Assembly: GCF_009914755.1 (NCBI RefSeq)
Contig: NC_060932.1
Source of the DNA: the human T2T-CHM13v2.0 reference genome, Homo sapiens
DNA: 64,000 bases
Direction: 5' to 3' (one strand)
The notes below the pieces were generated by a model that ran no database searches, was not told the origin of the DNA, and was given only the letters and a program-made list of their open reading frames with translations. The position numbers were made by a program, and so were the translations under genes. Numbering within the stretch: position 1 is the first letter of the stretch; each line of letters opens with the position of its first letter. This document shows positions 1 to 64,000 of this stretch, one piece after another.

Positions 1-2001
1 GTCAGATGGATAGATTGCAAAAATTTTCTCCCATTCTGTAGCTTGCCTATACACTCTGATGATAGTTTCTTTCACTGTGCAGAAGCTCTTTTGTTTAGTT
101 AGATCCCACTTGTCAATTTTGGCTTTTGTTGCAACTGCTTTTGGTGTTTTAGTCATGAAGTCTTTGCCCGTGTCTATGTCCTGAATGGTATTGCCTAGAT
201 TTCCTTTTAGGGTTTTTATGGTTTTATGTCTTATATTTCAACCTTTAATCCACCTTGAGCTAATTTTTGTAAAAGGTATAAGGAAGGGGTCTGGTTTCAG
301 TTTTCTACATATGGCTAGCCAGTTTTCCCAAAGTTTATTAAATAGGGAATTCTTTCCCCATTGCTTGTTTTTGTCAGGCTTATCAAAGATCTGATGGTTG
401 TAGATGTGCGGTGTTATTTCTAAGGCCTCTGTTCTGTTCCATTGGTCTATATATCTGTTTTTGTACAGCACCATGTTGTTTTGGTTACTGTAGCCTTGTA
501 GTATAGTTTGAAGTCAGGTAACATGATGCCTTCAGGTTTGTTCTTTTTGCTTAAGATTGTCTCGGCTATACAGGCTCTTTTTTGGTTCCATATGAAGTTT
601 AAAGTAGATTTTTCTAATTCAGTGAAGAAAGGCAATGGTAGCTTGATGGGAATAGCATTGAATTCATAAATTACTTTGGGCGTATGGCCATTTTCACGAT
701 ACCGTTTCTTCCTATCCATGAGCATGCAATGTTTTTCCATTTGTTTGTGTCCTCGCTTATTTCCTTGAGCAGTGGTTTGTAGTTCTCCTTGAAGAGGACC
801 TTCACATCTCTTGTAAGTTGTATTCCTAGGTATTTTATTCTCTTTGTAGCAATTGTGGATGGGAGTTTGTTCATGATTTGGCTCTGTGATTGTCTATTGT
901 TGGTGTATAGGAATGCCTGTGATTTTTGCATTGATTTTGTATCCTGAGGCTTTGCTGAAGTTGCTTATCAGCTTAAGAAGTATTTGGGCTGAGACAATGG
1001 GGTTTTCTAAATATACAATCATTTCATCTGCAAGCAGAGATAATTTGACTTCCTCTCTTCCCATTTGAATATGCTTTATTTATTTATCTTGCCTGGTTAC
1101 CTTGGCCAGAGCTTCCAATATTATGTTGAATGGGAGTGGTGAGGGAGGGTATCCTTGTCTTGTGCTGGTTGTCAAAGGGAATGCTTCCAGCTTTTGCCCA
1201 TTCAGTATGATATTGGCTGTTGGTTTTTCATAAATAGCTCTTATTATTTTTAGATACATTCCATCAATACCTAGTTTATTGAGTGTTTTTAGCATGAAGA
1301 GGTGCTGAATTTTATCAAAGGCCTTTTTGGCATCTATTGAGATAATCATGTGGGTTTGTCATTGGTTCTGTTTATGTGATGGATTACATTTACTGATTTG
1401 CAAACTACGCGTGCATCGCAGGGATAAAGCCCACTTGATCATGGTGGATAAGCTTTTTAATGTGCTGCTGGATTCAGTTTGCCAGCATTTTATTGAGGAT
1501 TTTTGCATGGATGTTCATCAGACATATTGGCCTGAAATTTTCTTTTTTTGTTTGTCTCTGCCAGGTTTTGGTATCAGGATGATGCTGGCCTCATAAAATG
1601 AGTTAGGAAAGAGTCCCTCTTTTTATATTGTTTGGAATAGTTTAGGAAGGAATGGTACCAACTCCTCTTTGTACCTCTGCTATAATTCACCTGTGAATCC
1701 ATCTGGTCCTAGGCTTTTTTTGGTTGGTAGGCTATTAATTACTACCTGAATTTCAAAACTTGTTATTGGTCTATTCAGGGATTCAACTTCTTCCTGGTTT
1801 AGTCTTGGGAGGATATATGTGTCCAGGAATTTATCCATTTCTTCTAGATTTTCTGGTTTATTTGCGTAGAGGTGTTTATAGTATTCTCTCATGGTAGTGT
1901 GTGGAATCAGTGGTGATATGCCCTTTATCATTTTTATTGTGTCTATTTGATTCTTCTCTCTTTTCTTCTTTATTAGTCTGGCTAGCAGTCTATCTATTTG
2001 A

Positions 2002-2413
<412 letters not shown>

Positions 2414-3114
2414 TAGTGCTATAAATTTCCCAGTAAAAACTGTTTTAGCTGTGAACCAGAGATTCTGGTACTTTGTGTCTTTGTTCTCACTGGCTTCAAA
2501 GAACTTATTTATTTCTGCCTTAATTTCATTATTTACCCAGTAGTCATTCAGAAACAGGTGATTCCATTTCCATGTAGTTGTGAGGTTTTGAGTGAGTTTC
2601 TTAACCCTGAGTTCTAATTTGATTGCACTGTGCCATGAGAGACTGTTTGTTATGATTTCTGTTCTTTTACATTTGCTGAGGAGTGTTTTGCTTCCAATTA
2701 TGTTGTTGATTTTAGAATAAGTGCTATGTGGTGCTGAGAAGAATGTATATACTGTTGATTTGGGGTGGAGAGTTCTGTAGATGTCTATTAGGTCTGCTTG
2801 GTCCAGAGCTGAGTTCAAGTACTGAATATCCTTGTTGATTTTCTGTCTTGTTGGTCCGTCTAATATTGACAGTGGGGTGTTAAAGTCTCCCACTATTACT
2901 GTGTGGGAATCCAAGTCTTTTTATAGGTCTCTAAGAACTTGCTTTATGAATCTGGGTGCTTCTGTATTGTGTGCATATATATTTAGGATATTTAGCCATT
3001 CTTGTTGCATTTATCCCTTAACCATTATGAAATGCCCTTCTTTATCTTTTTTAATCTTCATTGGTTTAAAGTCTGTTATATCAGAGACTAGGATTGCCAC
3101 CCATGGTTTGTCTG

Positions 3115-3147
3115 GTTGTTGTTGTTGTTGTGGTTGTTGTTTTTTTG
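3115..3147. repeat. (TTG)n microsatellite inside L1 ORF2
   Basis: GTTGTTGTTGTTGTTGTGGTTGTTGTTTTTTTG at the site of the L1 A-tract. Confidence 0.85.
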
Positions 3148-3414
3148 CTGTTCATTTGCTTGGTAAATATTCCTCCATCCCTTTATTTTGAGCCTATTTG
3201 TGTCTTTGCATGTGAAATGGGTCTCCTGAATACAGCACACCAATGGATCTTGACTCTTCATCCAATTTGCCAGTCTATGCATTTTAATTGGGGCATTTAG
3301 CCCATTTACATTTAAGGTTAATATTGTTATGTGTGAATTTGAACCCATCATTATGATGCTAGCTGGTAATTTTGCCCATTAGTTGATGCAGTTTCCTCAT
3401 AGTGTCAATGGCCT

Positions 3415-4437
3415 TTATATTTTGGTTTGTTTTTGCAGTGGCTGGTACCAGTTTTTCCTTTATATATTTAGTGCTTCTTCATGAGCTCTTGTAAGGCAGC
3501 CTGGTGGTGGCAAAATCCTTCAGCATTTGCTTGTCTGTAAAGGATTTTATTTCTCCTTCACTTATGAAGCACAGTTTGGTTGGATATGAAATTCTGAGTT
3601 GAAAATACTATTCTTTAAGAATGTTGAATATTGGCCCCCACTCTCTTCTGGCTAGTAGGGTTTCTGCAGAGAGATCTGCTGTTAGTCCAATGGGCTTCCC
3701 ATTGTGGGTAACCCTACCTTTCTCTCTGGCTGCGCTTAGCATTTTTTCCTTCATTTCAACCTTGGTGAATCAAACAATTATGTGTCTTGGGGTTGCTCTT
3801 CTCAAGAAGTATCTTTGTAGTGTTCTCTGTATTTCCCGAATTTGAATGTTGGCCTGCCTTGCTAGGTTGGGAAAGTTCTCCAGCGTAGTATCCTGAAGAG
3901 TGTTTTGCAACTTGGTTCCATTCTCCCCATCACTTTCAGGTACACCAGTCAAACGTAGGTTTGGTCTTTTCACATAGTACCATATTTCTTGGAGACTTTG
4001 TTCATTTATTTTCATTCTTTTTTCTCTAATCTTGTCTTCATGCTTTATTTCATTAAGTTGATCTTCAATCTGTGATATCTTTTCTTCTACTTGATTGATT
4101 TGGCTATTGACACTTGTGTATGCCTCACAAAGTTCTAGGGCTGTGTTTTTCAGCTCCATCAGGTCATTTATGTTCTTCTCTAAACTGGTTATTCTATTAG
4201 CAATTCCACTAACCTTTTATCAGGGTTCTTAGCTTCCTTGCAATGAGTTATAAAATGGTCCTTTAACTCAAAGGAGTTTGTTATTACCTACCTTCTGAAG
4301 CCTACTGCTGTCAATTTGTCAAACTCATTCTCCGATCAGTTTTGTTTCCTTGCTGGTGAGGAGCTGTGATCCCTTGGAGAAGAAGAGACATTCTAGTTTT
4401 CAGAATTTTCAGCCTTTTTGTGCTGGTTTTTCCTCAT
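3415..4437 (-). pseudogene. Disrupted L1 ORF1
   Basis: ATGAGGAAAAACCAGCAC start on the minus strand at 4437; ORF 3770..4159 encodes ORF1p coiled-coil/RRM-type sequence. Confidence 0.88.
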
Positions 4438-5742
4438 CCTCATGGATTTGTCTACCTTTGGTCTTTGCTGTTGGTGACCTTTGGATGGAGTTTTTGCATG
4501 GTCATCCTTTTTCTTGATGTTGATGCTATTGCTTTCTGTTTGTTAGTTTTCCTTCTGTCAGGCCCCTCTTCTGCAGGTGTGCTGGAGTTTTCTGGAGGTC
4601 CACTCCAGACCCTGTTTGCCTGGGTATTACCAGAGGTGGCTGCAGAACAGCAATTATTCCTACCTGCTCCTTCCTCTGGAAGCTTTGTCCCAGAGGGGCA
4701 CCCACCAGATGCCAGCCAGAGCTCTCCTGTATGAGGTGTCTGTCGCCCCCTGCTGGGAGGTGTCTCCCCATCAGGAGGCATGGAGTCAGGGACCCACTTG
4801 AGGAGGCAGTCTGTCCGTTAGCCGAGCTCCAGCACTTTGCAGGGAGACCCACTGGTGTATTCAGAGCCAGCAGGCAGAAACATTTAAGTCTGCTGAAGCC
4901 GCACCCACAGCCACCCCTTCCCCCAGGTGCTCTGTCCCAGGGAGATGGGAGTTTTATCTATAAGCCCCTGAATGGGTCTGCTGCCTTTCTTTCAAAGATG
5001 CCCTGCCCAGTGGCTTTGGGTGCTGTGGTGGGCTCCACCCAGTCTGAAATTCCTGGCAGCTTTGTTTACACTGTGAGGGGAAAACCACCTACTGAAGCCT
5101 CAGTAACGGTGGACGCCCCTTCCCCTACCAAGCTCAAGTGTCCCAGGTCAACTTCAGACTGCTGTGCTGGCAGTGAGAATTCCAAGCCAGTGGATCTTGG
5201 CTTGCTGGGCTCCCTAGGGGTGGGATTCGCTGAGCAAGACCACTTGGCTCCCTGGCTTCAGCCCCCTTTCCAGGGGAGTGAACGGTTCTGTCTCACTGGC
5301 ATTCCAGGTGCCACTGGGGTATGAAAAAAAATTCCTGCAGCTAGCTCGGTGTCTGCCCAAAGGGCCACCCAGTTTTGTGCTTGAAAACTAGGGCCCTTGT
5401 GGTGTAGGCACCCGAAGGAATATCCTGGTCTGTGGGTTGCGAAGACCATGGGAAAAGTGTAGTATCTGGGCTGGATAGCACTGTCCCTCACGACAAGGTC
5501 CCTCACGGCTTTCCTTGGCTAGGGGAGAGAGTTCTCCAATCCCTTGCACTTCCCGGGTGAGGCGACACCCCACCCTGCTTCTGCTCACCCTCCATAGGCT
5601 GCTCCCACTGTCTAACCAGTACCAGTGAGATGAACTGGCTACCCCACTTGAAAATCCAGAAATCACCTTCCTTCTGTATTGGTCTCATTGGGAGCTGCAG
5701 ACCAGAACTATTCCTATTTGGCCATCTTGCCCAGGAATCCCC
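4438..5742 (-). promoter_or_regulatory. L1 5' UTR with sense promoter (YY1 site 5720-5729) and antisense promoter region
   Basis: GC-richer block. CAAGATGGCC YY1 motif is intact on the minus strand; many CpGs have decayed, so activity is unknown. Confidence 0.75.
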
Positions 5743-5744
5743 AG

Positions 5745-6178
5745 GAGAAGCATTTAAATAGAATTTTTAGAAAATTGTGGACATCTTTCTTTAGTATTAT
5801 ACTGAAACTCAACAAGTGGTAATTTCTTAAAGGTTAATTGTAATGCAGAATATAAAACCTGATCAATGGATTATTTTGTACCCAGTGACATTACAACTTT
5901 GTGGTTCCTTGTGTGATTAGAATTTTTTTTTTAATCTCATAGATGATTTTATATTGTCAAGCATTGGTAATTTAGAAAATATTCATTTACTAACTTTCAA
6001 ATATTAACATGTTTTATTTTAAAATGTCATTATATACCATATAATCTTTAGAAAACTGCACTGTAGACTTGCAAAAGAATGAGCAAAATGGGCCAATAAT
6101 ATCTTTATATTGTTATAAATACAATCTTACCTTACAGAGTCTCCAAGGGTTGCCTGGACCAAATTTTAAGAAGTGCTA
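5745..6178. mobile_element. hAT-Charlie DNA transposon fragment (Charlie1-like)
   Basis: AAACTCAACAAGTGGTAATTTCTTAAAGGTTA and terminal CCTGGACCAAATTTTAAGAAGTGCT resemble the Charlie1 consensus. Confidence 0.75.
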
Positions 6179-6589
6179 ATCTATAGGACCCTTTTGAGGT
6201 ACTAATGGATATACTGTAAGCATAAATTCACACCTACACTGGGGTAAGGAGAAGCCAATTATTTCTCAAAGGAGCGGGTTATTAACCCGTTGACTGTCCA
6301 CAGGTGTCATAAGTCTGTTCTGGGCTCTCAGACAGAGGAGGCACTTCCTGTAGAATGTTTGTAGTGTTTGTATAAATGCTTGTAATCTTTCCATATAAAA
6401 AGTTTATTATAAATATGTTTCTTAAGATTTTTCTTTTTTTTTAAAAACAAAGATCTGGGCTATTAAATTTTAATTTCTTTAAACAGGGCTATGGGAAATT
6501 TAAAACTTTATGAAGGAATCAAGTGGAAGAGTAATGTCAGCAAAATGGTAGAATAGGAGTCTTCACCCTAATTCATAACCCCCCAACTT

Positions 6590-6611
6590 ACACACACATA
6601 CACACACACAC
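6590..6611. repeat. (CA)n microsatellite
   Basis: ACACACACATACACACACACAC. Confidence 0.85.
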
Positions 6612-8533
6612 CAATTTTGACACCTGCCCATGGACAAGAATACTTTTGTAGGAGTCTGAGAGTCAAGCAGAGAGGTCTCAAAACCCTGTTAGAGAAAAAA
6701 AAAATCCGAGAATAGATGCAAAGAAAAGTGTAACAGGAACAGTTTCACTTTACCCATGTCACCTCTCCTCTCAGGCAGCACAGCCCAGTGCCAACAGAGA
6801 CCACCAGGGATTAAGATTTCCTTCATGAGGGAAAATGAGAGCATGGAGTGTCTGGCTTCCACAGCTACACAAGAGGCTTTCTTCTTTCTTGACCCACCCA
6901 AAATACTGAAGCAATCTGAATGGCTGATTAGTCTGAGGAAAACAGAAAAAAGGAAAGAGCTGGAGGCCCACAGCAATTGAGGCACAGAAGTCAACCAAAG
7001 GCCACAATTTCTACTAACTGCTTCCATTATTCCACTAAGATGCCTACTTGTAAACTTCATAAAATACATCACCTGCAAACCCCTCAACTAGCCCATGTGT
7101 GCCCCCCAGCACTCCATGCATCCCTCACCCTCCCCACAGCTGACTACCTGTGCACATACCTGCAGAGAGTGTGCACAAACTTCTGCAGGTTGTGCATAAG
7201 CACAAGCAGACAGCCATCTCAGCTCTGTGGGATTGAGAGAAGGTGTATAACCTTGAATACCTCAGGGAACTGCCCTAAAGAAAATAGAGAGAGTCTCATC
7301 ACCTGGCCTGGCTTTGTAGGATCAAAAGAAGGTATATAATACTAGGATATCTTCCCCACCACTGTCCATGAGGTAACAAGAGAAGTGAAGTGGATGCATC
7401 CATAGAGAAGGCCTGAAAGAACTCCAGAGTCCCTAGGATTCTGATGGTCTTTTTCTCTTGAACACAGTCAGTAAGGACTTGAGGAGGTGACTGCTTTTTA
7501 AAATGTGAAAACAGCAATGCAAGAATTCAAGAAATGTGTAAAATAAAGGAAACATGACACTACCAAATGAACACAATAATATTCCAGTAACCAGCTAGGA
7601 AGAAATAGAGATCTATGAATTACTGACAAAAACTTGAAATAACTGTTTTAAGGAAGAACAGCAAACTTAAAGAGAACATAGACAGCTCAATAAAATCAGA
7701 AAAATGATAAATGAGCAAAATGAGAACTTTAACATAAAGGTAGAAGACATAAAAAAGAAGTAGACAGAAATTCTAGAGATGTAAAATATAATGAATGAAA
7801 TGAAAAGTGAAATAGAGAACTTCAAGGCAGACTAAACAAGAAGAAGCAATCTTTAAACTTGAAGACAAGTCATTTGAAATTACCCAAAGGACAAAAAGAA
7901 AAAATAATAGAAAAGAGTGAAGAAGTTCTACTGGATGTATGGGACTTCATCAAGTGAACCAATATATGCATGATGAGCATTCCAGGAGGAGAAAATAAAA
8001 ACAAAGGGACAAAAAATTATATTTTTAAATTATGGCTCAAAAGTTTTCAAATATTGGGAGGGATATGATCATCCAGCCTTAAGAAGTGTGAAACTCACCA
8101 AATAAAATCAACCCAAAGAAGATTAGACTGAGGATCTCATAATCAAATTATCAAAAGTAAAACAAAGAGATAATTTTGATAACAGCAAAAGTAACTCATC
8201 ACACACAAGGAAACCCCCATAATTCTATCAATGGATTTCTCAGCAGAAACCCTGCAGTCAGGAGAAAGTAGAATAATATATTCAAAGTACTGAATGAAAA
8301 AAGCTGCCAAGAATACTATATCAGGAAAAGCCATCCTATAGAAATGAAGGAGAGATAAAGTTTAAGAGAATTCATCACCACTAGACCTGATTTACAAGAA
8401 ATGCTAAAGGGAGTTCAAGTTGAAATAAAAAGACAATAATTAGTAACATACAAATATATGAAAGTATAAAACTCATCAAGGTGAATGTATAGTCAAGTTC
8501 AGAATTCTCTAATACTGCAATAGTGGTACATAA

Positions 8534-8836
<303 letters not shown>

Positions 8837-9959
8837 TAAATTGCTTTTAACTAGAATAAAAGCTACAGGACAAAAATATTAAAATTAACTGTAGCTACAA
8901 TATTTATTAATACATAATATGCAAACATATAAATTGAGGCATCGATAACAATAATAACATCAATAATAAAGTATTGGGAAAGGAAGAAGTAAAAGTGTAC
9001 AATTATTGTATACAGTTAAATTTAAGTTGTTATCAACTAAACATAGACTATTACAATGATAAAATTTTTTTGTAGCTTCATGGTAACAACAAAGCAAAAA
9101 CCTCTAGTAGATACACAAAAGAAAACAATGAAGTTATACCATTAAATCATCAAATCAAAAAGTGAGACAGCAAGAGAGGAAGCAAGAAACAAGGAACTAT
9201 AAAACAGAAAACAACAAAATGGCAATAGTACTTTCTTGCCTATCAATAATAAATTTTAAGTAAATGAATTTAATTTTCCAAGTGGTTGAATTGATTTTTT
9301 AATCCAAAAATATTCTGTCTAAAGAGACTTAGTTTAGCTTTCAAGACAATCATAGGCTGAAAGTGAAAGGATGGAAAAATATATTTCATGCAAATGGTTA
9401 CCAAAAGAGAGTAGTAATGACTATCCTGACAGCAGGAAAACAGGATGTTAAGTAAAAAATTGTCACAAGAGACAAAGAAGGTCATTATATAATGATATAG
9501 GGATCAATTCATCAAGAGGATACAAAAGTTGTAGATATATATGCACCTAACTTCAAAGCACCTAAATATATGAAGGAAATATTAACAGACTTGAAAGAAG
9601 AAATAGCAATGCAATAATAATAGGAAACTTCAGTACCTCATTTTCAACAATGGATAGATCATCCAATAAATAAGGAAACAGCAAACTTGAATAACAGTAT
9701 AGACAAAGTGAACCTAACATACACATGCAGAACATTCCATCCAACAGCAACATAATAAACATTCTTCTCAAGAACACACATGGAATATTCTCCAAGATAG
9801 AGCACATATTTGACCACAAAAAAGTCTTAAGAAATTTAAGAAGGTTGATATCATAGCAAGTAACTTTTTCAAATATAATGGTTATAGTAGATATCAATAA
9901 TATAGGAAATTGAGAAATTGGCAAATACATGAAAATTAAACAACATAATCCTTTCCTAC

Positions 9960-10121
9960 CAAAGAAGAAAGAAGGAAGGAAGGAAGGAAGGAAAGAAGGA
10001 AGGAAGGAAAGAAAGAAGGAAAGAAGGAAGGAAGAAAGGAAGAGAGAGAGAGAAAGTGGAGAAAGAGAAAGAAAAGGGAAGGGAAGGGAAAAGGAAAAAG
10101 AAAAAGAAAAAGGAAAGGAAA
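9960..10121. repeat. Polypurine (GGAA/GAAA/GA)n tract inside L1M ORF2
   Basis: About 160 nt of almost only A and G. Confidence 0.95.
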
Positions 10122-12147
10122 ACTTTAAAAACCTTGGGACAAAAGGAAATGGAAACACATCATACCAAAACTTCCTGGATGCAGCAAAACAGTTCTGAGG
10201 GAAACTTATAATGATAAATGCCTACATTAAGAAAAAAGAAAGATCTAAAACAATTTTATTTTTCAAGGAATAACTTTATACTTCAAGAAATTAAAAAAAA
10301 ACAACTAAACCTAGAATTAGCAGAAGAAAGAACATAATAAAAATAGAAGCAGAAATATGTAAAATAAAGACTGGACAAATAGTAGAAAAGATTGGCAAAA
10401 CTAAACTTTGGTTTTTTGAAAATATAAACAAAATTAACAAACTGTTATGTAGACTAAGAAGAAAAGACTCAAATGACATTATAAATGCAAGAGGAGACAT
10501 CACAACTGATTACAACAGAAAGACAAAAGATCATAAGCAATTACCATGAACAATTATACATCAACAAATTAGATAACCTAAAAGAAATTGACAAATTCCT
10601 AAAAACATAGAATATACTAAGTCATAAAGTAATAGAAAAATCTGAAAAAAAGCAATAATGTGTAAGAAGACTGAATCAATAATCCAAACAAAGAAAAGCC
10701 CAGGAACAGATGGCATCACGAGTGAATTCTATCAAATATTTAAAGAAAAATTAACACAAATTTTTCTCAATCTCTTTCAAAAAATTAAAGAGAAGGGAAC
10801 ACTTCCAAGTTTAATTTATGAGACCAGCATAATGCTCATCCCAAATCCAGACAAGAATACTACAAGAAAAGAAAATCACAGATCAATGTCTCTGATAAAT
10901 ATAGATGGAAAAATCTACAACAAAATGCTAGCAAATCAAATTCAACATCACATTAAAAGGACTATTCATCATGATTCAGTGGAATTCATCCCTAGGATGC
11001 AAGAATGGTTCAATATATGCAAATCAACAAATATGATACACCACAATAACAAAGTGAAGGATAAAAATTATATAATCCCTTCAACAGACACAAAAAAGCA
11101 TCTGACAAAACTTAGTATCCTTTTGTGATAAATATTTTATTTTCAAGAAATTAAATGTAGAAAGAATATACGTTAACATAAAAAAGACTATATATAACAA
11201 GTCGGCAGCTAACATCATACTCAATGGTGAAAAACTGCAATCTCTTTCTTTAAAATCAGGAACAGAACAAGGATGCCCATTCTCACCAAATCTATTCAAC
11301 ATAGTACTGGAAGTCTCAGCCAGAGCAATTAAGCTAGAAAATAAATAAATAAAAAGCACGTAAATGAGAAAGGAAAAGTAAAATAATCTCTGCTTGCAAA
11401 TGACATGGTCTTATATTTTGAGAACCCTAAATTCTACCAAATATTATTAGAACCAATTAAAAAATTGAGGAAAATTGCAGGATACAAAAATTAACATGCA
11501 AAATTCAGTTGCATTTTGATACACTAACAATGAACTATCTGAAGAAGAAATTAAGAAATCAATACCATTTACAATAGCCTTAAAAAGAATAAAATACTTA
11601 GGAATAAATTTAACCAAGGAGGCAAAAGATCTATATACTGAAAACTATAAAACATTAATAAAAGAAGTTGAAGAAGATGCAAATGAATGAAAACATTTCT
11701 TGTGTTCACTGATGAAAAGAATTCATATTTTTAAATCACCATACCACCAAAAGCTATCTACAAGTTCAATTCAATCTCTATCAACGTCTCTGACGTTTTT
11801 AATAAAAATAGAAAAACTATCTTAAAATTTGTATGCAACCATAAACAACCCTAAAAAACCAAAGCAATCTTGAGCAAGAAGAACAAAGTGGACAGTATCA
11901 TTCTTTCTGATTTCAAAATATACTACAATGCTACAGACATCAAAACTGTGTGGTATTGGCCTAAAAATAGACACAAAGACCAATGGAACAGAACAGAGAT
12001 CTGAGAAATAAGTCCACACATTTACAGTCAACTGAAATTCAGCAAGGATGCCAAAAACAATAAGAAAAGAATAATCTCTTCAACAAATGTTGTTTAGTAA
12101 GTTATGGGTTCACATATAGAAGAACAAAATGCTTCCCTTAATATTTT

Positions 12148-12183
12148 CTCTATCTATCTATCTATCTACCTACCTACCTATCT
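12148..12183. repeat. (TATC)n(TACC)n microsatellite
   Basis: CTCTATCTATCTATCTATCTACCTACCTACCTATCT at the break in the L1M. Confidence 0.9.
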
Positions 12184-12184
12184 G

Positions 12185-12663
12185 ATAAATAATATTCATC
12201 TGCAAAAAACAAAGGGAATTCTGCCATTTCACTCAACATAGATGAATCCAGAAGACATTGTGTGAAGTAAAATAAGCCAGGCTCAGAAAGATGACTCATG
12301 CATGATCTTACTTATAGGTAAAAATCTAAAATAGCTGAATTCATAAAAGCAGAGAGGGTACAAAGTTTCAGTTATGCAGAATGAATAAATTCTGGGAATG
12401 TAATGCAAAGACTACAGTTAATAACTTATTGTATATGTGAAATTTGCTAACAGAATAGATCTTAGGTTTTCTCACCACCCCACCCCACACACACACACAC
12501 ATGCACACAAAAAATAGTGGTAGCTATGTGATGTGATGGATATGTTAATTCACTTGGTAATTATTTCAAAATGTATACATATATATCAAAATATTACATT
12601 GTACACCTTAAATATATACAGTTTTTACTTGTCAACTATACCTCAACATAAAGTTTGGAAAAA
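12185..12663 (+). mobile_element. L1MA9/L1MB-type 3' end, probably the tail of the L1M after an internal deletion
   Basis: GGGAATTCTGCCATTT ... AATAAGCCAGGCTCAGAAAGA ... TGTACACCTTAAATATATAC ... TATACCTCAA. Confidence 0.85.
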
Positions 12664-13160
12664 TATGTACAAAGAATGAAATCACACATTTAAGAGGGTA
12701 GTACTTAAACTAGGTTCAATAAATAAATATGGTAAACTTGAAAATCAGAGTTATTTACTAGTATTTCAATATAATTTAATATTGATACAAAACTCACTGC
12801 ACGTAAGTGAAGTTTAAGAAAATCCTGGAGAGTCCTTCAACAGTGCTGTAGGTGAAGGAAACATCCTCACTTCTTTTGGGCCCTCTCATGGTTATAATTT
12901 TGTCATATAATTAGAGTCACCTCCAGACATAAAAGTAGAGACTTTTTGAAATAATAATATGATGTGTATCAATGAGTAATGTAAAATTTATTGTATTTCT
13001 TATGATCAACAGAGCGAAAGACAACTATGGAATGCAAGGAAATATTTGCAAAATATCCATCTGACAAGGGCTTAATAACAAGATTATGTAAGAAATATAC
13101 AAGGAACTCAAACAACAGCACACACACAAAATCAAATTATCTGATTAAAAATGGGCAAAT

Positions 13161-13340
13161 AGCTGAGTGTGGTGGCTCATGTCTGTAATTCCAGCCTTTG
13201 GGAGGCCAAGACAAGACGATCATTTGAGCCCGGGAGGCAGAGTTTGCAGTGAGCCAAGATTGCACCACTGCATTCTGGCCTGGGCAATGGAGACAGACCC
13301 TGTCAAAACAAAACAAAACAAACAACAACAACAATAAAAA
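13161..13340 (+). mobile_element. Monomeric Alu (left-arm start joined to right-arm end, AluJ-like) with (CAAAA)n tail
   Basis: About 145-nt body; TSD core GGGCAAATA on both sides. Confidence 0.88.
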
Positions 13341-13738
13341 CACAGGGCAAATAAGTTGCATAGATATTTCTCAAATAAAAACATATAAATGGCCAACAGA
13401 TATATGAAAAAATGCCCAGTATTGCCAATCATCAAGGAAATGCAAATCAAAACCACAATGAAATATCATCTCACCACAGTTAAAATGGCTATCATCAAAA
13501 AGACAAAAAATAACAGATGCTGGTGAGAATACAGAGAAGGAGAACTCTCATATACTGTTGGTGTGAATGTAAATTAGTACAATCAGTATGGGAAACAGAA
13601 TGGAGTTACCTCAAAAAACTAAAAATAGAACTATGATATGACCCAGCAATCCCACTGCTGGATTGGAAACCAGTATAGTAAAGAGATATCTGCACTCTCA
13701 TATTTATCACAGCAGTATTCATGATAGTTGATTCCAAG

Positions 13739-14093
13739 TGTATTAGTCTGTTCTCACGCTGCTGATAAAAACATACCCAAGACTGAGCAATTTACAAAAG
13801 AAAGAGGTTTAATTGGACTTACAGTTCCACGTGGCTGGGGAAGCCTCCCAATCAGGGTGGAAGGAAAGGAGGAGCAAGTCATGCCTTACATGAATGGCAG
13901 CAGGCAAAAAGAGAGGTTGTGCAGGAAAACTCTCCTTTGTGATAACCATCAGATCTCCTGAGATTTACTCACTATCATGAGAACAGCATGGGAAAGACTT
14001 GCCCCCATGATTCAATTACCTCCCATTGGCCCCTCCCATAACACGTGGGAATTGAAAATGAGATTTGGGTGAGGATATAGCCAAACCATATCA
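13739..14093 (-). mobile_element. THE1 (THE1A/B-like) MaLR solo LTR
   Basis: TGTATTAGTCTGTTCTCAC ... CCAAACCATATCA; perfect 5-bp TSD CCAAG (13734-13738 and 14094-14098). Confidence 0.95.
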
Positions 14094-15919
14094 CCAAGAT
14101 ATAGAATCAACCTATGTGTCCATCAGTGGATGACTGGATAAAGAAAATGTGGTTTATAAACACAATGGGATATTATTCAGCTGTTAAAAAGAATGAAGAC
14201 TGTCATTTGCAGCAACATGGATGAAACTGGAGGTCATTCTATTAAGTGAAATAAGCCAGGCAAAGAAAGACAAATATGGCATATTCTCTTTCATATTTGA
14301 GAGATAAAAACATGAATCACATGGAGATTGAGAGTTGATTGGTGGTTACCAGAGGCTGAAAAGGAGAGGGAAGAGGAGAGTATAAGGAGATACTGGACTA
14401 AGTTACAATTAGGAGAACTAAGTTCTGGTGTTCTACTGCACAGTAGGGCATTTAGTTTACAGGGTAGCAGCTCTCAGGGGCTTTATCTTACTTCAGTAAT
14501 TTGAAAGGAATGGTGGAGGGATTCATAAAATTAAAAATTTTTTCGTAGAAGTTTACCATTCTATTCTAATTTTAATCCCATTATATGAATGTTATACACA
14601 TTGCATAGATTTATATTGTGAACAATAATTTATTGTATACTTAAAAATAACTAGAAGAGAAGATCTGGAATGTTCTCAACACAAAGAAATGATCAATATT
14701 TGAGTTGATGGATATCCCAATTACCCCAATTTGATCATTTCATATCAAATATCATTACAGATATATATGCTGTATGCATATATCAAAATACCACATGTAC
14801 CATATAAATATGTACAATTATTATGTACAATAAAAAAGATTACTGTATCTTGGCTATTGCTTGGGGAAAATAATAGAAAGTGTAAGTGAATGAATAAATG
14901 AGGAAAACTGCTTTTTCTCCTGTGCTTTGCAGGATTAGAACATTATTTCTGATTAATTTAAACTTATATAATTAAGTCAATATGAAGCATAAATAGGAAA
15001 TAAAATCTTCATATTAAATTTTTAGAAAAATACAATAAAATGTCTATATTAAAATAAATGAACCTTCTTACATGATTTTTGAGATTGACAACTGACCAAA
15101 ACCTATTACATACATTACATGGTATAATAAAAATAACTGCTCTGGCTATGTCTGGAAGTCTTTGCAGCTGCAAGTGTACTTCTTGGAAATAAAGTTTGTG
15201 TTTACACAGGTGTGGCCATATTTAACAAAAAAATTTTTTATGCACTATGCAAACAGCTGCCTGTCTGTTTTCTTTGGCAGAGTTCTTTCCAACTGAAACA
15301 ACTTATATCAAGCACATCGCTCTGTGATACTTATATAAACAACACAGAAAAATTCCTGTACAAGGAAGAGGTTTCTCATAATGTGTCTGACAGATAAACT
15401 AGTAAAGCAGAAGCCACTTGATTGGAGCCTGCTAAGAAAACTACGTCCTTAGTGAAATATTTACCGTCTAATATGTGTGCAAGCTGCTAGAGAAACATTA
15501 AGTTTGCAGGGTAGCAACTATCAGGGGCTTTATCTAACTCTCATAATTTGAAGGGAATAATGGCTGGCAGAGGGATTCATAAAATTGAGCATTTCCTTGT
15601 AACAGTTTAGTATTCTAATCTAATTTTAGTCTTTGCATAGATTGCTTTCCAAAACATGTAGTTGTAAAATATATTATTTTTAATATATTAATATATAACA
15701 ATAAATAGATTATTTTGTTAAGTAATTAAGAATGTCATATTTGAAAAGTTACATATATTTATAAAATCATACTTAAGAGTATTAATTTTGATTGATTTTC
15801 TAACAAAAATCGACAGCTTTTACATTGTGCAATTTATTTTCTTGAAGGCAGAAATTCCTTATAGATAATCGGGATAAAACAGTTGATTTATCTCCTATTT
15901 CAATGTTTATGTTAAACTT

Positions 15920-16030
15920 TATCCATTAATTTAACAGCTCCTACAATGTTCCAGGCACTCACTATTCCAGGTACTGAGAATAAAGAAATGAACAAAACAG
16001 AAAAAAACTCTTGCCCTTTAAGAACAGTAT
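15920..16030 (-). mobile_element. L2 3' fragment
   Basis: CCAGGCACT ... AGGTACTGAGAATAAAGAAATGAACAAAACAG ... CTTGCCC. Confidence 0.65.
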
Positions 16031-16681
16031 GCTTCAGAAGAATGTTAAAAGTTACTGCTATAAACCGTGTGAAAATTAGGAAAATTGAATCAGAAATATG
16101 AATGATGTAAAGAATGTATGATGGGAGATAGAATAGCAGTGATGAAAGGAAAGTTCAACCCAAAGTCCTTAGCTTGAAAGGTTTGCTCATGGTAGACCAG
16201 TTTATTCCTCACCATTAATTTTCCCTGATTGAAAAAGATTCCGTAACTGAAATCTTAATTTCCCTATTATAAGGCAATCATAATTACAATTTCAATAGTT
16301 AAAATAGTAATGGAAGGGTTTCTAAACAAATAATATCCAAATCAGTAACCTTGGCCTTCTCTGAGACTTCTAGCCAGAGGTCAGGTTGTAGCAGAAAGCC
16401 TCCCTCTGACTGAAAACTCTGTCTAAAGCAAGTACCACAGATACGTGCCTCAAAAATCTCAAACACATGGGACAGCATTGATCCTCAAGGTTCTGAAATA
16501 CAAATAGAGGTTTTAACATGATAAAATACTCTGTGCTTTAGAATATATTTCTATCAATGTTTTATTGTTTAATAGCATAATATGCATTATTGAATACATT
16601 ACAATCATGTGTTAAGACAACACTTGAAATACTTAAAAAAAACCTTTCTAAACTGTTTAGAAGCCTTCATTCAAGTATGTT

Positions 16682-17134
16682 TGTATGAAGATTCTTAGCT
16701 TGACCAAACTTTAGTCAGGCTCCTAAAACCTTCTCCTAGGCCCATCTGTGCACTTCCTTGTAAAATTCAGTTTTAGTGAAAACCCTGCTAAGTTCTAGCA
16801 AGAACCCTCTCTTCCACCATATCATATAACCCCTTGATATCTCATTGGGTTTCCCATTCTTTACTATTCCCCGGATGATGTCTGATCACCCTGACTTGTC
16901 TTCAACAAGAATCCTGTTAGTTCAGTTTTGCCAAAATTCTCCTTACCTCTGATGTTTCTCCTAACTTTCTATCCACTGACCCCTCACTGCTCCATGGCTA
17001 TAAATTGCTACTTGCCCATGTTATATTCAGAGTTGAGCCTCATTCTCTTCGGAAGTATCTTTTCCTGTAATGTGATAAACCTAAATAAAATCTGTTTTTA
17101 CCACTCTACCCTCCAGCTCTGGTTTTTCTTTGAC
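16682..17134 (+). mobile_element. ERV1 solo LTR, MER67/MER31 family
   Basis: TTGACCAAACTTTAGTCAGGCT ... CTAGGCCCATCTGTGCACTTCCTTGTAAAA; TATAAA and AATAAA present; ends TTTTTCTTTGAC. Confidence 0.8.
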
Positions 17135-18379
17135 CGTGTATTAGGTTGAAACAGGATTTATTCATTTTTGCATTGTAGTCTAAGCTCTACACAAACCAAA
17201 TCAATATTTTATATCAAAGCTGTGTTTATTCTTGGACACATTCAGAGTGTTTCTGTGTTTAATTACCAGAGCATTCCTAGTTAATTCTAAAATAAAACAA
17301 ATAATAAAATGTTCTTTTATGTGGTGAAAGCGAATATATGAATGAGTTTTTCATTTTGTGCCACACCTTTACCCTGGGAGGAACCAATTCAAAAGGTTGT
17401 TTACTACTGCTAACTGACCTGTTTAAATGAAGTGTCAGTCAAGAAATCCAGACCTCTGAGTGACCTGATAAAATATCCATGACATATTAGCTGTGTCCCT
17501 AGGCTAATGGGAAAATTCAGATAGGATTTTTCCAAAATAAAAGGAGTAAATCATCATCACCATTAACACATGTACTAACAAATGCCTGATTTGTCTAAGT
17601 CTCTAGAACCTGAATGCAAGGGTAGCTGCTTGAATATCTTTCCAGAAACCTTCAAGTTTAAGCAATGAGAAAAACAGAGCTGAAATCCTACAAAGAGATT
17701 TCCCTCATTACCCCTTCTTCAGAAGGGCTCTTCTGTGATATATAGTTACACTCAGGAGTAATCCACAAAATTAGCTCAAGGGGATAGCTGTGATCTTTGC
17801 ACTGTTAATTACTTTTCAAAGTGTGATTTCTTGGCTGGGTCTTACTTTTTCTCAGAAATTTTGCCATTCTCTTCATAATACATATATCTCTGATTTGTGA
17901 AGAAAATGGTTGAGGTTTCAATATATAAGCAAAAAAAAAAAAGTCAAGAAAACTTTCCTAACATTCTTTTATTCTTGCTTCTACTTATTCATTTCCTTTT
18001 CTGTATTGCCTATTGTTCTTTCTGATAATAAAATGCTCTTGGCAGAAAATATTAAAAAGTATAAAAATGTATAAAGAAGATAGTTAAAATCCCCAAGAAT
18101 CCTAATCCAGCAATGAATACTTCTAAATTTTAATGGGCTTTCTCCCAGTAGTTTCATGGTGATTTTTTACATAATTAGTATCACTTAACTTGTCTTGCTG
18201 GGCCAAAGAAAATGAGTTTGTTTAGAATTCTTCACAGACATCACTTTTCATTTTCAGACACAGATACTGACTCACACTTCTGTCTTATATAAAATTGTCC
18301 ATCTAATTGCAGCCTTACCAGTAGTTTATACTTTTACATTTTTTTGTATATGAAGTTATTTTAATTGCCATATCTTTAA

Positions 18380-18750
18380 TACTGGGAAGATAGTTTTTGT
18401 CCTATTGTTAGTTTAGTAGTTATTTATGTTATACTGAATATTTTTGTCATTGATTGGTGTGTTCTTTATATTTTAATACTAACTCATTTTCATAAGAGTG
18501 GCAAATATTTCCTATTTTTCCACTTGCATTTTAGTTTTATTAATTTCTTTGGTGGAGAGAAGTTGTTAATGTTTATACAGTCCAACATGTTGATTTCTTT
18601 ATTTATGGTTTTATCTGCTTTTATATTTATAAAGACATTGCACATTCAAAGATCAAAGGAACATTTGCCAGCATTTTACAGATTTTTTTACAGCTTTTCA
18701 TTTGTAAAATTTAATTGGCTAATCCATCTGGAATTAATTTTTATTTCATG
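18380..18750 (-). mobile_element. Old L1M ORF2 fragment
   Basis: GGCAAATATTTCC ... AATCCATCTGGAATTAATTTT, typical of antisense L1 ORF2. Confidence 0.6.
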
Positions 18751-18992
18751 AAATCAAGTTTGCCACTCCTTTATCATTTTACGCTGATTTCTTTTTCCTC
18801 AGACTGCTTGGCTGTCTACTATTATATTATTCATTTTCTCTTACACTACCAGAACGTTTGATGCTAGAGGTAAAGGCGCTTTGTCTATTTTGTCAGCTGC
18901 TGAAGCTTCAGGGACAGTGCTCAGTCACGCACTTGATTTTGGATCAGTATTTGTGGTGTTTTGTTTGTTTGTTTTGTTTGTTTGTTGTCCTA

Positions 18993-19362
18993 CCAGCTTT
19001 ATTGAGGTATAATATAGAAATAAAAATTATAAATATTAAGGCATACAACATAATGTTTGATATATATGCATGATTGTGAAATTATTACTGCAATAAAGCT
19101 AATTAACATATACATCACTTTATGTAGTTACCATTTGATGCGGGTTGGAGAGACTACTTAATACCTACCCTCTTCGCAGATTTCAACTGTACAATACTTA
19201 ACTGTAATCTCCAGAACTTACTCATCTTATAACTGAAAGTTTAAGATGAGTAATTGGTCAACAACTCCCACTTCCACCACTCATGAACCAAACCCCTGGT
19301 CACCACCAGTCTACTCTGTTTCTATGAGTCAGACTTTTTCAGATTCTACATATAAATGAAAT
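18993..19362 (-). mobile_element. L1MA8/9-like 3' end
   Basis: CCAGCTTTATTGAGGTATAAT ... CCAGAACTTACTCATCTTATAACTGAAAGTTT ... AGATTCTACATATAAATGA. Confidence 0.85.
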
Positions 19363-20794
19363 TTCACACCAAAAATAAAATTTAATCATCTATGTTTGTT
19401 ATAGTTGATTTTGACCAAACTTTCAAACTTAATATTTTATTAAATTCCTAAAATCATCAAAATTGATAATAATTCCATTTTATAGATGAGGTGACTGTGC
19501 CAGGAAATGAGGACCCATCAGGAAAATTTGAAGTCAGAATTAACAGTGAAACAGGCCCTAGTTTTATTTGGCAACTTCGATCATTCTTAGTGATCACAGA
19601 CAAACGAATATCAGAAAATAAATGATTTTGTGGAAAAAAACCACAGAACCATTCATCTTTACTCTTCACCTTAAATTTCTAGTGAGGGTAACATACTTTA
19701 TATGCCAAGTGTTACCCCTATTGGAGTCTTTCAAAACAACATTCTTAAAAAATACTTTGGTGCCCCATAAAAGAAATGTGAAGTTTTGTGTAAAAATAAT
19801 TATACCAATTAAAACTTAATTATATGATTAAAGCCTAATTATACCAATTTTATTCCTAACTATAGACAAAGTCAACAAATTTGTGGGCTTTTTCCCCCCT
19901 TGGGAAAAAGGAGAAAGAAAAATTATATCTATTTCACTCAAAGTATTAAGGTAGTTTCTCTAAAACAGTCTCTTTTTAAATATGATATGCAAAACACCAC
20001 CAAGCCTTAAAAATGTGAGGTTAAATGAATATTTCTTGATCAAATTGCTAAAGGACTCTATGCTTATATGGCTAAATCCACTTTTGAAGTAATATTAGGC
20101 ACCTCTTGTTAAAATGAACAGAAGTCATACCCGTAATCCAAAAGAGAATCAAGCATAAATTTTGGGTTTCCAAATCTTTCAAAATTACTCTTCCCAAATC
20201 AAAACTGTCCCAGGAATTCTGAATCATTTTAACCAAGTGTGAAGCAATGTTGTAATGCTGTGGGAAGAATGCATGGTAATAAACTAATTACAAGGAATTA
20301 CTTTAAAATTAAATTAAAGACTAAGAAAAGCCCTTGGTTTCTTAATCATTTTTTACATATTTTATTTTATTAATGTTGTAAGTTATTTTCCTGGAGATCA
20401 AAATATAAGCTCTTGTTAATAGACATACTTTGTTATAGTCTGTGGTGGTACAATTTAGTAGGTTTTCGAAGTAACTCATTTATATCTGCCACCCAATTAA
20501 CTATATATTACTCAAAAATGTTTACTTCTTAGAATAAGAAGTTACATACATTACATACCGCAGCCAAGCTCCTTTATTTCCTTATTTTAAAGTCCAGACA
20601 TATACTGAGAAGACAATGAAAAGTATCACTTTCCCTGAAATCACTCCCTTCACTTTATTTATCCTTTAGATAGATCATAATGCAGAGAGTGTTTATTGAT
20701 TGGTTTGTTGAGGCACATAGGCAAAAACATTGGGGGGTGAGTAGAAACATCTGGGTTCTAGCTAAAGTTCTGCTGGTGTTACTACCACTCCTAC

Positions 20795-20950
20795 CAATAC
20801 CTGTATTTGCTGAACATTTGCCATATGCCAGTCACTGTGACAAAAGCTTTATTGACATTCAATCATTTAATCCTTTCAGAAACCCATTGTGCAGATAAAG
20901 ATCCCAAAGCCCCAAGAAGTCAAGTAGCATTTTAAGGGTCATTTGCCTGA
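20795..20950 (-). mobile_element. MIR, split by an MLT1A LTR (resumes ~21333-21390)
   Basis: TGCCAGTCACTGTG ... TCATTTAATCCT. Confidence 0.6.
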
Positions 20951-20976
20951 CCCTTACCTGATCCTTGCCTCATTAA

Positions 20977-21332
20977 TGCTGTGGTCTGAATCTTGTGTTC
21001 CTGGAAATTCGTATATTGAATGAAACCTAATCATCAATGGGCTGGTCTTGGAAAATGAGGTCTTTAGTAGGTGATCTTAGAAGCTGGGAGTATGGGATTA
21101 GTGTCACTGTAACAGAGGTCACAGAGAGCTTCCTTGCCCCCTCTACCATGTGAGGACACAGCAAGAAGGCACCATCTGTAAGTCAGAGAGCAGGCCCTCC
21201 TCCAGACACTGAACCTGCTGGTGCCTTGATCTCGAACTTCCTATATCCTCCAGAACTGTGAGAAATAAACGTCTGTTGTTTTATAAGCCATGCAGTTTAT
21301 GGTATTTTGTTATAGCAGCCCAAACTAAGACA
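20977..21332 (+). mobile_element. MLT1A-family MaLR solo LTR
   Basis: TGCTGTGGTCTGAAT ... CCATGTGAGGACACAGCAAGAAGGCACCATCTG ... CCAGAACTGTGAGAAATAAA ... ACTAAGACA. Confidence 0.9.
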
Positions 21333-22241
21333 CCTGAAAGCAGTAGCGCTGGGATACGAATTTTGATTTTTCTGCTACAGACTCTTAACATAATGCTTTC
21401 TGAATCTTAATATTGCCATCAATAAATGAGTCAGTTTAAGTTTAGGTCTAGGTTTTCTTTAGCTCCAAAATTATTTTTCCAAAGGAACAAAGGCATAAGA
21501 TGAAAATTAAATACTCTAGTTGAAGCAGAGGTGGGATCCCAAAGTGTTCTCTGTCTAAGGCAGCTCACCTCTCCCCTGGATGCTCATGAGGACGTTCTCT
21601 AGAACCTGTAGGAATCTGTGGAACATTAAATGAAAACACCAGATGCTTGAGACTACTTTCAAAGTATTTTCCAGATCTATAAGTTACTGGTTAAAGTGAA
21701 GAAAAACATACATTTTTATGAAAGTTGGCAATAGGTTAACTTAAAAAAGAAGCAGAATGCTTGGCTGTTCTGCCTCTCTTTGATCTTCTCTGTTGAGTGG
21801 ATATGGTGTTTTAGTGCATTTACACACATATGCAGAGACTAAGCCATTATTTTAATAGCGATGTCTTACAACTGAAGAAACGTAAATACCAAACCTGACT
21901 CTTGAAAGGAAAACATACGGTAGACATAAATGTCATTTTTTTTTATCATTGGCTACTAATTTGTAACTCCCTTTTCTTTCATTGCTTCACTCAGGTTCAA
22001 GTTTCCCAGTAGCATCACTTTTCAAGATCGTAAAAAATTAATCCTATGTGAGTGGATGGCATCTCTTAGTTTATATACAAGTTTATCCTGCTCCTGCCAT
22101 TGTCTTAGGCAACATCACATCTGTCACAGTCCCGAATTTTAGTCCTCTGCTTTTTAGCCTCCTGGATGAAAAAAAAAAGGCAAGGAACAATCTGCTTCTG
22201 AAAACAGCTGTGGAAACATGTGGTCTAAGGGAACATGAAAA

Positions 22242-22530
22242 ATTCAATTCAGCAAATATATAGTGAGCATCTATTATGTGCAAGTCCCTGTGCTAGAGGC
22301 TTGCTGGTGGGGAAGGGAATATAAAGACAGGATCTCTGCCCCCAGGGAATCTCTCAGTGTTATGGGAAATACAAACATGTCACAACAGCCAAATTAAATG
22401 TAAATAAATAAAGTGCATGCTAAAAATTATTAGCTGTGAGGTTGAGAGAATGATTTGCTCTGAATGGCAGAATCTAGAATGGCATCTGAGCTGGACCTGA
22501 AGGGCAGGTGAAATGTGGGAAGAGTACCCA
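22242..22530 (-). mobile_element. L2 fragment
   Basis: ATTCAATTCAGCAAATAT ... GAGCATCTATTATGTGCAAG ... TGAGCTGGACCTGAAGG. Confidence 0.7.
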
Positions 22531-22839
22531 GGGTTCATAGTTATTTGGCCATTTGGTTTGAGTGAGTTTGGCCCAAGTCTTGGTTTTCATCGCAGTGCAC
22601 TCTTATTTTAAATCTTATTTCTGATGTGCCTGTCCTTGGCTTCAAGTAGTCATTCAATGATCAAGGGAGAAGTAGCAATGACATTGGAATAGCAACAAGA
22701 CAAGGGTGACACCGAATCTTTATTTTCTCCCTTTTTGTTTTCATGTACCAATGCAATCATTTCTATAAATACAGACCCCTTCAGATGGCTCAATACTGCC
22801 CCCTCTTTTTCCAGCCATACGACTTCCAAGTTTATGACT

Positions 22840-23430
22840 ACCTCCCTTCCATTTGAATTACTATAATGGTCTCCTAGATGTTCCCACCTCTTCTAGGTCT
22901 TGCTGTTTATTTTTTAAACTATTCTCCCCCAAGAAAGATCCACCAAGGTAGTTTCTATAATGGAAGAGTCTGATTCTATGATTCCGCAAGTTAAAACTTC
23001 TGAATTGCTACACATTACTTTCTGTATAAAACCCAAACTCTGGAAGACAGGGATTATCTGGTCTTTCACCCAGTCCCTAGATAGCTTTCTAAACTTATTC
23101 CCTGCAATTCCTCCACTTTCACCGTAGGCTACAACTGCACTGCTTGCAGGTCTCTCAATGGTTCATACTCTTTCTTGGTGCTTCATTTGAACAAAACCTT
23201 TGCCCGGGAGCTTTCCTCTTCCACCCCAACCTTTTGGTTGGCTAACTCTTTTGTCCCCTGGGTTCCTGTTTAGATATTGCTTATTCCTAGAGGCCTTCAC
23301 TGACCTCCACATCTAGACTAAATCCCTCTCCTATGGGATCCCACAGTCCTGTGCAGTTATTCTCATTGCAGCCCATATTGTTCTGTATTATATTTGCTTG
23401 CTTACTTATCTCTATCAGCTATAAGACTGG
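22840..23430 (+). mobile_element. L2 fragment
   Basis: Pyrimidine-rich L2 3' motifs, e.g. ATAAAACCCAAACTC and AGGCCTTCACTGACC. Confidence 0.6.
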
Positions 23431-23593
23431 GATTGTGTTTGTGAAGGAAGGAAAGAAGTCAAGGCAGTAGAAATTAAACCCACTTCTCCTTGTCTAGATC
23501 TATATCAGCTATAAGACTGGCATTGTGTTTTGTGAAGGAAGGAAAGAAGTTAGTCAAGGCAGTAGAAATTAAACGCACTTCTCCTTGTCTAGA
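23408..23593. repeat. Two-copy tandem duplication, ~90-bp unit
   Basis: TATCAGCTATAAGACTGG ... CTTCTCCTTGTCTAGA at 23413-23498 and 23503-23593. Confidence 0.97.
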
Positions 23594-24010
23594 AGGCAAT
23601 GCAGAAATACTATGCAGCGGTAGATGCTAAATAATGCACATCTGATTTTAAAAAGTCTTTTTCAGGGAATTATAGTTCATTGGAAATAAATTGGTAGGTC
23701 ACCCTTCCCTACATTAAAGATGGAAAGTGTAATGAGAGTGAATAAATGTCTCTTTATGTCATTAAAACTTTACTGTTAATTTATTCTCTAGACCTTATAT
23801 TGTAACACAATACCTTTTCCCCCCAAGACTAACATAGGTTTATCAGCCATTCTAGAGGGAAAACTGCATAAGCAATTCTGGGTTCCCAATATTCCACAAG
23901 TTTTTAAAAAATGTTTGTTTTTAGTATGTGTGTTGACATTAGTGTTGATAGAGAAAACGGGGATATTTAACTGCAGAAAGAAATAAATTTGAAACTTAGA
24001 CCTCTTCTCA

Positions 24011-24103
24011 ATTATCATTTCAGACAAAGTACCACGTAACCAAATTAAGAATGAAACTCAAATTCTTAATTTGGTTACGTGGTACTTTGTCTGAAATGAT
24101 AAT
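24011..24103. repeat. Perfect inverted repeat, 42-bp arms and 9-nt spacer
   Basis: 24011-24052 ATTATCATTTCAGACAAAGTACCACGTAACCAAATTAAGAAT is the exact reverse complement of 24062-24103. Confidence 0.98.
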
Positions 24104-24220
24104 GTTTTAGGACAATTTTGAGAAATGTTCTGCTATTGATCCTTATTCACTGGGTAGGACTGACTGTAATAAAGTTTATAATTAGCAATCAAATAAATAT
24201 TATTTAATAAAATAACTTTC

Positions 24221-24802
24221 ATGGAATCAACATAAGTATCCATCAATGATAAATGGAGAAAGAAAATGTGGTACATATACACAATGAAATATTATTCTGC
24301 CATAAAAAAGAATGTAATCTTGCCATTTGCAGCAACATGGATGGATCTGGAGGTCATTTGGTAAATGAAATAAGTCAGGCACAGAAAGACAAATGTTGCA
24401 TGTTCTCACTCATATATGGGAGTGAAAAAACTGGATCTCATGGAAGTACCACATACAATGTAGGTTACCAGAGGCTGTGAAGGGAAGAGGGAAAAGGGGA
24501 TGAAAAGAAATTGCTTAAGAGGTACAAAAATACAGTTAGATAGAAGGATAGTTAGATAGAACTTTTAGTATTCGATAGTACACTAGGGAACGTATAGTTA
24601 AAATTTGTTGTTTATTTAAAAATAGCTAGAAGAGAGGATTTGTAATGTTCCCAACACAAAGAAAAAAATAAATGTTTGTCAGGATGAATATCCCAATTAC
24701 CCTGATTTGATCATCACACATTGTATACAGGTATCAAAAATACTATGTGTACCTTCAAAATATGTACAAGTATTATATATCAATTTTAAAAATTAAATAA
24801 AT
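24221..24802 (+). mobile_element. L1MA 3' end
   Basis: ATGGAATCAAC ... AAGAAAATGTGGTACATATACACAATG ... CCCAATTACCCTGATTTGATCAT ... A-rich tail. Confidence 0.9.
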
Positions 24803-26993
24803 TAATCAACTTTCCTTTAAAGTATTTAAGGCATCATCTTGTGCATTTTTTCATTGAATTTGCCTAAATCCTCTGACTCCCATTGATATCTTTTAGCATC
24901 CAGGATTATAGCTCTACATTAACAAGAGGTTAGTGCTAGCTCTTGGCAGATTTTATTATGTAATTTTTCTTTAACTATTCAGGGCTTCAGCTTGACTAGA
25001 ATCTCAGCAACCTCTCACTGTTTCAAACGGCAATGCCTTTCATCAAGAATAAGGACATTAAAGGGAAAAAAATGACAAAAAAATAAAATGAAACATGTGT
25101 TTTAAGAGATTTGAATAAGATATTTTAGTAAGCCAATTTCATGTCACCATCTTGAAAATTTACAGCAGTCAGCAATGTAAACATGTACTTGACAAACACC
25201 AGCAGCTTGCAGACTGCAAAGTTCATCTACTCATTCAGCGAGGCAGATGTTTCATTTAATACTCTTCATACTATAGATTAGGATTATTTTTTTTTCTTTT
25301 CCTCTTTTTTTTTTTTTTTGAAAGGAGAGGGGGAAAAAATTCCCTGACATGCTACTAATATCATCTCACACTGTGGGCCAGATGGTGAAAAATGCAAAGG
25401 CTGCAGCTCAGTTTATGTACTATATTGTGGGGGGAAAAGGAATTTTGTTTCAGAATGAGTTTCAGCTTGATCATTTGTTGCTGTAATCTAAACATGAGTC
25501 AATGAGAAAAGTAGTACCAGTCGAACTTCAAAAAGTTATTGAGAGTAAGTGCTTTAAAATGCAATGCATCTGGAGGAAGCGCCTACAGCAATTCAATCTA
25601 CCACATCTAGAAGAAACAGAGGATGAGAAACTTGGGTAGTTGGTTTCATGAAGGACCCTTCACAAAGACAGTTGACCAAAGAAAAACTTACATATTATCA
25701 TTACGTCATTGGGTTTTGGATGAAGATTTTCTGAATGTTTTTCTCTTCTGCTTTTCACGTTGTTTGTATCGTTTGCATTTAGGACTATGGCCAGCTTTAG
25801 AGCTATGTCTATTTACCTGCACTTTGTGGTTAATAATTTTGGAGAATAAAAAACTAACTGTTAAGCTCCTAGTCTTTAAACGTTGATATTTGAAGGGAAA
25901 TCAGAAATCGCCCAGCTCCACTTCTTTATCTGTATGAGGCAATGGAAGCCCAGAAGGGATAAAAATCTTGGTAATATGTGCTCCTCTGGCAGATTGGGAA
26001 ATAAATGAAAGCAATCACTGTCCGGCATCGATGATCTGTTATACTGTGGAAATTCCACAGCTTTTTATCAGATTTTTAAATAGAGCCACAGCCCCAGTAA
26101 TCTTGTGAATAAGCAGAGTCTGCCTGTATTGTTGTTTTGAGTATTAATTATTCACATCCTATGGCTTTTCCATGGGCGTTTTCACCACTTGTAGAATAGG
26201 AAACAAACAGGAACAGGTCAAAGACACCAAACCCCTGTGATTTTCCTAATTGAAGGTTTGATTTAAATCATGCGGGTCGGGGAGGCAGGGCTCTGTTATT
26301 CAAATGCAAAGGGGCAAATTTTTATGTTGGGAATAAGCTCATCTACTGGGCAATGGTTCTGACCGCCTTTACCCATGTACGTGTCAGAGAAGCATCCAAC
26401 CATGATCACTTCTTAGTAGGGCAGGCAGATATTCCACCTTTGTAACGGTGCCCTAACATGCCAATGCCTTTTTCATTTTCTTTTGTTTTATCTCTCTTAT
26501 CTCTTTTATGATCTTTTATGATCCGGAAAACTTTTACTAACATGCTATTAGCCTTCCCCAATGTTCCCGCTTCTCAAATTGTTAAAGAAAAATTTGTCTT
26601 CGGCTACTTAACATCCCTGCTCCTCTTCTCTCCTAAGGATAGTCTAGGATTTGCTGGCCTGATATTCAGGCATTTTGTAATGCTGAATCACGAGAATGGA
26701 AAGAGACATACAGAAACAGGAAGAAAAGAAGAAAAGGGTAAGGATTCTAGATTGCTGGGTCTAGTCTAGACTTTATTGAGGATAATCTGGATCATTGGAA
26801 AGTAGAGAGGGCATTTTAAAGAACTCAGGAAGGCTAAGACGTTGTACATATGAGAGTTAGGATGGAGAGAGAGAGAACCATGGCAAGATGTGCGAGAGAA
26901 ATTGGCAAGAGGGTCCAGATGAAAGGCTAAGGAGAAGCTATGAGATGGAGAATTGGGGAGAAAGGGAAGATAGTTTAAGAAATATTGCTGTGA

Positions 26994-27084
26994 ACCAACA
27001 TGGCACATGTATACATATGTAACAAACCTGCACGTTGTGCACATGTACCCTAGAACTTAGAGTATAATAAAAAAATAAAAAATA
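26994..27084 (+). mobile_element. Extremely 5'-truncated L1PA (L1PA4/5-like) 3' end
   Basis: CCAACATGGCACATGTATACATATGTAACAAACCTGCACGTTGTGCACATGTACCCTAGAACTT; 17-bp TSD at 26977-26993 and 27237-27253. Confidence 0.95.
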
Positions 27085-27236
27085 CATGAGCCCGGAGGTG
27101 GAGCTTGCAGTGAGCCAAGATCACGCCACTGCACTCCAGCCTGGGCGACAGAGCGAGACTCCATCTCAAAAAAAAAAAAAAAAAAAAAAAAGATAATAAA
27201 TAAAAAATAAAAATAATAGAAAAATAAAAAGTAAAA
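27085..27236 (+). mobile_element. AluY right-arm 3' fragment with A-tail, inside the L1 tail
   Basis: GGAGCTTGCAGTGAGCCAAGATCACGCCACTGCACTCCAGCCTGGGCGACAGAGCGAGACTCC followed by poly-A. Confidence 0.95.
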
Positions 27237-28459
27237 AAGAAATGTTGCTATGATTTTGAAATGTATTATAAATAATTCTATGTAAGATTGGAGTAGTGTT
27301 TTTCTTTTTTTAAGTATCTTCTGGTGCCTGGACTCTGAATACAGCTCAGTGTAGATACTAGGCTGACTGAATCCCAATACTTAAGGGGATTCCACTGGCT
27401 CTCTTTTACTCTCTGACTTTTCCATCAGCACTGTGCATTAGAAAGAGAAGATGTATGGGTGTCTTAGAATAATAAAAGGCTTGTACAAATTCCAAGTGTT
27501 ATTATTTTCATCAGTGTTAGTTTTTGACTGAACATGTATCTTTTGAAATAATTTTTCTCCCTAAGTTCCTCTCCCTTCACTGATAAGCATGCATATAAGC
27601 ATTATAAAAATTTTGTTAGTGTTCAGGAGAAGAGATCCCTCTCATACCAGCTAGAGGCTTTTTGAAAATGTATTTACCAACATTTCACAAATTCAGTGTG
27701 GTTACATGAGGTCAGGAGCATGGGGATCATCTAGGGCAGCAGTTTTCAAATGTTAGTCTTAGCCCATGATAAAATGTTTACTGACACATAGCAAAAGTTT
27801 AAAAAAGAAAAAAAGATAAAAGGACAATGTAGCAAATTTATCAGAAAGCCAAGTTTGTTGAGTTTAAATGATTATATTTCTATATTTTTGTATTAAAATA
27901 TCATTTCTTCTATGAAATGACAGAATTAGTAGATGGTAATATTATGAGAGCAAAATATATGTCACCACTCTCTTTTAAGTGGTCTACATTCTTTGCTGCT
28001 TTTTCTGATGTATGAACCCCAGAAGATAAGGAATCATTAATTCAAGGCTCTGAGGCCGCAATGTTCTAAGTGCACCCTACAGACACAAAGGAATCTAACT
28101 TTCTATTAGTGTAACTTCTAATCATTAGCAAAGCTCTAATTAAACAAATTTAATTAGCAGAGATACATACAGAAAGATAATGCAGGTATTTTTAGTGGAT
28201 GATGGGGCATTTCCTAACCAAGTGAAACTACTACTGCTAAACCTAGGAAGAATGTTAAAGAATGGTAAAGGGTTTTTATATAATTCATTAACTAGACTAT
28301 AAGGTTTTGAGGGCATCTTATTTGACTTTCACTATCTAGAATGCAGCCCTGTACTTGGAGAAGTGCCATTGTTCAATTCGTTTAATGAAATATACTTCAA
28401 CCTGGAGAATGCACTGGTGGTGAATGCATAGAAAAAGATGCACCTTGTACAGTTAACCA

Positions 28460-28972
28460 AGGTATTTTTATTATCAAAAATATTTAAAGCATAAAAGAAA
28501 ATTCAAGCATTAATTTAACAAACATCCATGTGCTTGTTACAGAAACAATTGCAAACAGTAATATTTTGTTTGATTTCATTGACAACTTTTTTCCTTTAAA
28601 GAATAAATATTTAAATGACATTGAAATTCTTTTATCATCACCAGTCACATTATCTCTTTCCCTTTGAGAATTAAATATTTTTCTGAAATTAGAATGTAGT
28701 ATTCCAGGTATGCATCATTTCAGGCTATTTTTAAAAATGCATTCATAAATAATATATAGTACTATTTTGCATGCTGTAAAAACAACTAAGTAGAATTTCT
28801 ATTGTTATGCTTCTGCATTGATTTTTTACACATTATTTTAAAATCTATTAGCCTTAAAATATGTAAATCTAGTTAATTTTAACCTTTATAGAGTATTTGA
28901 TACTATGCATATCTTTAATATACTATAAATTGCCAAATTACTCTCCAAGATGTTTCCCAAATTTAAATTCCA
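28460..28972 (-). mobile_element. Highly decayed L1ME fragments
   Basis: AAATTGCCAAATTACTCTCCAA ... AATTTAAATTCC; old L1 antisense texture. Confidence 0.45.
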
Positions 28973-28977
28973 GTCAT

Positions 28978-29012
28978 ACACAAACACATACACACACACA
29001 CACACACACACA
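28978..29012. repeat. (CA)n microsatellite
   Basis: Visible CA run. Confidence 0.9.
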
Positions 29013-29042
29013 TATTCTTGCTCATTTTTTTCAGCTACATAA

Positions 29043-29427
<385 letters not shown>

Positions 29428-32400
29428 TAACTTTTAGATATACACTAAATAGTAACTTGAGGGTTGTTTTATACTGTCTTGATATTGTTCTTTGTTGAAA
29501 CTGTTAGAAACAAAATGAGAGAACTTTATGACGTGGAACCTATAGACCATAGATAACAAAAATTGACTGTTAGCTGTATGATGGTGAGAAAAACTTCTAA
29601 AATCTCTTTATATTATTTAATTGGGAGACAACAGACCAGATTACTCAAAGGGATAATGGGTTATCTTCAAATTTTCACGAATTCAGCAATCTTGATGATT
29701 ATTAAATTTCTATATTTGTAGAAGAAAACAATTCATAAATATACGATTGCACTATTAGTAACATATGCTCCAGTTTTCTCTCAGTGTAGAAATATAGTAA
29801 TTATCACTAGGACCATTCTCTGAAATTAAGAAGTACTATAGATAAATAAGGCAAAGGAATGCCATTTATTTTTTAACACTCTGAAGGCAAATATATCTAC
29901 TTATTATCCTTTTCCATAACCTGACACAATGACAATGGAATAGAAGGTTGTCACAGCATAATAGTACCTGTCTGAGAAATTAATACTGAGGTAAAGCCGA
30001 AGCATTTATCAAAAATATCTATCAAAGTGAAGGGGAAACGGTTATTTTTTCAAAGTTGGAGACATTGATCCTGTGATAATGTTCTATTAAAATGACTTTA
30101 TTTCTGTTACCCCAGTTGGCTGCTTTAGACATAATCATTTTTAAAAAATAGAATTTGATGTGCTCTGGTTCAATTTCTTTCTTAGGGATTTATTTACCAA
30201 CATGTGCTTCCCTTTAACCCTTTGACACACATATTTGAAGACTTGAACAAGGTAAGAACAGGTCACCTCTATACATCTGCTATTCCTTCTTCCATCCTAG
30301 CATCTGAATTACTGAATTACACTAAGAAGAGATGGAAGAGTGATGTTTACCATTAAGGACACCAGTCTGTGCATTTCCTTCTCTTTTAGATGCCCAGCTC
30401 AATTCCCATTGAATGACCTCTAGGAAAAGATCATGAATTCCACACCATTGATGGTTGTCTCTCTGGAGCCTAAAGAAAGCATAGCGCTCCAGCTTCACTC
30501 TTATCCCTATTTTATTGTACAGCTGAAAATGTAGTATTTAAACATGAAGATTTAGGATAGCCTCACATCAGCCAGCTCAACCTCTGTGATTTGTCTTTTC
30601 ATAAATTAAAGTTTTCTACAAACATTCCATGCTTGAAAGTTTATAGACGTCTGCAAGTATTTTTACATAAAGGTCTTCCATATTAATAGAATTTAAAAAT
30701 ACAAAAGTAATGTGGAAATTATAAAGCATGATGATTTGGAAAATCACATTAAAGGCAGGACAGGTGTTTGAGTTACCTTTTTATTTCCACTGAGACCATC
30801 ATGGAAATTTATATATACCACATTTTCAATAAATAGTCATTAAATGAGTTACTAAGAGAATGAGCCTGACAAAAATATAAATTTGTTTTTCATTTTTTAT
30901 GAGATCTGAGCAAGCCACCTAGGATCTTGACTACCTCAGACTCTCCTTCTAACACGGACATAGTGCTAAGTAAGAAAAAAGAAATGTTTTCTTCTACAGA
31001 TACTTCAGCCTGAAGTATCTCTGAGTAAGACAGAAATGTGTCAATAGGTCTGGTCTGTAGTTGGATAAACCTTAGAAATAGTCTCATGGAAACTCCAATT
31101 TAAAGCGGCCTTTGTAGATAAGAGAAATCCCAACCCTTCAGAAGAACTTCATTTTTATGTCATAAAAGATAATATTCTAAACATATGAAATAGTTCAACA
31201 TTATATTTGATTCATTCTCTATATATTTTTATTTGTTAAAATGTTTGCTACCTTATCAATGAGGTAAAATGTATCATTTGTTTTAAATAATATAACAAAA
31301 CATTGGCCCAATAAATCTTGACCTAAGTTACATGTTTTACACGCACACGCACACACACAAATAATACACAAAAATGTTTCTAGGGATTACAGCTCTAATC
31401 TTTGGTTGCTTTCACACGAGTAACATCTTAGCACAAACCACACACAAATTAGAGACAGCAAGTTGGTCCTGTGAAAATATAATAAAAGTACATAAAGTAC
31501 AATTGACAGTAAGACATTTGTTATATAATAGTTTACCACCCTTTCTATAATATATACCCAGTGGCTGCTCAATAAATATTAATTGATGATAATGATTATT
31601 TGCAAAAGCCATTGAACTTCCTTCAGGAAATAAAACCATAATGATTACCTGGTATGTGAATTGTGTTTCACCTGAGGGAAGAACTGGTAAACAGAGGCAC
31701 TGTGCATTGCTTATAGGTGATCACCAGTTTTCTATGGCTCATAAGATGGTTTTCTTCCTTTGTACCATGGTGTTTTATGTCTTGAGCCTCACACACCGCC
31801 CACCTCCTGCGTAAAATTTACACAAGCATTGAAAGATTGTGGAATACCCAAGGAAATCATTTTTCAGTCAATTGAGTTCTTAATGGAAAAAGCTCTCTGA
31901 ATGCTATCTTACAAATTAGAAGATCCCCTGCTTTCTAAATAGTTCAATTGAAACCAGCTTTGTATTTATCCTCCGGGTCATTCAGGCTGAAATGTTGTTA
32001 AGTCTTAAGTCCAAAAGTCAGACTTTTAAAGGCAAAATGTCAAGTCCTTTTAGGCTTCAACTGACCTTTTAAACCAGATTAGGGATTTGAAGCATTACAC
32101 ATGGATTTCTACATTTTATATCCTCATATTTAACAAATGATCAAATATAACTCCCAAGAATACTATTTTTACAAGCTTGACATTTCGGGTCTGAGAGGTG
32201 GCTGTCTGACTCTTTTTACATAAATTTATTGGTAGGGGATTCGGTGAATACTTTGGTCTTTCCCACCTTCATTTCACTGAAGAAACTTTGTATTTTTTTC
32301 CTGTATGGTGGACAATAACCAATGTCTTAAAATCGTCACTAGAAGATGCAAAATTGCCAAGTCTTTGTATCTGTTTAACTCAAGGTTAAAGTAGAATAGG

Positions 32401-32634
32401 TAAGGTAAAATAGACACTTAACAGATTCTTTGTAATGAATCATGTCCAATACATGTCCCTAATCACAACCATCTTGAGCCCTTACTTATCGTTTGTTCTC
32501 TACAGGATTTTGCCCACAAGTAGTTCATGGTATTGAATTTCCTTGCTCCTTTGTCCTGGAACTATTTGCTATTGTTGCTCTTCTACCTTGGTTCGCAGTC
32601 TTGGCTAAGCATTAGTCATCTAGATAGATTAAAA

Positions 32635-32757
32635 ACAAAATGTTTAAGCTGAACTCCAGATTTACTAAATCAGAATCTCTGGGACTTGGGCCCTGCCATC
32701 AGCGTTTTTAATGCTCTCTGGGTAATTCCTCCTGTGTGGCCAAGGTTTTACACCACT
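32635..32757. mobile_element. MER5A fragment (hAT-Charlie MITE)
   Basis: CCAGATTTACTAAATCAGAATCTCTGGG ... GGGCCC ... TTTTTAA. Confidence 0.7.
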
Positions 32758-32894
32758 CCACAGAACTCAACTATGTAGTAATAGATATTCATAAAGTTAT
32801 TAGAAATAGTTTAATTGTGAAAACAAGGAGTGAGAGGATTCATTTGTGCATCTTGTATTTAGGTTCCAATATTTGACAGGGAAGGCCCCAATAT

Positions 32895-33010
32895 CTATTT
32901 ATTTAGTAAGTATTATTGAGATCCTTTCATATGCAGGACAGCAGAGGGAACACAGTGGTCCTTGCCTTGATGCGTAGTGTTCAGTAGGAGACACAGAACA
33001 TGGACATCTG
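32895..33010 (-). mobile_element. L2 3' fragment
   Basis: ATTTATTTAGTAAGTATTATTGAG ... GGTCCTTGCCTT. Confidence 0.5.
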
Positions 33011-35694
33011 TATGTATAGCATAAGAACATCGTACACATTTCAGACTCTCAGACTTTTCCATGGGCTGAGGTTAGCAAGATTTATGATTTCAGGAAAGTA
33101 AAAGTAAAGACAAACAAGCTAACACTGCACCCCAACCCTCAACTCCTATATGGCCCCATACAACTCTTTACTAACTCCTGCATCTTTTCACGAAGTCACG
33201 ATAATAATCACAGGGAGGAATAATCTTTTTCAAGACTCTTTATTTTTTGTAGGCCTCCTTTTACTCAATAACAAGTGCAGCAGCAACTGTACAATGTAGA
33301 TGTGCTTCTGAATCCCCATGGCAATCTCACTCCTCCCAGGAAATGATGCTTGTTATAATGAAGAAGGCTTCTGTATAAAGCTGTTAGTGACCATACCATT
33401 ATTTAAGAGCAGAAAATAAGTGCCAGCGAAGATGAGAAGACTGAATTGCTCATGAATTACATCATTCATTTTAAATGGGAATCAAAAGCACAAAAGGGCC
33501 AATTGAGGCACACGGGCCCTGAGTGTGGATCATTTTACATGACTATAGACTTCCCTTCAGCTGACTACCATAATGCCAAAAGAAATCACTTAACTGGGAA
33601 CTCAGATCATCTGATTTTTAGTACAGCTTTGAAGGGCTTTGGTTGTGTGTTGACTTCCTATTTGGTTTGAGTCTCTAGGTCCTAAAGTCCTCTGGATTTT
33701 TGCTGGGATATTAGGATAGGTGAAGGAGTCCCCATGGCACACCTTAAAAGTCATTTTGAGATGGGTCATTCATGGTCTGTTAAATTGGAAAAATTCAGAT
33801 GTGAGAGCTTAAAAGAGAGTGCATTTCGCCTGTATCTTGAATAATAAACATGAATTCCAGTGTTAACATGGAGAGAGTCTTCTTTAAGTTTAAAGGCACA
33901 GTATAAGCAAAGACAGGTAGAAGTAAATTAGAGGACAAATTCAAAAAATGAGGAATTGTCCATTCATGCTATTGTAACAACACAGTGACATTAACAAAAT
34001 GGAAGCTACAGAAAAAAAGGTTTTGTTTCATCTCGGACAATGCTGAGCATGTTTGAATTACTCTCTGTACATATCACAATATTTTTTGAGAGGGCCAAAT
34101 AGGTAATCTAGCCCAAATCTATAATCCTATGGATTAAAAAAAGGCCAAAACAAATATTAAAGGAAAGAAAGAAATGTGGAGAACACAACAGAATTGGAGG
34201 CAAAAGACAGATGCCCTGAGTTTTTCCATTGAAATATCCAATCTTACAAAACCCTTGTCAACCTTTAAATCCCATCTATTTCTATGTCAGGCCACAGAAG
34301 CATGCTAAAAATAAATGCATAACTCTTTGAAAATAATTTCTAAAAAGTCATTTTAAATGAACATTATCATTGGAAAATGTTACAAAATCTTAATTTCTAG
34401 CGATAACAAATGACAATAGCAGCTCAACTCACATAAGTTAGAGAAGTGATTTCAGGTCAATCATTACCACACATTTTGGAAGCAGTTCACTTGCAGCATT
34501 ACTGGTCTCTCTATGGGGAATGCAATCACTTCTGTTTTTCCTAGTGGAAAATGCTCTTCTGCATTAACAATAATTTGCTCATTTGAATTGCGCTAAACAC
34601 CATTATCAGACTCAAAAGAGTAAAGTACAAAAAAAAAGTACGTAATGACCACTTCATTTTCATTGCCAGTTATGCATGCTTCTTTTTCAATTTACCTACT
34701 ACGATTTTGTTGTTATTGTTTTTGTCAGATTATTTCTCAGAAAAAAGTGGACATATTATCTTTAAAAATCATAGTTCCGAAACAAAATATGTTACAGGAT
34801 ACACCCATACTGGAAATACATATTATTGTTAAAGATATATTTTTAGTGTATATTCAAATCCAAAAGATATTTCAGGCAACATTTATTTGTCTTCCGTGGA
34901 ACATGAATACAGAAGTTATAGGTTAGATCCAAATAACGACTTTTTCAAAGTTGTAGTTGAAACAAATGTCTGAGAGAGTGTAGAAATTTCTCTGCTATTC
35001 GGTTGCACACTCTCTCCAGGATAATATATACACAATCTTGTCTGGTAGAAGATAAGAGCTCAACTTCTCAGAGTCTCTCTCAAAATGCAATTAGAATAAT
35101 AGACGTTTCAATATTTTTATGAACTCTCACCTCCTTCATTTTCTTTGGCTAGAACTAAAAGACTTTATAGATGAAAGATGCTGAGATTGCTATCAGGAAT
35201 TAATAGCACAATATTATTTTCAAACAATCTATGCAAAAGCTAAAGGATTTTAGTGTCATATGAAAATAAGATTGAGGGTCTCTGTATGGAAGAATTAGTT
35301 AACAATTATCTGTGTGACATTTCCTGCACTGAACTGGGATACACGGTATACTACTAAGAACATGAAGGTGAATTAATTCTTCCTAGCTCTACATTTGCAT
35401 TTAATATAGCAGTCACTAGGTTCATGACCATGCCTTTTATACACAGAAAAACAGAAAAGGGAAATAACAGATATGAAACACCATCTTTGCTCTTTTGGTG
35501 AATGCTGTATCCTTGCTCGGTAAAACAGCCAACATAGACTTACTTTTTACTTCAAATTGAATTAAGCGGTGCAGCATAGGACCTATGCTGAAAGGCAGAG
35601 GCCTGGGAACATGAAGATATGTAAATTATATTTTGTGTGCTAAAGAAACTCAAAACTAATTGGAGGTTACTGACAATTAGAATTAAATGTGATA

Positions 35695-36185
35695 ATAGAA
35701 TTGTAGTTAATAGTCCAGAATTTCAAGTTGGAAAGAAGTGGTTTTAAATCCTGGCTCTTTTATTTCAGTGGTATATATATGTTCAGTTCAATATATGTTA
35801 ACTATAACACAGATGAGTTACAGTACCTTCATTTGTATCATAGTTAACATACATTGAGTCCTTCTCCATTAAGTATCACACATTCTTCCAAGGTTCTCCT
35901 GTGTATTAATCATTCAGTTCTCACAATAACCCTTTCATCAATGTGATTTTGTGGATGATGAATCTGAGGCATCTGGAGTTTATGTAACTCATCCCAGGTA
36001 TGAGAGCTGGGAGGCAGTAGAGTTGACATTCGAACAAAAGCAGCTTACCTATTAGCAATAGTACCTGCCTCCTAGGTGAGGATGAAACAAGATGATGAGA
36101 CGGGAACACTGAAGTGCTTAGCACAGAGCTTGGCACAAAATAAACACTGTACGTTTGACCTATATCTATCAATATTATCACTGTC
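35695..36185. mobile_element. Cluster of MIR fragments in both orientations
   Basis: TTTAAATCCTGGCTCT (+); CTCACAATAACCCT ... GATGATGAATCTGAGGC (-); AAGTGCTTAGCACAGAGCTTGGCACA (+). Confidence 0.75.
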
Positions 36186-36409
36186 ATTGCTGTTGTTGAT
36201 GTTACCATGATTGTTACTAATACTCCATCTACTTCTATACACAAGAAATTCAAAAGGGATAGATTATATATTAACAATACAACTGGCTTGACTAAGCAAA
36301 GCTGAATAAATTTTTCATATTAGACCGACATTAATTTACAGTAATTATAGCAAATACAAACTAGTGAACATTTCAAAGAAGTTTTTCTTTCTTAAAAATT
36401 GTTCTTTTC

Positions 36410-36669
<260 letters not shown>

Positions 36670-37954
36670 TTATTTTCCTTCAATCCTACTGCATCTCTCT
36701 GTTTGGAGGTATTTTCCTCCTATTAGCACTTTCACAGAAAAAAAAAAAAGTAGCTCAGAGCAGATAAGGAATGAACTGTAAAGTGATCAAGATACTTAGT
36801 CGGCAAACCCAGAAATTTGAAAGGGCTTTCTTATATTTACTAGCTTTTAGAAAGACTGAGTATGAATGGCAAATATTCATGCTATGTAAAAATATTCAGT
36901 GAATTCAGTAAAGGAAGAGGCATAACACTTCTCCCAAATTCAACATTGGTAGTTTTGCATCATTTGGATTTCAAAAATTGCTTGTTTTAATTGCTTAGCT
37001 TGGTAAGCCTTATTTGGAAATAGAAAGAAGGCAGTGGTGTCTATTTCAACTTTAACCATAACTTGAGTGTGGTCAAGATGCTCACTCTTCCTGCAAAGCA
37101 ATTGTTCAATCTATAAAATACAGAAATTCTCTCCCCCAAATTTAGTAGTGTAAATTTTAATTAAATAATATCAGATAAATATCATGAGATCCATAAATGA
37201 AAGATGTTTCAGAGAGTCGATAATTTTTTTTTATTATTATATCCATCCTGGAAGACCTAAGAGGGTTGATTTATTCCTGTTAATAATTCTCATTCTTTCT
37301 GAATAATTGTAGGATCAAACATGCTGGCACCACAGGGAAATGTTCCAGCCAGCTGGGAACACTGCTTGACTCTTATATCTTTTCTTTCTTTAGTCTTTAA
37401 GTTTCAGTCTACACATTTCCTGCTGTTTTGGTCTGTGGTTTAGCAATAAGAATTAAGGATTTTCATTTTCTCTCTCTCTTTTTAATTAGCACCCTATTTC
37501 ACTTGTTATCATAAATAATTTTTTTAACAGAGACATTGCAATATTTATAAAATTTGCCAATAACAGGAGTGACAATGCAAGCATCAATTTTAAGGTGTGA
37601 GTTATTTAAATGTGTGGGATCCTGAGCAAATTGGAGGAAAGGGAAGGGCTGTTTGGTCCAGGTGTGCTGGCATAGATGGCTCCTGGTGGTGAGAGTCTAG
37701 GACATGAGTTTTCTCTGTGTTGGCTTGGGAGCCAAATTCTGATTTTAACTTTCTTCTTGACAATAAGGTTTCCCTGAAAATTTAGACATTACTTCATTGA
37801 ACTGATTTTAAGCTAATATTTCTCTTTGAGATATTTGTATGTTTAAGAGAGGTACAGCAAAAGAACCAAATAGAAAGTGGAAGTTTCGAGCAATGCTATT
37901 TATCAGACAAACCTGAATTTGAGATTTTAAAAAAAACTGCTATATTGATTTTTT

Positions 37955-37999
37955 GATAAATTTTAAAGACAGATAAATTTCAAAGACAGATAAATTTCA
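37955..37999. repeat. 17-bp tandem repeat, ~2.6 copies
   Basis: GATAAATTTTAAAGACA GATAAATTTCAAAGACA GATAAATTTCA. Confidence 0.9.
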
Positions 38000-39180
38000 G
38001 TTATCTCTATTGAGTCTGGTATTCAGTGTTTCTTATGCTAAAAAAATCTCACTCACTCGCTCTTTTTCACACCCATCCCACACACCCTCCACACCCACCC
38101 TTCACCTCTACTTCCACACACTTTTATTCAGTACAAACCCAGAATCTTAAATTTCCCTCCATTACTGAAATGCAGAAGAGGAAACACACCTTTCTTCCAA
38201 ACCCAGTGCACCACTGTTAAAAATGCTCTGCAGACCTGCATTTAAAGTCCGCTACTACCAAAACAATTTACAACTGGCAAGCCCCAATGGAAAAGGACAA
38301 ATATTAATATAAAGACAAGATTTTCTTGTGAAGAAGAGAACAAAAAGAACAAAGCGATTTTAATAGACCACGAAAAGAACGTTAGTAACAGCAAATTTGA
38401 ATCCCTCCTAGCAAGTTTATTGAGTATTTTCACAAGTGAATTATGCATTCAGAGAATCACAGATACTGGAAATGTCATCACAGAGATTTAAGATTGTGAT
38501 CTGATGAGCCAAGTCTTTGCCCTACCCAATTTTCTATCATAGTGTTATCTTCTGGAAAGTTTGCAAGAACTGAATGCATATGCTTGACCAAAGAACACAA
38601 GATACCTCCCATAATAAGCCATATGCAACATCATCATGGCTGTATGCCATGATTCTATTTTTATACCCCTGAACATTTGTTTTCTGATCTCTTGTGAAAC
38701 CTGAACATTTTCCCCTGCCTTAATTTTCATGTGGGTACACTCTTCCTCACTTGAATTTCTCTGTACTTTTTGATGCACAGAGCAGGAGAATGCCAATCAA
38801 AACATGGCAATAATCCTTCAGATAGCAAGAAACTGTGGCAAGACTTGAGAGACTACAATTAGAAAATTGTTTAAAAAAAAAAAAAGAAGAAGAAGAGAGT
38901 CTTCTGCTAAAACTACCGTGACTTCTTTTGGTTGGAAGGACATCTCCTCATCTGTGACAACAGTGAAAATACAATATTTAACCCAAGGTAGAGGCACCAT
39001 CTTAGACCAATTCTACCTACCGTTATCATTGTTGAAGTACTAATTCTCTCTACTGTTAGGGGTAACATAAGGGAAATATTTGAAATGGTTTCTAATTATA
39101 TGATTTAACTCACTAGCAGAAACCATCCAGAGAATTTATGATCATAACTATGACTCATGCTTTATTAAAAGAATCTGTGA

Positions 39181-39485
39181 GGCTGGGCTCAGTGGCTCAC
39201 GCCTGTAATCCCAGCACTTTGGGAGGCCGAGGCGGGCGGATCATGAGGTCAGGAGATCGAGACCATCCTGGCTAACACGGTGAAACCCCATCTCTACTAA
39301 ACATACCAAAAAAAAAAAAAATTAGCGGGTGTGGTGGCAGGCGCCTATAGTCCCAGCTACTAAGGAGGCTGAGGCAGGAGAATGGCATGAACCAGGAGGC
39401 GGAGTTTGCAGTGAGCTGAGTTTGTGCCACTGCACTCCAGCCTGGGCTACAGAGTGAGACTTGGTCTCAAAAAAAAAAAAGAAAA
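39181..39485 (+). mobile_element. AluY, full length
   Basis: AluY diagnostic positions; TSD AAAAGAATC(T/A)GTGA at 39167-39180 and 39486-39499. Confidence 0.96.
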
Positions 39486-39504
39486 AAAAGAATCAGTGAG
39501 ATGG

Positions 39505-39600
39505 TTATATAATAAACATAATTATATATAATGTAATATTTCCACATTATATTATATATAATTATAATATATTACATTTATTATACATAAATATGTATAC
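39505..39600. repeat. AT-rich low-complexity tract
   Basis: TATATAAT-type run. Confidence 0.7.
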
Positions 39601-40459
39601 TTTAAGAAAATTTTTAAAAGACAAAGAAAATTATAAAAATTTGCAAAGAAAAAAATATTTTTAAAGACCACCCCAAGCCTCAAATGAGATCTATATTTCC
39701 AAAAGACTAACTTGAGTATATCTTATATATATTAAATCAGCATCTTTTTAGTCATCTTATGCTAATAAAAATAAATCATTTAAATAATTATTGACATTAA
39801 CAATTATTGTCTACTTTAGAAGACTGAGATCTTCATTTTTTAATTTTATTTAACTCCCTATGTGTTCTGAGACATGGAAAGAAGTTGTTTCCTCATCACT
39901 TCACATTTTGATACTGGCATAATAAAGTTGTCCAGAGAATTTATAGACAGCCATAGGTATGTTAAACTTCAGAAAAAGTTGGAAGTGATAATCTACAGAA
40001 TGGGCTTCAGTAGCTGTTGATAGGTAATGGTTGTTTTATCAATAATACTTGTACCAAAAAAGCGCAAGCATTAATCAAAAAGAGACACATGGTCATCATA
40101 TGCAAATATCTGAATTTGACTTCAAATCTGCCTTAGCTATATCACTCAAGGTAAATTTCAATTCAGATAAGCAGACAATGTTATCATAAAAATTAGGTGA
40201 TGAAGGTCAGGCTAAACTTTCTACAATCTAGACTCCTTAGTATATTTCAGTCACTCAAGTAAAAGAAAGACAATGTGAAAAACAGAAATTGTGGAAAGAA
40301 GACATGCCTTACAAAATAACATGCACAGGTCATACCGATAGTGTTAGTAAAATTCAAAGAAGGATGACACTTTTCATAAGATTGGCTGTAATAAAATGGC
40401 TTGACAAACACAGCAATTACACTGGCTACAGTAGTAATAGGGAGATAGAAGAAGTCAAA

Positions 40460-40550
40460 ATGCTCCATGAGGCAGGAACTCGATCTTGTTCATCACTGTG
40501 TCCCCAGTGCCTAGGAAAGTTGGTGCTTAACAACCACTTATTGAATTAAT
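40460..40550 (+). mobile_element. L2 3' end
   Basis: CTCCATGAGGCAGGAAC ... TGTGTCCCCAGTGCCTAG ... TTATTGAATTAAT. Confidence 0.7.
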
Positions 40551-40589
40551 ATATAAAAATATTCACATCAAATACAGGCAACCTTTCTT

Positions 40590-40722
40590 GTTTCAAAATT
40601 GTGAACTTTTCCCATGATTGTGTAAGATGTTAAACTAGAGGAAGTTGGGTAAAGGACACACAGGAACACTCTGTATTATCTTTGCAATCCTGTAAATCAA
40701 GAACTGTCTCAAAATAAAAAGT
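40590..40722 (+). mobile_element. L1M 3' UTR fragment
   Basis: TGTAAGATGTTAA ... GGAAGTTGGGTAAAGG ... CTCTGTATTATCTTTGCAA ... AAAATAAAAAGT. Confidence 0.65.
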
Positions 40723-41118
40723 ATTTGTAAAAAGTTTTGCTATGGAAAATTAAAAGAATAGTGAGAGGAGAAGGACCACCTGCCCTGGCCCCTTCACTGA
40801 TGCCTTTGTAATGGTGGCAGCATCTTTTCAAGGAAATCCCAGAAACAGCCCAAAGAAGTAATAGGAAATTAGGATAACAAGCAACGGCACACAAACTATA
40901 TTCGTCCTCTGAGGATCTTTAGAATATGAGAAGAAAGATCTAATTTTTGCGATTACATAGGACAATGGATTAATCTACTCTTATTGTGTATTAATATGTT
41001 TGGTTATTAATGTAAAAATGGCTCTGAAGGTGAGATCAACATTTATAATTTTGACTCTGCTCAATGTAGAGAGTATGCAACTTACGGCTTTACTCAGAGT
41101 AGGGAAAGGAGTTTTATT

Positions 41119-41212
41119 AAGAAAAAAAAAAGAAAAGGAAGAAGAAAATAGAAAAAGAGGCAGGGAGGATGGAAGAAAGAAAGGAAGGATGGAAGGAAAG
41201 GGAGAGGGAAAG
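41119..41212. repeat. GA-rich low-complexity tract
   Basis: AAAG/GGAA-rich run. Confidence 0.75.
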
Positions 41213-42566
41213 ACAGTGAACAGAAGTTCCATGGAATTCTCCCTAATAAAGGATATACTCAGTCCTTCTATCAAAACCTAAGAATAAAGGAAAACTGTTA
41301 ATCTGAAAGCTCTCAGGATACAGGCCATTAATATAAAGACTTTAAATTTAAATTTGGAAAATAATTTTCTAAAACAGTCATTTTTAAAGTATTTAAAAGT
41401 CTATATCATTTTACAAGTGTGATTTGTGGGGCTGAGGATGGAGCATTGTTTATTGTTTGCAGCAGACTGAGTTACGTGGCTATAATACCACTAGAGAAGC
41501 TGTTGTAGCTTGTTAGACCATGTACTTAGGGCACTGGACTCTGAGCTCTTTGTTTTTTAATAATATTTCACATGTATAGAACTAATTCAAGATCTGGATT
41601 TATATGCTTTATTCACTAAAAGGGTCATTTTCCAGAGTGGTCTTTTCTTTCAAAACTGAAGGGTAAAATAAACAACCAAACAAAAAGCCATGATGTCACT
41701 TTTTGGCACATTATAGTCTGTACTTGTCATCACACCAACTGATCCTTCCTTGATGAATGAAATCCCTCTAGGCCTTGATTATTGTGACATTTAGAAAGTC
41801 AGTTCTTCAAGTCAACTTACTTTGGTAGGTATGAGTTTAGCCTTCATACTTTATCAGTTCCCCAATTTGCCTAATATTTTTATTATTGTCTTTGTTTTAC
41901 TTTTACCTTATTCTCAGGCTGCTTAATATACATAACAAATATGTTGTGCATGTGTATATGTTACACAGTTCTTTTCACTTTATCCTTACTATATCCAGGG
42001 TTGGAGTGCTTTTGTTGGTTACTATTTCATATAAAGCAACATTTATTGTCATTGTTCAAACATCTTAGGCTGCATAATACAGAATATTAATCATTGCATA
42101 AAAATACATCAGTGTTCCTTACAGAGAATAAACAAGGTTGCCTAACAATGCAGAGTCACCCCAAATAAAAAAATCTTGGTGGCCAAGAATGAAAACAAGG
42201 CAAACCAACAGAACTAGAAAATAAAAAAAACTGACAAACAAAAATGTCCACCATATTCAGGACAGTCAATATTAAGAAAATATGGGGAAGGCAGATAGGA
42301 AAATAGAGCTACTCCACTGTGGAACTGTCTTCCCTGAAAAGGAAGAGGTCTCAACATTCTTCTGTGATACGTTTCTATACTCTGCTGCTATCCACCCTGC
42401 CATCTTATTCTTTATTCTCCAAATCAAGGGTGATATTTTTTGGCAGGGGTAGACGTTGACTATTCCTTATATAAGGGATGTCAATCTTTGTTGGCAAGAT
42501 GGAGAGAGACCAAAGAAAAAGTAGTACCTCCAAAAAAAAAAAAAAAAAAAGAACAGTGATTTACTC

Positions 42567-43138
42567 TGTATTAGTTATATCGCACTGTGTAACAAATTAC
42601 TCCCAAAGCTTAATAGCTTACAATGATAAACATTAATATTTCACAATGGCTATGAGTCATCAGTCAGGGCCTGACTTAGCTGTGTGCCTCTGACTCAGGG
42701 CCTCCCACAAGGTTGCAATCCAGGTGTTGTCCAGGGCTGTAGTCATTTCAAGGCTTGATTAGGGGATGATCCACTTCCAAGCTCACTCATGCAGCTGTTG
42801 GCTGATTGATCCTACTCGCCATTTGTTGGATTGAAGGCTTCAGTTCAATGCTGACTATTGACCTTACTACATAAGCATTTCCATAGGGCGGCTTCCATCA
42901 TGACAGCTGGCTTCACCAAAGCAAGAGAGGAAGAGGCACGCACAAGCAAGACACAATCACAGTCTTTTATAACTGATTCTCGGAAGTGATGTCCTATGTC
43001 TTTTATTACATGTTGTTCCTTAGAAACAAATCACTAGGTCCAGTCCACAAAAGAGTATTGGAATACAAGGGAGTGTGCAAGCGGGTTAATACCAGGAAGC
43101 AGGATCACCGGAGTCCATTTTAGAAGTAGCCTATCATA
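42567..43138 (-). mobile_element. MLT1F/G-like MaLR LTR
   Basis: TGTATTAGTT ... GTGTAACAAATTAC ... ATCCACTTCCAAGCTCACTCA ... CCATTTTAGAAG. Confidence 0.82.
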
Positions 43139-43664
43139 TATCACAGATCTGCCCCCCTAGCACAAGCAAGACTGGAACAGCTGATACTTAATTACTTCTA
43201 TTTAGAAGGGACCTACAATAAATTACTGTTTTAAGCGCTATAGCAAGTGCTACATCTTTTGCTTGACTTTTGAGGCTCTCATATTGTGGTTTCATTTTCC
43301 CTAATCAATCTCATTTGGCACTATTCCCTCATATCTGTCACAGTCAGACAACCATGTGGAATGTTCTCCATACATTCTACCTCTACATTTCATCTCCACC
43401 TCTGAGAAACAGCCCGTTTTCTCTTTGAAGCACCTTTTGATGTCTAACTATGGTAGCATTCTTTTTTTTTTTTTTTACACTGTGACATGGCTGGTACTTA
43501 GTATACATTCTAGTTTAAAATATCAGTTTGCTAGTTGCGTTTTTTAAATTAGTCCATAAAGGCAGTTCTTAAGAGCAGAGTCCTAGTTTTACATTTCTTC
43601 CTGTTATCTGATAATGCTGAAAATAGTTTTTAGCAAAGTTGGCATTTAATACATTCTTGACTGG

Positions 43665-44120
43665 TGTATATGTTTTCCTCTGGCTGCCACAACAAATTAT
43701 CACAAACTTGACGGCTTAAAACAGCACACACTTATTTTCTAACAGTTCTGGACATCAGAAGCCTGAAATAAATTTTACTAGGCCACAATCAAGGTGTTGA
43801 TAGGGCTGCACACCTTCTGGAAGCTTTAGGGAAGAATTCCTTTCTCCATCTTTTCCACCTTCCAGAGCTACATTTATTGCATTCAAAGTCAGCAGCGTGG
43901 CATCTTGCTTCAGTGGTCACATTGCCATCTGTGTCAAGTCTCCCTCTGCCTCCCTCTTCCTAAGACACTTGTGATTCCATTTAGGGTTCATCCATATAAT
44001 CCAGGATAATGTTCTTAAGATCCTTAATCACAACTACAATGTCCCATCCAAGGAAACATTCACAGGTTTAGAGGATTAGGGGCTGGATATCTTTAGGGGG
44101 CCATTGTTAATCTTACCGTG
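43665..44120 (-). mobile_element. MLT1C/D-like MaLR LTR
   Basis: GGCTGCCACAACAAATTATCACAAACTT ... CAGTTCTGGA ... ATAATCCAGGATAAT ... GGGGGCCATT. Confidence 0.85.
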
Positions 44121-44902
44121 ACCAAAAATGACAGTGGCAAAGGAGGGAGAAAGGCATTTTTTGGACAATGAAGATCTCTGAACTCTCTTCCCAGTTTTAT
44201 CTTATTGCACTTAAGACTATTCTCCCAATATGAGCATGATTATTATCAAGATAGCTGAACTGTAAGTAAAGAAAACATCAACTGGTTAAAAAGAAAAAAT
44301 AGGAGCAATTAACTTCACTAACTATCACAGAATCAAAAATACCCAGCAGCAAATAGCAAACTCACTTCTTTATCACATTGAGTCTGGTACCACCGCTCCT
44401 ACTCTTTCCTCCATATTCCCTTCATGGATCAGCACTGGTTCATTGTAACTGTCATCATTACTGTGTCCATATCTGACATTTGACATCAAGGATTCATAGC
44501 AAGAAGATAATGGAAATACACAATACACCAGAGGCCCAAAAGATAGCAGTATATTATCAAGTTGGACGGACAATCAGATGTTTTAGTACACATAGGCCAC
44601 AGTACTCTAGAGGAAGCTCTAATCACTTCAAAGTCTTTGAGTCAGTATCTTAAACTCCTAGCATAATAAGGAGTTAGCAAATATTCCCTGAAAATATATT
44701 TTCATATCTCTTTAATAACTGATGTTAGAATCCTACTTATTTTTAAATATTTAGTCAAGATACTTCCAAAGATCATTCCAGATCTATCTAATGGAGAAAG
44801 TGTCAGCCTTTCTGTTTTTGTTTGTACTCCATTGATATCTCAGTAAGGTTATCCAAGTCAATCTCCTGATTTCCATTTCCCAATTTACACATAATATAAT
44901 AA

Positions 44903-45244
<342 letters not shown>

Positions 45245-46109
45245 GCCTTCTCTTTTAATGAAGATACTTTGCCTTCAAGCCTCATTTGTTATCTGATTTA
45301 ACACAATTTAATTAAAAGGCTGTAGTCCTGTTGCTCCACATATCTACTATGCTGGGATAGGTGGTCTCCAGGGCCTTCCTGCTGTAAGATCCCACTCAAA
45401 TTGCCCAAGAGAATAGAATCAGGCAGGGGCTAGAACTATGAGCCCAAACTGTACTCCAAAATTCTTTCCTAAAGACCTGAAAGCTCTAATTCTCCAATAA
45501 ACTTATTTTAGAGATGTGCCTGGGGTGGGGGTAGGGCAGGGCAGGAATAAACAGCCATCCAAACAACAAAGAATGGCAGGCTTTCATCCAGATCTTCCCA
45601 TTTCCTACCATAAAGCACCAGAAAACTATTCTTGATGAAGTTGATAAAAGATTTGTGAACATTTCTATTAATGGAATAAAGTGATGTCACCTAAAGTATA
45701 TCAATTCTATATTTATATATCTCTATATGTTTAATATTCACTAAACCATATATGAAGAACACAAGCATTCCGAAGTGTCCAGGACCTGCCAGTCAAGTCC
45801 ACAACCAACTGGATGGATCACCGTTATTAAGAGAGGAGACTTTAAGACACAGAATTCTGGGGTCGGGGGTGGGGGACAATGGAACACAAGTAGACTGTTT
45901 ACTCAAAACACTAAGGGACAGTGTTACTGAAGGAAGAGTAAAGGTCAGGGTACACAGGAGAGGCAAAATGTTGGAATGGTGCCATTTTCCTGAAAGCAAA
46001 AAGGAACATACATCCTGAGGCCAGAAAGACTGAGAGGTTTGGAAATGTGGTGTGAGATGGAGTAGGGAAGGTGGTTTGGGGTGAAATTCATAAGCTTTCT
46101 GATAACTTC

Positions 46110-47830
46110 TATCCCACAGACTATGCTATTGCTGTCTTAATTTTTCTTTGTTGCATACATCCTAAATTAGATATTATTATTATATCTGTTATTATTTTTA
46201 TTGATATTTATTTTACATAAGATTATGTGTTTATATTCAGACACATATTTCCAAGCATTTTTGTTCACTCTTTTAACTTATTCTTTACTTTTTGATTTAA
46301 TTTCCTTCTTCCTAAAGTTCCTTCCTCAATAAATCTTTTATTAAGGTCTCTTGATAGTAATAGTCTTTGCATGTCTGAAAATGTCTTTACTTTTCTCTCA
46401 CTATTCAATGATAGTGTGCTAAGTATATAATTCAAAGTATACCAGTTATAATCATTCTCTCTCTGTATTTGGATGGTATTCCATTGTCTTCTGACATATA
46501 TTACTGTAATAAGAAATCTGCTGTACAAATAATTGTCATTCCCTTGCAAAGTAGCATATTATTTCTCATTCTCTTTTTGGGATTCTACAATTTCTCTATA
46601 ATAGGAGCACTTACTCAGTAATTATGGTGTTCAGAATTTGTGTACTCTCTAGAACGGAAGATTCATATTTTTAATAGTTCCAAAAATTCCTTAGTCATTA
46701 TCTCTTAAAATATTTCCTTACAATTCTCTCCACTCTCTCTGAAATTCTTAATCAAACTTCTTATGTTTAACCTGTTTTTTATACTTTCTATATTTCTTTT
46801 TCTTTGTGTGGCCTCTCTCTCACTCAGGTTGTCTAATATTTTTAGTTTTTGTTGTTGTTGTTCATTTTCAAGTTTGGATTGTGAACTCTGTTTCTTAAAG
46901 TAATGAAGTATTGCTCCAGAAAGATATTGCATTTATTCTGTAAGATACTCTAGAATTATCGTTGCCTTAGAACCAATTTTTATTTTGATGTATCAGCTTG
47001 GAGGATATCTGACCTTGTAGCTAGTGCAAAGTTCAAAAATTCTTAGAGTAGACTTTCATTTTTCTATCCAGGGCCTAGACCAAGAAAGACCAGGATCTTT
47101 TTCACCTCTGTGTTTATAGACAGATTATTTCTGGTTTTTCTTTCCTCAGCCCTTTCAGTGTCCAAGTTTTAAGTCTGGGGGTCTGTTCCAACTTTCTGCC
47201 TTGCATGGGCCTCAGGCCTGCTCATCCAATCATTCTTATCTTAGTCTGTTTGCATTGCTATAATAGAACACCATGACTTAGACAAAAAAAATATTTATTT
47301 CTTACACTTAAGGAGGTTAGGAAGTCTAATATCAAGTGCAGCAGATCTGGCGTCTGGTGAAGATTAGCTTCCTGATTTGCAGACAGCAATCTTCTCATTA
47401 TATCCTCACATGGAGGAGAACAGAGAAAGAAGCAAGCTCTTGTGTCTCTTCTTACAAGGGTGCTAATTCTATTCAGAAAGCTTTCACCCTTATGACCTAA
47501 TTGCCTCCCAAAGACTTCATCTCTTAATATAATTATATTGGAGTTTAGGGTTTCAACATAGGAATTTTCGGGGATACAAACATTTCATCCATAACAATTC
47601 CCATGATAACTAAAATCCATGCCTGTAGATTCCTAAAACTGATACCAGCATTAGCACCCCTGCTTCTGTAGCCCAGCAGCAACAGCTCAACTCTGGCTTC
47701 CAGATCACTCTTCGAACATTAGTCCCTGGGGACTTTTGCTTTGCTTTCTTTTTAAAGAGATATTTGTTATATTTATTTAACATTTCTACCATTTTAATTG
47801 CTTGCATCAGGAGTGGGTTCAGATTATAAT
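46110..47830 (-). mobile_element. Old L1ME/HAL1-like ORF1 and 5' region, split by an MLT1A LTR
   Basis: ORF 46265..46549 (RRQWNTI ... LSLNSERKVKTFSDMQRL) resembles the L1 ORF1p C-terminus. Confidence 0.65.
47237..47596 (-). mobile_element. MLT1A0-like MaLR solo LTR
   Basis: TCTTAGTCTGTTT ... TCCTCACATGG ... AAACATTTCATCCATAACA; TSD ATTCT/ATTCC. Confidence 0.88.
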
Positions 47831-50162
47831 TGACCAAAACTTTAGCCATTTTATATCATTGGTAACTAAACCTTTCTTTGTTTCACTGCTTTTACCACTA
47901 TTATAACTTCCAGAATGTTCCCATGTAGTTAATATCCAAATGTCCCAAAAGGAAGAAGGTGATTCTGTTGTACCCTATTCAATACAGAATGCTCCCTGGT
48001 GCAGGGTTCATGTCAGGCCATCTTATAACCCACTGACCTTCCATGGATGTGTCATTTTCATCTGAAGCCTTTGGCTAAAGTAGAGATTTCTGGCCCAGGC
48101 AGTGGTAGGCAGGGTAGCCACATCTCATGAGATAAAGAGTGGTGCACTATGGACAACAAATTGCTTTTGGACAACTTTGCTGGAAAGGGTATTGAAACAA
48201 ACACACACTGTGATTATACAGAGTAGAATTTCCACTACAGTTTAGTGCTTAATTAATTGATGCTCTTTAATTATTCAGTGTGTATTTTCCTTATGTCACT
48301 AAGCAAGGTTTTATCAGGAATTATGTCTTATCTAAACACTGTTAAATTTATTGTCGATATTTAATAAGCACATTTTGATGGACTGATCTAAATAGCTGAG
48401 CAAGTAGGTAGAGGGAATACCAGTGAGTGTAATGAGTTCAAAACAAATTAAAATGAGCTATGTAAGGACATAGAACAGATAGAAGTTGAGGCTGAGACAT
48501 TTGGACAAAAGGCTGTAAAATTACAAGAAGGTGAAAGGAAGAGGGAAAGAAAAATACCAAACTGTATAGGAAAAATAGGGTTTTGTGTTAAATATAATAA
48601 TATGAAAAAAATCCAATTAACTACATGAGAGACATTACAGAAAATGATCATATAAAAATTTACTACAGAAAGACAGAAGGCATTAAATAAATTGTTGGAA
48701 GAAGGAGGAACACATATAATTCACATCCCCCAAAATTGCAGCAAGTTCTAAGCAAAATATTTTGAAGAGAAAAACAACTAGATCTAAAATAACTTTTGAT
48801 GAAGGTTTTATCTGGAAGAAATAAATGACCTTCATAAATGAAGTAAAGGAACCCTCAATTTAATTTTCTAGACAGCTAGAAAAATGTCTTTCTAAAACCA
48901 TTCTGTGTAAAGTCCAATAATAGATTAGCATGTACTGATGATAATAGAGAGTTTGTGACTAACTTTTAAGCATAAGTCCCAGACTAAAATTTCAAAGTAT
49001 TCCCCATTTAAGTAAGAAAAACACTAAGTTTTCAAATCTGTGAGCACAGACTCATCAATTTTAGCAACTAACATTATTAACAACATTCCGTTTAGTTACA
49101 CTTTCTAATTTTGCACTTATTTTTCCAGATGGCTTAGAATATTTATATCACAAAATTTTTCTCTTAATAACAATATGGGCTTATCATTATTTTGTGATAG
49201 TTTTTTGTGAAAAAGTAAAGAATTTAAATGGAAGGAACTTCAGAATGAATGCAAACTTAAAGACCAGCTTGAGGGGGAAAAAAGAAGTTTAACGCGATGA
49301 GTTTCTCAAGAAGGATGTTCTCAATGAGTCTCCTTGTGTAAATATGGTTTGATGTCACCTAAGTAATAAAATTCAATTTGCTTTTGTGCTTTAGTACAGC
49401 ATTGGGAGGATTGGAAAACTTCCCAGACTTGCTAGGCTGGATATGAATTCTCACCTCCCCCAAACTTCTGTGTTTAACAAGTGCCTTTCCCAATTATAGC
49501 TGCATTCTGACAGTAACTAACCATTGCCCTGAGTGACAGGCAGAGAGAGCCAAGAGCCTTGAAGCTAAAATGGATAAGTGAATGTGATCTCCAATCACAT
49601 ACTCAGCCAAAGAGGATTCCTCATAGGTTCATTCTAATGTTTTCTACATCAGTGGCCAATGGATGTGTGCGATTTGCACGGATGCATTATCAGGCATAGT
49701 AGATACATGATAGGGACATAGTAGCTATGAGGTGATGGCAAATTTAGTGGCCTAACTTATTTCATTGTTATATCAAAATAGCAATGAAAAGTCTAACAGT
49801 AATAAATAATCTACTTAATTAATACAGTGGCACATTTCTCCATAATAGGTGAAAATTTGTGATTATAAAAAACTCTGCTTCCATTTTATTGACAATTTTC
49901 TTTAATAACGATATTTTTAGGCAGTTAATCGTCCTAAACCTTTTTTTTCTTTAAGCGTAATGAAGAAGCTGAAGATTTTGAGTGTTAACTTTTACACTTC
50001 AGGAAATGTTGTTATTTACAAGTGAGAAATTTGGAAAAGCCAAATTACTGTACATTCCCAAACTGAAAAGCCCACAAAAAAATGTTAAAACAAAAAGTAC
50101 ACTCAACTCCACTTCATCCTGAGTCTCTGCCTTTAAACATTAAAAAGCTGTGATTTTTCCAT

Positions 50163-50217
50163 CACACACATACACACACACATATGCATGCACACACATA
50201 CACATGCACACACACAA
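50163..50217. repeat. Interrupted (CA)n
   Basis: CA/TG/TA alternating run. Confidence 0.85.
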
Positions 50218-50556
50218 ATCACCATTAATGAACAACATCTAATCATCTGATCTATTAACTTATTGAGCTGTTAATAGATTTCGGAAATGTAATTGCATTT
50301 TCCACTTTCTGATGTATGAATGTGACCTTTATAATCATTTCTATATCAAATTCTTTAATATTATTCATTTTTTAATCACTCAAATATTTAAAGAAACTGC
50401 AGAAAACCAATCTAAATGAATCATTTTTCCATTTTCAATCCTTTGTAAATTTATTTCTGAGATAATTATATCCTCATTGAAGCTTTATTTTTAATCATGA
50501 TTCTCCATTCACTGACCTATAATGTTAAAAGCCAACAAGAGGGGACTGTTCTAAAC

Positions 50557-50790
50557 CAGGTCTGCCCAAAATGTGCTCTGTAGAACATTAGCTCCACAAG
50601 ATGGTATTCAATGTTCTGAAATCAACTATGTTTCAGAAAAACTGGATTAAATAATGTTGAACAGGCTCCTCTACTCCATCACTCTTTAGAACTTTTATTA
50701 TTATATATGTTTATTGTGAATATCCAAGAGACAAATCCTTTATATGATGTTTTCCAAAGATATTGGTCATGGAACTTCTTTTTTCATTAA
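50557..50790. mobile_element. MER103C-like hAT-Charlie fragment
   Basis: CCCAAAATGTGCTCTGTAGAACATTAGCTCCACAAGATG ... TTTTCCAAA ... CATGGAAC. Confidence 0.55.
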
Positions 50791-50805
50791 GCATTTTAAG
50801 GGATT

Positions 50806-50809
<4 letters not shown>

Positions 50810-50858
<49 letters not shown>
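50810..50858. repeat. Pure (TA)24 microsatellite
   Basis: Uninterrupted TA run. Confidence 0.97.
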
Positions 50859-50861
<3 letters not shown>

Positions 50862-51044
50862 CATTAGTTGCCAGTAATTTTTTAAGCACTATCTTAGATA
50901 ACTAGAACTGTCTAACTATAACTGGGCCTGGACTGGGTGATAGGAATAACAGTAACTGATCACCAGAGTCAGAATCACAAGTCACTTAGGGATATAGCTT
51001 GTGGGAAAAGGGAGGGGTTCTTTTCTTTCAATTTTAGCACAGTT

Positions 51045-51550
51045 ACTTCACCAAAGAGGATATGCAAGTAGCAAATAAAAATTTAAAAGTACAGGAAGAA
51101 AATGCTCAACAGGAGTAGACTTGATAAATTATGGTATATTCAAATGAAGAAATCCTATAAAGCAATAAAATAAAACTACAACTTCATGAAACAATATGAA
51201 TAAACATCAAAAACTTAATATTGAGTAAAAAATATAGAAAAATATATTTACAATTTTATTGATGCAAAATTCACAAATGAAAAATATTAACTTTTTTTTC
51301 CCCTAAGTGATACCTGCTTTGGTGTCAAAACGATAAAGAATGGCAAAAAATGAATACATGAAAGGCAGGATTGTGGTTACCTGTGGTGAACGGGAAAGGT
51401 TGGGTTGGCGATTAGGAAAAGCCACCTCAGGTGTGTGGGAGAAGGTCCGTGGTGCTGGAATGTCCTATTTCTTTTACTGGGATTAGCTAACAGATGTTTG
51501 CATTGATATAGATCTTAGAGCTATACATTTGCATTTTGTACTTTTTTCCA
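51045..51550 (+). mobile_element. L1ME 3' fragment
   Basis: GATAAATTATGGTATATTCA ... GGATTGTGGTTACCT ... GGTGCTGGAATGTCCTATTTCTT. Confidence 0.7.
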
Positions 51551-52454
51551 AGTAAGAAGGAAGAAGTTATTTGAGGTTGTTGTAAGGTCAGCAAGTTGGA
51601 AACTTAAATCCAAACAAAGTTACTTTTTCACAAAACTACCTTTGGAAAATCTGTGGTCTCTCTATCCATGATCATGGTGTGGCAATGGAGAATAAGACAC
51701 CTTCACAGATTAGACAGTTACATTTCAGTTCCCTTCATAAAAGATTAACGTAAGCAATGACAGGTAGAAAGCTGTAAACTACACAAATAGAAATGGTTAC
51801 TTTCCATCTTTTTGTTTACCTACAGTTATTATGTTTCTGAGCACTAATACCTCAGCAGTCTTTACAGATAAGATATTAAGTAGTCAACAGTTTCCAAAGT
51901 GAGCCCCCAAAGGAAGGGTGGTCACAATGTTGGAAGGTTAACATTTGCTGTCACACTCTGTTCCTCTACAAAAAAAAAAAAGTTATGAGAAACTATCCAC
52001 CACTGAATAAAAAATAATAAAAATTAAAAGGCAAGACTAGAACAAGACTTTAGAGTTTGTTAATTCAATAACATCTAAGAGCGAATTTTCTCTGCCCCAA
52101 ACAGCTACTTCTAACAATCTCAGGGAAGCCTAGACTCTTCCCTCTCACTAAAATTAATTTCTTAATTCATCCTTCTTAAATACTATATTTATGTCATATC
52201 TCCTCACCTTCTTGGAGCCAAGAAATCAGAAGTGCCTGAGTAATTTTCACAGAATCCAATAGCATGTCACGTATTGGGTGGAAGCCAGAAATAATGACCT
52301 TTACTTTGAACTCAGGTAACCTTAACTTCCCATGAGGTTAAAGCAAATGGAAAGTCTGGAGGTAGACAATTAGTTCCCTAAGGGCATTTTGGTGATCCAT
52401 GCTAATGTGCTGTTGCTGTTTATGATGATGGTGATGATATTTTATTGAAAACAT

Positions 52455-52580
52455 TTTAAAACTATGTATTGAGTGCTTACAAAATTCTAGGCACTTACTG
52501 ATCCCTTTGATTAAATTATCTGATCCTGTCCTTATAAGAACCCTGTGAAGTGTGTTTTATATCCCCATTTCAAAGGAGAA
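52455..52580 (-). mobile_element. MIR
   Basis: TATTGAGTGCTTAC ... AACCCTGTGAAG ... ATCCCCATTTC. Confidence 0.7.
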
Positions 52581-52702
52581 AAGTTTATCTAACTAAGCTA
52601 TTAATATGGCAAAGTTCTAAGATGCTAGATATAAAAAAGCATTCTTAGTTTAGCTTTCACGTAGCTGAAAGTGCTGGCACTATTTGCAACAAAATCTATT
52701 AT

Positions 52703-52887
52703 GTTGCTTCTCAAACTGTGATCCTTAGATCACCCGCACTAGAGTTATCTGAAGGAACTAGGAACTTGCAAACCCCACGGTTCTGTCTCAGACATACTAA
52801 ACAGAAGCTCTAGAGGTGACACCTAAGAATCTGCATTTCTAGCAATTTTGTGGATGAACATATGCAAGCTGAAATTTGAGAACTATT
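52703..52887. mobile_element. MER5A/B MITE
   Basis: CTTCTCAAACT ... AGAATCTGCATTTCTAGCAA ... AAATTTGAGAACTA terminal inverted repeats. Confidence 0.75.
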
Positions 52888-53021
52888 ATACTAGCCTGCA
52901 TAAAAGCAGCAATAAAATTGTTAAACTGTAAAACTCTAAACAGGTGCTATAAAGAGGAGACCTTCAATAGTACTTTAAGAAATCATCACAACTTCCTCTC
53001 ACTGAAGCAGTGGAAGAGGGC

Positions 53022-53316
53022 TGTTGTTTTGTTTTGTTTGTTCATTTGAGATGGGGTCTCGCTCTGTCATTTCTGGCTGGAAAGCAGTGGAGTGATCATA
53101 GCTCACTGCAGCCTCTACCTCCCAGGCTCCAGTGACTCAAGCAGCTGGGACTACAGGCATGTGTGACCAAGCCCTGACAATGTATTTTATATTTTTTATA
53201 GAGATGAGGTCTCACTGTGTTTCACGGGCTGGTCACAAACTGCTGGGCTCAAGGGATCCCCCCACCTCAGCCTCCCAAAGTGCTGGGATTACAGTCATGA
53301 ACCACTGCGCCCAGCC
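53022..53316 (-). mobile_element. AluJ with a small internal deletion
   Basis: GTGATCATAGCTCACTGCAGCCTC and CTGGGCTCAAGGGATCC are AluJ diagnostics. Confidence 0.9.
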
Positions 53317-54204
53317 TTGTTTTTAATATCAGACTCAATCTAAAAGACTTTCCTGTATTCCAAAGCTTATTCCCATTGCTGTATCAGTGTTCAGAAGAAA
53401 ATTCAGGAAATACAGAGATAAGCTACTTCATTACTCAAAAAGAGACCAGAACTAGATTTTTAGAGTGCATTGAAATAGAGTTGATGAGACAATTTCCATT
53501 CATATATTTCCATTAGTACCTGAATTTTTAGCAAATATTGGCTACTCTTAGCTTAAAGTTAAAGACATATGAAAACTACGAAGTTTTCATCAGCTGGCCT
53601 GGGATATAGGTGGTCACAGTGTTCAGATAGTAGTTCCCTTTAGCACACCTAGGCAAAATTTCCACCTGTTCCTAATGTTGAAGTGCAGCAGTGAATTCCA
53701 GAGCCACTATATCCTTTGTATTTGCACTGTATAATACAATTATGCTGAAGTTAAATGTTTACTATATTATATGCAGCTCTTGTTCTAGTGTGGGCTATGG
53801 TAATCCACAATCCTTTTGTTTTTTTTACCTTTAAAGTTCGTAGTTAGAAACAGCTTTAAATATTCATGGTGAGGATGAGCAAGCCAGTTACATTCCAATT
53901 GACAACTGTATCCCAGGTCCTGAGATTCAAGCAGGCAGATTAGATCATCAGAATCCTGACAGGATGGTGTCCTCACCAGTATCTTATCTCCCTATACTAT
54001 CCTCTTACCATGATGTCTCATTGGGCTACAATTTAATATGAGAATAGAGTAAAAGTACTTATTCAAATGTAATGAGGAGTTTTGTGGCTTGATTAGTTCC
54101 TATGTATTTCTTAAAATCCATATTATATTTGTAGTACACTTGATCCCCCATCCCCCTCAAATATAATAAAACAGCTGTGTTATAAATCACAAAACTATTG
54201 TGCT

Positions 54205-54335
54205 ATTCTAGAACTAGGTAGCGGTGATGATTGCACAACGTTGGGAATGTGTTTAATGCCACTAAATTGTATACTTTAAAATGGTTAAATTGGTAAATTT
54301 TGTGCTGTACATATTTTACTAAAATAAAACATATT
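54205..54335 (+). mobile_element. L1MB-type 3' end fragment
   Basis: GGTGATGATTGCACAAC ... AATGCCACTAAATTGTATACTTTAAAATGGTTAA. Confidence 0.8.
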
Positions 54336-54482
54336 AATTATATTAATTTTAAAAGTTGTGCAACATTCAGACATATAAAAGACAAATTAGAACCTGCCTC
54401 TGATGGCTTCCAGCTTGACCTCTGCATAGTTGGAAAGGTTACTTAGCTATTCGTCAGTGTTTTCTTGATTTATATCAGATAA

Positions 54483-54860
<378 letters not shown>

Positions 54861-56339
54861 TGCATATGTTTCTTTTTATTCATAAACTAAATATCCATTG
54901 AACCTTTGCTATAGACAAAGCATTGTACTACTCTAAAGGCAAACTACTTTAAAGGCAAAACACTGTACTACTCTAGAGTCAAATGAAATCCCTGTGCCTC
55001 CCTGGGATTTGCCATCTAACAATAGAGTAGTGAAAAAATATTTTAATGTCTTATATATACCAGGCATCACCCAAGTGGAAGGGAAATAAAAAGTTCCTGG
55101 GTTTTGGTGAGTTTAGAGTCTTATATAGGGAAATGAACATGAAATAGACTTCTACCATGTGGCCCATATCCTCACAGGGCAGAAACAAAGGCATTTGAAC
55201 ACACAGGCAGTAGGGGGCAAACCATGAATGAGGCTGCCTCCAAAACATCATGACCCATTTGGGGAAGTACATTTAGTATGAAAACATTCATGGCTTTATG
55301 TGAACCTGGACTTCATTCAGCAGTTCCAGGCACTATTCCACTTATACAGGACAGATTTATACAGACCCAGAAGAAATGAAAACATATTGCTTAGATTCAG
55401 TCACTAGATTATGGTTCTAACTAACCCAGTTAGCACAGCCAGAATAGTCTGAATTTCTTAAATCCAGAAATAAAACCCTAGGGATCATGCTAATCCAGAA
55501 CTCCTACATGTCCAGCCATCGACAGGACTAGCTCTGTGAACTTAAATGCATCATTTCACTCTTCTGAACTCTAAAATGATGGCAATAGATTACATGCCAT
55601 TATGTCTATCATTGGTATGATTTCTTTATTATTCCATGTGGTCTGATACTTTATATATGAGAACTTAGAAAAATGCTGATAAAGCTAAATGTTTCTTTAA
55701 GATTGATAATCATAAAAAAATCAGTACTGCTGCATCTGAAAACTTGAGTGCCAAGGGGTAAGTAGTGTCTAATAATTAATAAAAAGTGATTGTAAAGCAT
55801 TTTGCAAACATAAAATGCCAGATAATTTATAAATATTTAAATAGTTATTAAATTTAATATGAATATTACATACATACCATTTTGATTTCCTATGCCACTT
55901 TATTGCCTCAGAGTGCTTCACAGATATTAATTATGTTACTGTTGATATTATTGCTGTTAATTGCATGGTTTCTTGAGGGGGTATATTCCAGGTAAAGAGG
56001 AAAGGGGAAATAAGGGTGAATAATTAGTTTTACAATGTTATTACTGGAAGGCAATATTCTTTTCTGTTACAATGTATTTGAGGTTTAAGTCAATTAATTG
56101 CTTGGTTTGTAGGGTTCCATTTTCTCCTAAATCTGGTTTTGACATTGCTGCTTCCGATTTCATTTGCTAGATTATAAATTTCTCTGAGTCACAGGTCACT
56201 TTTTTCATTTTTTCCAATCCTCCAAAGTTTCTTGCCTACTTGACGGCTTAAAAAATATACTTGCCAAGCCATGAAGGGCTAGAAAGCCAACACAGTGAAT
56301 AATGACAGGTCTCAGCATGTCCCACCTGACAGCCCAGGC

Positions 56340-56450
56340 AATCCTTGTACCCTTGCAAGCAGGCATAATGGGCCCATTTGAGAGATGGGGAAACTGAGGC
56401 TAAGGCAAACTAACGAGAGCACTAAATCTACCTAACTCGTGAGTGATGGA
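56340..56450 (-). mobile_element. MIR core fragment
   Basis: CCCATTTGAGAGATGGGGAAACTGAGGCT. Confidence 0.7.
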
Positions 56451-58717
56451 CTCACTTCTGATATTAAAATTCCTGCTTTTTCTCATTAATACTACTTCCC
56501 TAGAAACTTAATTAATAAAAAGTTAGAGTTATTTGGGACAGGAATTTGTAGGGAACTATTATATGTTTTAAAAATCATTCTTAACTGAGGGTTTAAAAAG
56601 GCTTTCAAAACTTTGCTAAGGAGAAGGGAAAAAGGAGTAAGAGGAAGAAGCAATGAAGGGAAAAGAGGGGAAAAAAATAAATAGACCCAGAAAAGCAAGA
56701 AAACATTCAAATAAAAGAACACTTCTCCATAGAGACAAAGACAGGAACTTATATACCACCTCAAGGTAGTAACTCATGTAGGGCGGGGAGTTAGAATAAG
56801 AAATAGAATTTACCTAATAGCCTGTGGGCTTAGTTGTGGAGGTGTGGTGGAGTCTATAAGCAAAACCACAAAGCAAGCACATGAGAAAGTAATTGGCTTT
56901 GCTGATAAGAGGCCAGGAAGAGAGCTGGCTGCAGGTGGGCCTAGTGATAAGCAGAATGTATGATGCTGTGGAGACTTGATTGGAATAGTTTAATAAAAGC
57001 ATGTGACTGCTGCCAATTAGAAGCTAAAAGTAAAATAAGATTCTGCTGCTAATTTTGCATCCAAGTAGAATTATACTGTGATTAGGCTAATAGAGTGGCA
57101 TTGGAAATCTGTAGGCACTGCACTGGAGACTCACTATCTAGCAAGCAGCTGAACAGAAGCAGTAAAGCATCACTATCTCCACCTTACCTGGCCCATGAGA
57201 TGCTCATGCAGAAACAAGCTTGTGCAGAGGCAGCTCAAGAGAGAGAATAGAGGCTTCCTGACATGCTCAGGAAAAGGATGCTAGCTTCAAGACCCAGACC
57301 CAAAAGGGTACTTAGTCTTGTGGGAATTGCATATCTCTGGAAGTGCAATACTCAGAGACACTTTTAAGGAAGCCTACTAATAACTTTTCTACAACCTGCC
57401 AAGTGTCTTGCCTAGAAACAAGCCCCCTCTGTGAGATGAAGCTCTATTGTTTTAAGCCGGGAAGGTCTTGCCAGGGATTTCTTTAACTGGGGTCACCCTC
57501 CACTCCAACTTCAGTAAGAAAAGAGAGCATTCCACAACGTGGAGATAAGGTGGTGTCCAAGACTACATATAAATGGTCTGCCTAACTGAAGAAACAAGAT
57601 ATTCTCTTCTATTCTTTGGTATATCATAGTTCTCTTTTTCCCCTGACTCCCGCCACCTCTCTCTTCTCCCCAGTCCACACTGGGACTTGGATTAAAGGCT
57701 GATTTACATCTGTTGTGTGTCCTAATTTCCCAAGAGTGTATGAATGAATTTACAACAAAAGAGTTTCTCCTTTTATTTCCATGAAATGTGATGTGTGGTG
57801 TCATTCAGCAGCTAGTGACATGTGGGATGGCAATAATAAGGTCTTGCTTTTTGAAATAATCTGTGAACAATCCATGTTTAACTGTTCTTCCTATTCAAAT
57901 TAATTCAGATATTGAAATTATATTGCAGAGTATCTGAATTCTTAAAGCACCACACTTCAGGTGGCAGCATGGTAGAAAGAAGCACTGTCTATTCCTAAAA
58001 TGAAACTGGTTAGCTAGTACTTAAAGTGAAAACTAACATGTTACAAACCACATCCAACTCAAAGCAAGGGCCTCAGCCTCCTGAGGTTCATGTAACGATA
58101 GCTGGTTTCTCAGCCTCATTCTCTAAGCTATGCTAACACCATTCTAACTTTCATTCTACATATTCAAATCCAAGTACGCAGGTTAAACCTGCTGTTCTTT
58201 ACCTGAAATGATAATACTTGCTTGGTTTGGAAGCACCAAAGTGAAGACCTTCTCACCTATTGAACAAATATTATTAAATTTCTTGTACTTTCACACCTCA
58301 AGAAATCTGTCTGTTTTTAAGTCAGAAGCCCTGATCATTGGCTCAAATTTCTTTGCTCAATTTCATGTACTTGAAACAGAGATGCACAACATACAAGCTT
58401 CATACTCAAGCCCTTCAAGTGTTTCTGACAAGAAACTAAATCTTTGAGTCTTTATAATACTCTGATGCTGATTTTCTTTATTGATTCTTCAGTATAATTG
58501 AGAAGAAAGCTGGTTTGGTTACTTAAAGACGGTCAAGTTGCTAGACAAATATTTATTGAATTAATGACAATAATGCATGCACATAATAAATATTCAAATA
58601 ATACAAATTCAAATGAGTACTATTATACCTAATTTTTTCCATCAAATAGAGGTAACAGATATAACGGTTATCATTTGAGGGGGTATATGAGCATTGTTTC
58701 AGATACTTTCCAATATT

Positions 58718-59197
58718 TATGGTGAGCAGAATAAGGGTCCCCCAAAGATGTCAACATCCTAATAATCCCTGGAAACTGTGACTGTATTACCTTACATGAT
58801 AATAGAGACTTTGCAAATGTGATTAATTTAGGGATATTGAGACGTGAAAATTATTTTAGATTACCCGGGTCAGACCAATTCATCACAAGGTCCTTCTAAG
58901 TGAAAAAGGGAGGCAGGTGAGTAAGAGTCAGAGAGAAATTTGCAGATGCCATGCACTGGCTTTCAGATGCAGGAAGGGAGCATGAACCAAGGAACACAGG
59001 AAGCCTCTCGCAATTTAAACACGCAAAGAAACCCCTTCTCACCTAGGGCCTCCAGAAGGAACACAGCCTTGCTGAAACCTTGATTTTAGCATAAAGAGAG
59101 CCATTTCAGACTTCTAATCTCCAGAACTCTTGGATAATATGCATGTGTTATTTTAAATTTGTGATAATCTGTTATAACAGCAATAGAAAAGGAATAT
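58718..59197 (+). mobile_element. MLT1D-like MaLR LTR
   Basis: GCAGAATAAGGGTCCCCCAAAGATGTC ... CCTCCAGAAGGAACACAGCC ... TAACAGCAATAGAAAA. Confidence 0.9.
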
Positions 59198-59309
59198 GAG
59201 TCACATGTAACAGCCTAAGATATCCATTACTGGAATAATTCAATTGATCATCATCCACCCTAGGATCAGGCCAGTTAAATACAACAAGAATTGGAGAATG
59301 GGAGAGAAA

Positions 59310-59530
59310 TTAATATTTTTAGTGCTTACTCTGTGGTACCACAGAGTGATGGGTAGAAGGGCCGTATGGTACCACAGAGTAACCACTGCAAATGTCATTT
59401 ACTAGCATTCATCCATTTAACTCTAAATGCAATACACATTTTACAGTTAAAGAAACTGAGGTATCATGGGGTTAAATGACTCACCCAGTTTCCTATTGCT
59501 AGAGGTAGCAGCATTGGAAGTCTAGCTCTA
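59310..59530 (-). mobile_element. MIR interrupted by a palindromic rearrangement
   Basis: AGTGCTTACTCTGTG ... CATTTTACAGTTAAAGAAACTGAGG ... GGTTAAATGACTCACCCA. Confidence 0.75.
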
Positions 59531-60554
59531 GAAATGGCATTCTTAACCCATCATATATGAAACTATAATGTATGACATATGACCCGTTGTGCTAACATTC
59601 TTTATCAAAGGTAGTCCATCAATCACAAACTTTGCATGGCATGTGGATGGCCTCCTATTTTTAAGGTTCCCCCTTCCATCACAGTCATTTCTCTGAAACT
59701 TTCTCATTGCCGACAATCCCTGTTGTCCTTAATCACTATGCCAGAGACGGTACCTCCACAATGCACCACAGCACACAGAAAAAAAATAACAGGCAGAATC
59801 AGGTTTCTATCTTGTCCATAGGCTATGGAATGTTTGCTGTAAGATGTCACACCAAGAATGACTTGGTAAAGGCCTAATTCAGTCTGAGTAGAGGGTTGGA
59901 TGCCTAGTTACGGAAGCAAAAGTTATTCTGGACAAAATTAGGTTGCAGATACAAACTTGAGATAGATGTTATCCAACATTTCCAAAAAAAAAAAAAAAAA
60001 ATACAGCAGGCTAGGAGAATTAGAATGGATTTTCAATTAATCCTTCACTTGATTATAAGATCCTTCTTGGTAGGAACAATGTTTAAATTCAATTTTAAGT
60101 CCTCAGAATTTAATACAGTTCATTGAACTTAGTAGAAATTGATTAAATGTTGATCAGCTATGTTATCCAGAAAAATATCTCAGAGACACTGTTTCATTGC
60201 TCAGAGGACTCTTTTGAGATTTTCCCCCTATTAGTCTTGAAAATATAGATCTATGACTCTCTCATACAACATTTTGAAGTTTGGCCAGCCTACTTCTGCA
60301 ATTTTCTTTCTCACTAACAAGAGAATGTTAGCATGTCTGCAGAGCTTAATGTTGCATCATCAGAATCTTTGAGAACATAGCAGATTGTTTAACTTGCTTT
60401 TAAGGAGCAATAAACAAACTAAGAAAAGTTACGATCCATGGTAGATATAGGCTCTGTCACAGGATTTGGAAAAGCAAAACCACCAAGGATGCTGAACAAG
60501 AAATTACTAAAAGAATGTCCCTTTAAAATATAAGCTCCTTCTTACACATACTAC

Positions 60555-60600
60555 TAAACAAAATTACTTACAGAACAATAAACAAAAATTACTTACAGAA
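60555..60600. repeat. 24-bp tandem duplication
   Basis: TAAACAAAATTACTTACAGAA CAA TAAACAAAAATTACTTACAGAA. Confidence 0.9.
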
Positions 60601-62771
60601 AATCAACAGAGATCTCTAATATAAAACTCCTTTTGGATAAAATTTCAACAACACTTAAACACTAAAAACCTAACAAGTATTAGAGAATGAGCAGGGAGCC
60701 ATACTCGCTTCTGCTCTTAGATGAACCTTAGGTCAATTGGGAAAATTTTTCTAAAAGTAAATATCTATAAACTATCTGGGATTTTAGGTTAACAAAAGCC
60801 ATGCAACAAATTGGAAAAGAAAAAAATCCATAGGTAAGACATACATCTTATGTCCAATCTCTTCACAGTCTTCCTTTGCCTGCACTTTGTTTAAAGCAGT
60901 CATTCCCATGGGGCTGAATGCACGTAAAGGGCTGAGCCAACCAAAGGGCATGAGACACTTTTGAGATGGAGAGTTTGGAATCTGGAAGGGGATCAATCAA
61001 TTGCTCTAAGGGATGGTAAGTCAGATTTAAGAGATGGGACTGCAGGGTAAAGGCAATGCAAGCTCACTTGATTCTTCCTGCCCCATGATATTCTCCTGCT
61101 TCCTCCTGGATTTCCTCTTCCAGTTTGGGTCCTGTTGTCTTTCTCCTTTTATTCTACCTTCCTAGTCCATTTCCCTTGTTTTTCACCTTTCTCTTTTATC
61201 CTTTATTTCCATGTATAAATTTACGATCTGCTTCTTTCTTCCTGTTTAACTGGCTGTGACAATGAGCTGAAGCATATTTTTATTACTTTATGGAATAAAG
61301 TTTTAAGTTCTTTTCTTTTCATTTTGTTAATGAACAAGTTGGCAATTTTATGTATCTTTTTCCTTTCTGATATTAGTTCATTTTACGTTCTTCCTACATA
61401 TTTTTCTGTAAATTGTTCTTCAAAGACAGAGTCTCCATTCTTGCATAGATAGACCCTCTCCATTGCCTGCTTTTCTTCACTTCCTTCATTGACATATATG
61501 AAATCCATGTGGTCCCTGTATTTCAAGAGGAGAAGCGGAATATGACAGGGAATGCTCACTCCTCTTCAGAAAGAAGCAGTCATCTGCTAAAATGCACAAA
61601 GGGCAATTGTGAAATTTTCTATGGGGGCTGTGATTTAATTTCTCACCATTGCACTGGTGGAGATAAAGGTGAGAGGTCTTTTATTGATGTGCTTTTCTTT
61701 CAGTGCTTAATGGTAATGTGAATTTGATCCACATTTCTACTGCATTTAGATTTTTGTTACTGGCAAAAATAGAAAGCTCATTGATGCCCCAAAATATCTC
61801 TTTATAATTCAGGTAATGTCATGTAGGATAAATCAGTATGAATTTCAAACTCTTGAAACCATTAAAGACAAAGGCCTCTCTATTCCAAAGGGAATGTAGA
61901 AAATATGAATAAATCATAATGTTCTGATGTTAAGGTATTGCTAGAGGTCAAGTGGACTTGGAGCTATGTGGCAATTTCTTATGTGGGTATTTTAATAGAA
62001 TTTCATTTCTCTTAAGAAGGATAAAATTTTTGCATCTTGTATTATTTTCAAATGAGGGATACTCATTTGAATTAATATCAAGAAGCATCCCATGCAGAAT
62101 TTTTAAAAATCATCAGTCTGCCATCTTATCCACATTATTTTGTACCTTCAGGCTCTTGATGTAGTTTTTATGAACAGGATTCAAATAAATTGGCTCTTTT
62201 TCCTTGGTGGTTTCTTTAATTACTTTGTTATTATCCAAGGAACTGGTTTAATTTAAATGAACACTGTGTTCCTGCTACTACCATCCAGAGAAAACACAGA
62301 CTCAGAACATGCTGTTTTGTAGTTAAAGTGTATGTCTCTGCATGGGGATGCCAGAATCGGGTAGTTCAATGGCAGCTTCCTATTTTATATAAAGAGCAAA
62401 TCCAGCCTTTCTTGTGAAATCATTGTCTTCCCCAAAACTCCTATTCATCTCACTAGATACAAAGAATAAATAGTACATGTATAAATAAATATTTTTAGGG
62501 AAATATGATAGCATTCAAGCCAAGCAACCCAGCAAGTTTAGGTAGTTCTTTTTCCCCCAACTATTTTTATAGGAGGTACATTTTAAAACCAATTATGGGC
62601 TGAAGTTATCATAAGTGATCCAACCCTCCACTCAACCTCCAAGATTTTGACATTACATCAAAGTCTTGTTACACGCTTATTTGTAACTGAGATGTTTGCA
62701 AAGGTGCCGAATTCCCCTTCCCCTTTGTAGCTTTCATCCAACAAAAGTATATTATAAATTTCAAAGGAACA

Positions 62772-62802
<31 letters not shown>

Positions 62803-62816
62803 TATAAATATATATA
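62772..62816. repeat. (TA)n/(CA)n microsatellite
   Basis: Visible run. Confidence 0.85.
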
Positions 62817-63379
62817 CAAACATTAGGATGCCATAAAGTATTTTACAGACACCATGGAAATATAAAATTGTATTTCATTTCCTGAAATAGTTATAGTTTC
62901 AACCCCAGCTCCATCTCTTTAACTGAAGCCATGTGTGAGAAAAGCAAGTTAAATCTTTGGAAACACTCTATTTCGGGCTATTGACTGAGACCCTCCAGAA
63001 ATCATAGCTTTTCTCCTGCTGCAAATAGAGTGGAGAACAGACTTTCTCATCTGCTAGGGAATGAGAAAGAACTGGTATGACTGGGGGAGATTTCTTGACC
63101 TATGAACAAATAGCCAAATAGCAGCCTCATACTTCTTTTATCTTTCACTTGAGAATTAACATTTCTGTCATACAGTAGAGACTTATTTTTTTTCATGTGC
63201 AAAGAATTTATCTAAAACATGACCCTTTGCCAGAAACGACAGCAAAACCTATGGCACCAGGAGAGTGGGTACATCCCCTTAAAATGGTGCCAGAGAATAC
63301 TGTACACATGATGAACAGAGAGATCAAACATTGTCACTATTTGCAATGGAAGCGTCCATGTCTCAATGTCAAACTGGAA

Positions 63380-63600
63380 TTATAGTTAGGAGCCTGCTTT
63401 CTGGAACCAAATACACCTGGATTTAAATTTTTGCTTTCCCTGTTACTGGGTGATCTTAGCTCCTCTCAGCCTCAGTTTTCTCATTTGTAAAATGGGGATA
63501 AAAATAGTGTCTAACTCTCTGGGTGGTATTGTGAAAATTCAGTGTGAAAAAGCATGTGGAAAGCTTAGCATGGCTCCTAGCATATGAATGCTCAATATCA
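63380..63600 (+). mobile_element. MIR
   Basis: CTCTCAGCCTCAGTTTTCTCATTTGTAAAATGGGGATAA ... AAAGCTTAGCA ... GCTCAATA. Confidence 0.88.
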
Positions 63601-63684
63601 TCATCACTAGCAGAGCAGGCTCAGAAAATTCCCTTGATCCCAGGAAGCCGACTGTCTGCTGTTACCCAGCGCATTCCGGTAGAT

Positions 63685-63847
63685 TGCGTTTCTCAAAAAT
63701 GTAGTTCTTCGACTACCTGCATCTGCCTCTCTTGGAGTGCGTTTAAAAAGTGCAAATTCCTGGGCCCCACCCAGGACACCGGAATCTCTGAGTGTCAGGC
63801 TGGGAGTCTCCACCTTTAACAAGTTTACTAACTTTGGAAACCGCTGC
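63685..63847. mobile_element. MER5A MITE
   Basis: GTTTCTCAAA ... TGCAAATTCCTGGGCCCCACCC ... TTTGGAAACCGCTG. Confidence 0.8.
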
Positions 63848-64000
63848 CCTAAATGAGGTCACCCCTCAGCCCATCCACCAAAGCATTTGACCCTGACACA
63901 AGGCACCCTTGATTCAGACAGCTACAGTCATTACTGGTACCTGCTGAGTGCCTTTTTACACAGGTACTTATTCAAGTACAGAGATAATGAGGAAGCGGTG

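What the first reader, a model, noticed from the sequence alone, without database searches (positions are those of the whole stretch)
24011..24103. Perfect 42-bp fold-back hairpin in non-repeat DNA: candidate newly born miRNA-like precursor or cruciform
Seen: two 42-bp arms with no mismatch around a 9-nt loop (GAAACTCAA), 93 nt in total, made of complex sequence. The mutable CpG (CCACGTAA/TTACGTGG) is intact in both arms. I see no TSD and no resemblance to MADE1 or MER termini. Established: replication template switching can create a perfect inverted repeat in one step, Drosha/DGCR8 prefers stems of about 35 bp, and such repeats extrude cruciforms. Inference: a very young, possibly lineage-specific or polymorphic hairpin that would fold equally well from either strand. 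It lies between the two best + strand candidate exons, so it could be intronic.
Basis: partly seen in the sequence, partly recalled or inferred. Interest (0 to 1): 0.8.

Follow-up and report, generated by a model that had tools for sequence, protein, structure and literature searches.

The report
Unique perfect 42-bp hairpin repeat
A real, one-of-a-kind 93-base perfect fold-back sits in a gene-poor stretch of human chromosome 8; it looks like the product of a single DNA copying slip, and nothing seen here suggests it is a working microRNA gene.

Summary
Arms 24011-24052 and 24062-24103 are 42 nt and 100% complementary around the 9-nt spacer GAAACTCAA.

It is far beyond chance:
- In the 64-kb window the next-longest complex perfect inverted repeat has 16-nt arms. 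Ten shuffles reach only 11-12.
- In 200 kb of random CHM13 DNA the maximum is 16.

The arm occurs nowhere else in CHM13 at up to 3 mismatches. Queries of 93, 193 and 931 nt hit only themselves. A neighbouring L1 piece used as control gave 5,052 candidates. A multi-copy MITE is therefore unlikely.

The layout (template arm, short spacer, perfect reverse-complement copy, sharp ends) matches the 3-2-1-4/1-4-3-2 template-switch products described in great apes. Polarity and age need orthologues, which no tool here holds.

The miRNA reading is unsupported:
- No Rfam family reaches its threshold.
- The stem is 42 bp, not about 35, and the loop is 9 nt.
- The UG, UGU/GUG and CNNC motifs are absent at their canonical places on both strands.
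- No gene is annotated in the window.
- Only 0.9% of comparable genic hairpins are miRBase loci.

Perfect arms allow an age up to roughly 25-50 My, so "very young" is not required. This is an ordinary member of a known kind.

The parts
24011..24052 (.). Left arm of the perfect inverted repeat (42 nt). CpG at 24035-24036.
   Evidence: In CHM13 it occurs only here and as the reverse complement in the right arm, at up to 3 mismatches.
24053..24061 (.). 9-nt asymmetric spacer/loop GAAACTCAA. It is not self-complementary, so it offers no microhomology for snap-back priming.
   Evidence: Inspection of the loop bases shows G/A, A/A and A/C mismatches. The central 31 nt (24042-24072) are 84% A+T.
24062..24103 (.). 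Right arm, the exact reverse complement of the left arm (42 nt). CpG at 24078-24079.
24104..24220 (.). 117 nt of single-copy spacer DNA between the hairpin and the neighbouring L1 fragment. This is context only and shows that the hairpin is not part of the L1.
   Evidence: Queries 23961-24153 and 23300-24230 matched only themselves. Homology of 8 of 8 L1 copies begins at 24221-24223.

Best explanation
The 93-nt element is a single-copy inverted duplication made in one step. A DNA polymerase copying this AT-rich intergenic DNA left its template 9 nt past a 42-nt stretch and copied that stretch from the complementary or nascent strand. This wrote its exact reverse complement. The polymerase then returned to the original template. 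In the four-point model this is a short-range template switch of type 3-2-1-4, or 1-4-3-2 if read from the other side. The product is a perfect, sharply bounded inverted repeat. It has gathered no substitution since, either because it is younger than a few tens of millions of years or because later switches re-homogenised the arms. It is most likely selectively neutral. Its expected consequences are physical: hairpin formation on single-stranded DNA at replication, possible cruciform extrusion under negative supercoiling (helped by the 84% A+T centre), and a raised risk of local deletion. Shown here: the repeat, its statistical extremity, its uniqueness in the genome and its position outside the L1. 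Inferred: the mechanism, the neutrality and the structural consequences.
For: The repeat is perfect, has sharp ends and lies 9 nt from its copy. It is far beyond chance and beyond the local background: arm 42 against 16 for the next-longest complex repeat in 64 kb, 11-12 in 10 of 10 shuffles, and 16 in 200 kb of random genome. It is single-copy: the arm pattern at up to 3 mismatches gave 1 forward and 1 reverse match, which are the two arms themselves, and the reversed control gave 0. Queries of 93, 193 and 931 nt gave 1 first-look candidate each, all self. The adjacent 196-nt L1 piece gave 5,052 candidates, with 40 scored at 84-88% identity, so the search can see repeats of that divergence. 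Internal clock: the 95-nt tandem duplication 420-600 nt upstream is 91% matched (82 of 89 bases identical) and the L1 is about 85% identical to its copies. The neighbourhood therefore decays normally, while the arms differ at 0 of 42. [quoted passage not shown] It also acts where there was no pre-existing similarity (section 6). [quoted passage not shown] Human events reach 90 bp in complex sequence and 318 bp overall (PMC9435742 passages). 53,666 putative events were found in genic DNA on the primate-to-human lineage, and 31,007 of them formed new stems (PMC10710096 section 9).
Against: No orthologue or second human haplotype could be examined, so the defining evidence (an ancestor with one arm only) is missing and the polarity is unknown. 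The 9-nt spacer has no self-complementarity, so simple intra-strand snap-back priming has no visible microhomology. The locus is not among 4,016 published significant human/chimpanzee/gorilla events: there is no chr8 row between 92.9 and 93.3 Mb of GRCh38 (my GRCh38 position of about 93.08 Mb rests on a recalled coordinate of MIR8084). It was also not found in the parts searched of the supplements of PMC9435742 (files 2-12 of 22) or PMC5453318 (7 of 8 files). That absence fits an event older than the gorilla split, or one removed by their filters, but it is not positive support. The own-genome search would miss repeat copies much below about 80% identity, and no Dfam library was available.
Confidence: 0.7

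Rival explanations
1. An old inverted repeat, possibly once imperfect, has been kept perfect. Either repeated quasi-palindrome correction (template switching between existing arms) or selection on a DNA-level palindrome, such as a dimeric protein site or a structural element, would do this.
For: [quoted passage not shown] Conversion of near-perfect to perfect repeats is the classical form of the mechanism, and Walker et al. say their method misses it (PMC7954356 passage). That would also explain why the locus is absent from their list.
Against: There is no decayed extension of the repeat beyond the sharp ends. No annotated functional element lies nearer than the enhancer at 4664-4843 (hub annotation). 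The region is AT-rich, single-copy and gene-poor.
Confidence: 0.12
2. A solitary miniature inverted-repeat transposon: an 85-bp element at 24015-24099 with 38-bp terminal repeats, flanked by a TA target-site duplication that is hidden because TA is palindromic.
For: TA lies at 24013-24014 and 24100-24101. The size and the near-total palindromy resemble MADE1-type elements (recalled). With recalled rates, unchanged arms after about 40 My still have a probability of roughly 0.01-0.1 (rates).
Against: No second copy is found in 3.1 Gb at up to 3 mismatches or with the 93-, 193- and 931-nt queries, whereas the L1 control found thousands. Two further palindromic bases outside the putative TA would have to be chance. 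The termini do not resemble Tc1/mariner or hAT ends as I recall them. No library test was possible.
Confidence: 0.05
3. A functional small-RNA gene. The hairpin is transcribed and cut by Drosha/Dicer, or by Dicer alone as an endo-siRNA-type hairpin, into ~22-nt RNAs. This concerns function and does not exclude a template-switch origin.
For: The RNA hairpin is very stable on both strands. At least 18 human miRNA genes are attributed to template switching (PMC10710096 abstract). On the + strand a T4 run follows the stem directly (24105-24108) and there is no T4 inside the hairpin.
Against: No Rfam family reaches its gathering score. The stem is 42 bp and fully paired and the loop is 9 nt, against the preferred 35 bp and 10 nt or more. 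UG, UGU/GUG and CNNC are absent at the canonical places on both strands. No gene or transcript is annotated in the window. Only 57 of 6,054 (0.9%) size-matched genic template-switch hairpins are miRBase loci, and a promoter is described as the limiting factor. A 17-nt core of the arm occurs in no searchable paper text (supplements are not covered).
Confidence: 0.02
4. An assembly or sequencing artefact: a fold-back introduced during library preparation or consensus building, absent from the real chromosome.
For: Inverted repeats are reported to bias long-read sequencing. I saw this only in the title and abstract of bioRxiv 10.64898/2026.07.13.738322 in the listing.
Against: This is only 93 bp inside ordinary unique sequence. 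The fold-back read artefacts I know of act at read scale, not at 42 bp, and CHM13 was polished with several technologies (both points recalled). Nothing in the flanks is disturbed.
Confidence: 0.03

Closest known systems
Short-range template-switch mutation products (four-point model of Loytynoja & Goldman; types 3-2-1-4 / 1-4-3-2)
   Same: A perfect reverse-complement copy lies a few bases from its template. Both are complex sequence containing all four bases, have sharp borders and form a single new inverted repeat able to make a hairpin. The length lies within the reported range.
   Different: The ancestral state was not observed here. The locus is not in the published great-ape or human lists that I could search. 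At 42 bp it is longer than most rows I saw in the first of 28 parts of the published BED file, which span 0-48 bp.
Template-switch-born primate miRNA genes (e.g. hsa-mir-4731, named in PMC10710096 section 6)
   Same: The proposed birth mechanism is the same, and the total hairpin size is similar at about 90 nt.
   Different: Those loci have expression evidence, mostly lie in introns or other transcribed DNA, and 105 of 111 have acquired mutations after the event. This hairpin is intergenic, unannotated and fully paired, is 7 bp longer than the preferred stem, and lacks the processing motifs.
MADE1-type MITEs (Tc1/mariner-derived palindromic elements)
   Same: A short, almost wholly palindromic element, with a possible TA at each end.
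   Different: It is single-copy in the genome. MITE families have many copies. No terminal-repeat similarity could be tested against a library.
Catalogued cruciform/hairpin-forming perfect inverted repeats of the human genome (invertiaDB, non-B DB)
   Same: Perfect arms of 10 bp or more, a short spacer and an AT-rich centre. This class is reported as depleted and unstable when long (PMC12019632 passage).
   Different: The 9-nt spacer is one base over the invertiaDB cut-off of 8, so it would not be listed there. The arms of 42 nt are well below the ten largest human cases of 80-140 nt, which are mostly very AT-rich (8 of the 10 have GC below 26%), whereas this one is complex sequence.

Membership tests
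Template-switch mutation product (3-2-1-4 / 1-4-3-2) | A stretch that is the exact reverse complement of nearby sequence (within tens to hundreds of nt) | tested here: met
   42 of 42 bases complementary, with the template 9 nt away.
Template-switch mutation product (3-2-1-4 / 1-4-3-2) | The copied fragment contains all four nucleotides and the donor is not low-complexity or repeat-masked (filters of PMC7954356) | tested here: met
   Complex sequence. No tandem repeat over it. No other genomic copy. RepeatMasker itself was not run.
Template-switch mutation product (3-2-1-4 / 1-4-3-2) | The ancestral or outgroup sequence lacks the copy, and the four-point model explains the difference better than substitutions and indels | not testable with these tools
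   No primate genome or second human assembly is held. Published lists hold no chr8 event at 92.9-93.3 Mb.
Canonical animal miRNA precursor | Match to a curated miRNA family | tested here: not met
   Rfam 15: the best are mir-983 at 57.8 bits against 100 and MIR774 at 52.1 against 80. None of the 12 listed matches reaches its gathering score. miRBase and MirGeneDB are not held.
Canonical animal miRNA precursor | Stem of about 35 bp with an apical loop of 10 nt or more (PMC10710096) | tested here: not met
   42-bp fully paired stem and 9-nt loop.
Canonical animal miRNA precursor | Processing motifs: basal UG, apical UGU/GUG, downstream CNNC (definitions recalled) | tested here: not met
   None at the canonical place on either strand under the 11- or 13-bp basal rule.
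Canonical animal miRNA precursor | ~22-nt reads from both arms with 2-nt 3' overhangs | not testable with these tools
   No small-RNA data are held. A 17-nt core is absent from searchable paper texts.
MITE / DNA transposon | Multiple dispersed copies in the genome | tested here: not met
   Only the locus itself is found. The control L1 piece gave 5,052 candidates. Copies below about 80% identity could be missed.
MITE / DNA transposon | Target-site duplication flanking the terminal inverted repeats | tested here: inconclusive
   No direct repeat lies outside the arms. A TA at 24013-14 and 24100-01 could be a hidden palindromic duplication.
Cruciform-forming inverted repeat | Perfect arms of 10 bp or more with a short spacer | tested here: met
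   42-bp arms and a 9-nt spacer. DNA hairpin -45.6 kcal/mol, z -17. The spacer exceeds the cut-off of 8 used by invertiaDB.
Cruciform-forming inverted repeat | Extrusion or hairpin formation in cells | not testable with these tools
   This needs structure probing. A 29-bp perfect repeat is reported to stimulate breaks and deletions in mammalian cells (PMC12872147 passage).

The most novel reading that the evidence does not exclude
The hairpin is a hominid- or human-specific template-switch product caught with no substitution since its birth. It is transcribed, perhaps from both strands, and diced into siRNA-like or miRNA-like small RNAs. That would make it a small-RNA gene at the moment of origin, and possibly still polymorphic in people.
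Probability: 0.02. Interest if true: 0.6.

Novelty: new member of a known kind. Interest (0 to 1): 0.25.

Why it matters
If orthologues confirm a one-step birth, this would be an unusually clean and long (42 bp) example of a template-switch hairpin in complex, single-copy DNA. It would be useful as a test case for callers of such events and for studies of how perfect inverted repeats decay or cause deletions. By itself it changes nothing. Tens of thousands of such events are already described on the human lineage, and under 1% of the size-matched genic ones became annotated miRNA loci.

Tried and rejected
1. Rfam scan of 22000-26000 at E<=10. It gave only sub-threshold, structure-driven matches to fly and plant miRNA families, a plasmid sRNA and a hammerhead model. 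I rejected these as family membership.

2. L1 relation. The L1-like repeat begins at 24221-24223 in 8 of 8 aligned copies, so the hairpin is not L1 sequence or a twin-priming inversion.

3. Relation to MIR8084, 23 kb upstream. Its 89-nt annotated hairpin folds weakly (-15.8 kcal/mol, z -1.7, 12 of 200 shuffles as stable), and by eye I saw no likeness to the arms.

4. Exact-arm scans of genome contigs and viral contigs, looking for stray human DNA as an independent copy: 0 and 0.

5. Published event lists. PMC7954356 supplementary file s015 (4,016 rows) has no chr8 row at 92.9-93.3 Mb. In PMC9435742, supplement files 2-12 had no hit, and files 1 and 13-22 were not searched. In PMC5453318, 7 of 8 files had no chr8 hit. 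The supplements of PMC10710096 were listed but not read.

6. A larger random genome sample for a base rate. Only 200 kb of the planned 1 Mb could be fetched, so 0 repeats of 30 bp or more in 200 kb gives only a loose bound.

8. Snap-back microhomology in the loop: none was seen by eye.

9. Pol III reading. A T4 run follows the stem on the + strand, but I saw no convincing upstream promoter element by eye. I did not pursue this.

Full report
OBSERVATION

The window holds a perfect inverted repeat at exactly the reported place. The arms are 24011-24052 and 24062-24103, 42 nt each and 100% complementary, around the 9-nt spacer GAAACTCAA. Pairing ends sharply, because 24010 A faces 24104 G. Both CpGs are intact, at 24035 and 24078.

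The sequence is complex. Arm GC is 29% and Tandem Repeats Finder reports nothing over it.

Folding results:
- As RNA, a 133-nt context folds to -68.8 kcal/mol on the + strand (z -15.3) and -65.8 on the - strand (z -14.0). In each case 0 of 200 shuffles folded as well.
- As DNA it folds to -45.6 kcal/mol (z -17.0, 0 of 200).

CHANCE AND BACKGROUND

I counted all perfect inverted repeats with arms of 10 nt or more and spacers up to 100 nt in the window. There are 57. Thirty of them are shifted registers of one (AT)n tract at 50810-50858. Among the other 27 the next-longest arm is 16 nt, at 59326-59382. Ten dinucleotide-preserving shuffles of the whole window gave longest arms of 11 or 12.

In 200,000 bases taken at random from the same assembly (20 stretches of 10 kb), the longest arm was 16 and only two repeats had arms of 14 or more. 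The sample therefore bounds the genome-wide frequency only loosely.

A published survey of perfect repeats with spacers up to 8 nt lists the ten largest human cases at 80-140 nt arms, eight of the ten with GC below 26% (supplementary table 4 of PMC13155455). So 42 nt is unusual but not extreme. With a 9-nt spacer, this repeat falls just outside that survey's definition.

IS IT A COPY OF SOMETHING?

The window is chr8:94,178,001-94,242,000 of T2T-CHM13, and the whole assembly could be searched.
- The 42-nt arm at up to 3 mismatches occurs once forward and once reverse. These are the two arms themselves, and the reversed control pattern gave none.
- Queries of 93, 193 and 931 nt each produced a single first-look candidate, the locus itself.
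- As a positive control, the adjacent 196 nt (24225-24420) produced 5,052 candidates. The 40 that were scored were 84-88% identical. The search therefore does see interspersed repeats of that age.
- That neighbour is an L1-like fragment. In 8 of 8 copies fetched with 400 nt of upstream sequence, homology to the window begins at 24221-24223. The hairpin therefore lies 118 nt outside the 5'-truncated L1 and is not part of it.

A multi-copy MITE is thus unlikely, although copies much below about 80% identity could be missed and no Dfam library was on hand.

TA lies at 24013-14 and at 24100-01. Because TA is palindromic, a TA duplication could be hidden inside the repeat.

MECHANISM

The anatomy is a template stretch, a short asymmetric spacer, an exact reverse-complement copy, sharp borders and no second copy in the genome. 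This is what short-range template switching is reported to produce.
[quoted passage not shown] Its section 6 states that it also acts where no similarity pre-existed.
- Passages of PMC9435742 report human events up to 318 bp, and up to 90 bp in complex sequence.

I therefore read the locus as a 3-2-1-4 (or mirror-image) event with a copied fragment of 42 nt.

There is an internal clock of sorts. The 95-nt tandem duplication at 23408-23593 is 91% matched (82 of 89 bases). The L1 is about 85% identical to its relatives. The two arms differ at 0 of 42 positions. So the hairpin is younger than its neighbours, or its arms have been re-homogenised, which the same mechanism can do (PMC8794818 abstract).

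AGE

I used recalled rates: 0.5-1.0e-9 substitutions per site per year, and ten times that at the four CpG positions. The probability that all 84 paired bases are unchanged is then 0.5 at about 6-12 My and 0.05 at about 25-50 My. Perfection therefore does not by itself make the repeat 'very young' or polymorphic.

The published list of 4,016 significant human/chimpanzee/gorilla events holds no chr8 row between 92.9 and 93.3 Mb of GRCh38. My estimate of about 93.08 Mb for the hairpin rests on a recalled GRCh38 coordinate of MIR8084, which is why I searched a wide interval. The supplements of two further papers gave no hit in the files that could be searched.

This absence fits an event older than the gorilla split, or one lost to their filters (a 50-nt deletion threshold and alignment quality). 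It does not decide between them.

WHAT COUNTS AGAINST THE READING

- No ancestor was seen, and that is the defining evidence.
- The spacer has no self-complementarity, so simple snap-back priming lacks visible microhomology. An inter-strand switch does not need it.
- An old repeat kept perfect, a solitary MITE or an assembly error are not excluded. I give them 0.12, 0.05 and 0.03.

THE miRNA READING

- None of the 12 Rfam matches at E<=10 reaches its family's gathering score. The best are mir-983 (fly) at 57.8 bits against 100 and MIR774 (plant) at 52.1 against 80. Their alignments are carried by the generic long stem.
- The stem is 42 bp and fully paired and the loop is 9 nt. The stated preference is a 35-bp stem and a loop of 10 nt or more.
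- Under either an 11- or a 13-bp basal rule there is no UG at the basal junction, no UGU or GUG at the apical junction and no CNNC at the canonical distance, on either strand (the motif definitions are recalled).
- The hub's annotation lists no gene in the window, so 'intronic' is not supported.
- The base rate is low even where transcription is available. Of 6,054 size-matched template-switch hairpins in human genic regions, 57 (0.9%) are miRBase loci, and a promoter is named as the limiting factor (section 9 of PMC10710096).
- A 17-nt core of the arm occurs in no searchable paper text. Supplements are not covered by that search.
- MIR8084, 23 kb upstream, is an unrelated and weakly folding hairpin.

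I put the small-RNA-gene reading at about 0.02.

THE CRUCIFORM READING

This part is reasonable as physics but untested. The arms are long and perfect, the spacer is short and the central 31 nt are 84% A+T.

A passage of PMC12872147 reports that a 29-bp perfect repeat stimulates double-strand breaks and deletions in yeast and mammalian cells. [quoted passage not shown] The most likely consequence of this element is therefore a modestly raised local risk of deletion, not a function.

VERDICT

The best explanation is a neutral, single-copy inverted duplication made by one template switch (confidence 0.7). It is a new member of a known and numerous kind. The decisive test, alignment of ape and monkey orthologues and of human pangenome haplotypes, could not be run here.

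Noticed in passing
window 23408-23593: Tandem duplication of a 95-nt unit: 2.0 copies, 91% matches, 5% indels. It lies about 420 nt upstream of the hairpin in otherwise single-copy DNA. I used it only as a local divergence clock.
   Followed up: partly
window 24221 onwards (+ strand), at least to 24420: A 5'-truncated L1-like fragment. It gave 5,052 first-look candidates in the assembly, 40 of them scored at 84-88% identity. The homology boundary is at 24221-24223 in 8 of 8 copies. The right-hand end was not mapped.
   Followed up: partly
window 50810-50858: An (AT)n microsatellite of about 49 nt. It is itself a spacer-less perfect palindrome and accounts for 30 of the 57 inverted repeats counted in the window.
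   Followed up: no
window 59326-59382: The second-longest complex perfect inverted repeat in the window: 16-nt arms (TTACTCTGTGGTACCA) with a 25-nt spacer. This is above the 11-12 reached in shuffles.
   Followed up: no
L014:101-189 (CHM13 chr8:94,154,634-94,154,722; annotated MIR8084): The annotated miRNA hairpin 23 kb upstream folds only weakly: -15.8 kcal/mol, z -1.7, and 12 of 200 shuffles fold at least as well.
   Followed up: partly
window 24104-24108: On the + strand the stem is followed directly by GTTTT, and there is no run of four T inside the hairpin. That is the layout of a Pol III short-hairpin cassette. I saw no convincing upstream promoter element by eye, and in 30% GC DNA this is probably chance.
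   Followed up: no
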